From a virus, in IMG/VR virus record IMGVR_UViG_3300037010_003037, positions 64,001 through 128,000 of that record: DNA of 64,000 nucleotides; one strand, given 5' to 3'. Both the position numbers and the translations under genes were made by a program. Position 1 is the stretch's first letter; each line of letters starts with the position of its first letter. Below, one piece after another: positions 1 to 64,000 of this stretch. Below the pieces are notes generated by a model. The model was not told the origin of the DNA. It made no database searches and saw only the letters and a program-made list of their open reading frames with translations.

Positions 1-818
1 CGCACAAGGCGTGTGCTGTGCAATCTGAAACTGATCGTTTTATCACAATTGATGGCGATAATATCGTTTATCCAGAGTTCTTTGAGCTAGAGCTAGATAT
101 TCCTGATAATTTAAAGGACGCAACTCTTAGCTGGGCGGGTCGTAACATAATTAATGGGCTTGCGTATGGAAACGGTGGATTAAAACTTTGGACAAAAGAA
201 TTTGTTCTCAATATGCGCACACATGAAAATGCGACACGTGATGAAGAGAAAGTAGATTTCTGCTGGGATGCTAAGTACGTACAACTCAACAACATTTATT
301 CTGATACGTGTCCTAATGGCTCTCCATTCCAGGCATTTAGAGCTGGATTTAGAGAAGGAGTAAAGATGACGCTTGACAGAGGAATGAAGGCTGGTGAAGG
401 ATCAGTATCACGATACGTTCATGAAAAAAATTATCGTCGCTTGCTTATCTGGGCATCTATTGGCGCTGATGTAGAAAATGGACTGTGGGCAATTTATGGA
501 ACACGCCTTGGTATCTACATGGCAAACATTGAGGCATCATTTGATATCGCTCAAATTTCAGATTATGACTGGTTTAAGAATTACTTCTACAATGAGATTG
601 CACCTATGCTAGAAGGTAATAAGACAGATAAGTGTTCACGAACTGGGCAGCGATGGGATAAGAACTTGCTGATTGAAAAAAGTAGAGAACTGTTAGCTCC
701 GTTGCAAAAGAAACTTGGCATGAATATTACTGACATGACTCCAGAACAATCACTATTTTTCAAAACTGTATATGAGCCACCAGTTAGAAACGTTAATCCT
801 TTAATGATTGAAAGCTGA
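1..818 (+). CDS. Glycosyltransferase-like protein (GT-A), 5'-truncated by window edge
   Basis: Frame is open from base 3 (HKACAVQSETDRFITIDGDN). DxD-like IDGD, YGNGGLKLW and AFRAGFREGVK align with AHMAACKKANTQFFYVVDAD, YGYGGVKLF and AFRGAFRESVK of the 11199 gene. Confidence 0.65.
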   Translation, partial: HKACAVQSETDRFITIDGDNIVYPEFFELELDIPDNLKDATLSWAGRNIINGLAYGNGGLKLWTKEFVLNMRTHENATRDEEKVDFCWDAKYVQLNNIYSDTCPNGSPFQAFRAGFREGVKMTLDRGMKAGEGSVSRYVHEKNYRRLLIWASIGADVENGLWAIYGTRLGIYMANIEASFDIAQISDYDWFKNYFYNEIAPMLEGNKTDKCSRTGQRWDKNLLIEKSRELLAPLQKKLGMNITDMTPEQSLFFKTVYEPPVRNVNPLMIES

Positions 819-829
819 TTTAGACATGG

Positions 830-1330
830 AACAGAACGCCTAAATTGTAAAGTAATTTTTAAAAACTAATTTTAATAGACACATATTCAAAATAAATTTA
901 GATTTAATGTATTCATCTAATGAATTTAGTAAACTCGTGTAGAGTATATTCTTACAATGGATTAAATTTGAGAAATACTATGTTCAAACATTTTTTAACA
1001 TCCTAAATAAGAATAGGAATTTTGTTCAAACACAGCGTGTGATGACTATCAATGTGGGGCTATATTTAAATTTTACTGCATTCATGTAAGCTCATGTGAG
1101 GTAATAATATTAAGAGTTAAATATCCTCTCAAGAATTATTTCTATCATCTAATATTTTGCACTTTTCATCATTTCAAACAATACTGTTCTTCCAAAGGAT
1201 ATTATAAATAAAAGTGTTGACAAACTTGAAGAATAGTTTCATAAAAATGAAAATAAACTTTGAAATATTTGATAATGTGATAGTAATTTGTTGACAAAAA
1301 TTCTATAAAAACTAAAAAAAAAAGGCTACT
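830..1330 (+). pseudogene. Probable decayed radical-SAM gene remnant
   Basis: No ORF. Fragments in mixed frames (KTNFN, MYSSNEFSKLV, EYI, NGLN, VMTINVGLYLNFTAFM, TVLPKDIINKSVDKLEE) occur in the same order as NTNMN, IFTSAEGTGKQQEYSRFGMEW, FMTTVNLFSFSTFDKFL, TLLSSEEK of 4381..5772. Aligned by eye only. Confidence 0.35.
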
Positions 1331-1387
1331 GAGGAAAGTTGAATAAAACCTATTGTGTGTAAATCTTGAGTCAATGGTTAATGAAAA

Positions 1388-2302
1388 ATGAGAAAAACTA
1401 AATTATTTAGTGGTGATTTAACACAACAACAACAGATAACACGATTTAAACCAAATTCTGTTATGCTTTTTATTAATGGCAACAGAGATATAAATGATAC
1501 AGAAAAAGCCCTTAAAGAAAACAGAACAACTTATAGTCCGGCTGATGTAAATTATAAATTTAATAGTCATGGATTTAGATGTGATGAATTTGAAGAAACG
1601 AATTCACCGGTAATAGTTTTTACTGGCTGCTCATTTACGTTTGGTAGTAGCTTACCGTTAGAAGATGTATGGGCATACCGTGTAGTAAAAAGATTACGTG
1701 AAGAAGTAGATCCAAATATTAAGTATTTTAATATAGCAAAGCCTGGTGCATCTATAGATTCAATGGTTCGTGCCATTTTGGCATTTAGAAAACACTATAA
1801 TCCAGATGTAGTGGTTGGTTTGCTTCCTCAGATGATACGTTTAGAAATGTTTTGTGATCCGGGCGTAGTTAAAGAAGTTTTTTATGCGTCAGAAAACATA
1901 CGATCTTCAATTGATTATGTTGACCTACCTAATCATGCATTGCAAAATGTGAAAAACTATGAAGAGCTATTTTTCGGTGATCCTTTCTTAGATGCATATC
2001 GTCTGTCAAAAAATTTAGCTATGTTTGACATGTATCGAGAAATAACTGGTTGTGAAATGATTTTGTCATCATGGCAAAAATATGATGAATTATTTGAACA
2101 TATAGGTGATGATTATAGTCATTTGTTTACTCCTTTCTTTTATAATTGTGATATTACATGGCCGTTAAAAATTATAGGAAAGACAAGCAAATATGCTTTG
2201 GATGGTATGCATCCGGGACCAGCACATAATGAAGCTTTTGCTCATCTAATGTACCCACTGGTGAAAGCAGCTGTTGAAAAGAAAATAGCTAATAGAAAAT
2301 AA
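1388..2302 (+). CDS. SGNH/GDSL-type hydrolase or acyltransferase, paralog 1
   Basis: Block I GCSFTFG, block II NIAKPGAS, C-terminal DxxH (DGMHPG); NSHGFR motif before block I. Confidence 0.75.
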   Translation: MRKTKLFSGDLTQQQQITRFKPNSVMLFINGNRDINDTEKALKENRTTYSPADVNYKFNSHGFRCDEFEETNSPVIVFTGCSFTFGSSLPLEDVWAYRVVKRLREEVDPNIKYFNIAKPGASIDSMVRAILAFRKHYNPDVVVGLLPQMIRLEMFCDPGVVKEVFYASENIRSSIDYVDLPNHALQNVKNYEELFFGDPFLDAYRLSKNLAMFDMYREITGCEMILSSWQKYDELFEHIGDDYSHLFTPFFYNCDITWPLKIIGKTSKYALDGMHPGPAHNEAFAHLMYPLVKAAVEKKIANRK

Positions 2303-2356
2303 TTTGTCTAGATGTTTTTATATTGTCTTTAAAGAAATTAAAGATAGAAAAATAGA

Positions 2357-3298
2357 ATGTCTAAATATAAAAAAAAGTTATTCACAGGTAATCTAAAAGA
2401 GCAGCATAATATTTGTCCTATGATGCCTAGCATAACTACACCTATTTGTGGTGTTAATTCTATACCTATTTGTGATAATGCAATCAAGGAAAATAGAACA
2501 GCTTATAGTCCTGCTGATGTAATATATAAGTCAAATAGTCATGGATTTAGATGTGATGAATTTGAAGAAACGAATTCACCGGTAATAGTTTTTACCGGTT
2601 GTTCATATACATTTGGTCTCTGTGTTCCACTAGAAGATGTATGGGCATACCGTATCATAAAAAGATTACGTGAAGAAGTAGATCCAAATATTAAGTATTT
2701 TAATATAGCAAAAGCAGGTTCATCTATAGATGCTATGATTCGCGCTCTTTTGACATTTAGAAAACACTATAATCCAGATGTTGTCGTTGGTTTGCTTCCG
2801 CCGAGATGGCGAATAGAATTGTTTTGTGATCCAGGAGAGATTAAAGACTTAGTACATCAATCAGTAAATTTACGTAAGTTATTTAGTTTTGATATTTCAT
2901 CTGAAACTGAAAAAGAAACACTACTCAAATACGAAGAGCTATTTCTTGGTGATCCTTTCTTAGATGCATATCGTCTGTCAAAAAATTTAGCTATGTTTGA
3001 CATGTATCGAGAAATAACTGGTTGTGAAATGATTTTGTCATCATGGCAAAAATATGATGAATTATTTGAACATATAGGTGATGATTATAGTCATTTGTTT
3101 ACTCCTTTTTGGATGGACCCTGATATAACTTGGCCAGTAAAAATTATAGGAAAAACAAGCAAATACGCTTTAGATGGTGGACATCCTGGACCAGCACATA
3201 ATGAAGCTTTTGCTCATCTAATGTACCCACTGGTGAAAGCAGCTGTTGAAAAGAAAATAATTAACAGAAAAACTAGTTCTTTAGAAGAATTAGAATAA
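2357..3298 (+). CDS. SGNH/GDSL-type hydrolase or acyltransferase, paralog 2
   Basis: GCSYTFG, NIAKAGSS, DGGHPG; long tracts identical to paralogs 1 and 3. Confidence 0.75.
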   Translation: MSKYKKKLFTGNLKEQHNICPMMPSITTPICGVNSIPICDNAIKENRTAYSPADVIYKSNSHGFRCDEFEETNSPVIVFTGCSYTFGLCVPLEDVWAYRIIKRLREEVDPNIKYFNIAKAGSSIDAMIRALLTFRKHYNPDVVVGLLPPRWRIELFCDPGEIKDLVHQSVNLRKLFSFDISSETEKETLLKYEELFLGDPFLDAYRLSKNLAMFDMYREITGCEMILSSWQKYDELFEHIGDDYSHLFTPFWMDPDITWPVKIIGKTSKYALDGGHPGPAHNEAFAHLMYPLVKAAVEKKIINRKTSSLEELE

Positions 3299-3398
3299 CT
3301 GTATCGAATTAAATTCAAAAACGAATATCAGTAAATATATCATTCATTTTATGATGATGTCTCGAAATTGATTAAACATACAAAAGAAAAGGACTAAA

Positions 3399-4319
3399 AT
3401 GGCTGAACATCAAATGATATTTGCAGGTGATCTAAAAACGCAATATTATGTTCGTCCTTTAGTGCCTAACATAACTACACCTATTCTTAATGTTAATTTA
3501 ATACCCACTATTGAAGAAGCTCTTAAAAAGAACAGAACAGCTTATAGTCCCGCTGATGTAATCTATAAGTCAAATAGTCATGGATATAGATGTGATGAAT
3601 TTGAAGAGACAGATGCCCCCGTAATAGTTTTTGTTGGCTGCTCATATACATTTGGCTCTGGCGTTCCACTAGAAGATGTATGGGCATACCGTGTAGTAAA
3701 AAGATTACGTGAAGAAGTAGATCCAAATATTAAGTATTTTAATATAGCAAAGCCTGGTGCATCTATAGATTCAATGGTTCGTGCCATTTTGGCATTTAGA
3801 AAACACTATAATCCAGATGTAGTGGTTGGTTTGCTTCCGCCGAGATGGCGAATAGAATTGTTTTGTGATCCAGGAGAGATTAAAGATCTTGTGTATCAAT
3901 CAGCAAATTTGCAGAAGTTATTTCGTCTTGCAAATTCATCTGAGGCTGCAAAAGAAACATTACGTAAGTATGAAGAGTTTTTTCTCGGTGATCCTTTCTT
4001 AGACGCATATCGTCTGTCAAAAAATTTAGCTATGTTTGACATGTATAGAGAAATAACTGGTTGCGAAATGATATTGTCTTCATGGCAAAATTATAAAGAG
4101 CTATTTAAACATGTAGGTGATGATTATAGTCATTTGTTTACTCCTTTTTGGATGGACCCTGATATAACTTGGCCAGTAAAAATTATAGGAAAAACAAGCA
4201 AATATGCTTTGGATGGTATGCATCCAGGACCAGCTCATAATGAAGCTTTTGCTCATCTAATGTACCCATTAGTAAAAGCTGCTGTTGAAAAACGAATAGA
4301 GAAAAATAGATTAGAGTGA
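3399..4319 (+). CDS. SGNH/GDSL-type hydrolase or acyltransferase, paralog 3
   Basis: GCSYTFG, NIAKPGAS, DGMHPG; long tracts identical to paralogs 1 and 2. Confidence 0.75.
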   Translation: MAEHQMIFAGDLKTQYYVRPLVPNITTPILNVNLIPTIEEALKKNRTAYSPADVIYKSNSHGYRCDEFEETDAPVIVFVGCSYTFGSGVPLEDVWAYRVVKRLREEVDPNIKYFNIAKPGASIDSMVRAILAFRKHYNPDVVVGLLPPRWRIELFCDPGEIKDLVYQSANLQKLFRLANSSEAAKETLRKYEEFFLGDPFLDAYRLSKNLAMFDMYREITGCEMILSSWQNYKELFKHVGDDYSHLFTPFWMDPDITWPVKIIGKTSKYALDGMHPGPAHNEAFAHLMYPLVKAAVEKRIEKNRLE

Positions 4320-4332
4320 ATGTATATCCAAA

Positions 4333-4340
4333 CATAAATA
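4333..4340 (+). promoter_or_regulatory. T4-type late promoter (CATAAATA)
   Basis: Variant of TATAAATA 40 bp upstream of the radical SAM gene. The same box precedes structural genes on the minus strand. Confidence 0.55.
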
Positions 4341-4380
4341 ATTCATACTAATCATCAAGAATAAAACACATATCTATATT

Positions 4381-5772
4381 ATGAGCAATCAGCAAAGAAT
4401 CACAAAACTTAAAGAAAAAATCGAGCAGATTAATGCTGTCAGCCCAACATTTTGCTTAGCAAAATGGAAACAAACAACAACAACGTTGTACAACGGCATG
4501 ACACATTCATGTCACCATCCCTCACCGCATAAAATTCAAGTTGAGGATATCAAGAATAACCCACGTGGCTTACATAATACACCTATCAAAATTGCTGCCC
4601 GTCAAGACATGTTAAATGGCATTCAAACAAAAGAATGTGACTATTGCTGGAATATTGAAAATCTAGGGCAACAACATTTTTCTGATAGGCATTACAAAAG
4701 CGCGTCTGAAAACATGGGTATCTGGCAAACTCTTGAAGAGGTAAAAGCATCAGGCCTTGGAGAAAATATTGACCCGGCATACATGGAAATTGCTTTTGAA
4801 AATACATGTAATTTTAAGTGCGCATACTGTTCTCCAGCCGTAAGTTCTCGTTGGATGGAAGAAGTGCAAGCCCATGGTCCATACCAATTACCTCATCATA
4901 CTCATCACCACTTGGATTGGCTGAAACAAACAGGACAATTTCCTATTCATCATAAAGAATATAACCCATATATTGAGGCATTTTGGAAGTGGTGGCCTGA
5001 ACTATACCAAAATTTGTACACCTTTCGTATTACAGGTGGTGAACCATTGCTCAGTGAAAACACCTGGAAGATCATTGACTACGTGATCGCTAACCCACGT
5101 AAAGACTTTAAGCTTGCTATCAACACGAACATGAACGTGCCTGCTAAGCTGATCGACCGCTTAATTAAAAGTATTAACGAACTTGAATCTAAAATACATG
5201 AGATTGACATTTTTACCTCAGCAGAAGGAACAGGAAAACAACAGGAATATTCACGTTTTGGCATGGAATGGGATGTGTTTGTAGCTAACTGCGAAAAATT
5301 TCTTGAACAAACACCAGAAAGCGTTCGGCTTCAGTTCATGACAACTGTTAACCTATTTTCATTTTCAACATTTGATAAGTTCTTGCTGTGGATTTCTGAT
5401 TTACGTGGCAAGTTCAACAAGGACGTTGCATATAGCCGAGTAGGCTTTTCTGTAGCTTATCTTCGTTGGCCTCAGTTCTTATCTTTGACACTTCTATCTT
5501 CAGAAGAAAAGGCTGATTTTGCTAGAAGACTACAAGCAGTTATTGACGAGACTAATTCTCGCCCACAGTTGCAGCGCTTTTATATAGAAGAAATTGATAT
5601 GATTCATCGTCTCATTGACTTCATTAACTCTGTAGAGAATGGCCAACAGATAGAGATTGAAAATTTTGCAGCGTTTGTAGATGAATATGATAAACGTAAA
5701 GGAACGAATTTTTTTGAGACGTTTCCAGAGCTTGTTGATTTATACAATCGCGGTAAAATCAGAAAAACTTAA
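4381..5772 (+). CDS. Radical SAM enzyme with N-terminal twitch/SPASM-like Cys domain
   Basis: CNFKCAYC (CxxxCxxC), ITGGEP, NTN; auxiliary Cys in FCLAKW, SCHH, ECDYCW. Confidence 0.9.
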   Translation: MSNQQRITKLKEKIEQINAVSPTFCLAKWKQTTTTLYNGMTHSCHHPSPHKIQVEDIKNNPRGLHNTPIKIAARQDMLNGIQTKECDYCWNIENLGQQHFSDRHYKSASENMGIWQTLEEVKASGLGENIDPAYMEIAFENTCNFKCAYCSPAVSSRWMEEVQAHGPYQLPHHTHHHLDWLKQTGQFPIHHKEYNPYIEAFWKWWPELYQNLYTFRITGGEPLLSENTWKIIDYVIANPRKDFKLAINTNMNVPAKLIDRLIKSINELESKIHEIDIFTSAEGTGKQQEYSRFGMEWDVFVANCEKFLEQTPESVRLQFMTTVNLFSFSTFDKFLLWISDLRGKFNKDVAYSRVGFSVAYLRWPQFLSLTLLSSEEKADFARRLQAVIDETNSRPQLQRFYIEEIDMIHRLIDFINSVENGQQIEIENFAAFVDEYDKRKGTNFFETFPELVDLYNRGKIRKT

Positions 5773-5781
5773 TATAACTCT

Positions 5782-5789
5782 CATAAATA
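5782..5789 (+). promoter_or_regulatory. T4-type late promoter (CATAAATA)
   Basis: 25 bp upstream of the 36-aa ORF and carbamoyltransferase pair. Confidence 0.55.
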
Positions 5790-5814
5790 AAATTTTCAAC
5801 TTGTCTTCAAAACT

Positions 5815-5925
5815 ATGAAAAACCTATTAGATAAAATTAAAGAACTTATATCTCAATGGAAATATAAGAAAGCTAGAAAAAAGCGCTTGGCAGAAATGAA
5901 AAAGAAGGATCCATTCATTTATTAA
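5815..5925 (+). CDS. 36-aa basic peptide MKNLLDKIKELISQWKYKKARKKRLAEMKKKDPFIY (absent from the ORF track)
   Basis: ATG 5815 to TAA 5925. Fills the gap, follows a late box and stops 1 nt before the carbamoyltransferase ATG. Confidence 0.75.
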   Translation: MKNLLDKIKELISQWKYKKARKKRLAEMKKKDPFIY

Positions 5926-5926
5926 T

Positions 5927-7405
5927 ATGAATATTTGGGGCATAAATGCAATGAATCACGATGCTTCAATAAGCGTCGTGGATTCTGATACTGGATCTAT
6001 CCTTTTTGCGGGACACGCAGAACGTTATAGTAGAATAAAAAATGATCCAAACTTAAATGAAGGGTTGATAGCTGACGCATGTCAGGTTGGTAAACCTGAT
6101 ATTATAGTTTGGTACGAAAACCCATATGGAAGAAAGATACGTAACCTTCTAAGTGGAGATTTTGAATCTTTTTTTACATGGGAATCTCCGCAAAAGTATC
6201 TTAAAGCATATGGAATTGACGCACCGGTAAAGTATTCAAATCACCATGCTTCACATGCTGCTGGTGGTTTTTACACATCAGGGTTTAATGATGCTGCCAT
6301 TCTTGTTGTTGATGCTATAGGAGAAATGTCAACTGCATCTATTTGGCACGCGCGTGGGGAAAAACTTACTAAAAAATGGTCTTTAAATTATCCCCATTCA
6401 GTTGGGTTGTTTTACAGCGCCATAACAGATCTAGTAGGTTTGAAGCCAAATGAAGAAGAATACATTCTTATGGGAATGGCCGCGTACTCAAAGCACAACT
6501 ATATTCTAACTGATTATGTGCTTAACACGTTCTTTAAAGATGACCTATGTCTAAAGCAAAGATTCAATTTTCATCGTGGTGTAAGAGGTGATAGTTTTCT
6601 TCAATATGTTGCTTCTACAGAGCAAGGAAAATATGATCTTGCTGGAATGGCACAAGAAATTGTTGAAATGTGCGTTCAACGACTTGTTGATATGACAGAG
6701 GATTTTGTGGACTCTGAAAATCTGGTGTATTCTGGTGGAGTTGCGCTAAACTGTGTAGCAAATGAAAAAATACAGCATAATTATAAAAACGTTTGGATTT
6801 TGCCTAATCCTGGTGATGCCGGAAATTCGCTTGGAGCCATAGCAAACTACCTTAGAAAACCACTTAAGTGGAATGGACCTTTCTTAGGTTATGAAATTAA
6901 AAAAGCACTTGATGTTGATGCTATAGTAGAAGAATTACTAACTACTGGTATTTGTGGCGTCGCACACGGAAGAGCCGAGTTTGGCCCGCGCGCATTTGGT
7001 AACAGATCACTTCTTGCAGATCCACGCAGACCGGATATCAAGGATAAAGTAAACAGCATTAAGAGACGTCAAAAATTTAGACCTTTTGCCCCTGCTGTTT
7101 TATCTAGGTTCGCTAACGAGTACTTTTATCTTGACGATACTAGCAAAGATGCTAAGTACATGCAATATGCTGTACCAGTAATTGTTGATAATCTACCAGC
7201 AATCACACATGCTGATGGAACTGCTAGGGTACAAGTTGTTTCTGATGAAGCCACTACACTTAATCAAATTCTCGAGGCATGGTATGTAAAAACTGGTTGC
7301 CCGGTTTTACTAAACACTTCTCTAAACATAAAAGGAGAACCATTAGTGAACACGTGGGAAGATGCTGTTAGATGGCAGAATTGTTACAATGTTAAGGTTT
7401 TTTGA
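5927..7405 (+). CDS. Carbamoyltransferase, NodU/CmcH/TobZ family
   Basis: NHDAS, ERYSRIKND, HHASHAA, VDAIGE, GGVALNC, PGDAG, EFGPRAFGNRSLLADP, KRRQKFRPFAP, HADGTARVQ, LLNTSLN. Confidence 0.95.
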   Translation: MNIWGINAMNHDASISVVDSDTGSILFAGHAERYSRIKNDPNLNEGLIADACQVGKPDIIVWYENPYGRKIRNLLSGDFESFFTWESPQKYLKAYGIDAPVKYSNHHASHAAGGFYTSGFNDAAILVVDAIGEMSTASIWHARGEKLTKKWSLNYPHSVGLFYSAITDLVGLKPNEEEYILMGMAAYSKHNYILTDYVLNTFFKDDLCLKQRFNFHRGVRGDSFLQYVASTEQGKYDLAGMAQEIVEMCVQRLVDMTEDFVDSENLVYSGGVALNCVANEKIQHNYKNVWILPNPGDAGNSLGAIANYLRKPLKWNGPFLGYEIKKALDVDAIVEELLTTGICGVAHGRAEFGPRAFGNRSLLADPRRPDIKDKVNSIKRRQKFRPFAPAVLSRFANEYFYLDDTSKDAKYMQYAVPVIVDNLPAITHADGTARVQVVSDEATTLNQILEAWYVKTGCPVLLNTSLNIKGEPLVNTWEDAVRWQNCYNVKVF

Positions 7406-7412
7406 TAACTCT

Positions 7413-7477
7413 TGTTACAATTTAACATTATCTGTTACACTTTAACAGTTCACAGCTGGTTCTAGGTGGTGTATAAT
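7413..7477 (+). promoter_or_regulatory. Sigma70-like promoter preceded by two palindromic TGTTA-N5-TAACA sites
   Basis: TGTTACAATTTAACA (7413-7427), TGTTACACTTTAACA (7433-7447), then TTCACA (7449) - 17 bp - TATAAT (7472). Confidence 0.65.
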
Positions 7478-7503
7478 TACACATCACTCACTAATGTGCT
7501 GTT

Positions 7504-7815
7504 ATGTCCTACAAGCTTTTCATTGATGATGAACGCTGGCCTATTGATGATGGAACGACATGGGTGATAGCTCGGTCTTCTGCTGATGCTATCACAGCGG
7601 TTGAGTGTCTGGGTGTGCCAGAATATATCAGCTACGATCATGATCTTGGCGGTGATGATACTTCCATCAAGTTTATCTGGTGGTTGATTAACGCGTACTT
7701 GGACAAAAAGATCACAACATTTCCAATCAATTATTATGTGCACAGCCAAAACCCAGTTGGCGCGGAAAACATTCGCTCTCTGTTGTTTAGTTTTATCGAA
7801 TCTGAAGTAAAATAA
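7504..7815 (+). CDS. Cyclic-phosphate-processing receiver-like (cREC) protein
   Basis: LFIDDER, ISYDHDLG, VHSQNPVG motifs; adjacent to an RNA ligase. Confidence 0.75.
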   Translation: MSYKLFIDDERWPIDDGTTWVIARSSADAITAVECLGVPEYISYDHDLGGDDTSIKFIWWLINAYLDKKITTFPINYYVHSQNPVGAENIRSLLFSFIESEVK

Positions 7816-7882
7816 TGTAACTCGACGTGAATTTTTAATTCACAGATGATACAATAGCTTCTAAACTTAAAGTGAGATTAAA

Positions 7883-9025
7883 ATGCTGCACATCTCTAAC
7901 ATCGATGAATTTCGTTCCCATGTAGCGCACAAGGAAGAAATCCGTGAAATGGATATCGGTTTTGATTCCATTTCTTTCTGCTACATGGTCGCTGCTGAAA
8001 AAACGTTTGATGATGCGTGGGCACTCGAGTGTCGTGGCATTGTTTTTGATAAAGTTTCTGGTCGTGTGAGTGGTCGACCATTGCACAAATTTTTTAACGT
8101 TGGTGAACGAGAATCCACGCTTCCTGAAAATCTTGATTGGTCAAAGGTTGTGCGTGTTATGGATAAGCGTGATGGATCACTAATTCATACGGTGCAGACG
8201 GCTCATGGTGTTAGGTTAAAATCTAAGAAGACATTTAGCTCAGCCGTTGCGCTAGCTGCTGAAAAATGGATGCGTGAACAGCCGGGTCAGCACGTCCTAT
8301 CTTTTGCTAACTTTGTCACTGCTCAAAATTTAACAGCTATCTTTGAATGGACGGCGCCGGATGCTCGCATTGTGCTGTTCTATCCAGAAGCTGAACTACG
8401 ATTGTTGCATATTCGTCATAATGAAACTGGCGATTATGTTGCTGGGAACATCTTAAAAGAATGGGCTGAAAAATTTAACGTGAATGTTGTTGATGAAGTT
8501 GATGAATTCTTTGAAGCCCAAGGTAGTCAGACCACATTCAATCATCGCAAGATGTTGGAAGCAGCGAAGACTCGCGAGGGTATTGAAGGCTGGGTTGTCC
8601 AGTTCGAGAATGGTGACATGGTCAAGGTAAAGACCGATTGGTACCTAAAACGCCACCATGCAATGACATTTCTTCGTGAACGAGATATCGCGCAACTAGT
8701 TTTGGACGAAAGCTTGGATGACATGAAGTCGCTGCTGGTTTCAGAAGGCGTCAACATTAATGAAATTCTTGAGATTGAAGAGCGTGTTCTTCATGACCTA
8801 CGCGAAATTGCGTTGACTGTTGACATGATCTATAGTGAAGATAAGGACTTGCCACGAAAAGATTTTGCGATCAAGCACAGCTCACACAAGTACTTTGGTA
8901 TGCTGATGGCAAAGTACAGTGGTAAAGAGCCTTCGTTTAAGGACTACTTCGCGCGCAATGTGTTGAAGAACAACTACAGTCTGCGTCAGTTAGTTCTTGT
9001 TCCTTCAGTTGCTGAAGGTGATTAA
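7883..9025 (+). CDS. RNA ligase, T4 Rnl1-like
   Basis: ECRGIVF, PLHKFFNVGE, motif I KRDGSLI, IFEW, EGWVV, KVKTDWY. Confidence 0.9.
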   Translation: MLHISNIDEFRSHVAHKEEIREMDIGFDSISFCYMVAAEKTFDDAWALECRGIVFDKVSGRVSGRPLHKFFNVGERESTLPENLDWSKVVRVMDKRDGSLIHTVQTAHGVRLKSKKTFSSAVALAAEKWMREQPGQHVLSFANFVTAQNLTAIFEWTAPDARIVLFYPEAELRLLHIRHNETGDYVAGNILKEWAEKFNVNVVDEVDEFFEAQGSQTTFNHRKMLEAAKTREGIEGWVVQFENGDMVKVKTDWYLKRHHAMTFLRERDIAQLVLDESLDDMKSLLVSEGVNINEILEIEERVLHDLREIALTVDMIYSEDKDLPRKDFAIKHSSHKYFGMLMAKYSGKEPSFKDYFARNVLKNNYSLRQLVLVPSVAEGD

Positions 9026-9083
9026 CTAACTGAAGCTAAATAACTTCCAGTTTTCTACATTTCAGGTCAAGCACTTAAGGAGC

Positions 9084-9332
9084 ATGCATAAACTCAAGAT
9101 GTACATTTTTGTCGAAAAAGAGTATAATCATACTATGACTGGACAGGCTGCTATGAAAAACACTCAAAACGTAGTACCAAGATTGCTGATGAATCTTTCA
9201 TCTAATGAAAGAACTATGAAAAATGATTTGAAATCAAAATCTAACGGAACTAAACACAATAATAGAAAGAACAAACAAGTGATACCAGCGTTGTTCAAGC
9301 CATTTGTCTGTAACCATAATCTAGGGTGCTAA
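9084..9332 (+). CDS. Hypothetical protein (start uncertain, may be spurious)
   Basis: Fills the gap, but a TGTACA-17-TATAAT promoter (9100-9128) lies inside its 5' end. Confidence 0.3.
   Translation: MHKLKMYIFVEKEYNHTMTGQAAMKNTQNVVPRLLMNLSSNERTMKNDLKSKSNGTKHNNRKNKQVIPALFKPFVCNHNLGC
9100..9128 (+). promoter_or_regulatory. Sigma70-like promoter
   Basis: TGTACA - 17 bp - TATAAT. Confidence 0.5.
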
Positions 9333-9605
9333 ATGTTCAACATTGAAAAAATTCAAAACAACAACGTGAAAGCGTTAGCTGAACTATGCGTTGTCCAACA
9401 CAGCAATTCTGGGACGTCTATGGCTAATGAATTCGACTTGGAAAAATTTGCGATGCTTATCGTGAGTGAGTGTATTAAGTCCATTGAAACGTATGAAATT
9501 CCAGTAGGCAACAGCCCAGCTGGGGAAATGGCGTTTGAATGGACATATGATGCTCTAGCACAAATTCGAGATGACATTAATGAAAAATTTATGGTGAATA
9601 AATGA
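9333..9605 (+). CDS. Hypothetical protein
   Basis: 90-aa ORF; stop overlaps the next start (ATGA). Confidence 0.7.
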   Translation: MFNIEKIQNNNVKALAELCVVQHSNSGTSMANEFDLEKFAMLIVSECIKSIETYEIPVGNSPAGEMAFEWTYDALAQIRDDINEKFMVNK

Positions 9606-9754
9606 GTGAGCTTGCTATTATTGGAATTATGCTTTTTGCATGGTTTCAGGGGTTAATTGTCGGTTACATCATGTGGGGCCCTGATTCTGAATTCAAGCGG
9701 GGCTTCATTGATGGAATTACTCTTAAATTTATTTGGAAACGGTTGGTCAAATGA
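9602..9754 (+). CDS. 50-aa small membrane protein (absent from the ORF track)
   Basis: MSELAIIGIMLFAWFQGLIVGYIMWGPDSEFKRGFIDGITLKFIWKRLVK; ATGA overlaps at both ends; hydrophobic N-half. Confidence 0.7.
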   Translation: MSELAIIGIMLFAWFQGLIVGYIMWGPDSEFKRGFIDGITLKFIWKRLVK

Positions 9755-9957
9755 TTCAAATTGTCTTTCCTGAAAAATGGCAGTGCGAAATTGCTGATAT
9801 GCTTTGGGCTGCTGAATCGTATGACGAAGTTCAATCAATCATTGAAACATATGGTGTTGAGGCAGAAGTTGTTTATGAAATGATCATCGCTGCTACACTT
9901 GATGAAGAAGATCTTGACTTGACGCTCGCGCAAGAAGTTATCCGGAGCGTGAAGTGA
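9751..9957 (+). CDS. Hypothetical acidic protein (start moved to ATG 9751)
   Basis: MIQIVFPEKW...; ATGA coupling with the upstream stop. Confidence 0.7.
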   Translation: MIQIVFPEKWQCEIADMLWAAESYDEVQSIIETYGVEAEVVYEMIIAATLDEEDLDLTLAQEVIRSVK

Positions 9958-10012
9958 GAATGAAAAACAAAAAGCATAGCATTAATTCTTTCTAAAATAG
10001 CATAAGTCAAAT

Positions 10013-11101
10013 ATGAGAAAATTAGTTACAATCAGAAAAATCAATGATTTGTCCCCCATTTTGGGTGCTGATAACATTGAAGTTGCATCTATTGATGGGT
10101 GGAAAGTTGTAGTTAAGAAGGGAGAGTTCAAAGTCGGAGATCCCTGTGTGTATTTTGAAATTGATAGCTTCCTTCCTGAATCTGATCCGCGCTACGCGTT
10201 CATTATGAAAAGTGGTGTTCGGGAGTTCGAAGGGATTCGTGGGCACAAGCTGCGCACGGTAAAACTTCGCGGTCAAATTAGTCAAGGTTTGGCTTTGCCA
10301 TTAGGTCAAGCTAATAACACGATGTTTCCGGAAATCTGGCAGTATTTGCGGGATCACCATTTTGACGAAAATAATCCATACGAGGCTGACTTCAGTGCAC
10401 TGTTGGGAATTAAAAAATGGGAACCACAACTACCTGCTGAGCTAGCTGGTCAAATTAAGGGGGTATTCCCGAGTTTTATTCGTAAGACAGATCAGGAACG
10501 GTGTCAAAATCTTATTGATGAGATCTTTATTGACAATGCCGATTCAAAGTATGAAGTCACCATTAAGCTAGATGGAACTAGCGCTACTTTCTACCATCAT
10601 GACGGTTACACTGGAGCATGTAGTCGGAATTTTGAGATGAAGATTTGCGATGAAAATGCTACAAACACTTATGTTAGAATCCTAATTGAAAGTGGATTGC
10701 AGACTGCTTTACCTAAGTTTGGTAACATTGCAGTGCAAGGTGAAATTATGGGCCCTGGGATTCAGGGAAACCGTGAAAAATTGAAGACAGCAAAATTCTT
10801 CATTTTTGACGTGTACTTGATTGATGAGAGTCGTTACATGACTCCTGTTGAACGTAAGAATTTTGTCAATGTGCTACTTCCTCAGTTGAACGCTGAATTG
10901 GTTTCTCATGTGCCTGTCATTGCTGAAGCGGCAAACTTGCGTGATACACTTGGAATTACAAACATTGAACAACTTTTGCAGTTCGCGGCTGGCAAGAGCC
11001 TAGTTCATCCTGTGCGTGAAGGTCTTGTTTTCAAGCGGGATGACGGTAACTTCAGTTTTAAAGCAATTAACAATGAATTTCTCGCAAAAGAAAAGGACTG
11101 A
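10013..11101 (+). CDS. RNA ligase, Rnl2/DRB0094 family
   Basis: N-terminal OB-like module (GADNIE, VYFEIDSFLP, KLRGQISQGL), KTDQERCQN, motif I KLDGTS, QGE, FIFDV, EGLVFK, FKAI. Confidence 0.9.
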   Translation: MRKLVTIRKINDLSPILGADNIEVASIDGWKVVVKKGEFKVGDPCVYFEIDSFLPESDPRYAFIMKSGVREFEGIRGHKLRTVKLRGQISQGLALPLGQANNTMFPEIWQYLRDHHFDENNPYEADFSALLGIKKWEPQLPAELAGQIKGVFPSFIRKTDQERCQNLIDEIFIDNADSKYEVTIKLDGTSATFYHHDGYTGACSRNFEMKICDENATNTYVRILIESGLQTALPKFGNIAVQGEIMGPGIQGNREKLKTAKFFIFDVYLIDESRYMTPVERKNFVNVLLPQLNAELVSHVPVIAEAANLRDTLGITNIEQLLQFAAGKSLVHPVREGLVFKRDDGNFSFKAINNEFLAKEKD

Positions 11102-11198
11102 AATATTTTTCTAGACATGAGAATTTACTTGAAAACGTGATTAAAAATTGAAGTAAATAAGTCTATCTTCTTATAACAACCATACATGATAGATTAAA

Positions 11199-12539
11199 GT
11201 GCTAGATATTATCTTCATCTCATACGATGAGCCAAATGCTGATAAAAACTGGAAAAATCTAAAAGCTAGATTTCCATATGCAAAGCGCGTTCATGGTGTA
11301 AAAGGCATCGCGAACGCGCACATGGCTGCATGCAAAAAGGCAAACACACAGTTTTTCTACGTAGTAGATGCTGATGCTGAGATTTTAGATTCATTTAAGT
11401 TTGATTACAAACCTCCTGAATATGATTCAGAGTATGTTCACATCTGGCATGCTCTAAATCCGGCAACAGGGCAAGATTATGGGTATGGAGGTGTAAAGCT
11501 CTTTAATAAGAAGCATTTCCGCAACGTAAAGAACGCGCTAGATTTCTCTACCACGCTTACTAAAGATGTGAAAATTATAGATAAAATTGCATGCATTACC
11601 CGCTTTAATTCTGATGCTGTTAGAGCGTTCCGGGGTGCGTTTAGAGAATCTGTAAAGTTATACACTATCATCAATGATGAAAGCAAACCAGAAAATCAAC
11701 GAATTGAAGCTAGAAATAGGTTAGATAGATGGCTTAATCCTGTTCAGGATTGTGATTACCAAGAAATCATTGCTTTAGGTGCACGGGATGGTATAGAGCA
11801 AGCAAAACAGAGAGGTGATGATCTATCATTTATCAATGATCATGATCTAATGTTTAGAATGTTAATGACTGCGCACCCAGAAATTGATCCAAATATCGAG
11901 CCACAACTTAATGAAAATCATCCTATGAAGCACGAATTTTTCTTTACTACACGAATTGCTGGTGTTCTTTATGATAAGTTTATTGAAGAAAATCTCTCAT
12001 TAAATGAATTGCGAGATGCTCTTTCTGACGGTCAAATGTACAGCAAAACATGGCTAGTGGAGGAATTATCCAAACTGATTGAAAGCGGTAAAATTGAAAA
12101 GAAAGAAAAATACCATGTTGTAGTGCTGGGGGGTTGGATTGGGCTACTATCGCTCATGTTATTCACATGGGAATTTCCTGTATCTGTGATTAGTATTGAC
12201 ATTGATCATCGAGCTAATATGATTGCAGAGAAAATGAATTGGGGATTTGATTTTAAAGCTGTACATAATGATATGTATAACACTAACTACGCTGAGTTTG
12301 ACATTATTATCAACACATCATCAGAACACATTCCTGATATTCCAGCATGGCGGGCAACTATTCCTTCAAAAAAAATTGTCATTGTGCAAAATACTGATTA
12401 TGAAGATGGCGACGGGCATGTCTCTATAGTTAGCAGCTCAAATCAGCTTAGAAATAAGTTAAATCTCTCAGAAGTTTTGTATGAGGGAACTAGAAAATTC
12501 AATCAGTACAACAGGTTTATGATTATTGGAAGAACCTAA
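11199..12539 (+). CDS. Glycosyltransferase fused to class I SAM-dependent methyltransferase
   Basis: N-terminal FISYDEPNA and VVDADA (DxD); C-terminal SKTWL, VLGGWIG, SIDID, IINTSSEH. GTG start with a TAAATA box about 40 bp upstream. Confidence 0.75.
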   Translation: MLDIIFISYDEPNADKNWKNLKARFPYAKRVHGVKGIANAHMAACKKANTQFFYVVDADAEILDSFKFDYKPPEYDSEYVHIWHALNPATGQDYGYGGVKLFNKKHFRNVKNALDFSTTLTKDVKIIDKIACITRFNSDAVRAFRGAFRESVKLYTIINDESKPENQRIEARNRLDRWLNPVQDCDYQEIIALGARDGIEQAKQRGDDLSFINDHDLMFRMLMTAHPEIDPNIEPQLNENHPMKHEFFFTTRIAGVLYDKFIEENLSLNELRDALSDGQMYSKTWLVEELSKLIESGKIEKKEKYHVVVLGGWIGLLSLMLFTWEFPVSVISIDIDHRANMIAEKMNWGFDFKAVHNDMYNTNYAEFDIIINTSSEHIPDIPAWRATIPSKKIVIVQNTDYEDGDGHVSIVSSSNQLRNKLNLSEVLYEGTRKFNQYNRFMIIGRT

Positions 12540-12567
12540 TTCAAGATTACATTGTTGATGGCGGATG

Positions 12568-12576
12568 TGATATAAT
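12568..12576 (+). promoter_or_regulatory. Extended -10 promoter TGATATAAT
   Basis: TGnTATAAT followed by an AAGGAG RBS and ATG 12595. Confidence 0.45.
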
Positions 12577-12594
12577 TATCTCTAAGGAGATTGT

Positions 12595-13071
12595 ATGGAA
12601 CTTCGCCTTTATGTTTTCATTAACTATCAGCTAAATTCAACACAACAAAATATACAAGCTGGGCGTGCAGCACTTAATCTTGTTGAAAAGTACACTGCAA
12701 AAGATAATCCTTTTAATGTGAGTATTGTTAAAGAGCACACTGATCTAGTTAAACTGTGGGCAAGTAGTAAAAATCTTTTTACGGTGGTTAATGCTGTGTG
12801 TATTCTTGAGCTTGCAAAAGCAACGAGCATTATCTCAAAGTCTGATTTTCCATGGGTAATTATCAGAGAAGATAAAGAAGATGGTAATCAACACCAAATG
12901 GGTGTTGCTGTTATTTTGCCAGACTGTATTTTTTCGGCAAACAAGAAACACCACGCAAATAATGTAATTGAATATTTTGAATACGTGGATAAAGATGAAA
13001 AACGATACGCATTTATGAAAGGTCAACCTCGTTTTGACCTTATCAAGCTAATTAAAACTTATCAGAAATAA
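12595..13071 (+). CDS. Peptidyl-tRNA hydrolase 2 (PTH2)-like phage protein, divergent
   Basis: RLYVFIN...IQAGRAA, ...IIRED, GVAVILP resemble the PTH2 layout; the conserved His appears as Arg. Confidence 0.45.
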   Translation: MELRLYVFINYQLNSTQQNIQAGRAALNLVEKYTAKDNPFNVSIVKEHTDLVKLWASSKNLFTVVNAVCILELAKATSIISKSDFPWVIIREDKEDGNQHQMGVAVILPDCIFSANKKHHANNVIEYFEYVDKDEKRYAFMKGQPRFDLIKLIKTYQK

Positions 13072-13078
13072 GATTTAT

Positions 13079-13666
13079 ATGATTGTAGGACTTTGTGGAA
13101 CACAAGGGACAGGTAAATCCACTATTTTGCAAGCTGCTGAAGCAGCAGGATTTAAGGTAGACTGTACCCAGGTGTCTCGTACAGTGCAGGCAAATCTTGG
13201 ATGGGATAAACTATCACGTGCTGAAGAATCTGTTGAAAACATGATGTTGCTTCAAAATGAGATAGCTAATGTCATGTACGACCGTGATATTAAGTATCTG
13301 GACAGTGATGAGGTTGTATTAGTTGAACGAACCCCAGCTGATGTGTGGGCATACACATGTGTTTGGTGTAAAAGAAACAATGTGTCTATTTCTATAAATC
13401 CATGGGCTGTGGATTACAAACACCGAATGCAGCGCATGTCAACCTTTTACACTCGCTTCATTATTGTTCCACAAGTTGCAGAAATTCCTTTTGTTGAGGA
13501 TCCACATCGAGCTGATTATGAAAGTCGTCAATATGTTGACAATATAATTCGTGATTTTTTAAAACGTGGTGGTTTACCATATAATGAAATGAAAACGATT
13601 AGTCGAGAAGAACGAAGTGCAGAAATTGCCGCTCTTCTCACTCTAATAAAAATGGAAAAAACATGA
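13079..13666 (+). CDS. P-loop nucleotide kinase / AAA_28-like ATPase
   Basis: GTQGTGKST Walker A; VERTPADVWAY. Confidence 0.75.
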   Translation: MIVGLCGTQGTGKSTILQAAEAAGFKVDCTQVSRTVQANLGWDKLSRAEESVENMMLLQNEIANVMYDRDIKYLDSDEVVLVERTPADVWAYTCVWCKRNNVSISINPWAVDYKHRMQRMSTFYTRFIIVPQVAEIPFVEDPHRADYESRQYVDNIIRDFLKRGGLPYNEMKTISREERSAEIAALLTLIKMEKT

Positions 13667-14304
13667 AAAAGAAAGTTGTTCAACAAATGCATCAGTTTGG
13701 TTTGTGCATTGACTGGGAAACTAGTGGGGCTGACTTCGGTAAGGATAGTTCACAACATTATCAAGGACTGTCTTTTGGAGCAGTAGTCTTTAAGACTGAG
13801 GACTTTACAATTGTAGAAGAAATGTATCAAGAGATTAAGTTTAACGGTTCTAAATGGGAGTGGTCTGAAGATGCTGAAAAAATTCATGGTCTAACTCAAG
13901 AGTATCTTGAGCAAAATGGTGTGTCACAGGAAGATGCTGCTATCGCACTCGCAGAGCTGATTCTTAAGTACTGGGGTCCAGAAAATAAGGTGATGTTTCT
14001 TGGACATAATCCAGAATTTGATATTCGTTTTACAAATCAACTTATGAACCAGATTGAGATTGAGTTCTCTGTTGAGAAGAAAACTGATTTTACTAGCTGG
14101 ATTCAGTTACATCATGTGGTACTCGATACCTCAGCTGCAGGATTTATTACAACTGGCATTTATAAATCTGATTTGCTTTTTGAAAAGATGGGATTTGCAG
14201 AACGTGATAAACATAATGCGCTTGAAGATGCACGCCAGACAGTGATGACTTGCGCTATTCTTCGTGAATTAACTAAAATCGGTATGGAAAGTGTGGGTCT
14301 ATGA
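13663..14304 (+). CDS. DEDDh 3'-5' exonuclease
   Basis: IDWETSG, IHGLT, GHNPEFD, LDT, HNALEDA. Confidence 0.9.
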   Translation: MKKKVVQQMHQFGLCIDWETSGADFGKDSSQHYQGLSFGAVVFKTEDFTIVEEMYQEIKFNGSKWEWSEDAEKIHGLTQEYLEQNGVSQEDAAIALAELILKYWGPENKVMFLGHNPEFDIRFTNQLMNQIEIEFSVEKKTDFTSWIQLHHVVLDTSAAGFITTGIYKSDLLFEKMGFAERDKHNALEDARQTVMTCAILRELTKIGMESVGL

Positions 14305-14504
14305 CAACATATGTGTATGATGGTATTGAAGTTAGAAAAACCGGCCGAACCGCATCAAAAGAATCTCCTACGTTAAGAGGAAAAAGATTCGTTACCTTGA
14401 TTGAAATTACCCCAGTTGGGGATGATGTCGGATGGAAAAAATGGGTTGATGAAAATTCACTTTATGTTGTTGAGGAAAACAAGGAAAACAATGAAAACAA
14501 TTAA
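14301..14504 (+). CDS. Hypothetical protein
   Basis: 67-aa ORF coupled by ATGA overlap. Confidence 0.7.
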   Translation: MTTYVYDGIEVRKTGRTASKESPTLRGKRFVTLIEITPVGDDVGWKKWVDENSLYVVEENKENNENN

Positions 14505-14739
14505 GTACTATCAAATTTCAGGATTTCAGCTGTTTGTTATGGCTATAATCGTTGGCGTTATTTCTGCGGCACTTATCACGATAAATACAGCTGTGCAAGA
14601 ATATTTGCAACTACCAATGGTGCACATGTCAAAAGATGGGCAATGCACGGTGGTCTCTAATTACAAAAATGGAGATGCTTTCACATGCAATGATGTAGAT
14701 GTAATTCTCCGAAAATATAGAACGACTAAACAAGAATGA
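14491..14739 (+). CDS. Small membrane protein (start moved to ATG 14491)
   Basis: AAGGA RBS; one TM segment (LFVMAIIVGVISAALITI); two C-terminal Cys. Confidence 0.7.
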   Translation: MKTIKYYQISGFQLFVMAIIVGVISAALITINTAVQEYLQLPMVHMSKDGQCTVVSNYKNGDAFTCNDVDVILRKYRTTKQE

Positions 14740-15872
14740 ACCGCTATTTTATCTATCAATGCACGGTCTGCAGAAGAACTAAGGATATACCACGAAATGA
14801 TACACATGTTATCCCGACGGGGTGTACAATTACCAAGGGGTGTTCAGGAACATTGCTTAAGGTTGGTGAAAGAGATATTGCCGAGCAGACAGCCCCTGTT
14901 GTTGGTGTAACAGATTGGTACCCACGTGGGACACACCCGAGCGATTCTGAACCTGTTAAAACGATTGAATATGTTAATATGTCTGGTTCATCAACAGGTG
15001 CTTTAGTGTTGGCTATCAGAATGACTGAAGATCAAGCAAATGCGGTTTCTTCAGTAGTTGTCACGTTGGAACAACGTCGTGTTGAAGAAATTTCATTCAA
15101 CCAGTTCACTTATTATGTTCTTACTAATGGTATGACAACGATTTCTGGGCGTGATTCCCAAGGAAAGAACCTGCGAATAGATAGTACTGCGGTGACAGAA
15201 GGCCGATTACGCGTTAGAGTCAATGGTGTTATTAGAACTGATTACACTGTTAATTCATCTATTAACTCCTCTTCTGTAGTGTTCTCATCAGTTCTTCCAT
15301 TACAAAGCGCCGTTGACATTATCGTGTTTAATGAAAGAGAAGTTGAAGACAAGGAATTAGAGTTTGTTACTAATAGAACAATTCCTGTTAGTGATTTAAG
15401 TGGTGCTTGGGGTAATGTTCGTTGGATAGACAAGATAAACCCAGCCATCCCCGGTCCAAATGAGGAACGATGGTGGTTATATACATGCACATCAATAGCA
15501 GGACTGCAGCCATCGGCACGAATTAAGGTAACACAAGTATTGGCAGAAACAACGGAAATTTCATTTGAAAATATCATGTTCTTGCTTGCATCTCCACCGT
15601 ATTCACATGTTGATCGGTATTTGGGATTAGTCGTGCCAATGACTGAGTGCGTTGAAGATTTCAATATCTTGACTAGTAGTAAAATAACACGTGATTTCAT
15701 GATTGAAAAAACCAGAGCTAAAAGCATTTACCCACCACTGAAAATAAAGCGTGGATATACAGAACAGCAAAAATCATTAACAAGTGAAGATATTATTCCT
15801 GTTGCTAAAAATTCAACAGCTCAAAACACACCGATGATGTTAACAGACAAATACACTAATGGACCGATATGA
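14736..15872 (+). CDS. Hypothetical protein with N-terminal Cys4 ribbon and a virion-type beta module
   Basis: CTVC...CTITKGC; VRVNGV...DYTV...VVFSS resembles VSVYVNGIQ...GYVI in the 2933-aa protein. Confidence 0.7.
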   Translation: MNRYFIYQCTVCRRTKDIPRNDTHVIPTGCTITKGCSGTLLKVGERDIAEQTAPVVGVTDWYPRGTHPSDSEPVKTIEYVNMSGSSTGALVLAIRMTEDQANAVSSVVVTLEQRRVEEISFNQFTYYVLTNGMTTISGRDSQGKNLRIDSTAVTEGRLRVRVNGVIRTDYTVNSSINSSSVVFSSVLPLQSAVDIIVFNEREVEDKELEFVTNRTIPVSDLSGAWGNVRWIDKINPAIPGPNEERWWLYTCTSIAGLQPSARIKVTQVLAETTEISFENIMFLLASPPYSHVDRYLGLVVPMTECVEDFNILTSSKITRDFMIEKTRAKSIYPPLKIKRGYTEQQKSLTSEDIIPVAKNSTAQNTPMMLTDKYTNGPI

Positions 15873-16408
15873 TTGCTGATAAAATTATTCCTAGCTTCTA
15901 TCTTTTAGAATTAGAAGGGGCTGCAGCGCAGGTTGTGGTGCCTGGAGATTTTAACATTGACAGAATAGCAGTTGGGTCAGATGATTACAATTCTGACTTG
16001 CATGCCACAAGTGCCCTTCAACAAGCGATACATGCAATCGCTGATAGCGTAGCAGAAGATCCATCAAAGCTTAAAAAGGAAATAGAATTTAATCCTGAAT
16101 TTTTCCCAACATTAAAGTTTGAACTTCCTGAGGATATTGAAGAAGAGCTTGAAGAAGCACAAGCTATCTCTGATGTCATGTCAAATGAAATGATTGAAAA
16201 TGGACAAGTTCCTATCTTTTTAACTAATACATTTGATTCACTTGGCGATTTTATTCAATCAAGATGGACTGTTTCGGGGGAAAATTTTAAGATAACTGGG
16301 CGTGTCGCCGCAAACCCAACAAAGTACGTGATGTATAAGGGATTAGAACAAGTCAAGCGACATGAGACAATTCATCGTAATGAACTTAACACACTAATGG
16401 TTCACTAA
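15869..16408 (+). CDS. Hypothetical protein
   Basis: 179-aa coupled ORF. Confidence 0.75.
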   Translation: MIADKIIPSFYLLELEGAAAQVVVPGDFNIDRIAVGSDDYNSDLHATSALQQAIHAIADSVAEDPSKLKKEIEFNPEFFPTLKFELPEDIEEELEEAQAISDVMSNEMIENGQVPIFLTNTFDSLGDFIQSRWTVSGENFKITGRVAANPTKYVMYKGLEQVKRHETIHRNELNTLMVH

Positions 16409-16821
16409 TGAACACATCGTTTACTTACGCAGTTAAAATTATTGATGGGTCACCATTTTTTGCTAGTGAAACTATCAAAAATTTGTTTCCTAGCGCTAGA
16501 GAAATGGTCATTACTTCAAAACCATTTAACAACTATGACGAGTGCTATGAAAAGCTGTTGAGTCTTCTAGACGCACTAACGACAGCATCATCAACAACAA
16601 GCAAGAAAAATTATGTCATTGTATCTCGAATTAATCCTTCATTGGATAAAACTGGAGAGACTAAATCTATTGAAGGTGAGACATGGGATGATCTTACATT
16701 AATTAAAGCATATGTTGCTAATGCCGATGCACTAAAGAAATCTGAGCTGCGCTACACAATAATTGGAGCAATTATAATGAGTTCAGGAATTGACAATTTA
16801 GTTAATTTTGATCAATCTTAA
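16408..16821 (+). CDS. Hypothetical protein
   Basis: 137-aa ORF with TAATG coupling. Confidence 0.75.
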   Translation: MNTSFTYAVKIIDGSPFFASETIKNLFPSAREMVITSKPFNNYDECYEKLLSLLDALTTASSTTSKKNYVIVSRINPSLDKTGETKSIEGETWDDLTLIKAYVANADALKKSELRYTIIGAIIMSSGIDNLVNFDQS

Positions 16822-16905
16822 TTTATTGAGTGATAGTTTTCAAAAAGATCACTTTTTGTTAAAATTATAATTTAATTTTTATCTGTTCATCATAGGAGAT
16901 TTTAG

Positions 16906-17229
16906 ATGTCTAAGTCTAAATACGCACTCGCACCCACTGGGAAAAAACAATACATTGAAGTTACGACGCTGATTAAGGATCCAGCACAGCGATCCAAACT
17001 ACAGAACTACATTGATGAAGTTATTCGCTGTAAGACAAAGATTCTTGATGAACAAGAGTCAATCAAAGCGCTTCGTGATGCTGCGGTTGAAGAGCTTAAC
17101 ATTGAACCAAAGATGTTTACTCAACTTGTGAGCTTGTTTTTTAACAACAACTTTGAGCAAAAACGCGCTGAACTAGAACGACTAGAAGCAGCAATTAACG
17201 CTCTTATGCAAACCGAAACCAATGAATAA
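16906..17229 (+). CDS. T4 DsbA-like / GapR-like dsDNA-binding protein
   Basis: KLQNYIDE...ESIKALRDAAVEELNIEPKMFTQLV helical pattern; AGGAG RBS. Confidence 0.6.
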   Translation: MSKSKYALAPTGKKQYIEVTTLIKDPAQRSKLQNYIDEVIRCKTKILDEQESIKALRDAAVEELNIEPKMFTQLVSLFFNNNFEQKRAELERLEAAINALMQTETNE

Positions 17230-17240
17230 TGTCAAAGAAG

Positions 17241-17395
17241 TAAATTTTACCAGTGCTCATATGAGATGGTAAAGATTTAGAAAATGCACGTAGAACACAT
17301 GTTCTTCAGTGATGATTCACAACTTGTGTAATCCTGAACTAGCTAAATATCTTTGAACATTAGGTATTTCTCAAGATACTATAACAATCAGTATC
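17241..17395 (+). promoter_or_regulatory. Multi-hairpin leader upstream of DNA polymerase
   Basis: Inverted repeats at 17241-17279, 17292-17305, 17305-17338, 17345-17369, 17375-17395. Confidence 0.45.
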
Positions 17396-17415
17396 GTAGA
17401 CACAACTAAAAAAGA

Positions 17416-20400
17416 ATGACAACTAAATTTACAAACTACGTCGCTGCATGGGTTGATTACTCTAGAAACCGTGATGGGGAAATTATGGTGCTAGAGCGAG
17501 ACCAAGATGGTAAAGTTTTAAAGGTTCGTCACAATTCCCCATTTTACTTTTTTGTTGAAGATCCAGAAGGTGAACGTGAGTCAATCTTTGGGCATAAAGT
17601 TACGCGGGCAGAATTTAAAACTAAACACGAATATGACGAGGCACTTAAGTTTTTCCGCAATCCACGTAATTTTGAAGAGGAAGGTCGTTGCCCTTACCTA
17701 TTTGAAACAGATATTCAGCCACTTAAGCGCGTGCTGATGGATATGTATTACAACAGACCATCACCGCCTGTCAATTTTGTGTTTATTGATATTGAAGCTG
17801 ACTACACACGTAAGATCGGATTTCCATCTCCATCAAATCCGTATGCTGTAATAAATGCTGTAACAGTGTATCAATCATGGACACAAAAATTCTTCACTCT
17901 AGCAATACCACCTAAGGAATTTACTGGAACAATCGATGATCTGTACGCAGAAATCAATGAGCTTATTAAGCAAAAACAACTACGTGAGGGTATTATTCCT
18001 GAGATCATCTTGTGTGATGATGAGCGTGAGCTTGTTAACATTATGCTTCAGCTTATTCAAGAATCTGACATCATCTCTGGCTGGAACTCAGAATTCTTTG
18101 ATATGCCATACATCTACGAGCGGTTAATGCGGCTTGGTGGTGAATCACTTGTTGCAAAACTAGAACACGTGGGATGTCGCCCACCACGTAAGGTGATGGT
18201 GAACAAGTTTGGGTCTGAGGAACCAGTTATCAAGTTCTCTGGGCGTTCTCACCTTGACTACATGCGATTGTTTCAAAAGTTTACTTTTGAAGGCCGTGTA
18301 TCATATTCTCTTGGAAACATTCTTCAAGAAGAAGTTGGTGTTGGTAAAATCGAGTTCGAAGGTTCTCTTGAAGACTTATACCACAACAACTTTCCTAAGT
18401 TCGTGGCCTACAACTTCCGTGACGTTGATGGAATCGTACAGTTAGACGCTAAGTTTAAATTCATCGCTCTCGCGAATCAAATGGCGCATGAAAATACTGT
18501 GAGTTTTGATGCGGTTTTAGGAACTGTTTCTTATGTTGAAACAGGCATCACCAATCACGCTCACTATGTTCTAAACAAAGTTGTGCATGACAAGAACATT
18601 AAAGAACACGATAAGGTTGAAGGCGCTATCGTTTTGAATCCTAAGATTGGTCTACATGAATGGGTTGGTTCTGTTGACATCAACTCACTATATCCAAACA
18701 CAATTCGTTCATTGAACATTTCACCTGAAAAAATTATTGGGCAGTTTACACAAAAAGAAGAAGCGTGGCTAGCAATTAAGAACAACACAGACGACCGCCT
18801 TTGTTTTCAGTACGAATCTGGTAAGCAAGAAATTCTAACAGCAAAAGAGTGGAAAACTATTCTTGTTGATCGTCACTGGGCTGTATCAGCGTATGGCACA
18901 GTATTTGATCAATCTAATGGGCGGGGTGTTGTTGCTGACATCCTTGGTTTCTGGTATGCAGAACGAAAGCGTCTTCAGGCTGAAAAGAAAAAGTACACAG
19001 CGCTTGCCAAGGAAGAAAAAGATCCAGTCAAGAAAGCTGAATATAAGAAGCTTGAAGAACACTATGATCTTTTGCAGCTAACCAAGAAAATTTCGATGAA
19101 CAGCCTGTACGGCGCGCTCTTGAATCCTTCTATGCGATTCTCAGATGAACGCATGGGTGCATCTGTCACTGCAACAGGTCGACAGATTACTACACATATG
19201 ATGGAAACGATTGCGTTCTTGTTAACTGGTGAACGTTCTCCTCTTAAAAAGCATACTGAGTTCGATGAGGAAGAAGGCAAGTACATTAACATTTACACGT
19301 GTGATTCACCTGCTATCATCTACGGTGATACTGATTCCGTTGACAAAGATAGCGTAATTGATACGTCACTTGGTAAGAAAAGCATTGAATCTTTGTTCGA
19401 CACATTTGATATTAAAAGGAAAAATTACGAAAATAAGGAATTTGCTTTTAGCAGCGTAAAAGTAACCACACCATGTTACGTCAATAAAAGAATTGTGCAG
19501 CGCCCTATTTTGGCAATTTACCGTCACAAGGTATCAAAGAAGAAATACAAGATTACGCTAGAAAATGAAAAAAGCGTAATAGTAACAGAAGATCATTCTG
19601 TGATGGTCATTCGTGATGGGGTTTTGACTGAGATTAAACCTAAAGATATAAACACAAACACAGATCTGTGCATCTCTGTAGATGACATGAATGTGACTAA
19701 TAACGGTGATGTTGCGAATTATGAGCTAGTAAAAATACGCGCAATTGAAGAATTAGAAGCTTTTGATAATGAATACGTGTATGACGTAATCATGGCTGAT
19801 GATAGCACGCCATGGTTTTTTGCAAATGGCGTGCTCGTTCATAATTCTTGTTATTACAAATGCATTGGGGCTACTGACAAAGCGTCAGCTATTGAAATTG
19901 CTGACTTAACAGCTGAAGGGGTGAACGATTCATTCCCCGCTTTCATGCGAGAAGCATTTAATTGTCAACCAGAATTTGACACACTTATTAAAGCAGGTCG
20001 TGAAATTGTTGGATCACGAGGGTTATTTCAAGCTAAGAAAAAGTACATTATCAAGGTTATTGACGCTGAAGGTTTACCCGTTGACAAGCTAAAGTCGATG
20101 GGATCTGAAATAAAGAAGGCCGACACTCCTAAGATCATTCAGGATTTTCTGAAGACAACAGTTGACATGATCCTGGATGGTAAATCATATGATGAACTAG
20201 CAGAGTATGTGAATGGTCAGAGACGTGAAATTCTGAAAAAGAAGGTAAACGTATTTTCTTTGGGTGTTGCAAAGCAAGTAAATAATCTTGAAAAGTACAT
20301 GGCTGAGTATCGCGCACCTGGTACTTTTAGATCAAAAAATGGTGGCAAGCTAACTATTCCAGGACATGCTCGTGCTGCTTGCAACTACAATGCTTTACTT

Positions 20401-20673
20401 GAAGAATTTGACAAAGGTGCAAAACCTATCAAAAGCGGTGACAAAGTTCTAGTTTATTACCTAAAAAAGAACGATAGAGATTTTAAGTCGATTGCTTTTC
20501 CTGCAGAATTTACGCGCTTTCCAGATTGGTTTACCGAAAACTTTCAAGTTGACATTAAGAAAACCGAGGAACGCATGTTTGACAGCAAGCTTAGCGGTAT
20601 GTTTGCCGCAGCGTTTAATAAAGAAGTTCCAACACCACAATCTGTCTTAACTAATAGTTTGTTGGAATTTTAA
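17416..20673 (+). CDS. polB: Family B DNA polymerase (T4 gp43-like) containing an intein
   Basis: ExoI DIEAD, GWNSEFFD, YNFRDV, SVDINSLYP, KKISMNSLYG, YGDTD/S, KKKY. Confidence 0.97.
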   Translation: MTTKFTNYVAAWVDYSRNRDGEIMVLERDQDGKVLKVRHNSPFYFFVEDPEGERESIFGHKVTRAEFKTKHEYDEALKFFRNPRNFEEEGRCPYLFETDIQPLKRVLMDMYYNRPSPPVNFVFIDIEADYTRKIGFPSPSNPYAVINAVTVYQSWTQKFFTLAIPPKEFTGTIDDLYAEINELIKQKQLREGIIPEIILCDDERELVNIMLQLIQESDIISGWNSEFFDMPYIYERLMRLGGESLVAKLEHVGCRPPRKVMVNKFGSEEPVIKFSGRSHLDYMRLFQKFTFEGRVSYSLGNILQEEVGVGKIEFEGSLEDLYHNNFPKFVAYNFRDVDGIVQLDAKFKFIALANQMAHENTVSFDAVLGTVSYVETGITNHAHYVLNKVVHDKNIKEHDKVEGAIVLNPKIGLHEWVGSVDINSLYPNTIRSLNISPEKIIGQFTQKEEAWLAIKNNTDDRLCFQYESGKQEILTAKEWKTILVDRHWAVSAYGTVFDQSNGRGVVADILGFWYAERKRLQAEKKKYTALAKEEKDPVKKAEYKKLEEHYDLLQLTKKISMNSLYGALLNPSMRFSDERMGASVTATGRQITTHMMETIAFLLTGERSPLKKHTEFDEEEGKYINIYTCDSPAIIYGDTDSVDKDSVIDTSLGKKSIESLFDTFDIKRKNYENKEFAFSSVKVTTPCYVNKRIVQRPILAIYRHKVSKKKYKITLENEKSVIVTEDHSVMVIRDGVLTEIKPKDINTNTDLCISVDDMNVTNNGDVANYELVKIRAIEELEAFDNEYVYDVIMADDSTPWFFANGVLVHNSCYYKCIGATDKASAIEIADLTAEGVNDSFPAFMREAFNCQPEFDTLIKAGREIVGSRGLFQAKKKYIIKVIDAEGLPVDKLKSMGSEIKKADTPKIIQDFLKTTVDMILDGKSYDELAEYVNGQRREILKKKVNVFSLGVAKQVNNLEKYMAEYRAPGTFRSKNGGKLTIPGHARAACNYNALLEEFDKGAKPIKSGDKVLVYYLKKNDRDFKSIAFPAEFTRFPDWFTENFQVDIKKTEERMFDSKLSGMFAAAFNKEVPTPQSVLTNSLLEF
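19336..19845 (+). mobile_element. 170-aa mini-intein in PolB motif C, no homing endonuclease
   Basis: Inserted in YGDTD|S. Begins SVDKDS, block B VTEDHS, block F YVYDV, ends FFANGVLVHN followed by Ser; removal restores YGDTDSCY. Confidence 0.95.
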
Positions 20674-20741
20674 CAATTAAAACATAAAAATGTATAAAAC
20701 TGTAATACTACATAGTATAATATACTATTAGATGAAGGAAG

Positions 20742-20984
20742 ATGAAAATGATTCTACACGCTGAAGAACCAAATGATCCCGTGGTTGGGGATGCTTACAT
20801 TGGCAAAATGACCCGCACAGTAAATGTGTTTGATGGAAATGCATGGTAAACATTCAATGAATATGAGCTTTTAGAAATGGAAATGATTCATCTACTTATG
20901 ACAACAGGTAGGACACGACAACAAGCTGAGCGTGCAATTCACATGCTACAACATGGGCACATTCACAATGGAGACAAAGAATGA
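20742..20984 (+). pseudogene. 80-codon gene interrupted by one in-frame TAA (20847-20849)
   Basis: MKMILHAEEPNDPVVGDAYIGKMTRTVNVFDGNAW*TFNEYELLEMEMIHLLMTTGRTRQQAERAIHMLQHGHIHNGDKE*; AAGGA RBS; final TGA overlaps the next ATG. Confidence 0.6.
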
Positions 20985-21721
20985 AATTATCGACAGAGAA
21001 TACTGCTAAACTTACGTCTCTGCTCAATACAGCAAGTATTTGCGGTATTGAGAGCATCATTATAATTGATGATAAGGCCCGTGGTATCAACCCAGCAAAA
21101 ACATGTTTTTTAGTATCAAGTGATAATCTTCCAAAATTTCCTCAGAAGATCGGTCTTGGTCGCTTAAAGGATCTTCAATCACGCATCAATGTTTTTGCAG
21201 ATAAATCTGATGTCGTTATTGATGCAAAAGAATCAGAGCGCGGCGAGATTACATCACTTGAAATTTCTTCTGGGCGTAATAAGGTTCAATATCGTTGTCA
21301 ATCCACTATGATGCTGGCAGATAGCATTCCTAAGAATGTTCCTGACGCATTCAACCCTGCGTATAAGCTGTTCATCAATAAAGACGAGATGAAAATGATT
21401 CTTGATGCAGTACGTGTTATGAACAGCAAGCGAATTACTGTTGCTATCAAAAATGATCGCACGGTAAGTTTTACAGTTAGTGATGCATCTAATGACAATT
21501 TTACAGTAATTCTTTCTACCCCTGCAGAGCGAATTACTGAAGATGAAGATACCGTTGTAAATTACTATGTAACAGAGGTGTTCTCGCCAGTTGTTAAAGA
21601 GCTTATGTCTCTTGACACCGCGGTGGTTCATGTCGGTGAACGTGGAACTATGACGGCAAAGATCAATCAACATAATGTCGTGCTACTCCCGCAAGTGGGT
21701 GACGACGGAGAGGAAGAATAA
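20981..21721 (+). CDS. Probable sliding clamp (gp45-like)
   Basis: 246 aa; N-terminus MKLSTENTAKL resembles gp45; alternating alpha/beta pattern; next to PolB. Confidence 0.55.
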   Translation: MKLSTENTAKLTSLLNTASICGIESIIIIDDKARGINPAKTCFLVSSDNLPKFPQKIGLGRLKDLQSRINVFADKSDVVIDAKESERGEITSLEISSGRNKVQYRCQSTMMLADSIPKNVPDAFNPAYKLFINKDEMKMILDAVRVMNSKRITVAIKNDRTVSFTVSDASNDNFTVILSTPAERITEDEDTVVNYYVTEVFSPVVKELMSLDTAVVHVGERGTMTAKINQHNVVLLPQVGDDGEEE

Positions 21722-22080
21722 TGGCAGCAGAAAATATGACCATCACTGAAGCTCTAACAATGATTAAAGCACAAGGTGATAAGCTTAAAGAGTGTTATGA
21801 GCAACTAGCAAAATGGAAATTGGAGTTTTCTTTTGAAACCGATCCAACAACGCTCGAGGTAAAAATTAAAGCACTTAAGCCATTTGGTGGGGGTGGTGTT
21901 ATTCGCACTCTCACAAAAGAGGATATCCTCCATTACGCAAATGATATGGACACGCTCATTCGTGAAGTCGCGGAGCAGTTTTATGAGGTTCTCTTGAAAA
22001 AACAAATTTTTGAAGAACTCGCGCCAGGCGCTAGAAGGGTACTTGAGAACACGGCAAGCATTGCAAAAAGAACGGTATGA
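21721..22080 (+). CDS. Hypothetical protein
   Basis: 119-aa coupled ORF. Confidence 0.75.
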   Translation: MAAENMTITEALTMIKAQGDKLKECYEQLAKWKLEFSFETDPTTLEVKIKALKPFGGGGVIRTLTKEDILHYANDMDTLIREVAEQFYEVLLKKQIFEELAPGARRVLENTASIAKRTV

Positions 22081-22379
22081 AAAAGAGCACTCTAATTAAC
22101 ATGAAGGAGCTGCTTGAAAGCCGCTCAAAAAAACCTTGGGCATGCTTTGAGACTGAAGGAATTACTGAAAATGGTCTTGGCGTAGCAATGCATTGGAATG
22201 AAGCCTTCGTTAAACACCTTCACACACTAGGAATTCAAGGCGCTAATGATCATGAGACCCTTCAACTGTTTTTTATGTATATGTCTAGCCGAATCGCAGA
22301 TGGTTTAATTGGTGAGGACACTATTAATCCTGAGGCAATGCCTAATCTAACTAGTGAAGCTAATAAGTTTGTTAGTTAA
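22077..22379 (+). CDS. Hypothetical protein
   Basis: 100-aa coupled ORF. Confidence 0.75.
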   Translation: MKKSTLINMKELLESRSKKPWACFETEGITENGLGVAMHWNEAFVKHLHTLGIQGANDHETLQLFFMYMSSRIADGLIGEDTINPEAMPNLTSEANKFVS

Positions 22380-22513
22380 GTTTATTAGTTGTTCATAATA
22401 GGATATAATTTAAATTATATTGAAAATTCTTTTGATTCAGCAGTGTTTTTAAAGTATGGTGAGACTGACACGCTGATATAAAAGCTAAGTGATAACTTAT
22501 AAGGAAAAACCTA

Positions 22514-23509
22514 ATGCGTCGAATGATCGTTGACACGGCTAACCTGCTATTTCGAGTGGCAGCTGCGCACGGAAAATACAATACATCTGGAACACCGGAA
22601 GAAAAAGCAGGGTTGGCCATGCACATGGCGCTTAATACTCTAAACAAGTACTATAAAAAATACCAGCCAGACCAGCTTGCTTTAACTTTTGAGGGTCGGA
22701 ATAACTGGCGTAAAAAGTATACTCAATCACCCCAATGCTTGTCTGGTAAGGTATATAAGTCAAACCGCGTCAAAGACCCGTCTATGATTCCATTCTTTGA
22801 GCTGATTGCATCGTTCGAAGAGTTGGTACGTAAGCACACATCTATAGTATGCCTTTCACACCAAGAGTTGGAAGGTGATGACTTGTTTGCGGGATATGTT
22901 CAGCGTTTTGATGCGGTAGGTGATGAAGTAATTGGTATTTCTGGCGATAAGGACTTTGTGCAACTCCTGCGTCATAAAAATTTCATCTTGATTGACCCTG
23001 ACAAAGGTAAACCCCGAAAGGTTGAAGATGTTTGTGGCATTGATGATGCTGATTTTTTTATGTTTGAAAAAGCCTTTCGCGGTGATAAAGGTGATAACGT
23101 TTTCCCAGCATACCCGCGTGTTCTGAAAAAGCGATTGTTGAAAGCATACACAGATGAGTACGAACGTGTGAAGATCATGAATGAAACGTGGCAGTTTAAA
23201 GATCCTGATACCGGTGAAGAAAAGACTTTTCGCGTTGGTGATTTGTTTGAAGAGAACATGTTGCTTATGAATCTTGAAGCGCAGCCTGATTATATCAAGG
23301 CTATCATTAACGAAACTTTAGATTATGAGCTTGAGCATCATGGTAAGTTCTCATTCTTTCATTTTCAACGATTCTGTGGTCAGTTTGGACTAAAGCAAAT
23401 TTCAGAAAATTCAACTAATTTCGTGAATATGTTTAGCGTTACGGGACAACGGTCGCCGAATCGTGAAGGTGGACGTAAGAAAAATTCTGCTACATTGCTG
23501 GAGTACTAA
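22514..23509 (+). CDS. rnh: RNase H / 5'-3' flap exonuclease (T4 rnh-like)
   Basis: IVDTANLLFR, YKSNR, EGDD, ISGDKDFVQL, GDKGDNV. Confidence 0.9.
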   Translation: MRRMIVDTANLLFRVAAAHGKYNTSGTPEEKAGLAMHMALNTLNKYYKKYQPDQLALTFEGRNNWRKKYTQSPQCLSGKVYKSNRVKDPSMIPFFELIASFEELVRKHTSIVCLSHQELEGDDLFAGYVQRFDAVGDEVIGISGDKDFVQLLRHKNFILIDPDKGKPRKVEDVCGIDDADFFMFEKAFRGDKGDNVFPAYPRVLKKRLLKAYTDEYERVKIMNETWQFKDPDTGEEKTFRVGDLFEENMLLMNLEAQPDYIKAIINETLDYELEHHGKFSFFHFQRFCGQFGLKQISENSTNFVNMFSVTGQRSPNREGGRKKNSATLLEY

Positions 23510-23574
23510 GTAGATTTTTGTGATTCCTTATGATGTGATATAAAACGTAATGTGATAGGTTTACTGCTATCTTC

Positions 23575-23582
23575 TATAAATA
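23575..23582 (+). promoter_or_regulatory. T4 late promoter TATAAATA
   Basis: Exact consensus, followed by a hairpin-containing 88-nt leader. Confidence 0.7.
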
Positions 23583-23670
23583 CTTAGCGTCATTTAGACG
23601 TAAGTGTTTTATTTTCGGGGTTTTTAAAACGTAAGCACGTTATCCCTACAGATTAAAAAGGAGATCCACC

Positions 23671-24105
23671 ATGGCAGTAAAAGATACTATTGAACTACAG
23701 CCTACCAGCCTTCCACATATTTTTCTTTGCGACGTTGATGATTCAGGTTTGCTTAAGGAAATTGCGCTTGTAAAGCGCTTTAGCGACGGTTCCATTTACT
23801 ATATTGAAATCGACTCACTTCATGCAATTGATAAGAGCCGTATTAAGAAAATTGTTACATCTCAACATGCGGATAAGTATGAGTTGTGGGAACTGATGTC
23901 ACAAAGTAAGCTATCTAATGGAATGAATGCCCTAGATTTTTTCCACAGCAACAATGTAAAAGTTAAGCGTCCAAAGGGAGCTCGTGCTTCTTCTGGTAGT
24001 CTAGAAACAGTACCTGCATATGGTACTGATAAGATGATTGGTTCTGATTTCGTAAACCCAGCTGAAGCAACCTTAGATCCCGCTACTAAGAATTTTAGTT
24101 CATAA
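23671..24105 (+). CDS. Hypothetical late protein (monocistronic)
   Basis: AAGGAG RBS, own late promoter and terminator. Confidence 0.8.
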   Translation: MAVKDTIELQPTSLPHIFLCDVDDSGLLKEIALVKRFSDGSIYYIEIDSLHAIDKSRIKKIVTSQHADKYELWELMSQSKLSNGMNALDFFHSNNVKVKRPKGARASSGSLETVPAYGTDKMIGSDFVNPAEATLDPATKNFSS

Positions 24106-24119
24106 GCTGTTTTTCTTGT

Positions 24120-24155
24120 AGAAACTGGGACCTGTTCAGGTCCCAGTTTCTTTTT
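24120..24155 (+). terminator. Rho-independent terminator
   Basis: AGAAACTGGGACCTG-TT-CAGGTCCCAGTTTCT followed by TTTT. Confidence 0.9.
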
Positions 24156-24177
24156 AGATATTCATAGTTTATAATAA

Positions 24178-24185
24178 CATAAATA
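24178..24185 (+). promoter_or_regulatory. Late promoter CATAAATA
   Basis: Directly after the terminator, upstream of the transglycosylase gene. Confidence 0.55.
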
Positions 24186-24268
24186 CAGTTCATTCTGTTT
24201 TTATAAAAGCTCTGCTCTCTATTCAGAAAGTAGACCTACCAACCCTTAAACAAGGAAGGAGATCACTC

Positions 24269-24934
24269 ATGAAACTGAGCAACTATATGCTCTCTTTGGT
24301 CGCTGTCGTTGTAACTTCAGCAGCTGTATTTGCAACAACACATATTATTAGTACTAACCCGACAACAGTTATTAGCATACCCAAAGAAGAAAGAGACGGA
24401 ACTTTTGCAGGTGATAACATTACATTAAAACTTCCAGAAAATTTATCTGACCGGCAAGCAAAACTTCTTTCCATGGCATATCAAATAGCTAAGGAAGATG
24501 GGCATCGATACCCGCAAATTTTGCAGGGAATTATTCTTCAAGAAACTCATGCTGGTGAACTTCGTCATTACAAGGTAGCTGGGCAAGAATTTGGCCTTAA
24601 AACCAATGAACGATACTATGGCGTTGGGCAAATTAAACTTTCAGTTGCAAAGGATGTTCTTAAGCGTTATCCGCAGCTGAAAGATAAATTTAATTTCAAT
24701 ACGGAGATGGATGAAGAAATTATCGCGAAGCTGATTGAAGATGATAGATTTAATCTTACAGTAGCGAGTAAGTATCTATTGATTTTGCGTGATCATGGAT
24801 ATGATACAATAAAACAATTAGCTCTGGCATATAATCAAGGACCTGCTGGTGCTAAACGATTTGATTCAGATACACATCACTATTCGAATGGGGTTATGAA
24901 GTATATTCAAAAGCTTAATGTTGTCAGTAAGTGA
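24269..24934 (+). CDS. Lytic transglycosylase / lysozyme-like protein with N-terminal signal or anchor
   Basis: ILQET (catalytic Glu), YGVGQIK, LAYNQG; hydrophobic N-terminus. Confidence 0.8.
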   Translation: MKLSNYMLSLVAVVVTSAAVFATTHIISTNPTTVISIPKEERDGTFAGDNITLKLPENLSDRQAKLLSMAYQIAKEDGHRYPQILQGIILQETHAGELRHYKVAGQEFGLKTNERYYGVGQIKLSVAKDVLKRYPQLKDKFNFNTEMDEEIIAKLIEDDRFNLTVASKYLLILRDHGYDTIKQLALAYNQGPAGAKRFDSDTHHYSNGVMKYIQKLNVVSK

Positions 24935-24976
24935 GTAAAGAATAGTTTATCATCTATCATCGTTAGAGCGTGTTTC

Positions 24977-25957
24977 ATGTTAAAGTCAGTAACACTTGAG
25001 AGTTTGATTAAGGAACGTCTACATCTTAGACGTTCCCGTACTGGTTGGGATGTTGGAAAGTGTCAGGTTTGCAATGATTATAAGGATCGTGCTGGCTTTA
25101 AATTTGAAAATAACTATGTTGTTTATAATTGTTGGAACTGTGGCACTACTTCTCGTTATGAGGAAGGTAGTGGGCATATTTCAAAGAACATGCGACGCAT
25201 CCTAAATGCGTATGGATTTGACGATACTGAGATTAGTGATGTAGTTAACTCAACATTTTTCAAGCCAATACAAAAGGCAGAAGTTATTACTCTAAGCTCT
25301 ATTTCAAAAATAAACACTAATACTCCTACTGTTAAACTTCCACCAAAATCTTATCGTATAGGGTCAGATGAATTTACTGATTATCAAGAAAAGTTAGTAT
25401 CTTACTTAATCAATCGAAAAATTGATTTGATTAAATATCCATTTTATTTTTCAATGGAAACTCGATTTATTAATCGTGTTATAATTCCTTTCTATCGAAA
25501 TGGGCATTTGATTTATTGGCAGGCACGCTCAATAGACGAGTCTGAAAAGAAACGGTATGATAATTCGCCAGTTTCTCGTAATGCTGTTATTTTCAACTTT
25601 GATCAGCTTTACACATATTCTCCTGGACCATTATTTGTTACTGAAGGGGTATTTGATGCGATGATCGTAAATGGTGTCGCGATTCTTGGAAGTAAGCTAA
25701 ATGATGCAAAAATTGAACTGTTTTCTAAGACTAATCGACGATTAGTTTTTGTGATAGATAAAGATAAGAATGGTAAGCAATTAGCTGAAGACGTTCTTTC
25801 AAGAGGATGGGAGATTGCATTTGCACCAGATGGTGCAAGTGACATCAACAATGCTGCTCAGCGCTTTGGAAAAATTTGGACAATTCAGCAGCTCTTTAAG
25901 AGCATTCCCAAAACAACAAGTGAAGCACAATTAGCAATCAACATAAACTGCAAATGA
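24977..25957 (+). CDS. DNA primase (gp61-like)
   Basis: CQVCND...YNCWNCG Zn finger; RVIIPF, WQAR; TOPRIM TEGVFDA and DKDKNG. Confidence 0.92.
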   Translation: MLKSVTLESLIKERLHLRRSRTGWDVGKCQVCNDYKDRAGFKFENNYVVYNCWNCGTTSRYEEGSGHISKNMRRILNAYGFDDTEISDVVNSTFFKPIQKAEVITLSSISKINTNTPTVKLPPKSYRIGSDEFTDYQEKLVSYLINRKIDLIKYPFYFSMETRFINRVIIPFYRNGHLIYWQARSIDESEKKRYDNSPVSRNAVIFNFDQLYTYSPGPLFVTEGVFDAMIVNGVAILGSKLNDAKIELFSKTNRRLVFVIDKDKNGKQLAEDVLSRGWEIAFAPDGASDINNAAQRFGKIWTIQQLFKSIPKTTSEAQLAININCK

Positions 25958-26229
25958 ACAACAAATACGACTATACAAATCTTATTGAACTTTTATTGGT
26001 AGCACCTGAAGATCAACTTGATCCATCAGTACGTTCTTTGATTGAGAAGTGGAACCGACCAATGCCAAAGGCAGTACAAGTTCTTGAGGTGCTTTACAAA
26101 TGTGTTTTCTCTTCACGGTGCTCTGATTTTGTTGTTGGTACACTTGAAACAATCTATGAGCGGGCGCTTGAGAATGAAAATGTAACTCGCGCTGAAATTG
26201 AAAAACTTGTTGCATGGTATGATCTATAA
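25954..26229 (+). CDS. Hypothetical protein
   Basis: 91-aa ORF coupled between primase and helicase. Confidence 0.7.
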   Translation: MNNKYDYTNLIELLLVAPEDQLDPSVRSLIEKWNRPMPKAVQVLEVLYKCVFSSRCSDFVVGTLETIYERALENENVTRAEIEKLVAWYDL

Positions 26230-27569
26230 TGGAACTTGAAAAACAAAAACTGCTAGTTAGCGCTCTCGCTAGTAATCGCGATCTTATGGCGCTGTGTTCT
26301 AGTATTATCAAACCATCATACTTTGATCCATCTCTCAAGAAGTCAGTTCGCTTCTTGAAAGAATACTTTGAGAAATATAAGGATGTACCTCGTGCTCAAG
26401 TAATACGAGCTGAAACAGGTATTATCCTGGATGATGTTGGAGAGATTAACAAAGCTGAAATGAAGTTCGTCTCTGAGGAGATTGAGACATTCTGCCGTAA
26501 TAGGGCCATGACAGAAGCAATTCTTGCTGGTCCAGAACTTATTCAAAAAGGTGACTTTGGCAAAATCCTGAATGTTCTTAAAGATGCCATTTCAGTAGGG
26601 CTAGTTAAAGACCTAGGAATGGATTATTTCTCTAATCCAGAAGAGCGTTTAAAGAACACCCTTGTTACACAAGCTAGAATATCAACTGGTTGGGCTGAAC
26701 TAGATGATCTTACAGGTGGGGGTCTTAGTAGACAGGAACTTATCATGTTTGCTGCTAACTCTGGTGGTGGTAAGTCAATGACAATGCTGAACTTAGGAAA
26801 AAACCTTCTTGCGCAGGGATTGAATGGTGTTTATATCTCTCTTGAAATGTCAGAGTCAGTAGTTTCTAAACGTCTTGACTCAATGATTTCAATGATTGGG
26901 CAGGATAATCTTCTCAAGGAAATGCAAAAGGTAGCTTCTATCATTGAGAAAGCTAGCGGTAAGATGGGTAAGTTCATCATCAAGCGGATGCCTGAAAACA
27001 GAACTAATATCAATACGATTCGTTCGTACTTGCTTCAACTAGAACAAGCAACAGGGTTTCGCCCCGATTTCATCATTATTGATTACATTGACATCATGGG
27101 AACTACCATGAGCATTTCAATGGATAACTTATTCATCAAGGACAAATACGTTACTGAAGAAGTTAGAAGCTTAGGATATGATTTTGATTGTATCATGATA
27201 AGTGCTTCACAGCTTGGGCGTGGAGCAATTGATGCAGAAAAACTAAGTCAGGCACACATTCAAGGTGGAATTTCAAAGATAAATACATCTGATTATACCA
27301 TCGGTATTAAGCAAGATGATTTGATGAGAGCCTCTGGTGAAATCTACTTTGAAGGGTTAAAGACCCGAAATTCAGCTGGAACTGGGGTACGAAAACTTTT
27401 AGGATGGGATCCAATTTCCCTGAACATTATCTCTCTTCAGAAAAAAGAGAATCAATTACAACTTAACCGCAAATCAAAACCGGCAATTTTGAATTCTAGT
27501 AGTACACTTTTTGAACGAGAAGATGCTACAAAGAAAGATGAAGGCATTTTTAGTTTGATGAACACGTAA
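26229..27569 (+). CDS. Replicative DnaB-family helicase (gp41-like)
   Basis: STGW, ANSGGGKS, YISLEMS, IIIDYID, SASQLGR, KTRNS. Confidence 0.95.
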   Translation: MELEKQKLLVSALASNRDLMALCSSIIKPSYFDPSLKKSVRFLKEYFEKYKDVPRAQVIRAETGIILDDVGEINKAEMKFVSEEIETFCRNRAMTEAILAGPELIQKGDFGKILNVLKDAISVGLVKDLGMDYFSNPEERLKNTLVTQARISTGWAELDDLTGGGLSRQELIMFAANSGGGKSMTMLNLGKNLLAQGLNGVYISLEMSESVVSKRLDSMISMIGQDNLLKEMQKVASIIEKASGKMGKFIIKRMPENRTNINTIRSYLLQLEQATGFRPDFIIIDYIDIMGTTMSISMDNLFIKDKYVTEEVRSLGYDFDCIMISASQLGRGAIDAEKLSQAHIQGGISKINTSDYTIGIKQDDLMRASGEIYFEGLKTRNSAGTGVRKLLGWDPISLNIISLQKKENQLQLNRKSKPAILNSSSTLFEREDATKKDEGIFSLMNT

Positions 27570-27583
27570 CAAGGAGAAAACAT

Positions 27584-27832
27584 ATGAAAATTGAAACACC
27601 AACTAATCTAACAATTGATGGTAAAGACTACGCTGTCGCTGACTTTAGTGACAAGGTTAAAAATTTGGTTGCAATTCGCACTGAATGGCAGAATGAAGCA
27701 CAAAAAGAGCGTTTAGCACTTACAAAAACTGAAGCCGCTATCAGAGCTCTTGATGCTGAACTTGCACAACTAGTTAGTGCTGAACTCTCAGAAAAGAATG
27801 GTGCAGCAAATGATGCTGAAATAGCATCATAA
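27584..27832 (+). CDS. Small coiled-coil hypothetical protein
   Basis: AAGGAG RBS; TIDGKDY followed by heptad pattern. Confidence 0.75.
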   Translation: MKIETPTNLTIDGKDYAVADFSDKVKNLVAIRTEWQNEAQKERLALTKTEAAIRALDAELAQLVSAELSEKNGAANDAEIAS

Positions 27833-27854
27833 AAGCATAACTTTTTATTAAAAT

Positions 27855-27874
27855 CAGGGGCCTTAAGGCCCCTG
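27855..27874 (+). terminator. GC-rich hairpin, probable terminator
   Basis: Perfect palindrome CAGGGGCCTTAAGGCCCCTG; weak U-tract. Confidence 0.7.
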
Positions 27875-27896
27875 TTGTGCATGAAAATACATTATC

Positions 27897-27904
27897 TATA
27901 AATA
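27897..27904 (+). promoter_or_regulatory. T4 late promoter TATAAATA
   Basis: Exact consensus; implies the real start is ATG 27946, not GTG 27877. Confidence 0.7.
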
Positions 27905-27945
27905 CATTGTTGACTCTTAACCTTCTACTATATCATTATTATTTC

Positions 27946-30900
27946 ATGGCACATCTTCTAAAAAATGTCGTCTTATTTGAAGGCATAACTCATCTTGAGG
28001 ATTTACCACTCGATGAGTTTATTCGCACGGTTGAAACACTAAAAGATAAGATAATTACTGAAAAGTTAGATGGAGCAAACCTTTGGTTTGGTCTAGATGA
28101 GAACGGGCTATTTACATCTAGAGAAGGTAAAACACCAAAGAATTCTCGATTCTATAGTGTTAGTGATTATGCCATGGTGGCGGCATATAATGGATTTAGA
28201 GCAGCCCATTTAGCCCTTGAGGCAGTCGAACCAATCATTCGAAAGTATTTTCAACAGGGTGATACTGCTGAAATTGAAGTTCTGTTTGGTCGTCAACCAA
28301 ACACAGTACCTTATGGAGTTAATGACAAGAATTTCATTGTTATTCTAAGGGCAGTTAATGACACACCAGATGAGCGGATTCAGAAACTTGCAAATGCTTT
28401 ACAAAATAAGGTAGTTACTGTAAAATCAACAGTAATATCTTCACCAGATGGTGAACAACTTCAACAAGAAGATGTAAAAATGAAGTGGGAGTTCACTAAA
28501 ACAACTCCTATCAATACCAAACAGGTTAATACTAAGGAAGCAATGAAGCTTCTTAGTGAACTTAAGATGTATCTAAAGCAGAAGAACAACGTTCTTCCAG
28601 AAATGACGAATGCGCAAGTTGCTGAGCTCAAATTATCATCAGTACCTAAAGATCAAAGAGAAGAAGCTAAAAAAGAACGTGAAAGAGTCAATGCCTACAT
28701 TATGACCAATTTCAAAGGTCCAATAAAAGAGCTATTGCTCAACAACCTTGTTCGTAAAATTAAACCATTCTTACAAGCAAAAGATCTTGACTCATCTGAG
28801 GAAATTGGTGTAGAAGGTGTTGTTGTTCGTGATCCTGTTTCTGGTTCACAGATAAAGATTGTTGATAAAGACGTGTTTACAGCCATCAACTCCTTCAATA
28901 ATGAAGTTCGCAATATTATTTCTGGTCTTGTAAGAACAACAGATCAAGATGCACCTATTGAAGCACGAGGCGGAGTGTTCGGACAAGCAAAAATTCGTAT
29001 TGCTAATCTTCTAGGTGTTAAAGAGCTGGCAGCATCTTCGTCTGCTAAACGCTTTATCAGTAAATTTAAGCAGAATGATCCAATATCAACAGCTGATGCT
29101 TTAGCTAAAAGTCTAAAGATTACAAATCTTTCATCAATTAAAACAAAGATATCAGCTATTCTCAAGAGCACACTTCAAGATATTGATGAAATATTGAATG
29201 ATTTCAAACAAGAAGCTGGAAAGCTTAAACTTAAACTAAAAACTGGAAAAGAAATCGGTATAAGTCCTGAAGTTATGAACCGCACGCTTACCGCATTTGC
29301 GGAAACTAAAGCTGATATCAATAGACTTAACAAATTAGTGCAAAAAAGTAGTACTCCAATAGAACTTATACTGGCTTTGTATGGTAGAACAATCGAATCA
29401 CTCTTTAATGGAGATAAAACCGAAGTGAAAGAATCATTCAACTTAATAAAATCTTTACAAGAAGAAGGTGATAGTGGTAGTGTAGATTCAGGAGCTGCAA
29501 ACAATGGAACAGAAGCTCAACTTTCTAATCCTGCCGGGTATATATCATCTGTTCAAACAGGTGCTATTGCATCTGTGCCATTCAAGCTTCTTAAAGGCTC
29601 GAAGATTGTTCAACGCAGAAAGAGAAATTTCACTCGACCTAAAAAGTTCCCCACACCGCAATCACGTTCAGAGTTTAAGCCGACCAGTGAAGGTGGGGAT
29701 TTTTCACTGATTAAGACTATCAGTGAAGACTGGTCACATGTAAAAGACATGAAATTTGCAACTGATGTTGATGATTCTGCATTAGCTAAATCTGATGTTG
29801 AATTTTCACGGTTAAGAAATAACCTTAATATAAGTGATAACGTTTCAGCGATGGACGTTGACCGTTATTTAGACAAAGCACATGAACTAAATAATGAAGT
29901 TGACAGTATAGTCTTTGGCATGGAAACAGATGATGGTAGTATTGTAAAGGTATGGGTAAATGCGCAAGAGGCAGATAACTTTGAAGCAGCTCTAGCTAAA
30001 TTACTTGGTCAAGAAGATGATGTAGAAAAAGTCATTAATATGTTAGCTGATAAGTTTGATATCGTTGATGTTGAATGGCCAGAAAGCATGCAACATGGAA
30101 CAGAAGACTCTACTGATAAATCTTTAGATAATTATTCACAGGATAATAGTGATATAAAAGATGATGATAATTTTGATTCAAATAAAGAATTGAGTCCTGA
30201 AGATAATACTGAAGACGCCTCTGAAAATGATGACATTTATCTTGGAACAGAATCTGATAAGGATGAAGAGAATGAAGATGAAGAGAATGAAGATGAAGAT
30301 GAAGATGAAGAGAATGAAGATGAAGATGAAGATGAAGAGAATGAAGATGAAGAGAATGAAGATGAAGACGAAGAGAATGAAGATGAAGATGAAGATGAAG
30401 AGAATGAAGATGAAGAGAATGAAGATGAAGAGAATGAAGATGAAGAGAATGAAGATGAAGACGTTTTTCTTGGAACAAAATCTGATAAGGATGAAGATGA
30501 GGAAGAAATTTCTTCTAAAAAGGAAACTAAGTCCAATATAATTGGTAAAGAAAAACCAAAAAGTAAAAAAGCAAAAGACATAAAAAAGGAGTCAGTTATG
30601 TTAACATACGGTCAACGATTTAAGGAAAAAATTCTTTCTGAAGAAAATCAAAAGAAAGATAGAAACAAAAATTATAGGGAAAAGAATGATCTTGAACAAC
30701 AAGAAGACCCTATTGTTATTGCTTCTCGTGCAAAGAATAAGAAGCAAGTTGATGATCTTATAAAATCATTTCCAACGGCGAGCCAAAAAGCAATAATCAC
30801 TTTAATGCTTACACTCGGCGCACCAGCGAACGCGATGAAGATTCATAAAACTGATCTTCGCGAAAATATTGAACCTGTTGCAGAAAAGTATCGCAAGAAC

Positions 30901-31512
30901 AGCGCATTTAGAACCTGGGTTCATAAGCTTATGTCTGCTATTTCGTCAAATTCATCTTCAATGAATGAAGAAGCTGTTCTTGAAGATAGTCATTTTGAAA
31001 GTATGCTTTCTAATAAGTATCAGCGCGTCATTTACTATATTCTTAAAGCGCTTGGTTTACCAGAATCAATTGAAATTACTGCAGCACGTGCCCTTAAAAA
31101 GGGTATTCGTTCAACAGCCGAACTGATTATGGACGATAGTCGTGCACGCTTGTATCTTATGTCTGTTGCTGAACAACTTGGGATAAATGATAAAGTTGAA
31201 AATGATTCTGAACCTTCGGAATACGTCAAAGAAGAAACTGTTTTAGAACATAACAATGTAGAAGAAGCGATTGCTGTGCTAACTGATCTACTTACCACAC
31301 TTGGTTTTGATACTACTCGTAATTCGTCAATAGCTATGCAGGCACAACGAGTTAACGCGCGTAAAGCCTTTTTTAAACTTGCAGCTAACCCAACATTATT
31401 GAAGCGTTTGACTATGATCACTAACATGATTAAAAACAAAATCGCTGATCATACACAATCTCCATCTTCATTTTCATCTCCACAGACTATGAATGATAAT
31501 ATTCAAAGATGA
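27946..31512 (+). CDS. Large late protein: ligase-like nucleotidyltransferase N-domain, acidic linker, repeated helical domains
   Basis: HLEDL, ITEKLDGAN (KxDG), EIEVL, EGVVVRD, KIVD; D/E tract; three C-terminal LxxLG repeats. Confidence 0.7.
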   Translation: MAHLLKNVVLFEGITHLEDLPLDEFIRTVETLKDKIITEKLDGANLWFGLDENGLFTSREGKTPKNSRFYSVSDYAMVAAYNGFRAAHLALEAVEPIIRKYFQQGDTAEIEVLFGRQPNTVPYGVNDKNFIVILRAVNDTPDERIQKLANALQNKVVTVKSTVISSPDGEQLQQEDVKMKWEFTKTTPINTKQVNTKEAMKLLSELKMYLKQKNNVLPEMTNAQVAELKLSSVPKDQREEAKKERERVNAYIMTNFKGPIKELLLNNLVRKIKPFLQAKDLDSSEEIGVEGVVVRDPVSGSQIKIVDKDVFTAINSFNNEVRNIISGLVRTTDQDAPIEARGGVFGQAKIRIANLLGVKELAASSSAKRFISKFKQNDPISTADALAKSLKITNLSSIKTKISAILKSTLQDIDEILNDFKQEAGKLKLKLKTGKEIGISPEVMNRTLTAFAETKADINRLNKLVQKSSTPIELILALYGRTIESLFNGDKTEVKESFNLIKSLQEEGDSGSVDSGAANNGTEAQLSNPAGYISSVQTGAIASVPFKLLKGSKIVQRRKRNFTRPKKFPTPQSRSEFKPTSEGGDFSLIKTISEDWSHVKDMKFATDVDDSALAKSDVEFSRLRNNLNISDNVSAMDVDRYLDKAHELNNEVDSIVFGMETDDGSIVKVWVNAQEADNFEAALAKLLGQEDDVEKVINMLADKFDIVDVEWPESMQHGTEDSTDKSLDNYSQDNSDIKDDDNFDSNKELSPEDNTEDASENDDIYLGTESDKDEENEDEENEDEDEDEENEDEDEDEENEDEENEDEDEENEDEDEDEENEDEENEDEENEDEENEDEDVFLGTKSDKDEDEEEISSKKETKSNIIGKEKPKSKKAKDIKKESVMLTYGQRFKEKILSEENQKKDRNKNYREKNDLEQQEDPIVIASRAKNKKQVDDLIKSFPTASQKAIITLMLTLGAPANAMKIHKTDLRENIEPVAEKYRKNSAFRTWVHKLMSAISSNSSSMNEEAVLEDSHFESMLSNKYQRVIYYILKALGLPESIEITAARALKKGIRSTAELIMDDSRARLYLMSVAEQLGINDKVENDSEPSEYVKEETVLEHNNVEEAIAVLTDLLTTLGFDTTRNSSIAMQAQRVNARKAFFKLAANPTLLKRLTMITNMIKNKIADHTQSPSSFSSPQTMNDNIQR
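30241..30497 (+). repeat. In-frame acidic tandem repeat of GAAGAT/GAAGAGAAT units flanked by a 29-bp direct repeat
   Basis: CTTGGAACARAATCTGATAAGGATGAAGA at 30241 and 30469 (228 bp apart) bracket (DEENE/DEDE)n. Confidence 0.95.
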
Positions 31513-31658
31513 TACTATTTTGAAATATTTGTTAAGTGAAATGTAATACTTGCTTTAATAGCTTCAAATGATATTGCTATTATTGAACAAGAAATGTAAA
31601 TTAAGCTTTAATGTTGAAGAAGCAAATAAATTGAGATTTGATCTTAGTGTAAAATAAA

Positions 31659-32321
31659 ATGAAATTTGCTTACCCAGATCTTCAGGCGACATCAGTTCAG
31701 GGTTTACGCCTTTACGAAACTCCTGAGGGAAACTTTTATCCTTCAATCACTACTATTTTAGGCAAGACTATGCCTAAGGAAAAGGCTGATGCATTGAAGA
31801 AATGGCAGCTTTCTCTGGGTCCTTTGGCTGATAAAAAATCTAAAGAGGCTACCGATAAGGGAACCGCAGTGCATTTACTTGCAGAGCGGTTCCTTAAAGG
31901 TGAAGAGCTTATTAAACCTGGAGAAAAATTTGATACTAATTCCATTAGCTCTTTTAATGGACTTAAATTGAAGCTAAAAAAGGTTGAAGAGGTATGGGGG
32001 CAAGAAGTTGCCCTTTATTCTGACATTATTCACGTTGCAGGTCGATGTGATTGTATTGCAGTATACAAAGGTAAACCATGTATTATCGACTTTAAAACGT
32101 CTGGACGTATTAAGCGGGATGAAGATATTGAAGATTATCGTCTTCAGCTTACAGCATATGCCATAATGCACAATGAGATGTTCGGAACTGAAATTTATGA
32201 TGGTGTAATACTTATGTCATCTGATAATGGTTTTCCACAAGAGTTTAATGTAAATCTTTTAGAATACATTGAACCTCTTATTGAGAGAGTAAATGAATTC
32301 TATGCTAATCTTCAACTATAA
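31659..32321 (+). CDS. PD-(D/E)xK exonuclease
   Basis: YPSITTIL, GTAVH, QE, AGRCDCI, IIDFKTS, QLTAYA. Confidence 0.88.
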   Translation: MKFAYPDLQATSVQGLRLYETPEGNFYPSITTILGKTMPKEKADALKKWQLSLGPLADKKSKEATDKGTAVHLLAERFLKGEELIKPGEKFDTNSISSFNGLKLKLKKVEEVWGQEVALYSDIIHVAGRCDCIAVYKGKPCIIDFKTSGRIKRDEDIEDYRLQLTAYAIMHNEMFGTEIYDGVILMSSDNGFPQEFNVNLLEYIEPLIERVNEFYANLQL

Positions 32322-32330
32322 AGGCTTCAT

Positions 32331-32582
32331 ATGAGTAGAACAAATAAACGTGTGTTTGCTGAAGAACTTCATGATTATATTTGGCAATTTGCTAAAGATA
32401 AAACACCGAGTCCATCAGAGATAGAAAAGTTCATAAATGATTTTGAACAAAAAATTGGTTTTCCAATTTTTATTAAAGAAGAACAAATAGATAAAAAAAC
32501 AGCCGTTCTTCTTAAACCATCAACAGAATCAAAACGCCTTCGTGAGCTTGCGGGTATACCACATAAAGGAAACTTCATATGA
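32331..32582 (+). CDS. Hypothetical protein
   Basis: 83 aa; ends ESKRLRELAGI. Confidence 0.7.
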   Translation: MSRTNKRVFAEELHDYIWQFAKDKTPSPSEIEKFINDFEQKIGFPIFIKEEQIDKKTAVLLKPSTESKRLRELAGIPHKGNFI

Positions 32583-33271
32583 AAACATTCATAGTGCAAT
32601 GTGATAATACAGAATTAGAAAACAAATTAGTTGATACTATTATCCAGTATCTGGCTAATAATAATTGTGAATCGCAAGTAGAATCAGTTGGTGATTTCAC
32701 CGTGCATTTTATTAATGCTAAACAGCGTGATGCCTCAGAACAATCATTTGATGATAATGGACAAGATAATGTGACCACTGATGAACCATTACCAGAACCT
32801 GTTATTGAACCGGCTGAAGTATCGCAAGATCTATCAGCTGAAATATCTTCAGAGACGGAACTTCAACCATCACCTACTTCATCAGTTGCACCATTTCAAT
32901 CAATGTGCAAGCTATGGGATTTGTCTTCAAACACACAAGTTCCGTGTGTGCATGATCCACTTAGCAAAATAAGTTATCTTTGTGTTAAGCAGTGTGAAGT
33001 AGTTGGTGATTATGTTATGTTTACTTATGCTGGCATGATGCACAAGGTTCCTCGTGCAGTTTCAAGTGATCCGTGCTGTAATAAAGATGCAATTATTACA
33101 CCATCATCAGTATGTGTTTCGCTTTCTATCGCTGATGGAGCTATTTTTCGTTGTCTTTTAAGTGTGAAATGTGATGATGGGGAAGAACGCGTTGTAATAG
33201 GAAATGATCTTGAACATGAGATACCATCAACAGATATAGAGGTGATAAATGGTTCTATATCAACCAAATAA
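32579..33271 (+). CDS. Hypothetical protein (Cys-rich C-half)
   Basis: 230-aa coupled ORF. Confidence 0.7.
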   Translation: MKTFIVQCDNTELENKLVDTIIQYLANNNCESQVESVGDFTVHFINAKQRDASEQSFDDNGQDNVTTDEPLPEPVIEPAEVSQDLSAEISSETELQPSPTSSVAPFQSMCKLWDLSSNTQVPCVHDPLSKISYLCVKQCEVVGDYVMFTYAGMMHKVPRAVSSDPCCNKDAIITPSSVCVSLSIADGAIFRCLLSVKCDDGEERVVIGNDLEHEIPSTDIEVINGSISTK

Positions 33272-34004
33272 TATCTTATTTAGAATAACATCAGCTGCAG
33301 CTATCAGTAAGTTCAAAAGTATTCAAGCTCATTCACTTGGCCAACTAAATCGAAAAGAACTTGACTTTGATACTAGTGCGCGAGAAGTCGTTCTAATTAC
33401 GTATGACAGATTTTCCCAATGGATTTATCGGGTAGAACGCATATGTTTGACTGCGACTTCAAACAAATATGATACACCTACACTTATACGAGCTCTTATA
33501 GCATCATTTATTGATGAGCAGCGAATCACACAAACCGTAATTGAAAGTCATGGTGATATTTTTAAGAACGGTATTGATGCATACGTTAGAATTATTCACA
33601 ACTACACATCACGTATCATTAAACACTTCTTTGAATCATTATGTGACAAGAAAATTATAGAAATCTATGCTGAAATAGTTGACATAACAAGCATGTATCT
33701 TCAGCACATTCTAGTTGCTATGCATGAGTTTAATAACAATTGTGTCACTAACAAGAAACAACCATTTGTATCAATAGCTGACTTTTGTTTAAATATTACT
33801 AAACCAGAACTGAAGTTGATACCATGTTTTGAGAGAATTAAGTTTTTTGCTAAATGTTCAAAGCACACTGAATTTTTATTAAAGTTTTATGGATCAGATG
33901 AGCACACGTTTGATGAGGCATTTGAAAAGCTACAAGAAATGTGTAAACAATTAAATATTACTCTTGTTAAAGAAGAACTTCTAATTGCGCATGAGGAAAA
34001 ATGA
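33249..34004 (+). CDS. Hypothetical protein
   Basis: 251 aa; GAGGTG RBS. Confidence 0.7.
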   Translation: MVLYQPNNILFRITSAAAISKFKSIQAHSLGQLNRKELDFDTSAREVVLITYDRFSQWIYRVERICLTATSNKYDTPTLIRALIASFIDEQRITQTVIESHGDIFKNGIDAYVRIIHNYTSRIIKHFFESLCDKKIIEIYAEIVDITSMYLQHILVAMHEFNNNCVTNKKQPFVSIADFCLNITKPELKLIPCFERIKFFAKCSKHTEFLLKFYGSDEHTFDEAFEKLQEMCKQLNITLVKEELLIAHEEK

Positions 34005-34663
34005 CAGAATTTCTACTAGGACTCCTTAGACAACTTGCATCAACACTATCACCATTTGACTTTATAGTGGTGTTGTTCTTAATAGCAAGCGGAACATTTT
34101 TTACCATGAAATTCATTTTTAAAAATACTAGGAGTTCTGGTGGGCTACTTGATCTTTTTGCTGGTACATTAAATGATGAACGAATAGAGCAATTAACAAA
34201 AAAGCTGGATGAAACTGCATCAAAAAATGAGCTTATTGCAGTAGAAAAACGAATTATTAATGTTCTCGATGAAATGCGACGCGAAGCGCAAAACCATAGC
34301 AGTGATTTAAGTGAGCACGTTAAAGCAATTTCAATCATAAAGGTTGAGCTTGAAAATTCATTTGATCAGATTAACAAACAGATAGATTCCATTCAGCAGC
34401 AAATAAAAATGCATGACATGCATGATGATGCACAATTTGCTGTTATTAAAGATAACATTACACGCAGCCAAGAGCTAATGAATAAAGTTTTATCACAAAT
34501 AGAAAAAATAGATGAGTTCATAAGAACAACAGTTCCTGAATTCAGAAGTTATCATAAAGAACTAACTAAGGAAGTTAGTACTCTTAACAGAGATATTAAT
34601 GTGATGGATCGTGTTCTACAGGCGCAAATAAATACAAATAAAGAAGGAATTACCCTTCGTTAA
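34001..34663 (+). CDS. Membrane-anchored coiled-coil protein
   Basis: N-terminal TM (FIVVLFLIASGTFF) followed by long heptad repeats. Confidence 0.7.
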   Translation: MTEFLLGLLRQLASTLSPFDFIVVLFLIASGTFFTMKFIFKNTRSSGGLLDLFAGTLNDERIEQLTKKLDETASKNELIAVEKRIINVLDEMRREAQNHSSDLSEHVKAISIIKVELENSFDQINKQIDSIQQQIKMHDMHDDAQFAVIKDNITRSQELMNKVLSQIEKIDEFIRTTVPEFRSYHKELTKEVSTLNRDINVMDRVLQAQINTNKEGITLR

Positions 34664-34688
34664 CTTATATTATAAGATAAAAGATAAA

Positions 34689-35324
34689 ATGAGAAGCCCT
34701 TTTTTAATTGTACAAGATTTCCTCTCTCCCTTAACCTGTGAGAGAATAATTAATGAAAATACTGTTGCTACTCCTGATGTAGACGAGAATGGTGACCCGA
34801 AAAAGCTGGAGCACCATATTTCTAAATTTGATGCTGAAATAGCAGAACGATTTAGAAATCTTATCCCAACAATAGAAGAGCGATATGATTGTGTATATCG
34901 TGGTTTAGAAAAACCACTTTTACAGTACTATCCAGAAAATTCAAAGGCACCGGCTGAACCACCTGGTTGTGAAAACTCTAAGTACATTCGAAAGAAATGG
35001 GTGATGTATAAAGATGTCGACCTAGTTGGTTTTGTATGGTTAAAGGATTATAATGATAATGTTCCTCTTGATCCACGCCATGAAGTTTTTGGTGGCAAAA
35101 TAGAATTCCCAGCATATAACTTTAGTTTAGTTCCTCAGCGGGGGACCCTTGTCCTATTCCCTGCTGGACCACATTTTATTACAGTGATTTCACCTATTCT
35201 CCTTGGTGATTTATATCAAATCAAACTTAATGTGTGCATTAATTCAAAGAACGGTGGTCGTTGGTTTTATCAACCACAAAACTTCCCCGGTAAATGGAAT
35301 GATTGGTTAGAAGAGTTCATGTGA
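34689..35324 (+). CDS. 2OG-Fe(II) oxygenase-fold protein with non-canonical active site
   Basis: VQDFLSPLTCE, WLKDY, GGKIEFP, PQRGTLVLFP; the HxD position reads GCEN. Confidence 0.7.
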   Translation: MRSPFLIVQDFLSPLTCERIINENTVATPDVDENGDPKKLEHHISKFDAEIAERFRNLIPTIEERYDCVYRGLEKPLLQYYPENSKAPAEPPGCENSKYIRKKWVMYKDVDLVGFVWLKDYNDNVPLDPRHEVFGGKIEFPAYNFSLVPQRGTLVLFPAGPHFITVISPILLGDLYQIKLNVCINSKNGGRWFYQPQNFPGKWNDWLEEFM

Positions 35325-35360
35325 GCATAAATTATTCTTGAGCTTCAATCTATTTTCTAG

Positions 35361-35389
35361 TTTACTTAAAATTAATTATTGTATATAAT
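35361..35389 (+). promoter_or_regulatory. Sigma70-like promoter inside an inverted repeat
   Basis: TTTACT-17-TATAAT flanked by TTCAATCTAT (35344) and ATAGATTGAA (35398). Confidence 0.55.
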
Positions 35390-35437
35390 TTTTAATCATA
35401 GATTGAAAGCGCAACGGTGTATTAGCAAAAACAACAG

Positions 35438-35989
35438 ATGAACATTTCATTCAAAAATCTTAAACCTGATGATCAAGCTGCTATCGCTGATCGACTTGAA
35501 GTACGCAAACAGCGGTACCTTGATCTTCTTAGTGAAAAAACAGTTATTACAGATTTTCTTCTAATTGGAGATAGACCAGGGCCGGCGGCACCAACAGACC
35601 CCAACTATCATCACACCCCATTCTATTCTACGAAGCATTGTTCTGGGTGGTTGAATGCATATCTTCACGTTGAAGAAATCCCTGAGGAAAAATTACTTTG
35701 GATAAATGCGTATGATCGCTTAGGAAATCCAATGAGTGCAGACATATCAAAACACATAAAAGCAAAAACAGTAATTGCTCTTGGAAATCATGCTAGCAAA
35801 TGGGCTAAAATGGTTGGTTTTTCTAAACATCCTCGCTTTATCCAGGTTCCTCATCCTCAATGGCACAAGCGTTTCATGCACAGTGAACCATATGATTTGA
35901 TTGAAGTAATTAAATGCTGTTCGCTTAAATCTAGCGTTAATTTTAAAAAGTGTGTGTTTGAAGTGTGTCCATTGCACACTAGAATGTAA
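35438..35989 (+). CDS. Uracil-DNA glycosylase superfamily protein
   Basis: LLIGDRPG, WINA, VIALGNHA, VPHPQW. Confidence 0.65.
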   Translation: MNISFKNLKPDDQAAIADRLEVRKQRYLDLLSEKTVITDFLLIGDRPGPAAPTDPNYHHTPFYSTKHCSGWLNAYLHVEEIPEEKLLWINAYDRLGNPMSADISKHIKAKTVIALGNHASKWAKMVGFSKHPRFIQVPHPQWHKRFMHSEPYDLIEVIKCCSLKSSVNFKKCVFEVCPLHTRM

Positions 35990-36015
35990 ATCTATTCAAA
36001 AGAGCATTTCTTCAT

Positions 36016-37620
36016 TTAACCAATTGCTCTTATACTTCTTCTATAATAGTCAACTCCCTGCATATCTCTACCTTGTATTGCATTTCCAACACCATCATGA
36101 TGAATTAAGCCATATGTAAACTCGCCTTGTGTTAAGTTTTGATATCGTGCAGCAACAGCAGGATCAAGTTGTTTGCCTGCTATTGTTCCACGCGTTCTAA
36201 ACTCATCATAATAAGGTTTTTGTTCACTCTTGTAAAATTCTATCTGCGCCTTGGTTGCAAGATATGGGTCATTACGCTGTTCTTCTGTGGGGTTTGGATA
36301 ACCAATCTTAGCGTAGTAAGTGTTTGCAGTTTTATCAAGCATCTGATATACACCACGCGCTGATGAATAAGGATTCTTAGCGTCTGCTTTGTAATTACTC
36401 TCGATACCGGCAACAAACATCAAATATTTTTTATCTTCAGGAGTAAGTGAAGGATCTTCATCTAATGCTCGTTGAATTTGTCTCTGCACTTCGGCTTTAG
36501 AGGCATTAGAACTCATTGGAATAGATCGTGGTTCAGTACTTGATTGATTAGATGCTTGCCCACCCAATCTTTTAGAGCTAGGTTCTGCATCCTCATTAAT
36601 ACGTGGTGCACCAAATTGACTTGGCAGCTCACCTCCGCATGGTCCCGTGTTTTGCTCACCAGCAACCATTACTGAATCTTTTACTACAATAGGATCTTCT
36701 CCTTCAATTTCATGAACGCCATTTATATATGGCAATGGATCAACCGGATTACCTAGCTTACCTTTATGTAGTTCAAAGTGAAGATGCGGACCAGTTCCAA
36801 CCCCGACACTACCTTCTTTTGCTATCTTTTGACCAGATGAAACTGTTTGCCCAGCTGTAACATAAATTTCACTCATGTGGCCATAGACAGTTGTAGCAAC
36901 AACATTACCATTTGCATCACGGTGTTCAATGAAAACCGCGTTACCATAACCGCTTGCTGGACCTGCGCGCAAAACTACTCCATCTGCAGCAGCTACAATA
37001 TCACCAAGGCTACCACCAGGAATAGCAATATCTACACCTTTATGAATGCTGCTGGCGCCAGGGGTCGGTGACTTTCGCGGTCCAAAACCTGAAGTTACTA
37101 CTCCCTTTGGTACTAAAGGCCATACAAATTGAATATCTTCACCCTTTGCTGGTAATTTAGGATACATGTTGTACTGTCGTGAATCAATCAAGTCACCATT
37201 GCTATCAAAAGCCTTAACTTCAACTTTATAGTTTTTGTTTCTCGCTGACTCAGGTACCTGCCCGCTTAATTGCCCAGTAGTGGTATTAAAGTTTAGCCCT
37301 GTCGGTCCAGTTCCAGGTTGATCATCTGTCCAAATTCTCCAAGAAGCTACTACTTTATCAGAATTCGGCGTTAACTTAAACGTAGTGTCAACATTTCCAT
37401 TTTTATCTACAACTATAGCTGTGTTTTCAATAAGGTTTGAAATTTTTTCTCGTGCATCATCTTTTCCATTTTCTGGTGCTCGTTTAGCAAAGCAGTCTAT
37501 GTTTTCACCGGGTAAAGGATAATGTGACGGCTGTGCTCCATAAGCTGATGTGCTGACTCTAAATGGTGGAATAGGAGTCCACAATGGGGTACGCTGTGGT
37601 TTACGGCATCCACATGACAT
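36016..37620 (-). CDS. Multidomain peptidoglycan hydrolase: Ig-like + M23 peptidase + lysozyme/SLT domain
   Basis: PTGLNFNTTTGQLSG; VTSGFGPR, HKGVD, YGHM, GPHLHFE; GIESN, SARGVYQM. Confidence 0.88.
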   Translation of the reverse strand: MSCGCRKPQRTPLWTPIPPFRVSTSAYGAQPSHYPLPGENIDCFAKRAPENGKDDAREKISNLIENTAIVVDKNGNVDTTFKLTPNSDKVVASWRIWTDDQPGTGPTGLNFNTTTGQLSGQVPESARNKNYKVEVKAFDSNGDLIDSRQYNMYPKLPAKGEDIQFVWPLVPKGVVTSGFGPRKSPTPGASSIHKGVDIAIPGGSLGDIVAAADGVVLRAGPASGYGNAVFIEHRDANGNVVATTVYGHMSEIYVTAGQTVSSGQKIAKEGSVGVGTGPHLHFELHKGKLGNPVDPLPYINGVHEIEGEDPIVVKDSVMVAGEQNTGPCGGELPSQFGAPRINEDAEPSSKRLGGQASNQSSTEPRSIPMSSNASKAEVQRQIQRALDEDPSLTPEDKKYLMFVAGIESNYKADAKNPYSSARGVYQMLDKTANTYYAKIGYPNPTEEQRNDPYLATKAQIEFYKSEQKPYYDEFRTRGTIAGKQLDPAVAARYQNLTQGEFTYGLIHHDGVGNAIQGRDMQGVDYYRRSIRAIG

Positions 37621-37623
37621 TTA

Positions 37624-37989
37624 TTATTCTGCCTTTGTAGGTTTTAATTCATTTAGAACGGTTTCTGCGTTTGAATTTTTTTCAGCTGCATCCTTATCGA
37701 GCTTTATTTGTTCATCTCGTAGAAATCTTCCAATGAGAATTAATTGTTCACGTAGCTTTAACATATATCTTTCATTGTCGATTATCCATTGTGCAACAGT
37801 AGCTTGAGTTGCATTTTCAACATCTATTTTAGGTGGCATCGGTGGAAGTTCAGTTAACTCTGCAGGAGGAACACGTACAACATATTCTATTTTTTCAACA
37901 GTGTGTGTTTCAACCGATGGTAGTTTAGATGTTGTTCCGCATGCCGTTAAAGCAACAGCCACCAATGGTATTGTAAGTAGCTTTATCAT
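37624..37989 (-). CDS. o-spanin (outer-membrane lipoprotein)
   Basis: Lipobox LTAC; Pro-rich segment; overlaps the i-spanin stop. Confidence 0.8.
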   Translation of the reverse strand: MIKLLTIPLVAVALTACGTTSKLPSVETHTVEKIEYVVRVPPAELTELPPMPPKIDVENATQATVAQWIIDNERYMLKLREQLILIGRFLRDEQIKLDKDAAEKNSNAETVLNELKPTKAE

Positions 37990-38459
37990 AGCTTGTCCCT
38001 TTCTTTTTGAATTTCTCTTATGACTTCTCGCAGAACAGGTGCTACTGGCCCATCAGATTTTGGATCTTTTAATAATTCTTCTATTTTAGCGTTCAGACGA
38101 TCAAGAGTTTGCTTGTTATTTAAGTTGGTATTAGCGAGCGCTTTAACAGCATCAATCGCCTTTTGTCTTTCCTCATTAAGCTTACGAATAGTTGCTACAT
38201 TAGTAGAATTCGCTGTTTCTAGATCCTTGTTATTCTTTTGCAAAACAGCATTATTGCTCTCAAGAATTTTATTTGCTGCTACAAGAGAATTGTTAGTTTC
38301 AGTTAAGTCATGAATAGTAGATTTAAGCTCACGAACATAAAGCCAAAATCCAATAGCAGCTGTTATGATGATAGTACCAACAATAACAACACTAATAAAC
38401 TTTATTTTGTTTTCAATAAAAGATGAAACGGCACTAGTGCCAAGTGAGAAAAAATTCAT
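37986..38459 (-). CDS. i-spanin
   Basis: N-terminal TM, long coiled coil, C-terminal DGPVAPVLR. Confidence 0.8.
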   Translation of the reverse strand: MNFFSLGTSAVSSFIENKIKFISVVIVGTIIITAAIGFWLYVRELKSTIHDLTETNNSLVAANKILESNNAVLQKNNKDLETANSTNVATIRKLNEERQKAIDAVKALANTNLNNKQTLDRLNAKIEELLKDPKSDGPVAPVLREVIREIQKERDKL

Positions 38460-38599
38460 GTATGTCTCCTATTGTGTCAACTAATAGTTTTAAAATATGT
38501 GTCAAATATTATCACATACCTTTTTAAATGCTAATTAATGATAGTAGCTTCAAAGATATTAATTGTATTAAGCAAGCATTCTTTCAAATGTAATTAAAA

Positions 38600-38851
38600 T
38601 TACAACATACTTGTTGCAAAACTAACAAGGCCAGCGCGTGGTGATGTCCAATTAATTTCAACATTGTTATCATCAATGTGTATCACAGACAATGGAAATG
38701 CTTTTGTCAAAATACCATTATCATGCACAAAAATATCAATCAATGGTTTTTTGCCAAATGCATGATAAATTGACCACGTAGATGCCGGAGTATCCTGCTT
38801 ATATTGCCAAAGCTTTATTCCACCGCCCTGTGATAGTGTTAGAAACGACAT
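38600..38851 (-). CDS. Small virion protein, single 'W-x-I-x-H' module
   Basis: YKQDTPASTWSIYHAFGKKP...IDDNNVEINW. Confidence 0.75.
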   Translation of the reverse strand: MSFLTLSQGGGIKLWQYKQDTPASTWSIYHAFGKKPLIDIFVHDNGILTKAFPLSVIHIDDNNVEINWTSPRAGLVSFATSML

Positions 38852-38862
38852 ATTTAATCTCC

Positions 38863-39105
38863 CTAAACTATGATATGCGCAACACCAGTAAACGCGCCAA
38901 CGTCAAATTCAATAACAACAGTGTTGTTATCTTGTATAAGAATTTTACTTGGCATAATCTTTGCAAGATTTCCATCTTTGTTTACAAAGACATCTACAAT
39001 AGGAACCCCCTGGCTCCCATTATTTCCTAAGTTATGAACAATCGTCCATACTGAAGATGGAGTGATCTGTTCATAACGAAAAGTAGAAGGTATAAACAGT
39101 GACAT
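38863..39105 (-). CDS. Small virion protein, single 'HNL' module
   Basis: YEQITPSSVWTIVHNLG...P.VDV...QDNNTVVIEF. Confidence 0.75.
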   Translation of the reverse strand: MSLFIPSTFRYEQITPSSVWTIVHNLGNNGSQGVPIVDVFVNKDGNLAKIMPSKILIQDNNTVVIEFDVGAFTGVAHIIV

Positions 39106-39115
39106 GTTATTTTCC

Positions 39116-39718
39116 TTATATCAGCTTAGCTTGACCAACTTGTGGAGATGTAAACGTGATAGTAACTTGATCAAGAGTATCAAATGTAATAGAAGCTGGT
39201 TGAACTTCTTGGTTACCAATAAACACACGAATTATTGGATAACGGCCTAAGGAATGAGAAATAACCCAGGTATCAGATGGTGTGGTCTGATAGTACTCAT
39301 AAGCGTATGTAGGTTTAGTTTGCCCATCAAAGTGACCAGATAGCACTACCGCTTTACCCTGTGCTGGTGTTCCAAAATCAATAGTTATGGAGCTAGGACC
39401 ATTAACAGTAATTTCATTTGGTATAACAACCTGATTAGAAGTGTTATACACTGTAACGCTTACATGTGATGTATTCAAGGGATGGGTTATATTCCATACT
39501 GGAGCGGCTGTTCCTTGAACATGTGTGTAAGCTGTAATTTCATTTGTAAGTGGAACCCATACAGGAAGTCCTCCTGTAATTTCTACGCAAATGTAGAGAA
39601 TACGATCCTTAAAGACTATCTGTCCAACTTTTGGTGATTGGGGGAAGGCTGTATCAAGAAGAATAACTGCATCTTTAATATAATTTTGTTGTAAGTGCGC
39701 TTCACCATAGAATTTCAT
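39116..39718 (-). CDS. Virion protein with two 'HNL' modules
   Basis: WNITHPLN... and WVISHSLGRYP...; late box at 39771. Confidence 0.8.
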   Translation of the reverse strand: MKFYGEAHLQQNYIKDAVILLDTAFPQSPKVGQIVFKDRILYICVEITGGLPVWVPLTNEITAYTHVQGTAAPVWNITHPLNTSHVSVTVYNTSNQVVIPNEITVNGPSSITIDFGTPAQGKAVVLSGHFDGQTKPTYAYEYYQTTPSDTWVISHSLGRYPIIRVFIGNQEVQPASITFDTLDQVTITFTSPQVGQAKLI

Positions 39719-39770
39719 TTGAAATTTCCTTTGTAAGATATACTAATAACACTATGCCAGTAATATTAGT

Positions 39771-39778
39771 TATTTATG
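39771..39778 (-). promoter_or_regulatory. Late promoter CATAAATA
   Basis: Lies between a terminator and the next gene. Confidence 0.6.
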
Positions 39779-39810
39779 TTGTCTATTGACATTTTTAAAC
39801 TTCTGCATAT

Positions 39811-39840
39811 AAAAATAGGCGACCAAATGGTCGCCTATTT
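39811..39840 (-). terminator. Rho-independent terminator
   Basis: AAATAGGCGACCA-TT-TGGTCGCCTATTTTT on the minus strand, after the 804-aa gene. Confidence 0.9.
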
Positions 39841-39862
39841 AGTGAACATCAGACAACAGGTG

Positions 39863-42277
39863 TCATGATGGTTGTGAACTAATGTTCAATGGTGTTGCTG
39901 GATTAATGCTCATGCCCATGACAACAACCTTACATGACAATGGCGTTGTAAAGGTTACTGTTAATTGGTTAGCATTATCAAATGTAATTGATTGTGGAAT
40001 AACCACTTCATTTGAAGCATCAACTACAGTAACGTTACAGAACTGTTGACCAAGGTTGTGATTAACAGCGTGCGAAGTAGCTGCAGAAGATGCAGTATAC
40101 AGATAGTACAACGGCTGTGGTAAAAATCCGCTAACTGCGCCTTGATATGTTAGAACTTGACCACTGTTACCACCTGGTCCAGCACTCAATGTTCCAATTT
40201 GAACATCGCTAAGGTTGCTTAGGCCTGCAGCTAGAGCAATGTCAATGTTATTATTTGTTACAGCAACAGCAATACCATTAGAACCACCAATGGTGATATT
40301 TTCACCAAGGTTAACATTGTCAGTACCACTGTCACCAGTTAAACCGATGTAACTGTATTGTAATTTGCTGTTAGTTACGTTACCATCAGCGATCTTTGCA
40401 GTTGTTACCCCAGAATCGCGAATAGTTAAAACATTGCTTGTAACTTCGAGATGCACCGGGTCAACATTTAGTGCAAGCTTTGAACCAGAACCACCAGTAA
40501 TACCAGCATTTGTTGCGATAGCAGAGCTGTTAATTTCAATTTCAGTAATACCACCAGCCGCAACTTTGAGACCATTACCTGATTGTGAAAGGGTATTACC
40601 ATCTAAGAACAGAGCTATCTTATCACCAGAAGCTGCACCACCTTCAGTTAATACACGACCATTAATTCCAGCATTGTAGAAACCGATGGCAGAACCGGTG
40701 TAATTGTGAATATCAATGCCAATTTCAGTTCCTGGCAGGAAGGTAAGACCTGCACCAGCCAAAACACTGAACACAGTACCATTTAAATCAAGACCTGCGC
40801 CGGCGCTATATGTACCTGCACCGGAGAACTGTGTGAATGTAATATCATCTGTTCCAACAGTAAATGAAGCTGGATTATTAACTAATGCTGCCCAACCAGT
40901 TGCCTTGTTTAAGGTACCATCTTGAACGAAAACGAACATTGAAGGAATTTCAGATGCTTCATCGCAATAAGCGCAGCGTGTAAGAATCCAATCTGTACTG
41001 CCGTTACCAACTTGTGAAACATAGTAACGTCCATTTTCAAATTTGTTAGTTTGATCCTTAACAAGGACACCCTCATTCAGCGTAGTAATAGCAACTCCAT
41101 CAATAACCAGCGAAGCAGATGGGCCAAGGTTTAAAGTTGCTCCAACACCAGAAGCTCCATTATTGTAAGTCGCAGTCAATGGAGCAGTAGTTGCTGCAAT
41201 AACAGCTGGCTTGATGGAAAGACCTTGTGCAGTAGCATCAACATATGCCTTTGTAGCAGCATCAGCTGCATCCGTTGGCGTACCAAGAGCAGTGATCTTG
41301 TTTCCATTCATGTTCAAGGTACCAGTCATGGTATCACCAGAAACGTTTACATAAACGTTATCAACTAGACCCGTGATGTCTGCTTGGACGACGTTATTTA
41401 CACCGGTTACTCGACCATATGTATCATATGTGAATTTCAGGAAGTTACCAACGTTTGTTGGAATAGTTAGTGTTTGAAGGTCAAGCGTTGGATCACCGGC
41501 GACACCGTTACCATGATCAACAACGATAGTACCAGTAGTACCACCAGTAATTGAACGAACAGCCCATGTATCTGCTGCAGTACGAGCTGCTAAACCAGTT
41601 CCTGTTAAGCCTTCAACTGCTGCAAGGTCATTTGCAAGAGATATAACTGAATTACCACCACCAGAAGTGTTGGTCATTGTAATACCTTCTGAAGGCATTT
41701 GGAAAGAGCTAGCAACAAATGTATTTCCATCTGCACTTACAGAAACATAACCTGGACCAGTAATATTAGCCAGGTTAGCAAGACCAACATCATATGGTTG
41801 AACACCAGTTGATTTTCCTGGTGAAGCATTTACCCAATTTGTTCCATTATAGTATAAAATCTGACCAGCAGTTGCTGCATTAATTGAAACATCACCAAGT
41901 TCTGCAAGAGTATCAGTACCTTGTGCTTTTCGAGCCAAAGCATTAATTATATCTGTCCAGTTCGTTGGAGTTGAACCAACGATAGCTGTAACATCTGAAC
42001 TAAATGTTCCTATCGTGCCATTGCCCTGAATACCAGCACCAAGTGTAGCTTCAATATTATCAACTTCTGCTTGAATAGCTGAAGCATTACCACCTGTAGC
42101 AAATGGAACCCATGAAGTTCCGTCATTGAAGTAATAAAGCGCGTTAGTTGTATTGTAGTAAATGCGTCCAGCTTCTGCACTGTTGAAAACTGGTGCAGTT
42201 GCTAGGCGCTCGATGTACGCGTTCTGGATTTCACCAGTTGCGTCTGAATTAAATACTAAATTACCGTTAATTTTCAT
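39863..42277 (-). CDS. Fibre or decoration structural protein (Gly/Thr/Asn-rich)
   Basis: GDTMTGTL, DAATKAYVD, VLVKDQ..ENGRY, VTTAKIADGNVT, C-terminal HNLG module. Confidence 0.8.
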   Translation of the reverse strand: MKINGNLVFNSDATGEIQNAYIERLATAPVFNSAEAGRIYYNTTNALYYFNDGTSWVPFATGGNASAIQAEVDNIEATLGAGIQGNGTIGTFSSDVTAIVGSTPTNWTDIINALARKAQGTDTLAELGDVSINAATAGQILYYNGTNWVNASPGKSTGVQPYDVGLANLANITGPGYVSVSADGNTFVASSFQMPSEGITMTNTSGGGNSVISLANDLAAVEGLTGTGLAARTAADTWAVRSITGGTTGTIVVDHGNGVAGDPTLDLQTLTIPTNVGNFLKFTYDTYGRVTGVNNVVQADITGLVDNVYVNVSGDTMTGTLNMNGNKITALGTPTDAADAATKAYVDATAQGLSIKPAVIAATTAPLTATYNNGASGVGATLNLGPSASLVIDGVAITTLNEGVLVKDQTNKFENGRYYVSQVGNGSTDWILTRCAYCDEASEIPSMFVFVQDGTLNKATGWAALVNNPASFTVGTDDITFTQFSGAGTYSAGAGLDLNGTVFSVLAGAGLTFLPGTEIGIDIHNYTGSAIGFYNAGINGRVLTEGGAASGDKIALFLDGNTLSQSGNGLKVAAGGITEIEINSSAIATNAGITGGSGSKLALNVDPVHLEVTSNVLTIRDSGVTTAKIADGNVTNSKLQYSYIGLTGDSGTDNVNLGENITIGGSNGIAVAVTNNNIDIALAAGLSNLSDVQIGTLSAGPGGNSGQVLTYQGAVSGFLPQPLYYLYTASSAATSHAVNHNLGQQFCNVTVVDASNEVVIPQSITFDNANQLTVTFTTPLSCKVVVMGMSINPATPLNISSQPS

Positions 42278-42332
42278 AAAAATCTCCTTGCAAGTTTGAT
42301 TTCAATCATCCTGTTAAGTCATTTTATCATCT

Positions 42333-42563
42333 TTACATTGTTCTGCGGCTAGCAGTAGTTAGTGCCTTTATAGCAGAATTAAAAGCTACAGGTTCTACTC
42401 TAATATTTCCTAGATCATAATCATTGATAACATCATCATCAACATTTGAAAAGAAAAATATTCCTTTGTTGCCAACTTTTTCGATGGTTTCAAGACGATA
42501 ACCTAAAACTTTCAAAGCTGCAGCAAGCACGATGTCTTGCGTTTCTATTGTCCGTTTTGCCAT
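42333..42563 (-). CDS. Small DUF5659-like protein
   Basis: TQDIVLAAALKVLGY...FFF...VEP..F pattern; GAGGA RBS. Confidence 0.6.
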   Translation of the reverse strand: MAKRTIETQDIVLAAALKVLGYRLETIEKVGNKGIFFFSNVDDDVINDYDLGNIRVEPVAFNSAIKALTTASRRTM

Positions 42564-42607
42564 GTTGTTTCTATCCTCTTATTAAAAATACGGGTTGAGA
42601 TCGAAAC

Positions 42608-42615
42608 TATTTATG
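42608..42615 (-). promoter_or_regulatory. Late promoter CATAAATA with downstream RBS-occluding stem
   Basis: Minus strand CATAAATA-GTTTCGATCTC...GAGGATAGAAAC-AACATG. Confidence 0.6.
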
Positions 42616-42627
42616 ATAAAACAAACT

Positions 42628-43590
42628 TTAAAACGCTAAAATCATTGCTCTTCCTACTGTTGCTGCTACAAATGTTATAAGTATAGTTGATGAATCTATG
42701 ATTTTAACGCTTTCTGGGATTATCTGCTCCCATGATGCATCATACACCGTGACTTGTGCTCGTGTAGATGATAGCGGGTGATTAATCATCCACGACATTT
42801 GTGGAGTAAGTTGAACATGTTCATAACCTTTAGCTAAACCAGATGATTCTGCATCAACTTTAGTATTTAGCGCTTCCAGCGCTTCTTGAACATTGGAAGC
42901 ACCTGGAAGTGAAGTTATTGAAAGAATATCTATATCAGTAGCTTTGTGCCGAAGTGGTGCTGATCCTGCGATATGAGCATCAAAATCATTTTTAAGTGCA
43001 GCAACATCTACACCATTTAGCAATCCACCAAGTGTAAAGTTTTGTGTGGCAATTAAATTGCCATTTTTATCGACACGAAAAACTGGAGTAGTACCAAATG
43101 TTCTTCTGACTGTAATTAAATCAACTATAGGAGTGACGCCTAAATCTGGCTCTATCTTCAATGCTGTTTGTGCACCATTTTTAGGGGAGATAACCCAGTG
43201 ATCACTGTCTTGAACAACTGACTCAATAATTGTTGAACTTCCAAGAACCTCTAGATCACCAGTAATTGTAACCTTACCTGTCTCAGCATCTACCTTAAAG
43301 AATAGATTATCATCAGTATCATCCTTTAGAACAAAATCTTTACCAAGAGTCAACTTAATGACGGCTTCACCGTTGACAGCATTAGTTAAGTCATAAATTC
43401 TTTGTAGTGATAGCCTACTGCTACCACTTGGTGCTGTTGATGCACCATCATCAAATAATAGCCCACGACCATTTACTGTCCATGTATCATGAGAAGTACC
43501 GCCAGCATTAATAATGGACCCATCTAACATGTGCCCAAATATACCATCATTTTCTAAAATAATTAGTTTAACGGGCTGAATTGTCATCAT
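42628..43590 (-). CDS. Virion structural protein with C-terminal 'HNL'-type module
   Basis: ITGDLEVLG, NVQEALEAL, WMINHPLS...P.SVKIIDS. Confidence 0.75.
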   Translation of the reverse strand: MMTIQPVKLIILENDGIFGHMLDGSIINAGGTSHDTWTVNGRGLLFDDGASTAPSGSSRLSLQRIYDLTNAVNGEAVIKLTLGKDFVLKDDTDDNLFFKVDAETGKVTITGDLEVLGSSTIIESVVQDSDHWVISPKNGAQTALKIEPDLGVTPIVDLITVRRTFGTTPVFRVDKNGNLIATQNFTLGGLLNGVDVAALKNDFDAHIAGSAPLRHKATDIDILSITSLPGASNVQEALEALNTKVDAESSGLAKGYEHVQLTPQMSWMINHPLSSTRAQVTVYDASWEQIIPESVKIIDSSTILITFVAATVGRAMILAF

Positions 43591-43610
43591 AATCGTAAGA
43601 AAAAATTATT

Positions 43611-44675
43611 TTAAGAATGAAGTCTGACAGGCGGAAAAAGATGCATGTAAATGGACTGACGATCGTATACGAATCCTATTTGCTGAGATACCCCTGTAAT
43701 TGGTGGGTTAAGCGTTACTTCTCCAGATGGCCCACAGAAAAGTGGTTTGTTAATTTGCGAATCATCCCAGTTCCATTGTTCATTTCGAACTACACCGCTT
43801 GTAATTACGTGTCCAACATCATCAGCATAGAGATTATCAACAACAATACCACTTACAAAATTAAACTCATTGTTACACGATGCGAGTACAATCTTTCTGT
43901 TACCAGTCATTGAGACTAAGTAAAATGCTGGAATAGATTCTTCAGCCTGTGCTATAGAGATCGCCGAGTCAAATTTTACGTTTAACCCAGAATAGTTAGA
44001 TACAACCAGAACAGTTTCAGTCGTTACGAATTTAGAATTTCTTCCTTGCCGTAGCGGTTGACCATTTGCCGCCGAGAACATAATTGGCCCTGAGACGCAA
44101 TCATCAATTGTTAGGCCAGGATATGTGCCAACATCTAATCCTACTTGAGAGCCATTAACCCACTTAGAATTGCTATAAACATTTAGTGGGTATGGGGGAT
44201 AGAAATTACCACCCTCATATTTTGCAGCAAACACCCGAATTACATCGCGCCAATGTGGGACTGGAGATGTTGCATCATAAACCTTCATAGTTTTGACACT
44301 CATATCGAACCAGTGCGCACCATTAGTGATAGATCCAGTAGGAGCGTCTCCTATGATTGGAGAAATATTTGTCCAACCAAATGTTCTAGCTCCTGTATTT
44401 AGGTTAATGTCCCAGTACAACCACTTTGCTTCAGTAGTCGTCATTAGAGGACCATTATTTGGCCCACCACCACCCCAAGCAGAAACAACTGTTGTGTTTT
44501 CTTCAAAAAGATAATTTGCATCATAATGCGCAAATGTAACTTTCACAGGGCGGGTAAACGAGTTACTTATGACAAGATCAACAGTATCTCCTGCTGATGT
44601 AGTTTTCTGCAGGAACGGAGGCCCTGCTAAAAATGTAGGAGCTAAAATACCCTGTCGAAAGCTAATGTTCTTCAT
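43611..44675 (-). CDS. Virion structural protein
   Basis: Within the structural operon; C-terminal GVV...W.W...PLF.G..GEVT beta module. Confidence 0.7.
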   Translation of the reverse strand: MKNISFRQGILAPTFLAGPPFLQKTTSAGDTVDLVISNSFTRPVKVTFAHYDANYLFEENTTVVSAWGGGGPNNGPLMTTTEAKWLYWDINLNTGARTFGWTNISPIIGDAPTGSITNGAHWFDMSVKTMKVYDATSPVPHWRDVIRVFAAKYEGGNFYPPYPLNVYSNSKWVNGSQVGLDVGTYPGLTIDDCVSGPIMFSAANGQPLRQGRNSKFVTTETVLVVSNYSGLNVKFDSAISIAQAEESIPAFYLVSMTGNRKIVLASCNNEFNFVSGIVVDNLYADDVGHVITSGVVRNEQWNWDDSQINKPLFCGPSGEVTLNPPITGVSQQIGFVYDRQSIYMHLFPPVRLHS

Positions 44676-44683
44676 ACTTTACA

Positions 44684-45283
44684 TTATGATACTGAAATTG
44701 TTAGTGTGTAAGTAATAACTAACTCGCGGTTTGCTGTCTTTAAGATCGGTGAAAAGATAATATGTGTCAACAACAAATTATCAAACGTGAAAAGCCCAAG
44801 TTCATCAAATGCATATTGAGCATTTGGATCAGGGTCACCAGGAGAGTCAGTGAGGTCTTGACCTGATGGTTCGCCAGCAGCAATAGTTGCAGTAACAATT
44901 ACTACTGTTGTTTCACTTGGTGCTGGACTTTCTTGATATGTGACCGAGTTCTCGCTTGGTGTTGATGCAATTGATTCATCAACCTGCTCTTCATATGTTG
45001 GAGACCAAAGATCAGCTGTAGCTCCAGTTACGTTAGGTGCAAGATAAGTAATCTCATTTGATGAGTTAATAGTTGAACCACCATTACCAAGCTTAATCTT
45101 AAAAATCTGATGTTTTCCAATGTTATATGTAGTATCTGGTGGCTCATTAGAAAGCCCACGGGCAATTGCAATTGCCATGTTTTTATTATGGACAGCATTG
45201 TTCTTATCTAACAACACCTCACCAGTGTGCTTGTCAACAATACGAACGTGACCTTTTACTTTGATAGCTGCTTCAGTAGTCAT
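44684..45283 (-). CDS. Baseplate / fibre-attachment structural protein
   Basis: KGHVRI, FDELGLF, LLTHIIFSPILKTANR..ITYTLTI; AATAAATA box at 45324-45331. Confidence 0.7.
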   Translation of the reverse strand: MTTEAAIKVKGHVRIVDKHTGEVLLDKNNAVHNKNMAIAIARGLSNEPPDTTYNIGKHQIFKIKLGNGGSTINSSNEITYLAPNVTGATADLWSPTYEEQVDESIASTPSENSVTYQESPAPSETTVVIVTATIAAGEPSGQDLTDSPGDPDPNAQYAFDELGLFTFDNLLLTHIIFSPILKTANRELVITYTLTISVS

Positions 45284-45334
45284 TGGATCTCCAATTTTTA
45301 GCTCATTGCACTTAATTGTTAGGTATTTATTATA

Positions 45335-48300
45335 TCAAGTAATTCTAAGCCTAAAAGGCGCGGTGAATCCTGATGGAAGTGTAAATGAAAATGATTGTAA
45401 GCTTATAGCAGATGGAAACTGTTGAAATGGCATCATGTTTGGAATAGGTGAAGCATAAACACCTGGGTTATTAACTGACTCAACAATCAGAGTAGGTGTT
45501 ACAGGTGGGCCATTATGAGTGATAAGATATTCATCAGCATTCTGTGTAATCAATAAGCCTTCCAAAGGAACTTTTGTAAAATCATACATCTTACTAACAC
45601 GATTAACTTGATTTTCTGTGACAGTAATTGTTCCTGTAAGGCTTGAAAATGGTGTAATAAGAACATGATTTGGATCCAAGTAGTTGACTGTATATGCACT
45701 TGGGTTAACTATGTTGTTAGTTCCGTCTCTAACAGTAACAGAGACATTCAAGGTATTTAGATTGTGCGTTACTAAAATAGGGTTATCACCTGGAACCCAT
45801 GAAAATGTGAACACCGGTGCAGCTAGCTTTTCTACAAGTGTAAAATCTTCTAAAAATTGCGTACCTGTTGTTTCAGTAGATTCTTCAGAAACAAATGTTC
45901 CTAATGATCCATTAATTGGGTGTGGCAGGATTATTTGCGCATTTTCATCATACTCGTATACCCCAGGCGCTATTTCGATGGCATGCTGAATGATTGCTGA
46001 ATATCGTTGATCGTAATCGAATATATCATATGGCATTTCATCATAGCCAAAAACGATAGGAAGCGCGCCACCTTCGATTAGTGTGATATTCAACGTGTCA
46101 TCAAGAGCAAGATTACCAACAACATTAATTCCTGAGATATTCTCAAATGAGAACAACACAGGTATGTTGTCAAATAAATTCAACCGTACGCGAGCGTATG
46201 CGCGCAGATTCTCTGTTACCTTTACTCTAATATTTTGCCCATAAGAAGCATCAGGTTGAAATCTGAACGCAAATTTAGTATTAAACGGAACGTAGTTCTT
46301 AAAAAAGTTTTTATCAAATATAATGGTTGCAGAACCATTCCTGTTAGTGCACTGATATCGAGGTTGCTCGATTGTAAATACCTTGACTGTTGGATCAGAA
46401 CAAAGATATGCTTCAATTTGAGTAGTAAGGTCAGGAAAATGAGCAGTCTTCCCATCATATAGAGATGCTGGGGAAGTTGGCCTATCGAAATAACGAAACT
46501 CAAGTGGAATCCAGTCATTTACTGAAGCAAGTTCTGGGTAAATCTTACCAGCATCATTAATTCTAAAGCGCATCACATCTAACAACGCTTTGTCAATTAT
46601 GATGCGATCTCCATCATTTACACCATTTTTAAAAATGACAGAACCATAGCTGTGATACAGTGGGAAATATTCCTCATTGTACAACCACGGAACAGTAATG
46701 TCTTCTATACCAGTATCATATCGAGGAATTTCATAGTTAAGCTCATCATACCATCCTTCGGCAGCATAGGTATACTCTGGTGCAAGATATACTCTAATTG
46801 TGTCACCAGCTTGATACTCGAACTCTCCAGGAATATAGTCAATTTTGAATGAACAGAACTCATCTTCCCATACTTCATTCAATGTTAGAACTTTTCTATA
46901 TCCATAAATGTTGTTTACAACTGTTGCATACTTAACAACAGTATTTGGTTTAACTGGAGGTTGGAACGTAATCGTATACACTGATGGTTCAGCAATAGAA
47001 TGTACATCTTTTATCTTTGTGAACAACAATGATGTTGTTTCAGAACCACCAACAGCTACAAATAAACCATTTCCATACGCGATAGAGTTATATGAATTCC
47101 CTTTATAACGCGTCCAGGAAATGCCACCATCTTCTGATGAAGCAATAAAACCATCTGGTCCAACGGCAACGAATTTTCCATTACCATATGAAACTGAAGT
47201 CAAAATTCCAGTATCTCGCTCAACTGGATTATCCCAAGTATTAGCTACACGTGTCCATGTTAATCCACCATCGGTTGAGCGAATAATAACTCCATTGCTG
47301 CCAACTATAATAAAGGTGTTAAGATCTTTGACATAAATGATGTCATTAAAATCTACGCTTTGTTGCTGGAGTGTTCCTAGCACAGATAAACCAAATGAAA
47401 CCGGTGTCCAATTAATTCTATCATTAGAACGAAGAATCGTACCTTTATTACCAACAGCAATTATCGCATCATTAGACCATGCAATACCATTTAAGCTATC
47501 ATGTGTACCACTTAATCTCTTTACCCACCCAAACCCAGTTGTAGATGTAAGGATTGTTCCATCATCTCCAACAGCTATAATACAGTTTTTTAAACTTAAA
47601 CTATATGACACTATTACAGTCTCACCAACAGTAAATGGAATAGTAGCTGTTGGCGGAAAATTTGGGTCATAGAGATAAATTACATCAGTGTTGGTATCAT
47701 ACCAGAAAGGAACAGTTTCTTCCTGTGGAACTCCACCAACAACTTTCCAGATTGATATACCTGACGGGTCTAGTTCATTACCACTGTTCAACACAATAGA
47801 AGCATTATCAAGTTTGTCATTCGCTGTTTGCGTAATAACAATTGGTCCGCTGTTAGTTTTTGACACTAGAAAATTAGGAATAACTGTAGACGCGTGCAGA
47901 GTAGAATTAACCCCAGTTGCTTGACGAACCCAGTGTTCACCGTCGGATGATGTAGCAATTAGCCCATTTTCGCCAACGATAACAATTAGTTCACCTGGAG
48001 GTGGTGGAACAACTTCTTGATACCACGTGTTCCCATCAGGTGATGAACCAACTATAGAATCTTTACCAGCTACGTAAAATGCACCATTAAATGAAATAGA
48101 TGTTAAGATTTGCGCGTTAGAAACTACTTGGCGCCATGTCCTATCATTTCCATCTGGTGACACCGAAACAGTAGCACGATAGATGCTCGCGAAGTATTTC
48201 AGTTTGGGGATCTTAAAACCAATCTTTCCGTTCCAATACCATTCCCCAATCTTTGCATTAGGTTGCCAGCCTGAAACGCTTCCATATACTAGAAAGTTTT

Positions 48301-49519
48301 CTACACGATCTCCAACAGTGAAGTTAAATGTGTCACCTTGGAAAAATCCTTCAATTGTAGGAATAATAGTGAAGTGAATATCATCGTTCTTGAATGAGCA
48401 ACCATCCTTAAGATCAATATTTTCAATAGTATAAGGATTAACGCTGTCTATCTTAGAAAGATTGTATGTTCCATCTCCATTAAACGTAATGGACCATGAT
48501 GATGGAATACTTACCCTATCAAGAGAACGGGTGTGAATTTCTAATGCAGGTTGATACAGCCGTGATGGTGAACCTGCTCCAGGCATAAATGATGGTTTAG
48601 ACTGTACAACGATAGGGTTTGTTTTAATAATCGACCAAACTTCTTGTGGTGCGTCTTCGGCAACTGTGATCTTATGATATGGCGTTAAAACAAACGTGTC
48701 ACCAATAATAAGTAGATGATCAGTTTGACCTGGTGCTGGTTCAAAGTCGAATTTTAACAGTGGGTGATTAAATGTAGTTCTAAATTGTGATGTTCCAATT
48801 AAGCCATTATATTTGCCTCTAACCTCGACAATACCATTAACATCATCTATGCACGTGAGAGTCCATTCATCATAAGCACCACGCTCTATGTTACGAATGC
48901 ATGCGGCAGCTTTAATTACGTCTTGATATAATAAAATGCCGGTACTTTCAGCAAAAGCTGGTATACTGGAAACGTTTTGTTCAATCCAACGCTGATTGGG
49001 ACGTGTTTCAAACGTGTAAACACCATGACTTAGGAAATAGTCAAATGATTCTTGTTGGTGTTCACCATTCTTACGAACATTTGTTACGCTTGGACCATCC
49101 CATCTTCGTGGGTTAAATGCTCTACCGCCATGATTTTCAATTCCAGGAATCTGTAAATCATCATTTTCACCAGCAATGAATGTTTCTTGACTAACATGGC
49201 TTAAAAACTTATGTACAGATGTAAATGGTACTTGCCATTGTGTTCTATTACCATCAGATATCAGTTCTTTCCACCAGGAATTTGAACGACGTGTTCTTAC
49301 TCCTGGATATGGTGATGATGATTCAAGAAGATCAGCTCCTAGAAATGCTAAAAGTTGATGATTTTCTGTAATTTTTACGTTTACATCATCATTGATTTCA
49401 TATCGTTCTTCAATTTCTGAAAGCTTAGTGTGGTATGGTTTTACGTCTAAAACGTAATTATTCAGAGCATCAGTATGCCCATTTGCTACGACAAGATAAT
49501 GGCTTTTAGTAGAGTTCAT
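45335..49519 (-). CDS. Large tail/baseplate protein with beta-propeller repeats (start moved to ATG 49519)
   Basis: DVKPYHTKL N-terminus; repeated AVGxxGxIxxSxDGxxW; GGAG RBS before MNSTK. Confidence 0.8.
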   Translation of the reverse strand: MNSTKSHYLVVANGHTDALNNYVLDVKPYHTKLSEIEERYEINDDVNVKITENHQLLAFLGADLLESSSPYPGVRTRRSNSWWKELISDGNRTQWQVPFTSVHKFLSHVSQETFIAGENDDLQIPGIENHGGRAFNPRRWDGPSVTNVRKNGEHQQESFDYFLSHGVYTFETRPNQRWIEQNVSSIPAFAESTGILLYQDVIKAAACIRNIERGAYDEWTLTCIDDVNGIVEVRGKYNGLIGTSQFRTTFNHPLLKFDFEPAPGQTDHLLIIGDTFVLTPYHKITVAEDAPQEVWSIIKTNPIVVQSKPSFMPGAGSPSRLYQPALEIHTRSLDRVSIPSSWSITFNGDGTYNLSKIDSVNPYTIENIDLKDGCSFKNDDIHFTIIPTIEGFFQGDTFNFTVGDRVENFLVYGSVSGWQPNAKIGEWYWNGKIGFKIPKLKYFASIYRATVSVSPDGNDRTWRQVVSNAQILTSISFNGAFYVAGKDSIVGSSPDGNTWYQEVVPPPPGELIVIVGENGLIATSSDGEHWVRQATGVNSTLHASTVIPNFLVSKTNSGPIVITQTANDKLDNASIVLNSGNELDPSGISIWKVVGGVPQEETVPFWYDTNTDVIYLYDPNFPPTATIPFTVGETVIVSYSLSLKNCIIAVGDDGTILTSTTGFGWVKRLSGTHDSLNGIAWSNDAIIAVGNKGTILRSNDRINWTPVSFGLSVLGTLQQQSVDFNDIIYVKDLNTFIIVGSNGVIIRSTDGGLTWTRVANTWDNPVERDTGILTSVSYGNGKFVAVGPDGFIASSEDGGISWTRYKGNSYNSIAYGNGLFVAVGGSETTSLLFTKIKDVHSIAEPSVYTITFQPPVKPNTVVKYATVVNNIYGYRKVLTLNEVWEDEFCSFKIDYIPGEFEYQAGDTIRVYLAPEYTYAAEGWYDELNYEIPRYDTGIEDITVPWLYNEEYFPLYHSYGSVIFKNGVNDGDRIIIDKALLDVMRFRINDAGKIYPELASVNDWIPLEFRYFDRPTSPASLYDGKTAHFPDLTTQIEAYLCSDPTVKVFTIEQPRYQCTNRNGSATIIFDKNFFKNYVPFNTKFAFRFQPDASYGQNIRVKVTENLRAYARVRLNLFDNIPVLFSFENISGINVVGNLALDDTLNITLIEGGALPIVFGYDEMPYDIFDYDQRYSAIIQHAIEIAPGVYEYDENAQIILPHPINGSLGTFVSEESTETTGTQFLEDFTLVEKLAAPVFTFSWVPGDNPILVTHNLNTLNVSVTVRDGTNNIVNPSAYTVNYLDPNHVLITPFSSLTGTITVTENQVNRVSKMYDFTKVPLEGLLITQNADEYLITHNGPPVTPTLIVESVNNPGVYASPIPNMMPFQQFPSAISLQSFSFTLPSGFTAPFRLRIT

Positions 49520-52500
49520 CTTGTTGCTCCACTTGTGTTGCTTGGACAATTGTTGTAGATGAACTTACAGTAATATATGATGTCTTGAAAATGTCGCTAA
49601 ACTCAAAATTGTTAGCAAGCGCATCATCTAGAACTGCAAAGAAGATTTCATTAACTTGACTTGCTCTAGCAGTTTTGTAAATTATGCTCATTGTTTCACG
49701 TGCTTTTTCAGGTGTTGCAAACCATTCACTAGACTTAGAGAAGTCCAGTGCAGTTATATAGTCAGTAATAACTTTATTTCCAACACGCAATGTACATTGT
49801 GTATTCAAGATAGTATTAATAATAGATTTCTTTACTAGCTCCGTATCAGCAAAAATTTGACCTTTACCAAAACCAAACCGAGTACGTGTACCATTTCGAT
49901 TATCATAGTCAATTCGTGCTTGAGATGGAACTGGATTTCCACCTGCATCAATTCCAGAAACAGCAGCAGTAATTAACTCCCATAATTGAGCTGGAATTTT
50001 ATTTCGTTGGCTCTTTCTGATAAGTTTCCACTCACTGTGCGTGTTCTTTAAATTAATTTCTTCTGGGTCATCCCTTAATGTAAAGTCTCTTACAAAGCGC
50101 AGTTTGAACGCAGAGTCCTTAGTAACAAACGCGCTCAATCCAGCAATAGCACAGGAATCAAACTTAGCAGGATATTTTTTATCGTTAGAAGGCAAAGCGC
50201 GTACAAAGATAGTATACGTGCTTGGACCAACTGTTAGAATATCTTGTGCTTGAGCTAGCGACATTGTCTTGTTTACTTGAGGAATTGTCTTATCTTGTAC
50301 CCAGAAATAATACTTAGCCGCTGTAATATTACCATCAGCATCACGCTGTTGAATTACTGTGTACTGGTAATCCAACTTGTACTGTGTTTGAATGGTATAG
50401 TCTTCAGCTACATCAGGATCAAATTCTAGTTCTTTACTTGATGGAACATAAGCTCGGTATAGAACTAAAACGCTTGAACCTTCCTGTGGAGTATTTACAA
50501 TCTGAAGTAGATATCCCGAAATGACATATCCGCTTGGATTAACCTGAATTCCATTTACGTAGACAGATACACGGTTATTGTCAATTTCTTCTGGAAGAAC
50601 AAACAAGATAGGATCTACACCATTAGATATTTTATTAAGACGCAGATCATTAAGTAACTTCCACTCTGTCCAACTTACAGTATAACGAGCTATACTTTCG
50701 CCAGTTCTTAAAACTAGTGTATTAATGGGGTTGTACATTTCACTAATTATTGAAGAAGTGGCAGAAACTATTTGCTCGTCACCAACATAAGGCTTCCACA
50801 TGTTAAACGGAGGCACTAAATCAGAATCCAGTTCTTTCTGAGTTGGAGTTTCCCAGGTTTTCCACTCATATTCAGATTCTGAATAATCAATATCATTTTT
50901 ATCATTTATGAAAATATCATCTGGTAGAGGAATTATCTCTTCAAATGAAATACCTTCACGAATATAAATGTCCTGCTCACCATTAACTATTGAATCAATA
51001 ATTTCCTCACTAGTCAGTGGGGTGTTGCCGAATATCGCTCTTTTGATTCTAACTGATAATCCAAAAGTTTCAAATTTCACGATAAGCAAGTTATCATTTA
51101 CAGCATCAGTAGAAACCCAATCATTAACTTGTGTATCTTCATAATTTCCTAGAGCATCAGACATTCTTAGCGCAAATACTCCAGCAGAAATAGTTTTCTT
51201 AGAAAGCTTAATCGCTCCAATTTTTGAACCAAATGCTGGGATTTTAAGTGGCTCTAGTTCAATTGACGCAAGTTTAGTTCCACTTGGAACAATCATAGGT
51301 TGATCAAGAAGAACACTTGAGCCAATAACATATTGTATATTATCAACAATTTTGACCTCACCTACTGGCTTATTATTTTTCCAACCTCCAAAATGACGGT
51401 CAGCTACTAGTGTTTGATCTTTACAACGACCTTTATCAGCAACTAACAGATTACCAGAAACAAATACTTTTATTAATGTAGACCCAAATGATGGGTGCGC
51501 ATTAGAATTTCCAACACCAGCTTTTGACCACGCAATAGGCTTTCTTTTGATAATGCGATCACGTTTATAGTATTTTTTCAGAGCGGCACGCCCTGATGCC
51601 TTTAATCTTGGGTCAATTTCAGCACTACCTTCTTGTTTAGCAGCAAGATCATCATATTTAGCTGGGTGAACAGGACTTTCAACCCATTCATATAGATCAA
51701 TAGAAGCCCAATCAGCTAGCAGACCCCAGCGCTGTAATCGTGCATCTCTGTTTGGGAAAATTTTTGCATCATAGTACGGGATATAGCCAAGATTTGCAGT
51801 ATTCCACCAAACTCGTCCAACCTCGCGTTGAGCCCATGGTTTTAAAGTATGATAATTTTCATTGTTAGTTGTTTGCATTGAGTAGTTATATCTAGCAGGG
51901 TCAGCATGTGAAATAATATCAACTACTTCCAGCGGTGCTTGTGCGTGTATACCGATAGCTGGATGCCATAATGAAATATCATCAATTAGAATTGAGTCTT
52001 TATAGTTAATTAGCTTTATTGGTGAAAGCTTAGTAGGATTAATCCACGTAAAGCCTGTTACTTTGTATGTTCCTGGACCATCAACTTTAATAAGGCTAGC
52101 GTTTATAACTTTACAGTTAAACGGACCAGTGACAGAAGGCTCAACACCATCACCATTGTGATAAATGTTGGATAAGCGAATATAAGCTGGAAATGTGTTT
52201 GACGCATCTACAACAACAGTCTCAGAAATTCGTTCTGCTTCAAAATACAAGCCTTTGCCCAAGTCATTAATGCTAAACCAGCGCGTATCATCACCACTTT
52301 CTATGTGGGTAAACAGTGGCATTAAGTCAACACCATCACCATTTGTATAGAACTGAAGTCTAAGATACTTCTGAGTTGTATCTGTTGGTTCAATCTTAAG
52401 CTCAGGAGATGACTTTTCTCGAGCATCTCCATACTCAGCTATCTTATATGCCCAGTACTCATCCACCGAGGCATCATTAAACTTCTTGTAATTGACGAAT

Positions 52501-55500
52501 GCATCAATCGTCATGTTAGTTCCTTTGGCTTGGATTAGGCCACGCCAAAAATTAAACTGTGTAGAATTGTTAACATCGATTTTGTCAAAATAGGACTTCT
52601 TACTATAGCCAAGAAGCGCAAGCGCGTGTTCTGCAGTTGTAGGTTCATAGAAAGTTTTGGCTGCATCATAATAAGATGCAGAAGCATCAACAGATGACAT
52701 TAGGTTTCTACGAACATTATTACCACTTAAGAAAAAGCCTTCAAATGTCGGTTTGCCATTTGGCTCTTCTTGTCGAATATAGTTTAAGTACGCAGTTTTA
52801 ATTCGCGCGCTGGTAAATGGATCAAACAGCGTAGCTGCCCCATTCTCATCACTGAACTTCTTATTGAATAGAATAGCGTGCTCATATTCATCAATAAACA
52901 CGTGTGCAGAAAAGATCGGCGTGTTAGTGTAAGTTACTGCATACTCATCTGTTCTGATTACGTGTAGTTTATCAACTGGAATTAGCGCACCAGTCACATC
53001 ATAAGCGCCTTGTGCTGAGTATGCATCAATGAATACTCTGTCACTGTAACGCGCCATTAAACCATATGGTGTGATTAGAGTCAAATTTTCCATGAATGGG
53101 TTAAGAATATGGGCATCCCCAGCATTCATGCCCTTGTATACACGGTCAATAAATTTCTCAATTTCAAGCTGCCAATCCAGATTGCGTCCTGTTTCTTCAT
53201 CAGTAACTGGCATCCCCTCTGAATAAATTCTCCATCCAAGATCATGCAATCTATCAACATAACCAAAGATGAAATTAATAACGTTTTGCAGCCCAGTAAT
53301 GATCTGTGGAGTTGTTACTGTTTCAATTGACAACTTTTCGGTATAGCGTTTCCATTCAAGGGGTGTTGTTATCTTACTTAGTGCGTTAAATGTTAAGTAT
53401 TCACCGCTTGTGTTTAACACGTATTTTTCAATAGTCGGGTTTTGATTGCTATAACTTTCAATTCTAAATACCCAATCACTTGCATCAGTTTTTGGTGCTT
53501 GATACCCATATTGATTTATAACTCGTGAGCCCATGGATACTAACTGCACACGAAGGCCAGTAATCCATAGACTGTCATTATTAGAGTTCTTTTTCAATAG
53601 AAGATTATACGATGTTGTTGGTAGTAATCCAAGAGTTGTATTAATGCTTAAAGTATCTTGACGTATTAGAGCACCAATGCGATGCGCAAGCTTAAGCTGC
53701 CAATTTCTGTATGCTTGTGTGGCAGAAGAGAATTCTGTGTCAATAAAGCTAAAGCGCAGCAGGTTTGTGAACCACTGACCAAGTCCTTTGAACTTTTTAA
53801 CAGTAGCTGCAACATGTGTAAATTTAGTTGGAACAGGTTTCATCGGTTGTGTAGGATGAACAACAGCTGCACCATCTGCAACGCATCCTTCACAAAAATC
53901 ATTAATGATTAGACTTGGGTCAACATAATTTGGGCTATCTACATCGACCACGTCGTCATAGAGATTGATAATAAGTTTTTCACCAAGTTCAAAAGGAATT
54001 CCCAGATCATCAATGGTTACATTGTTAAAACTAACACCATCAGTTACAATGCTAAATGGTAAACCCTCTTCAACATACGCTTTTAGTTGTCCATTTATAA
54101 ACAAGCTAAAAATAGTTAAATTATCTTCAACATGGCTAACTTCAAAAATTATCTCACGTGTTTTATCATTAGGGTTAACAGCATTAATGGTTCCTTTAAT
54201 TCTTTGTTGAACTTCATCAGAGGTGTAAGTGTTGATAATGTTTAATCGTTCACCATGCATTAAGAATGAAGTGTGTGGCTGAAGAGCAGATAGGTTTCTT
54301 TCGAGCCGCGCGCCACCAGGATATGCTGTAACGAATGTATCTCCCCATGACTTACTTAAAAACTCAAGTGGTTGGAGTCTAAACGCAGTGCGGGCGAGAC
54401 CGTATAGGTATTCTAAAGATTTCTTCCATACTATTTCAACAGGTCCATTATCACCAAACCTATATACATCAGAAATTCCTGATGGTATATAAGTTAAAAG
54501 AGCTTCTGAAGAAGCACTTTCCAGTGGTGAAACATATGGTGGAAGAACTGCATCATTGTAAATGTTAACGCATAGCTTGAGAGATGGATTAGCAGCCTTG
54601 ATATCTGCCCACATCTGTTGTTTCCACATGCGCACCTGTTCAATTGTTACAGGTGTAACGTTAGGAATAATAGTGCCTGATGTGGTAATTACCCACACTG
54701 TATTTGCCCTAGTGTCACCTTCAAGGCAACCAACTGTTAAACCTTCAGCTAAAATGTCAGATGAACGTGTCCAGCTACTTGCAGCAGCTATGTAAATTCC
54801 ATTCATTTCAGGTAGTGTCTGTGCTATCAGTAGAATACGATCACCGTTAGCAACTTGTATTCCATCAATAACTGGAAAACCTGCCAATGTAGGCACATTT
54901 TGCCATGCAACAACACGAACAGGAGTTGCAATATTATTTGTTCCACTTACTGTGCTTGCATAAAGAGCATCCCATGTGGGTGGTTTAATAGCAAAGTTTA
55001 GTAGCTTCCATGGCTCAAGGTTAGGACGACATGTAGAAACGGTTTGTCCAGGTCTGTTAAAATGCTGCTTGTAAATATCATACCATCTTGCAGGCACTGT
55101 TGTGAAGCCAGGAATAATTGCGTGGGAATAATTCCATGTAAAGGCATCGTTCTGCTTAAAATCGGGAGCGTATGTATCATAACCATACTTAAGAGCGAAC
55201 CGCGCTAGTTCTATTTCTGAGTAACGCGAAACATTTGCATTGCTCAGATATGAGCTTACACTTTGTGATGGGTGAACACTCTCAAATAGTTTTTGCTCTA
55301 CCGCAATAACAAGACTATTACGAATAGTTTCAATGCTGAATGGCAACCATCTATTAGCAACCGTGACAGAACTTACAATCCACGTGTTACTAACATTATC
55401 CCATTCATGCATCTGGCGTGTTGAACGGTTAAACCAGAACTGTCCAGTTGATCCGTTTGGTGGTGTTGTAGGCGTGTCATAGTTTACAGAGAAAACTCTT

Positions 55501-58307
55501 AACTCCATTGTAGATGGCTTTAGCCACAGTTGCCCCGCATATGGGGTGCTTGGCATAGCCTCTACAAAATAGCCACCAGAAGTAGTTCCATCTGAACGTA
55601 AAACCTGTGTTTTTACAAGCTCACGATCAACATCAAAACTGCGTTGAATAATTGGAGAAATATGACCATCATGGTGAACAATGATGCTTATGCCAAGCTC
55701 TGGATCAAATGAAACATTCGGATGAACAGCTGGAATTAAACCGAACATTGGAAGCGTAGCTGGCCAATTAGGTATTTTTGCTGTTGTGTCACCAAAAACA
55801 TCACGGAGGTTTTGGTTATTTTCTCGTGATTTACAATATTCATCGAGTAATGATTGAATTTCGACAGAAAATGGATCAATATGAGAAATTGTAAGCGTGT
55901 TACCACGCGTAATATAAGATGGTATATTTTCTGAAACAAATTGATCAATACTTGCAAGAGCAACGTTGTATTGTTGTTCAGCAAAGTCAATGAGCGTGAT
56001 AGGACTCATGTCTTGCTGAATAAGCATGCTTGCTAGCAATGGAAAGTTTAGGTTAAAATCTCTTATGGTGCCACCATAAGCTGGATTAAACTCTAGCAAG
56101 CGAACGTTATTGTTTCCAAGAGACCCTCCTTTGAAACCATCCTGGTTACGTACTATGCTTCTAGCATGTTCAACTATATCACCATAAAATAATTCATCAC
56201 GTGTTTCACGTTCCATGTTTTGGAACATTCGAAGTGGTGTCATCCAAACACCATCAATATGATTATCAAGAGCATCAGCGCTAACACCACCAGGATAGTT
56301 AATGATTTGATCATTAATTTTCTTAATGTAACGCGGAGACAGCTTATTCATCACATTGAATGAAATAACATCACCATCTGAATATGCAGCTGGAGTTATT
56401 GTGATAATAAAATCATCGCATTCAAACGCTGTTCCAGGCAGAGCATTACCAACATTTCCAGAACGTTCACCAACAACTGTAAATTTTCCACCTGTATATG
56501 TAAGTGTCCATGTCTGAACATCAGCTGTCTGTTTAAGCATATCAAATGTTATGTTAGCACCAGCTACGTTAGGAAGTGTTACTGATTTTGCAACAGCACC
56601 AGTTACACCAGGCACCCATATTGTTTCAAGCTTAGCATTTGCAGCATCACCATCTGGCACCTTCTTGTAAAATAACAGACGACCTTGCTCGTCCTTCAAT
56701 CCATGGCCAAAAACAAAGTCATAGTCAGATGTTGTTTTAAGGCGTCTTTGAATAATCGGGTCAACATCAGAGCTCGCATCTTCAGCATAGAAGAAAATAG
56801 ATGAGGTTTTACCAGCATGAGTGCCATCATATCTAAAAAGATCAAATTGTGGTAGCTGGTTTTTAGAAGAAATATGCTGCGTTATTTTAATGGGACCATC
56901 TTGAGTTGGTTCACCATCTAAAGTAATAGAAGAGTTAAGCTGAAGATCCTCATCATATTCTATAATTGGTCTTTTTGCCTGTTCAGCCTGATCAATTGAA
57001 AAACCATATGATCCAAAAAGTGCATCAAAATCATCTTTGTGGTACCATCTATTTCTAATTTGCCAATCATTTACGTTGATAGGTGGATTAGTAGGATCAA
57101 GCGTAAATGTGATAGCTGAGGAAATTGGGGTATCATCATCTAATAGTGGGGTTTTTGCTGTTACTTCAAAAGTTTGCCCTGTAAAAGAGACATATACACG
57201 TGAGCCTATTTTTAAATGACTTTCTAGTGTAGCATTTGAGGCACGTTTCCATTTAACATTATCAATAATATAGATTCCGTTTTCATGTGGATCTGGTTGG
57301 TTTATTACAAGTACACCACGTCCGCGAATAACTTGATTTCCATTAAGATACATTAACGGAAGAGTTGATTTTACACCAAGCAATGCACCCTTACCAGAAG
57401 GAGAAATAGAATTAAAAGAAACAAAAATATTGCTTGTGCGATGAGAAACGCTAATAATAAATTCATCGTTGGCAGAGAATGGAATGGCTCCATTTTGAAT
57501 TGTCAATTCTAGAACTTGATCATTTGGTTCAGGGAAATTAGTATCATATGGTTTACCAATTCCATAGCCAACAATGCTCTTACCACGCACGAAAAGCTTA
57601 ACATGTGTCTTAGCACCAGAAGTAATAGATGATAAAGTACCTGTAGTAAGGCCACTTGGATCAGTGCTGTTAACAATGATCTTGCCACTATCTACTGGAT
57701 TTGACGATGTCACAACAAAGTCAGCACTTGATGTAAATTTAACAGTTATAACTTCATCTTCACGATCAGTACCTGTTAACTTAACTGGGGTTGTAGCAAG
57801 GTATGAAACAGGAAACTTAATCTTAGACTTTGGGTTTGGTCTAGCAATAGTGTAGTAATCTGGATCATTATGCGGATTACCGGGGAAAGTATTTGGTGCG
57901 ACTAGTATCTTACCTGCCCAATAATAGTTCCCATAGTTAATGAATTTGTCATAGTTAATAGGAACGTGAAAGTTGAAGTACTGCTCACTCATCCATGAGC
58001 GCATGTTCTCAATGTCAGCGTTCAGAACTTTTAATCGATTAACAAAATCATTAAATGTGTAAGCAGACTCTTCTGTTCCTGTCTTTACATAAAGAGCTGG
58101 AACAAGTGCGTTTACTTCTCGCTCTAAGTTTGAAGCAAAAATTTGCGGTTCACCATCAATTTGCTGTCCAATTCGTCCATCAATAAGCACGCTTCTTTCT
58201 TCTGCTACAAATCGATTGAACAGGTTTGAAACGAGACTTGTTAATGTCTCATTTTTAAGAGTTAAAGGAAGAAGTCTATTGAAATCTAAGTATTGTTTCT
58301 TTGCCAT
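49506..58307 (-). CDS. Giant (2933 aa) baseplate/tail structural protein
   Basis: Directly downstream of the gp6-like gene; DKFINYGNYYW, DEYWAYKIAEYG, YYFWV motifs; beta-rich. Confidence 0.8.
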   Translation of the reverse strand: MAKKQYLDFNRLLPLTLKNETLTSLVSNLFNRFVAEERSVLIDGRIGQQIDGEPQIFASNLEREVNALVPALYVKTGTEESAYTFNDFVNRLKVLNADIENMRSWMSEQYFNFHVPINYDKFINYGNYYWAGKILVAPNTFPGNPHNDPDYYTIARPNPKSKIKFPVSYLATTPVKLTGTDREDEVITVKFTSSADFVVTSSNPVDSGKIIVNSTDPSGLTTGTLSSITSGAKTHVKLFVRGKSIVGYGIGKPYDTNFPEPNDQVLELTIQNGAIPFSANDEFIISVSHRTSNIFVSFNSISPSGKGALLGVKSTLPLMYLNGNQVIRGRGVLVINQPDPHENGIYIIDNVKWKRASNATLESHLKIGSRVYVSFTGQTFEVTAKTPLLDDDTPISSAITFTLDPTNPPINVNDWQIRNRWYHKDDFDALFGSYGFSIDQAEQAKRPIIEYDEDLQLNSSITLDGEPTQDGPIKITQHISSKNQLPQFDLFRYDGTHAGKTSSIFFYAEDASSDVDPIIQRRLKTTSDYDFVFGHGLKDEQGRLLFYKKVPDGDAANAKLETIWVPGVTGAVAKSVTLPNVAGANITFDMLKQTADVQTWTLTYTGGKFTVVGERSGNVGNALPGTAFECDDFIITITPAAYSDGDVISFNVMNKLSPRYIKKINDQIINYPGGVSADALDNHIDGVWMTPLRMFQNMERETRDELFYGDIVEHARSIVRNQDGFKGGSLGNNNVRLLEFNPAYGGTIRDFNLNFPLLASMLIQQDMSPITLIDFAEQQYNVALASIDQFVSENIPSYITRGNTLTISHIDPFSVEIQSLLDEYCKSRENNQNLRDVFGDTTAKIPNWPATLPMFGLIPAVHPNVSFDPELGISIIVHHDGHISPIIQRSFDVDRELVKTQVLRSDGTTSGGYFVEAMPSTPYAGQLWLKPSTMELRVFSVNYDTPTTPPNGSTGQFWFNRSTRQMHEWDNVSNTWIVSSVTVANRWLPFSIETIRNSLVIAVEQKLFESVHPSQSVSSYLSNANVSRYSEIELARFALKYGYDTYAPDFKQNDAFTWNYSHAIIPGFTTVPARWYDIYKQHFNRPGQTVSTCRPNLEPWKLLNFAIKPPTWDALYASTVSGTNNIATPVRVVAWQNVPTLAGFPVIDGIQVANGDRILLIAQTLPEMNGIYIAAASSWTRSSDILAEGLTVGCLEGDTRANTVWVITTSGTIIPNVTPVTIEQVRMWKQQMWADIKAANPSLKLCVNIYNDAVLPPYVSPLESASSEALLTYIPSGISDVYRFGDNGPVEIVWKKSLEYLYGLARTAFRLQPLEFLSKSWGDTFVTAYPGGARLERNLSALQPHTSFLMHGERLNIINTYTSDEVQQRIKGTINAVNPNDKTREIIFEVSHVEDNLTIFSLFINGQLKAYVEEGLPFSIVTDGVSFNNVTIDDLGIPFELGEKLIINLYDDVVDVDSPNYVDPSLIINDFCEGCVADGAAVVHPTQPMKPVPTKFTHVAATVKKFKGLGQWFTNLLRFSFIDTEFSSATQAYRNWQLKLAHRIGALIRQDTLSINTTLGLLPTTSYNLLLKKNSNNDSLWITGLRVQLVSMGSRVINQYGYQAPKTDASDWVFRIESYSNQNPTIEKYVLNTSGEYLTFNALSKITTPLEWKRYTEKLSIETVTTPQIITGLQNVINFIFGYVDRLHDLGWRIYSEGMPVTDEETGRNLDWQLEIEKFIDRVYKGMNAGDAHILNPFMENLTLITPYGLMARYSDRVFIDAYSAQGAYDVTGALIPVDKLHVIRTDEYAVTYTNTPIFSAHVFIDEYEHAILFNKKFSDENGAATLFDPFTSARIKTAYLNYIRQEEPNGKPTFEGFFLSGNNVRRNLMSSVDASASYYDAAKTFYEPTTAEHALALLGYSKKSYFDKIDVNNSTQFNFWRGLIQAKGTNMTIDAFVNYKKFNDASVDEYWAYKIAEYGDAREKSSPELKIEPTDTTQKYLRLQFYTNGDGVDLMPLFTHIESGDDTRWFSINDLGKGLYFEAERISETVVVDASNTFPAYIRLSNIYHNGDGVEPSVTGPFNCKVINASLIKVDGPGTYKVTGFTWINPTKLSPIKLINYKDSILIDDISLWHPAIGIHAQAPLEVVDIISHADPARYNYSMQTTNNENYHTLKPWAQREVGRVWWNTANLGYIPYYDAKIFPNRDARLQRWGLLADWASIDLYEWVESPVHPAKYDDLAAKQEGSAEIDPRLKASGRAALKKYYKRDRIIKRKPIAWSKAGVGNSNAHPSFGSTLIKVFVSGNLLVADKGRCKDQTLVADRHFGGWKNNKPVGEVKIVDNIQYVIGSSVLLDQPMIVPSGTKLASIELEPLKIPAFGSKIGAIKLSKKTISAGVFALRMSDALGNYEDTQVNDWVSTDAVNDNLLIVKFETFGLSVRIKRAIFGNTPLTSEEIIDSIVNGEQDIYIREGISFEEIIPLPDDIFINDKNDIDYSESEYEWKTWETPTQKELDSDLVPPFNMWKPYVGDEQIVSATSSIISEMYNPINTLVLRTGESIARYTVSWTEWKLLNDLRLNKISNGVDPILFVLPEEIDNNRVSVYVNGIQVNPSGYVISGYLLQIVNTPQEGSSVLVLYRAYVPSSKELEFDPDVAEDYTIQTQYKLDYQYTVIQQRDADGNITAAKYYFWVQDKTIPQVNKTMSLAQAQDILTVGPSTYTIFVRALPSNDKKYPAKFDSCAIAGLSAFVTKDSAFKLRFVRDFTLRDDPEEINLKNTHSEWKLIRKSQRNKIPAQLWELITAAVSGIDAGGNPVPSQARIDYDNRNGTRTRFGFGKGQIFADTELVKKSIINTILNTQCTLRVGNKVITDYITALDFSKSSEWFATPEKARETMSIIYKTARASQVNEIFFAVLDDALANNFEFSDIFKTSYITVSSSTTIVQATQVEQQDELY

Positions 58308-58311
58308 GAGC

Positions 58312-58363
58312 TGATTGCTGGATAAATCATGAATAATATAATATCTTATTTATCCAGCAATCA
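58312..58363 (-). promoter_or_regulatory. 16-bp perfect inverted repeat containing a late promoter (GATAAATA) and abutting the start codon
   Basis: TGATTGCTGGATAAAT (58312-58327) and ATTTATCCAGCAATCA (58348-58363); ATG 4 nt from the stem. Confidence 0.75.
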
Positions 58364-58383
58364 AAATGCTTAGAAAGTCATTT

Positions 58384-61300
58384 TTACTTGATTTGTCTTA
58401 GAACGGATGGAGTAAGTGCATCAACTATTTCGATGTCATTAATAGTTGCTGCTGATTGAAGAATTTCATCAAATCCTGACTCGATCGTAAACAATGAACC
58501 AAATGAGTTCACTGAATACATTGGAACTAGAACAACAGAGGAAATTTGAGAGGTTAAGCGCTGGTGAATTAAAGAGATTAGTTCAGTAGCGTAGAATGTA
58601 TCTCCAAAATCCCATCCTTGAATGTCAAAGAACTTATCTATAACAGCTATGATCTCTTGTTTGATGCGCTCATCAGAGAACGTAGCTGTTGGTGACTTAA
58701 CAACCCTAAACTTAGCGCGGAACCTCTGATCTGCTTTTTCACCAAACAATAACTTTATTTTCCCAGGATGCAAAACAACAGTGTCAGACAACATCTTGTT
58801 CTTCAACAAATAACCATATGCTGTTCTTAGTTCTAGAGGTGTTGGAGGTATAGGCTCAATAGAGCTAAACCCCTTTATGTAATCCCTCATGCTTATATAG
58901 TACCCACGAGTTAACAAAAATGCATCATGTATATTAGTAACTGATGGGTCAATAAGGTTAGTGACAGGAGAGAAGTGCTGCCACATAAAATCAAGACCTT
59001 TAATCAAGTTGCATCCATCTATTCCATTATCTCCTGTTGGAGATACTGGTGCTGGTACCATTCTTCTTCTAACAATAGTTACATTTACGGCTGATGGAGA
59101 GATAAGTTTACCAACGTAGTTTCCATATTCAAATGCGTAAAAAACTCCACTACCAGCAGGGAACTCGATTCCCATTCTGTCATACACTGTTGTGTCATAA
59201 TCAGGGATATCATATCCATCTATCAGCGTATATCTATAATTTGGATCTTGTTCATCACATGCCAGCCAACGAATTGTGGTACCATCTGCAGAAACAATTC
59301 CGTATTGATAAGAATCTTTTGAGAACGCTTCAAATTGTAAAATATTATCTGGAGTAGCATCTCCAGAACGAATGAAGTTTATTGTATCTGTTGGTGCAAC
59401 TTCTAATTGATTGAAATTTATAACTCCATCTGAGTTATATACAAAACCTAGTGCATCATAAATGTGCGCGCTTACAAGTGGTTTACCAAATTCATCTAAA
59501 TTTGAACGTAGAATTCTGATTTTGTCAACAACTGGTTTTTTAGTTTCAGAATCCAAAATCTGATCATTTTGATTGTACCAGAACTTTGTTGTGTTGCTTT
59601 GAACTATAGTCTTAGTATTTCTGTTAAAAATCTTCCATGATGTTGTTGTCCCACCATTATCTTCACGAACAATCATGAAGATCCATGATTGGGCTTTTAT
59701 CGCTTGGTTAAAAGTCATCTGTTGTGCAAGATCTGGGCCATTCTCATCAAGTCCTGCCCCTCCAATGTATGGTTTAAGGTTAATCATCTCAGCATCCGCA
59801 GGAACTGATGGATTAGCTCTCATAACTGCATCAGGAATTATTTCCCACCAACCTGTAAAGTTTACTTTATATTTGAGACCATGAATTTTTCGAACAGTTG
59901 CTGTGAAATCACCACTCGAAGGATAAGACTGTTTTTGAATATCAATAACAAAGCCATCTCCCGTTTGGAATGGAGAATTTACATCATTAGTAATAGAGAA
60001 ATCTACTGGAAGATTATGACCATGTTGATCAGACCACCGAGCTCCATTTCCAATAACATAATTAGGTAATCTTCCACGTAGATTTGAAATAACGGTAAAG
60101 GTGACACCATCAGAAGTCATCTCGATGGTTATTACTTCTTTCTTATGCGCGAACTGGTCAAGCCCGTTCGCCTTTGGAGCACCTGCACTACCGTCACCAT
60201 ATCCCCATATGCTTTGTGAAGGATCAGTTGGTGGCAGATTGTTGTCAAAGCTGTGGAGTCTAATATCACCACCACCAAAACAGCGAATAAATGGGTTAAA
60301 GCGCAAGCCAAAGATCTTTTGTGGTGGAACTTGCTGAAGACCAGAACCCACATCGCCAGGAGGATAGGTGTTTACACCATCAATAGTTCTTGGTAGATCT
60401 GGCTGGTAAATTTTTCCATCATCTTCAGGATAAAGTATTGGATCCTTAATGATACCATGGCGAACGCCATTAATTATAGCGTACTGCTGAACATCACCAT
60501 ACCAGTGCTGGTCAAGTGCTCCTTGAATAGCTGTTTTCTCGTTTAAAGAACCATCACCACCGTTTATTAATGTAGATTGAACCCACGCATCATAAAGCTC
60601 ACCATATGGTGCGACAACAGTATCATCAAGACGATAGTATCTTGTCTGGTTATCTTCTACAAAAACTCTGCGTGGGTATGAAATAATGCCATCGGCATCT
60701 GGTGATGTTGCAATAGCGTGTACAATGCTATTAAACACACCAGGACTTTGAAGCAAAGGCTCAATGAAAGAGTCTATTATGGTTCTGGCTGATAAGCGCG
60801 TTTCAACCATATCAACTGATATATCAGAAAACATTATAAGATCATCACCAAATAACTTAACGTTCTCATAATGACGTGATGCGTCATTCCATTCAATATA
60901 TTTTGGTTGACCAGCAAATGTTCTGTTGATCGTTTTAAGACGTAAGATTGTTGGGTCCTTCAACATGAAGGTGTTATAATCTTGGCCATTTACCATTCTG
61001 TTCTGCGCGTAGTACGTAGAAGGTGCGGCCTGTCTTATTTGCTCAGTAGTTTCAGATTGTGAGTTGTTTTGAATTGCTGCAGTTAGAGAGAACGTAATGT
61101 TACACGTGTGCGTATTGTTTTGCTGGTTAGTGTAGACAAAGCTCATTGGCTGACCAGCGATTCTATTCTTTGGAATAAAGATGTTTTGGTTAGTGGACAC
61201 TCTAGTCCAGATTTGGAATTTTCCGACTGGAGCATCGCTAAAGTTTCCATCACCAAATAACAACGCGATTCGATCGTTTTCTAACGTTTCAACCTCAAAT

Positions 61301-62265
61301 TTTTTACGGCCACTTTGATCATTGAACTGAAGGTTTTGTTCACTTAGTGTCTCAACTTCATGCCACACTTCAGTAATGACATCATCATCATTTACTCTGT
61401 AAACCCATACGTCAGTGTTGTTTATATTGATAGCTTCAAGCTCAAGACGCCGGTTTGCTGTTGGTTCAAGAATAGTGTAATCTGTTCTTATAAGAGTACC
61501 TTGCTTCACAAACATCATGAAGCCAGTAAAGTCGGATCCATCACCCTTTCCATCATTAGCATAAACTATGTTGAACTGTGCGTTCAAATCTGGGGAACGT
61601 TCAAATGGACCATTTTCGTCTATGTCAATAGGTACAGCTTCCATTTGAAACTGTTCATTGGCACCTGATGCAATAAATGAGTAGACGCCGTTTCTAAACG
61701 AGTTAGTATGATTATTAAATGTGTAGAGCTGCATCGACACATCACCAATTTGTACAGCCTTAATTGGCTGCCCAAAGTGTGTGGTTAAAACCTTGTTAAT
61801 TACTAAAAAGAACTGTTCTTTCCAATTAGTATTGTTTGGATCATTCCACGTGATAGTAACATTTGAAAGGTTGTTGCCTAGAGAGTCAAATACCGTTTCA
61901 GATGTACTGATAGAGTTAATTTTTACTAACCCGCGAGCAGGAATATTTCTAGAAGCTTTATATGAAATCAACCGGGCTAGACGAAGAATTGATTGCTTGC
62001 GCTGAGCAGTTGTGATAAAGTTTTCATGCGCCATCGTGTCAACACGGTACGCAAGCTGTTCAGCTACGTATGCAAAAAGTTCAAGGATAGCAATAAGCTC
62101 TGATGACTCAATAAAGTCATTAAAGTGTTCAGCATGATAGATTTTAAGATACTGTATTAGGGATTCTTTAACAGTATCATAATCGTATGCCGTGAAGTTT
62201 ATTTGTTGAAAGGCGTTATAAACCTTGTCCCAAGCTTCAGCTGCGTATGTTGTTCGAAAGGTCAT
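58384..62265 (-). CDS. Baseplate wedge protein (gp6-like, enlarged)
   Basis: YDYDTVKESL, NDFIESSE, ENFITTAQRKQSILRLARLISY, FGDGNF, QNRMVNGQDY. Confidence 0.9.
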   Translation of the reverse strand: MTFRTTYAAEAWDKVYNAFQQINFTAYDYDTVKESLIQYLKIYHAEHFNDFIESSELIAILELFAYVAEQLAYRVDTMAHENFITTAQRKQSILRLARLISYKASRNIPARGLVKINSISTSETVFDSLGNNLSNVTITWNDPNNTNWKEQFFLVINKVLTTHFGQPIKAVQIGDVSMQLYTFNNHTNSFRNGVYSFIASGANEQFQMEAVPIDIDENGPFERSPDLNAQFNIVYANDGKGDGSDFTGFMMFVKQGTLIRTDYTILEPTANRRLELEAININNTDVWVYRVNDDDVITEVWHEVETLSEQNLQFNDQSGRKKFEVETLENDRIALLFGDGNFSDAPVGKFQIWTRVSTNQNIFIPKNRIAGQPMSFVYTNQQNNTHTCNITFSLTAAIQNNSQSETTEQIRQAAPSTYYAQNRMVNGQDYNTFMLKDPTILRLKTINRTFAGQPKYIEWNDASRHYENVKLFGDDLIMFSDISVDMVETRLSARTIIDSFIEPLLQSPGVFNSIVHAIATSPDADGIISYPRRVFVEDNQTRYYRLDDTVVAPYGELYDAWVQSTLINGGDGSLNEKTAIQGALDQHWYGDVQQYAIINGVRHGIIKDPILYPEDDGKIYQPDLPRTIDGVNTYPPGDVGSGLQQVPPQKIFGLRFNPFIRCFGGGDIRLHSFDNNLPPTDPSQSIWGYGDGSAGAPKANGLDQFAHKKEVITIEMTSDGVTFTVISNLRGRLPNYVIGNGARWSDQHGHNLPVDFSITNDVNSPFQTGDGFVIDIQKQSYPSSGDFTATVRKIHGLKYKVNFTGWWEIIPDAVMRANPSVPADAEMINLKPYIGGAGLDENGPDLAQQMTFNQAIKAQSWIFMIVREDNGGTTTSWKIFNRNTKTIVQSNTTKFWYNQNDQILDSETKKPVVDKIRILRSNLDEFGKPLVSAHIYDALGFVYNSDGVINFNQLEVAPTDTINFIRSGDATPDNILQFEAFSKDSYQYGIVSADGTTIRWLACDEQDPNYRYTLIDGYDIPDYDTTVYDRMGIEFPAGSGVFYAFEYGNYVGKLISPSAVNVTIVRRRMVPAPVSPTGDNGIDGCNLIKGLDFMWQHFSPVTNLIDPSVTNIHDAFLLTRGYYISMRDYIKGFSSIEPIPPTPLELRTAYGYLLKNKMLSDTVVLHPGKIKLLFGEKADQRFRAKFRVVKSPTATFSDERIKQEIIAVIDKFFDIQGWDFGDTFYATELISLIHQRLTSQISSVVLVPMYSVNSFGSLFTIESGFDEILQSAATINDIEIVDALTPSVLRQIK

Positions 62266-62270
62266 GATGT

Positions 62271-62642
62271 TTACTGTGTTGGTACTTCAATTCTAAGAAC
62301 GTCTCTTACATTGAATTCAATGTAAAGCAAATCTGCAAGAGCAATAATAGCATTGTTATCAGGCAAGGATGCAACACTTAGTTTTATGAGATTTACTCTA
62401 GGATCATAGTTAAAGACTTCTGTTAAGTCATCTTCAACTATTTTTCTGCTACGCTCATCATTTGGTTCAAAAACAAGTGTTGGAATACGTGTACCAAAGC
62501 CTGGCATCATCACGCGCTCACCTTTTTCAGTAAAAATGTGATTTAAAAGGTCACGTTTTACGAGCTCAATGTTCTTAAGCCCAAACGTTCGTCTATTTTT
62601 CCAATCTGCTGTTGAAAAACCTTTGTAAATTGCGCGTGACAT
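62271..62642 (-). CDS. Baseplate wedge subunit gp25-like
   Basis: LVKRDLLNHIFTEKGERVMMPGFGT...FEP...YDPRV. Confidence 0.92.
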   Translation of the reverse strand: MSRAIYKGFSTADWKNRRTFGLKNIELVKRDLLNHIFTEKGERVMMPGFGTRIPTLVFEPNDERSRKIVEDDLTEVFNYDPRVNLIKLSVASLPDNNAIIALADLLYIEFNVRDVLRIEVPTQ

Positions 62643-62666
62643 GTGCTTACCTCTTGTTTATCAAAG

Positions 62667-62674
62667 TATTTATT
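62667..62674 (-). promoter_or_regulatory. Late promoter AATAAATA
   Basis: 24 bp upstream of the gp25-like gene, before a GAGGT RBS. Confidence 0.5.
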
Positions 62675-62696
62675 TGCACAACAGATAGTTCAAAAA

Positions 62697-63947
62697 TTAC
62701 GGTTTCCAGTTTGGTCCCCTTGGATTTGGTGATGGTGGTCTGTCCCATGGTTCATGACCTGGTACAATCGACGGTGAGTCTGCTATTAACGCGCAAACTT
62801 GATTATCATTAATCGATGATCCACCGCCAGTGCCCGAACCACCATTTAAGTAAATTACCTCAGCTGACTCGGTGATATGAGATCCACCAATTAGATCCAT
62901 TCCTGTATTTGCTTTGATATTAACACTAAGCTCACTAGACATAAAAATATCTTGACAAGCTGATAGAATGAACTTTTCTTTAGTATTCACGTACATTGAC
63001 TTACCGGTGCTCATTTTAATGTTGTCTTCATTCGCCTTTACATTAAATGCTTTATCAGCTTCAATGTTGATGTTTCTGTCAGCATAAAAATTAATGTCCT
63101 CTCCAGCACGAAAGCTTATGGACAGAGCTGAGAACACGTGAATATGTCCATCTAAATCCATTTCAATCCAAGATTTTCCTTTTGCGGTGCTTATATAAAT
63201 TCGCTCGTTCGCATCATCAAAAATCATCTGATGACCTTCTGCGGTTTTAACACGCAGCCGGGCAAATTTTGGATGATCTTGCATAATGATTGCATGCCGA
63301 CCAGGAGTTACCCAGCAATAAGTTTGTGGATCAAGATATCTAGGATTTTTAGCTCCTGCTGGATACCCTTCTGCACCATCTTTATCTGTCTTAGCTTGCG
63401 CTACTTGCCGTTCATAAGCTCCACGAGTAATTGCCTGAGAAGCATTAAGCTTATCCTGGAACTGTTGTCGTAAATTATCAAATGCTGGCTGAATTGGTTC
63501 GAGCTTACCAGTTCCATCACCTGCATCACCCCATGGCCCAGGCATTCCATCTTTATCAAAGTTTCTTCCTGCAGGTAACGATCTATTTCTGTGAAGTCGA
63601 AGAGATGATGCGAAGTAACATCTTTGATTAGGGTTAGCATTCAAAAAGAACACATATACAGTCGCACCAATCTTTGGAATCGCCCAAAAACCATATGCCG
63701 CATGGGATGTATTTTCAACTGGTATACCACCTGCTGGGTATTCAACAGTAAAACCAAAGAATGGTGATGCGTACTCTGCCCATGGAATTGCATCTATGTC
63801 AATGTTTTCGCCATCAAGTGCTGGAATCCAAACCTTCACGCGACCCATCTGATCTGGATCTTCAGTGAAGATTACTTGTCCTTCCATGATGAACGGAATT
63901 CCATCATGAAAAAATTCTGAAGATTGCTGAAATTGTTTATAAATCAT
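62697..63947 (-). CDS. Baseplate hub / spike protein (gp5/VgrG-like, no lysozyme domain)
   Basis: DPDQMGRVKVWIP, PWAEYASPF, YGFWAIP, RVKTAEGHQMIFDD, beta-helix repeats, HEPW C-terminus. Confidence 0.88.
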   Translation of the reverse strand: MIYKQFQQSSEFFHDGIPFIMEGQVIFTEDPDQMGRVKVWIPALDGENIDIDAIPWAEYASPFFGFTVEYPAGGIPVENTSHAAYGFWAIPKIGATVYVFFLNANPNQRCYFASSLRLHRNRSLPAGRNFDKDGMPGPWGDAGDGTGKLEPIQPAFDNLRQQFQDKLNASQAITRGAYERQVAQAKTDKDGAEGYPAGAKNPRYLDPQTYCWVTPGRHAIIMQDHPKFARLRVKTAEGHQMIFDDANERIYISTAKGKSWIEMDLDGHIHVFSALSISFRAGEDINFYADRNINIEADKAFNVKANEDNIKMSTGKSMYVNTKEKFILSACQDIFMSSELSVNIKANTGMDLIGGSHITESAEVIYLNGGSGTGGGSSINDNQVCALIADSPSIVPGHEPWDRPPSPNPRGPNWKP

Positions 63948-63953
63948 GTTCTT

Positions 63954-64000
63954 TTACACTGTCCGACGTAGTTGACTATTGTCATTATCTCTTGATTCAG
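63954..64000 (-). CDS. 3' end of an upstream gene truncated by window edge
   Basis: Minus strand reads ...ESRDNDNSQLRRTV* ending 6 nt before the gp5-like ATG. Confidence 0.4.
   Translation of the reverse strand, partial: ESRDNDNSQLRRTV

Follow-up and report, generated by a model that had tools for sequence, protein, structure and literature searches.

A conserved, fibre-linked cassette of glycosyltransferases and tailoring enzymes in uncultured T4-like jumbo phages

In mycobacteriophages, glycosylation of the capsid and the tail tube has been described (Freeman et al. 2023, as cited in PMC12619734), and virion glycosylation is also established for chlorovirus PBCV-1. A variable region of T4-like pelagimyophage and cyanomyophage genomes, the host recognition cluster, in which tail-fibre genes accompany glycosyltransferases (most commonly GT8) and radical SAM cassettes, has been read as serving host O-chain modification, a predicted function (Zaragoza-Solas et al. 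2020, PMC7029224). A phage-encoded carbamoyltransferase of the NodU/TobZ superfamily acts on 5-hydroxymethylcytosine (5hmC), and on contigs without cytosine modification such enzymes were reported in a glycosyltransferase context (Yang et al. 2021, PMC8670742). Here we analyzed a 64,000-nt stretch of viral DNA (positions 64,001 to 128,000 of IMG/VR record IMGVR_UViG_3300037010_003037), hereafter the window, which contains the right half of a fibre-linked cassette conserved in a large clade of uncultured T4-like jumbo phages with genomes of ~350 kb. We propose, at a probability of roughly one in two, that the cassette encodes a late pathway, linked to fibre genes, for assembling and tailoring a glycan on an acceptor in the cytoplasm, probably the virion proteins.

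Layout and conservation of the cassette

All of the genes that a sequence-only reading of the window had named, that is, two paralogous glycosyltransferases (one fused to a methyltransferase), three SGNH enzymes, a radical SAM enzyme, a 36-aa peptide and a carbamoyltransferase, were confirmed, and all are located on the plus strand (Table 1). The 4.6 kb preceding the window contain the start of the cluster, where a fibre-like gene is joined by genes for a small helical protein and for two GT8-like transferases. This upstream start, the recent insertion of the SGNH triplet and the position of the cassette behind fibre-like genes had escaped the earlier reading. The core opens with gA, a fibre-like virion protein bearing a shared anchor domain at its N-terminus. 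Next come gB, which encodes a small helical protein and possible chaperone, the GT8/glycogenin-like transferases gC and gD, and a variable slot, gE. These are followed by the GT2-like GT-A protein g1, a radical SAM enzyme whose auxiliary cluster is N-terminal, and g14, which joins a second GT2-like domain to a SAM methyltransferase. Accessory tailoring genes that differ by lineage join this core; in this phage, they are the O-carbamoyltransferase with its DPFIY micro-protein and a triplicated SGNH esterase/acyltransferase-like gene.

Table 1. Positions of cassette genes, promoter-like motifs and inserted elements in the window
Feature	Position	Strand	Basis or remark
g1, GT-A (GT2-like) glycosyltransferase-like	1..818	+	last 271 codons of a 318-aa protein
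AT-rich spacer, 570-bp	819..1387	.	left edge of SGNH insertion; sequence read
TATAAATA	1203..1210		in AT-rich spacer; TAAATA begins at 1205
SGNH/GDSL-like paralogue 1 (g2), 304 aa	1388..2302	+	72-73% identity to the other two copies
SGNH/GDSL-like paralogue 2 (g3), 313 aa	2357..3298	+	paralogy, motifs, family profile
SGNH/GDSL-like paralogue 3 (g4), 306 aa	3399..4319	+	paralogy, motifs, family profile
TAAATA late-promoter-like box	4335..4340	+	46 nt before radical SAM start codon
Radical SAM enzyme, NF033640 (N_Twi_rSAM)	4381..5772	+	333 bits
TAAATA box	5784..5789	+	31 nt before micro-ORF
Micro-protein, 36 aa, basic, C-terminal DPFIY	5815..5925	+	conserved family, HMM
NodU/CmcH/TobZ-family O-carbamoyltransferase, 492 aa	5927..7405	+	PF02543 + PF16861
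Best sigma70-like site in region, TTCACA-17-TATAAT	7449..7477	+	before RNA-repair block
Inserted RNA-repair block	7504..11101	+	Pfam and PHROG matches
cREC_REC	7504..7815	+	RNA-repair block
Rnl1-type RNA ligase	7883..9025	+	RNA-repair block
PHA02142/RNA_ligase protein	10013..11101	+	RNA-repair block; small ORFs precede
TAAATA box	11154..11159	+	45 nt before g14 start codon
g14, GT-A (GT2-like) + methyltransferase fusion	11199..12539	+	AF2, structure match, g1 paralogy

The sequence-only reading had named a lack of conserved co-occurrence of these genes in relatives as grounds for its refutation, but co-occurrence proved strong: when g14 was used as the seed to collect 80 viral loci, 61 of them had gC and 61 had gD, with gB present in 50, the radical SAM gene in 49 and gA in 27. 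The cassette recurs in most of these loci and in the cultured Ralstonia phage RsoM2USA, and the gene set is conserved in hundreds of related phage contigs. In G003, a 358-kb syntenic relative, the order is gA-gB-gC-gD-gE-g1-rSAM-CT, and in RsoM2USA genes 355-354-353-352-351-350-349-348/347 match the cassette order, the two halves of g14 being separate ORFs. The RsoM2USA cassette lies directly downstream of the virion protein ORF356 and the tail sheath ORF359; the virion proteomics of that phage comprised ten gel bands only, with modifications outside its scope (PMC8504454). Proteins sharing the gA N-terminal domain have Peptidase_S74, collagen or lectin-like C-termini, and one to three gA-type genes lie just before gB in 21 of the 27 loci having enough upstream DNA. 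A second gA-type gene immediately follows the carbamoyltransferase in G003. Directly upstream of gA, this phage and those closest to it have a PhoH gene rather than structural genes, which counts against a virion glycan.

Two elements are insertions confined to particular lineages, the SGNH triplet and the RNA-repair block. The triplet is recent. Its copies are mosaic, sharing identical runs of 161-169 nt, and the radical SAM gene directly follows g1, with no triplet between them, in G003 and in the nearest relatives (L180-L183). In RsoM2USA and many viral loci, no RNA-repair block separates the radical SAM gene from g14, and the block is not part of the glycan pathway.

The TAAATA boxes begin no more than 2 nt from 1203, 4333, 5782 and 11154, where they had been placed before. 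Boxes of this kind also precede baseplate and fibre operons, and TAAATA is a true upstream motif of this genome. Within 80 nt upstream of the starts of 150 ORFs in the 147.7-kb record, TAAATA occurred 38 times in the sense and 6 times in the antisense orientation, with a peak at -60 to -30, and G003 retains it 45 nt before gB. By contrast, TATAAATA, the complete T4 octamer, was not enriched (3 found versus 5.6 expected). The 6-nt TAAATA motif suggests that the cassette is expressed late. The assignment of sigma70-type promoters to the RNA-repair block held only in part, because the best such site does precede the block, but sigma70-like sites in the region did not exceed chance (45 found versus 48.9 expected) and a TAAATA box at 9037 belongs to the block itself.

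The enzymes and the DPFIY micro-protein

The family calls for g1, the SGNH triplet and the g14 methyltransferase were missed by Pfam and recovered through structure or profile comparison. The g1 gene starts 138 nt before the window (whole gene, L004:18862-19818). In its AF2 model (pLDDT 93.6), residues 3-152 form a GT-A fold (VIA Z 9.8-7.3), and the top 50 VIA matches were all GT-A transferases or sugar nucleotidyltransferases; the Foldseek matches included the PBCV-1 capsid glycosyltransferase A64R. Homologues of g1 numbered 1148 representatives, and in a comparison of 50 homologues D64 and D66 were invariant or nearly so. The N-terminal ~160 aa of g14 are paralogous to g1 (E 6e-20) and are connected by a helical linker to a class I SAM methyltransferase at residues 261-446 (Z 16.7; AF2 pLDDT 90); some of its 1562 homologues carry PF00535. 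Against the PDB, the gC/gD profile matched only glycogenins (GT8; E 8e-7), with the DxD motif aligned.

The radical SAM enzyme far exceeds the NF033640 cut-off of 170 bits. It contains the CxxxCxxC motif (C143/C147/C150) and an N-terminal four-Cys group (C25, C44, C86 and C89), and is 51% identical to RsoM2USA gp349, which comes after the g1 orthologue. The SGNH proteins are tandem paralogues with 72-82% aa identity and invariant GCS...DxxH motifs; their family profile matched only SGNH/GDSL hydrolases in the PDB (best E 1.5e-4), with GCS aligned to block I and DxxH to block V, and a protein-atlas search with paralogue 2 gave a lead to PF00657, present in 15% of the nearest named cluster. Both carbamoyltransferase domains exceeded their Pfam cut-offs (PF02543, 129.5 bits; PF16861, 163.9 bits), and the PDB matches were the novobiocin enzyme, GdmN and TobZ (E 2e-50 to 1e-35).

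The family of the 36-aa protein had 11 members in the loci first compared (HMM E <= 3e-9; next best match 1.8), with a near-invariant C-terminal DP(F/Y)IY. The micro-ORF was immediately upstream of the carbamoyltransferase gene in 30 of 78 viral carbamoyltransferase loci and within 6 kb of it in 10 more. A new finding here is that phage carbamoyltransferases have a conserved partner in this micro-protein.

Proposed pathway and alternative targets

Late in infection, the soluble transferases would draw on host nucleotide sugars to assemble a short glycan on an acceptor in the cytoplasm, for which the adjacent fibre-type proteins or other virion proteins are the likeliest candidates. The sugars would then be edited by the radical SAM enzyme through C-H chemistry, by the methyltransferase through O-methylation, by the carbamoyltransferase through O-carbamoylation, and by the SGNH enzymes through O-acyl addition or removal. 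Also counting against this model, nucleotide-sugar synthesis genes are absent from the cassette, and the model gives the DPFIY micro-protein no explained role.

The enzymes might instead alter the LPS O-chain, capsule or another envelope glycan of the host while infection proceeds, which could, for instance, prevent superinfection or stop progeny from adsorbing again to lysing cells. Bacterial surface glycans commonly carry O-acyl and O-carbamoyl groups, the GT8-like family of gC and gD is typical of LPS synthesis, and such a role was proposed for the fibre-linked glycosyltransferases and radical SAM cassettes of pelagimyophages (PMC7029224). However, no transmembrane segment was detected in any cassette protein, and the cassette contains no flippase, polymerase, acyltransferase-3 membrane domain or lipid-carrier transferase. 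Moreover, the genes are grouped with fibre genes and preceded by late-type boxes, and surface conversion is best documented in temperate phages, whereas this jumbo phage is of the lytic type and has a replication set like that of T4. We therefore regard modification of the host surface as unlikely, although it is the best-placed of the alternatives.

DNA is also a less likely target. The sequence-only reading had preferred a virion or surface glycan to DNA partly because a hydroxymethylase was lacking; this premise, one of two, fails genome-wide, since a T4 gp42-type dCMP hydroxymethylase (E 1e-79 to PDB 1B49, with the cytosine-specifying Asp) and a T4-type beta-glucosyltransferase (PF09198, 72 bits) are encoded 47 and 43 kb upstream of the window, respectively. 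RsoM2USA likewise has a thymidylate-synthase homologue with Asp at the cytosine-specifying position and a beta-glucosyltransferase. The cassette could thus extend or decorate glucosyl-5-hydroxymethylcytosine, or carbamoylate 5hmC, to give a methylated, carbamoylated or acylated DNA glycan, and a phage enzyme making 5-carbamoyloxymethylcytosine has been characterised (PMC8670742). Nevertheless, the preference for a virion or surface glycan stands as the best reading, because the cassette genes occur independently of hydroxymethylcytosine: g1 homologues (53-54% identity), with clusters of radical SAM copies next to them, are present in three near-complete relatives, G002 (100%, terminal repeats), G004 (97%) and G001 (92%), in which we found no dCMP hydroxymethylase (no homologue at all, or only canonical ThyA), the wider gC-gD-g1-rSAM synteny being shown for G001 only. 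Hydroxymethylcytosine already has its own, distant transferase in this phage, and the cassette is fibre-linked with late-type boxes. In addition, at three positions separating DNA-associated enzymes from others, mapped by motif and offset, the carbamoyltransferase reads V...G-N-R and is TobZ-like at two, keeping the canonical G-N-R where the characterised 5hmC enzyme has I...C-N-T. Hypermodification of DNA is accordingly improbable.

It is similarly doubtful that the DPFIY micro-protein is the precursor or carrier of a peptide-derived product, its C-terminus being processed by the radical SAM enzyme and then glycosylated, methylated and carbamoylated. Mycofactocin, whose precursor has a C-terminal Val-Tyr and whose pathway includes MftC (radical SAM), MftF (GT2) and a methyltransferase, offers a loose resemblance, and the near-invariant C-terminus, an N_Twi radical SAM gene within about three genes in 7 of the 11 micro-ORF loci, an auxiliary Fe-S Cys cluster of a kind frequent in peptide-modifying enzymes, and the GT2-like and methyltransferase domains all fit; but the micro-ORF tracks the carbamoyltransferase rather than the radical SAM or transferase genes, is missing from most loci with the cassette and, in L180-L183, from the cassette itself, and encodes no Cys, Ser or Thr-rich core, and no peptidase or recognition-element protein was identified.

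Comparison with described systems

The virion glycosylation systems of mycobacteriophages and PBCV-1 resemble the cassette in combining soluble viral GT-A transferases and methyltransferases beside structural genes. A64R (PDB 2P6W/2P72) is among the best fold matches of g1, a likeness shown at the level of fold. The glycan has been demonstrated in those systems, whereas in this phage clade it is predicted from genes. To our knowledge, they contain no radical SAM, carbamoyltransferase, SGNH or GT8-pair components.

The radical SAM enzyme is a full-length member of NF033640, a family catalogued without an assigned reaction, with 10-20 copies per genome in related phages and one in this phage. 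The carbamoyltransferase belongs to the same superfamily as the phage 5hmC enzyme, and hydroxymethylcytosine genes occur in this genome as well, but it retains G and R at the discriminating positions and is not beside the hydroxymethylase; in this clade its homologues are grouped with glycosyltransferases, as in the contigs with unmodified cytosine (PMC8670742). Adjacent short ORFs, sxtJ and sxtK, also accompany the O-carbamoyltransferase SxtI (PMC2885083), a likeness in gene arrangement only, as the micro-protein had no match to PF19451/DUF5989, the model of the SxtK family, at thresholds up to E 10. The host recognition cluster of the ~150-kb marine phages, known by gene categories only and thus compared by description, shares fibre genes, GT8 transferases and radical SAM cassettes with this locus (PMC7029224), whereas the cassette described here has a fixed, ordered core, belongs to ~350-kb jumbo phages and carries late-type boxes.

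Extent and arrangement of the cassette

Every gene noted in the cluster by the sequence-only reading was found to be present, and the carbamoyltransferase (CT) and radical SAM (rSAM) genes exceeded curated profile thresholds. The cluster is larger than that reading proposed, with further genes (gA–gE) lying on the same strand upstream of the window. When 80 viral loci were collected with g14 as the seed, gC and gD were each present in 61, gB in 50, rSAM in 49 and gA in 27, and the order of the cassette genes was constant, many of the loci ending at a contig edge. Conserved co-occurrence of the tailoring genes was thus borne out. The window covers bases 64001–128000 of an IMG/VR virus record that is 147.7 kb long and 42% complete according to CheckV, so that the whole genome would be about 350 kb. 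Downstream of the cluster are replication genes of T4-like type (family B DNA polymerase, DnaB-like helicase and exonucleases), and beyond these is a minus-strand block that consists of baseplate and hub genes and of very large genes for fibres.

The nearest deposited phage is Ralstonia phage RsoM2USA (protein identity 45–52%), the sole cultured carrier of the cassette found among 50,697 phage records; when the DNA of the region was compared with these records at near-identity, no match was obtained. In RsoM2USA, the cassette directly follows ORF356 and the tail sheath ORF359, both of them known from mass spectrometry to be present in virions (PMC8504454), and its genes run in the order 355(gA)-354(gB)-353(gC)-352(gD)-351-350(g1)-349(rSAM)-348/347(g14 as two ORFs). 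A second module in the same phage reads 203(SGNH-like)-202(rSAM)-201-micro-ORF-200-199(CT). G003, an IMG/VR genome of 358 kb with terminal repeats, is syntenic with our phage at ~60% identity. The closest protein relatives are 77% identical for g14 and 51–56% identical for the SGNH triplet (g2–g4). No RNA family was detected in an Rfam search of window positions 1–13000, and a literature search found no paper that assigns a function to the cassette.

Two parts of the cluster are insertions. Since g14 lies directly 3′ of rSAM in RsoM2USA, as in many other loci, the RNA-repair block that separates them here has been inserted; its presence inside the cassette is common only to the nearest relatives (G003, L095 and L180–L183). 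Likewise, rSAM is directly 3′ of g1 in G003 and in loci L180–L183, so the spacer and SGNH triplet that intervene in the window are an insertion in the lineage of our phage. SGNH-like genes recur elsewhere in such cassettes, being found near rSAM in 30 of 64 loci.

Coordinates of the cassette genes, their counterparts in RsoM2USA (L001, L093) and the nucleotide-metabolism genes of the same genome (L004, locus of the phage studied here)
Feature	Position	Details
gA–gE	L004:14348-18865	gA 488 aa, gB 126 aa, gC 300 aa, gD 287 aa, gE 275 aa; same strand as cluster
AT-rich spacer and SGNH triplet	window 819-4380	GC 33%
SGNH triplet copies	window 1388-4319	
rSAM	window 4381-5772	
Micro-ORF family	window 5815-5925; L001:11026-11148; L029, L062, L123, L138, L158	basic proteins
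CT	window 5927-7405	
RNA-repair block	window 7504-11101	cREC_REC domain protein, Rnl1-type RNA ligase, PHA02142-type RNA ligase
g14 orthologue in RsoM2USA (genes 347 and 348)	L093:7950-9331	separate glycosyltransferase and methyltransferase ORFs
gp42-type dCMP hydroxymethylase	genome 16465-17268	47 kb before window; E 1e-79 to 1B49; Asp at cytosine-specifying position
T4-type beta-glucosyltransferase	genome about 20804-21139	43 kb before window
Canonical ThyA	genome 42991-43908	

Predicted enzymes

Single-sequence searches of g1, the triplet, g14 and gA–gE against Pfam, PHROG and NCBIfam returned nothing except weak PHROG matches. Because the single sequences had no Pfam match, g1, the triplet and g14 were examined by other routes. 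g1 and the N-terminal ~160 residues of g14 are paralogues (E = 6e-20). The AlphaFold model of g1 (pLDDT 93.6) showed a GT-A fold over residues 3–152 (VIA Z 9.8–7.3; the best match had Z 9.8 and rmsd 3.1 over 133 aligned residues). Each of the top 50 VIA matches was either a GT-A transferase or a sugar nucleotidyltransferase. A64R, which glycosylates the PBCV-1 capsid, was among the matches, and Foldseek matches had E values of 5e-4 to 9e-3. In the DxD motif of g1, D66 was invariant and D64 nearly invariant among 50 homologues; D57 and D59 of the g14 motif were invariant among 46. Full-length fold searches with g14 were filled by methyltransferases and did not reach its N-terminal domain, for which a GT-A fold is therefore proposed from the paralogy to g1. 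The score of g14 against PF00535 was 13.9 bits, under the gathering score of 23.3, and sub-threshold matches were obtained for 11 of the 46 homologues; according to precomputed annotation, this domain is present in some longer g14 homologues. Both g1 and the paralogous domain of g14 are predicted to be GT2-like glycosyltransferases of the GT-A fold. P0185, P0190 and about 15 further representatives of the g1 homologues are ~730–750 aa in size; some homologues have an N-terminal GT-B (GT1/GT28-type) glycosyltransferase domain fused on, and in others the g1 domain is duplicated in tandem.

The C-terminal part of g14 (residues 263–446; model pLDDT 90) matched class I methyltransferases with a VIA Z of 16.7. 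The fold is of the Rossmann type, and in its glycine-rich SAM loop and at the acidic position after strand 2, W313, G315 and D334 were invariant and G311, G312 and I314 nearly so, and Methyltransf_25 of Pfam was matched below threshold by 22 of the 46 homologues; the g14 profile retrieved a chance match alone from the PDB sequences. As the two halves are separate in RsoM2USA, and the methyltransferase half is a gene of its own in many viral loci too, the fusion in the window is lineage-specific. Neither gC nor gD matched Pfam as a single sequence. All 19 PDB matches of their joint profile were glycogenin-1 or -2 (GT8; best E 7.9e-7), with the DaD of the profile aligned to the DAD of the glycogenins, and the protein-atlas structure match was named as a nucleotide-diphospho-sugar transferase.

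The three tandem SGNH-like genes share 72–82% identity with one another, and their products matched nothing in Pfam or NCBIfam. A profile of the triplet family (31 sequences) matched 15 PDB entries, all of them SGNH/GDSL proteins (best E 1.5e-4). The nucleophile block G81-C82-S83 was invariant in the 31 sequences, as were D273 and H276 of the Asp-x-x-His block in the full-length set, and blocks I (GCS) and V both aligned to the GDSL esterase 3HP4. N116 and G121 were nearly invariant; to place them as the oxyanion residues of block II (Gly) and block III (Asn) would require a structure. The triplet copies are mosaic, with perfectly identical runs of 161–169 nt between pairs alternating with segments that have diverged strongly, at the 5′ end (~120 nt) and in the middle of the gene. 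This pattern suggests gene conversion together with diversification of particular regions.

The rSAM protein matched NF033640 (N_Twi_rSAM) over its full length (profile positions 1–398) with 332.9 bits, the cut-off being 170. It carries the CxxxCxxC motif at C143, C147 and C150 and an N-terminal cysteine cluster (C25, C44, C86 and C89). Our phage and G003 have one N_Twi rSAM each. In the near-complete genomes of the related jumbo phages G001, G002 and G004 (records behind L033, L024 and L044), 10 to about 20 paralogues were counted, most of them clustered beside the g1 orthologue. CT contains a Kae1-like N-terminal domain (PF02543, 129.5 bits) and a YrdC-like C-terminal domain (PF16861, 163.9 bits), both above curated cut-offs, and its relatives of solved structure are the novobiocin enzyme, GdmN and TobZ.

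Timing, fibre link and acceptor

It had been proposed that TAAATA boxes mark late genes of the cluster and that sigma70-type promoters serve the RNA-repair block. Support for this is partial. TAAATA is enriched before genes, including structural operons, occurring within 80 nt upstream of 150 ORFs 38 times in sense and 6 times in antisense orientation. Their distribution has its maximum between −60 and −30, and in 20 of 33 sites the base before the box is an A. Boxes stand before the operons for baseplate and fibres and, within the cluster, before gB, rSAM, the micro-ORF and g14; in G003 one is retained 45 nt before gB. Sigma70-like sites were no more frequent than expected by chance, although the region's best site does lie before the RNA-repair block. 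The T4 octamer TATAAATA was not enriched. Late expression of the cassette may therefore reasonably be inferred, rather than stated as a result.

The cassette is also linked to fibres. The N-terminal ~90 residues of gA form a domain common to proteins with Peptidase_S74, collagen-repeat or lectin-like C-termini, a pattern that is characteristic of tail fibres that can be exchanged. For 27 loci the sequence before gB extends over at least 3 kb; in 21 of them, gB is immediately preceded by one to three genes of the gA type, and G003 has a second gA-type gene 3′ of CT. No transmembrane segments were found in the cassette proteins. Our preferred reading, to which we give a probability of about 0.5, is a late, fibre-linked cassette of soluble enzymes that builds and tailors a glycan; its acceptor would be cytoplasmic, with virion proteins the probable candidates. 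Modification of the host surface, as proposed for the host recognition clusters of pelagimyophages (PMC7029224), we regard as unlikely.

The remaining target to be weighed is DNA. The absence of a hydroxymethylase, cited earlier against DNA as the target, holds within the window, but a gp42-type dCMP hydroxymethylase is encoded elsewhere in the genome. Given this enzyme and the beta-glucosyltransferase, the DNA of our phage very probably carries glucosyl-hydroxymethylcytosine (glucosyl-hmC), and hmC would already have a transferase of its own; L070 and L174 are further loci listed for this pair of genes. In G003 the hydroxymethylase is present, but no PF09198 match was obtained. That the cassette decorates hmC DNA is nevertheless very unlikely. 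The cassette is not confined to genomes that encode a dCMP hydroxymethylase: G002 (100% complete), G004 (97%) and G001 (92%) have g1 homologues (53–54% identity) and clustered rSAM copies, but lack a hydroxymethylase, and in them the thymidylate-synthase family is absent or only canonical; the wider gC-gD-g1-rSAM synteny among hydroxymethylase-free genomes is shown in G001 only. Furthermore, the CT gene is 53 kb from the hydroxymethylase gene and so not adjacent to it. Yang et al. (PMC8670742) reported that TobZ positions 408, 421 and 423 separate DNA-modification-associated carbamoyltransferases from others. CT reads V345, G358 and R360 and so resembles TobZ at two of these positions, whereas the characterised 5hmC carbamoyltransferase, whose sequence is printed in that paper, has I, C and T at the corresponding places of the motif. 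As these positions were mapped by motif and a constant offset of 63 rather than by structural alignment, and only short motifs were compared with the 5hmC enzyme, the residues serve as supporting evidence only.

The DPFIY micro-protein and comparison with known systems

The 36-aa micro-ORF upstream of CT is, on comparative grounds, a real, conserved gene. Its family comprises 11 members of 33–45 codons from different phages, with the C-terminal end [KR]x[KRQ]DP[FY]IY, optionally followed by one residue. The family HMM separated them cleanly, members scoring E <= 3e-9 and the next best small ORF 1.8. In a fresh set of 78 viral CT loci, the micro-ORF was immediately upstream of CT in 30 and within 6 kb in 10 more, and it follows the occurrence of CT, not that of the rSAM or transferase genes. 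The deposited RsoM2USA genome has a copy, to which no annotation is given, between genes 201 and 200. The nearest relatives carry the cassette without the micro-ORF, and G003 has a copy elsewhere. Ten of the micro-proteins had no match in Pfam at E <= 1. Identity with SxtK/DUF5989 was rejected, because the HMM of that family (PF19451) gave no match at E <= 10 in five records holding the micro-ORF. The arrangement beside CT is like that of the sxtI short ORFs, and the likeness goes no further.

The micro-protein is a candidate small subunit, carrier or acceptor. If it were an acceptor or carrier peptide, its C-terminal Tyr, or a glycan attached to it, would be carbamoylated. It is doubtful, and on balance quite unlikely, that the micro-protein is an obligatory partner of a phage O-carbamoyltransferase clade (an acceptor or carrier peptide, or a small specificity subunit) and that the cassette and the expanded rSAM family together represent a new tailoring chemistry for a glycan or glycopeptide displayed on tail fibres. 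A peptide-derived product built on the micro-protein is improbable. The conserved pairing of micro-protein and CT is a minor result in itself and lends itself to a test of its own.

If the reading of a glycan built on virion proteins is true, a very common group of giant phages of water and soil carries an edited sugar on its fibres or on other proteins of the particle, which would bear on host recognition, particle shielding and particle stability. It would also provide the first substrates for an unstudied rSAM family that reaches 10–20 copies in some of these phages. The interest lies mainly in the breadth of the cassette, this rSAM family and the cultured carrier; because RsoM2USA carries the cassette, the question is directly testable. 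Four core glycosyltransferase groups have been described in the "moraphage" jumbo lineage (PMC12619734). We did not adopt this name for our phage, which is set apart by the description of moraphages as smaller and without much replication machinery. As a whole, we rate the cassette as falling within virus-encoded glycosylation, a kind of system that is already known.
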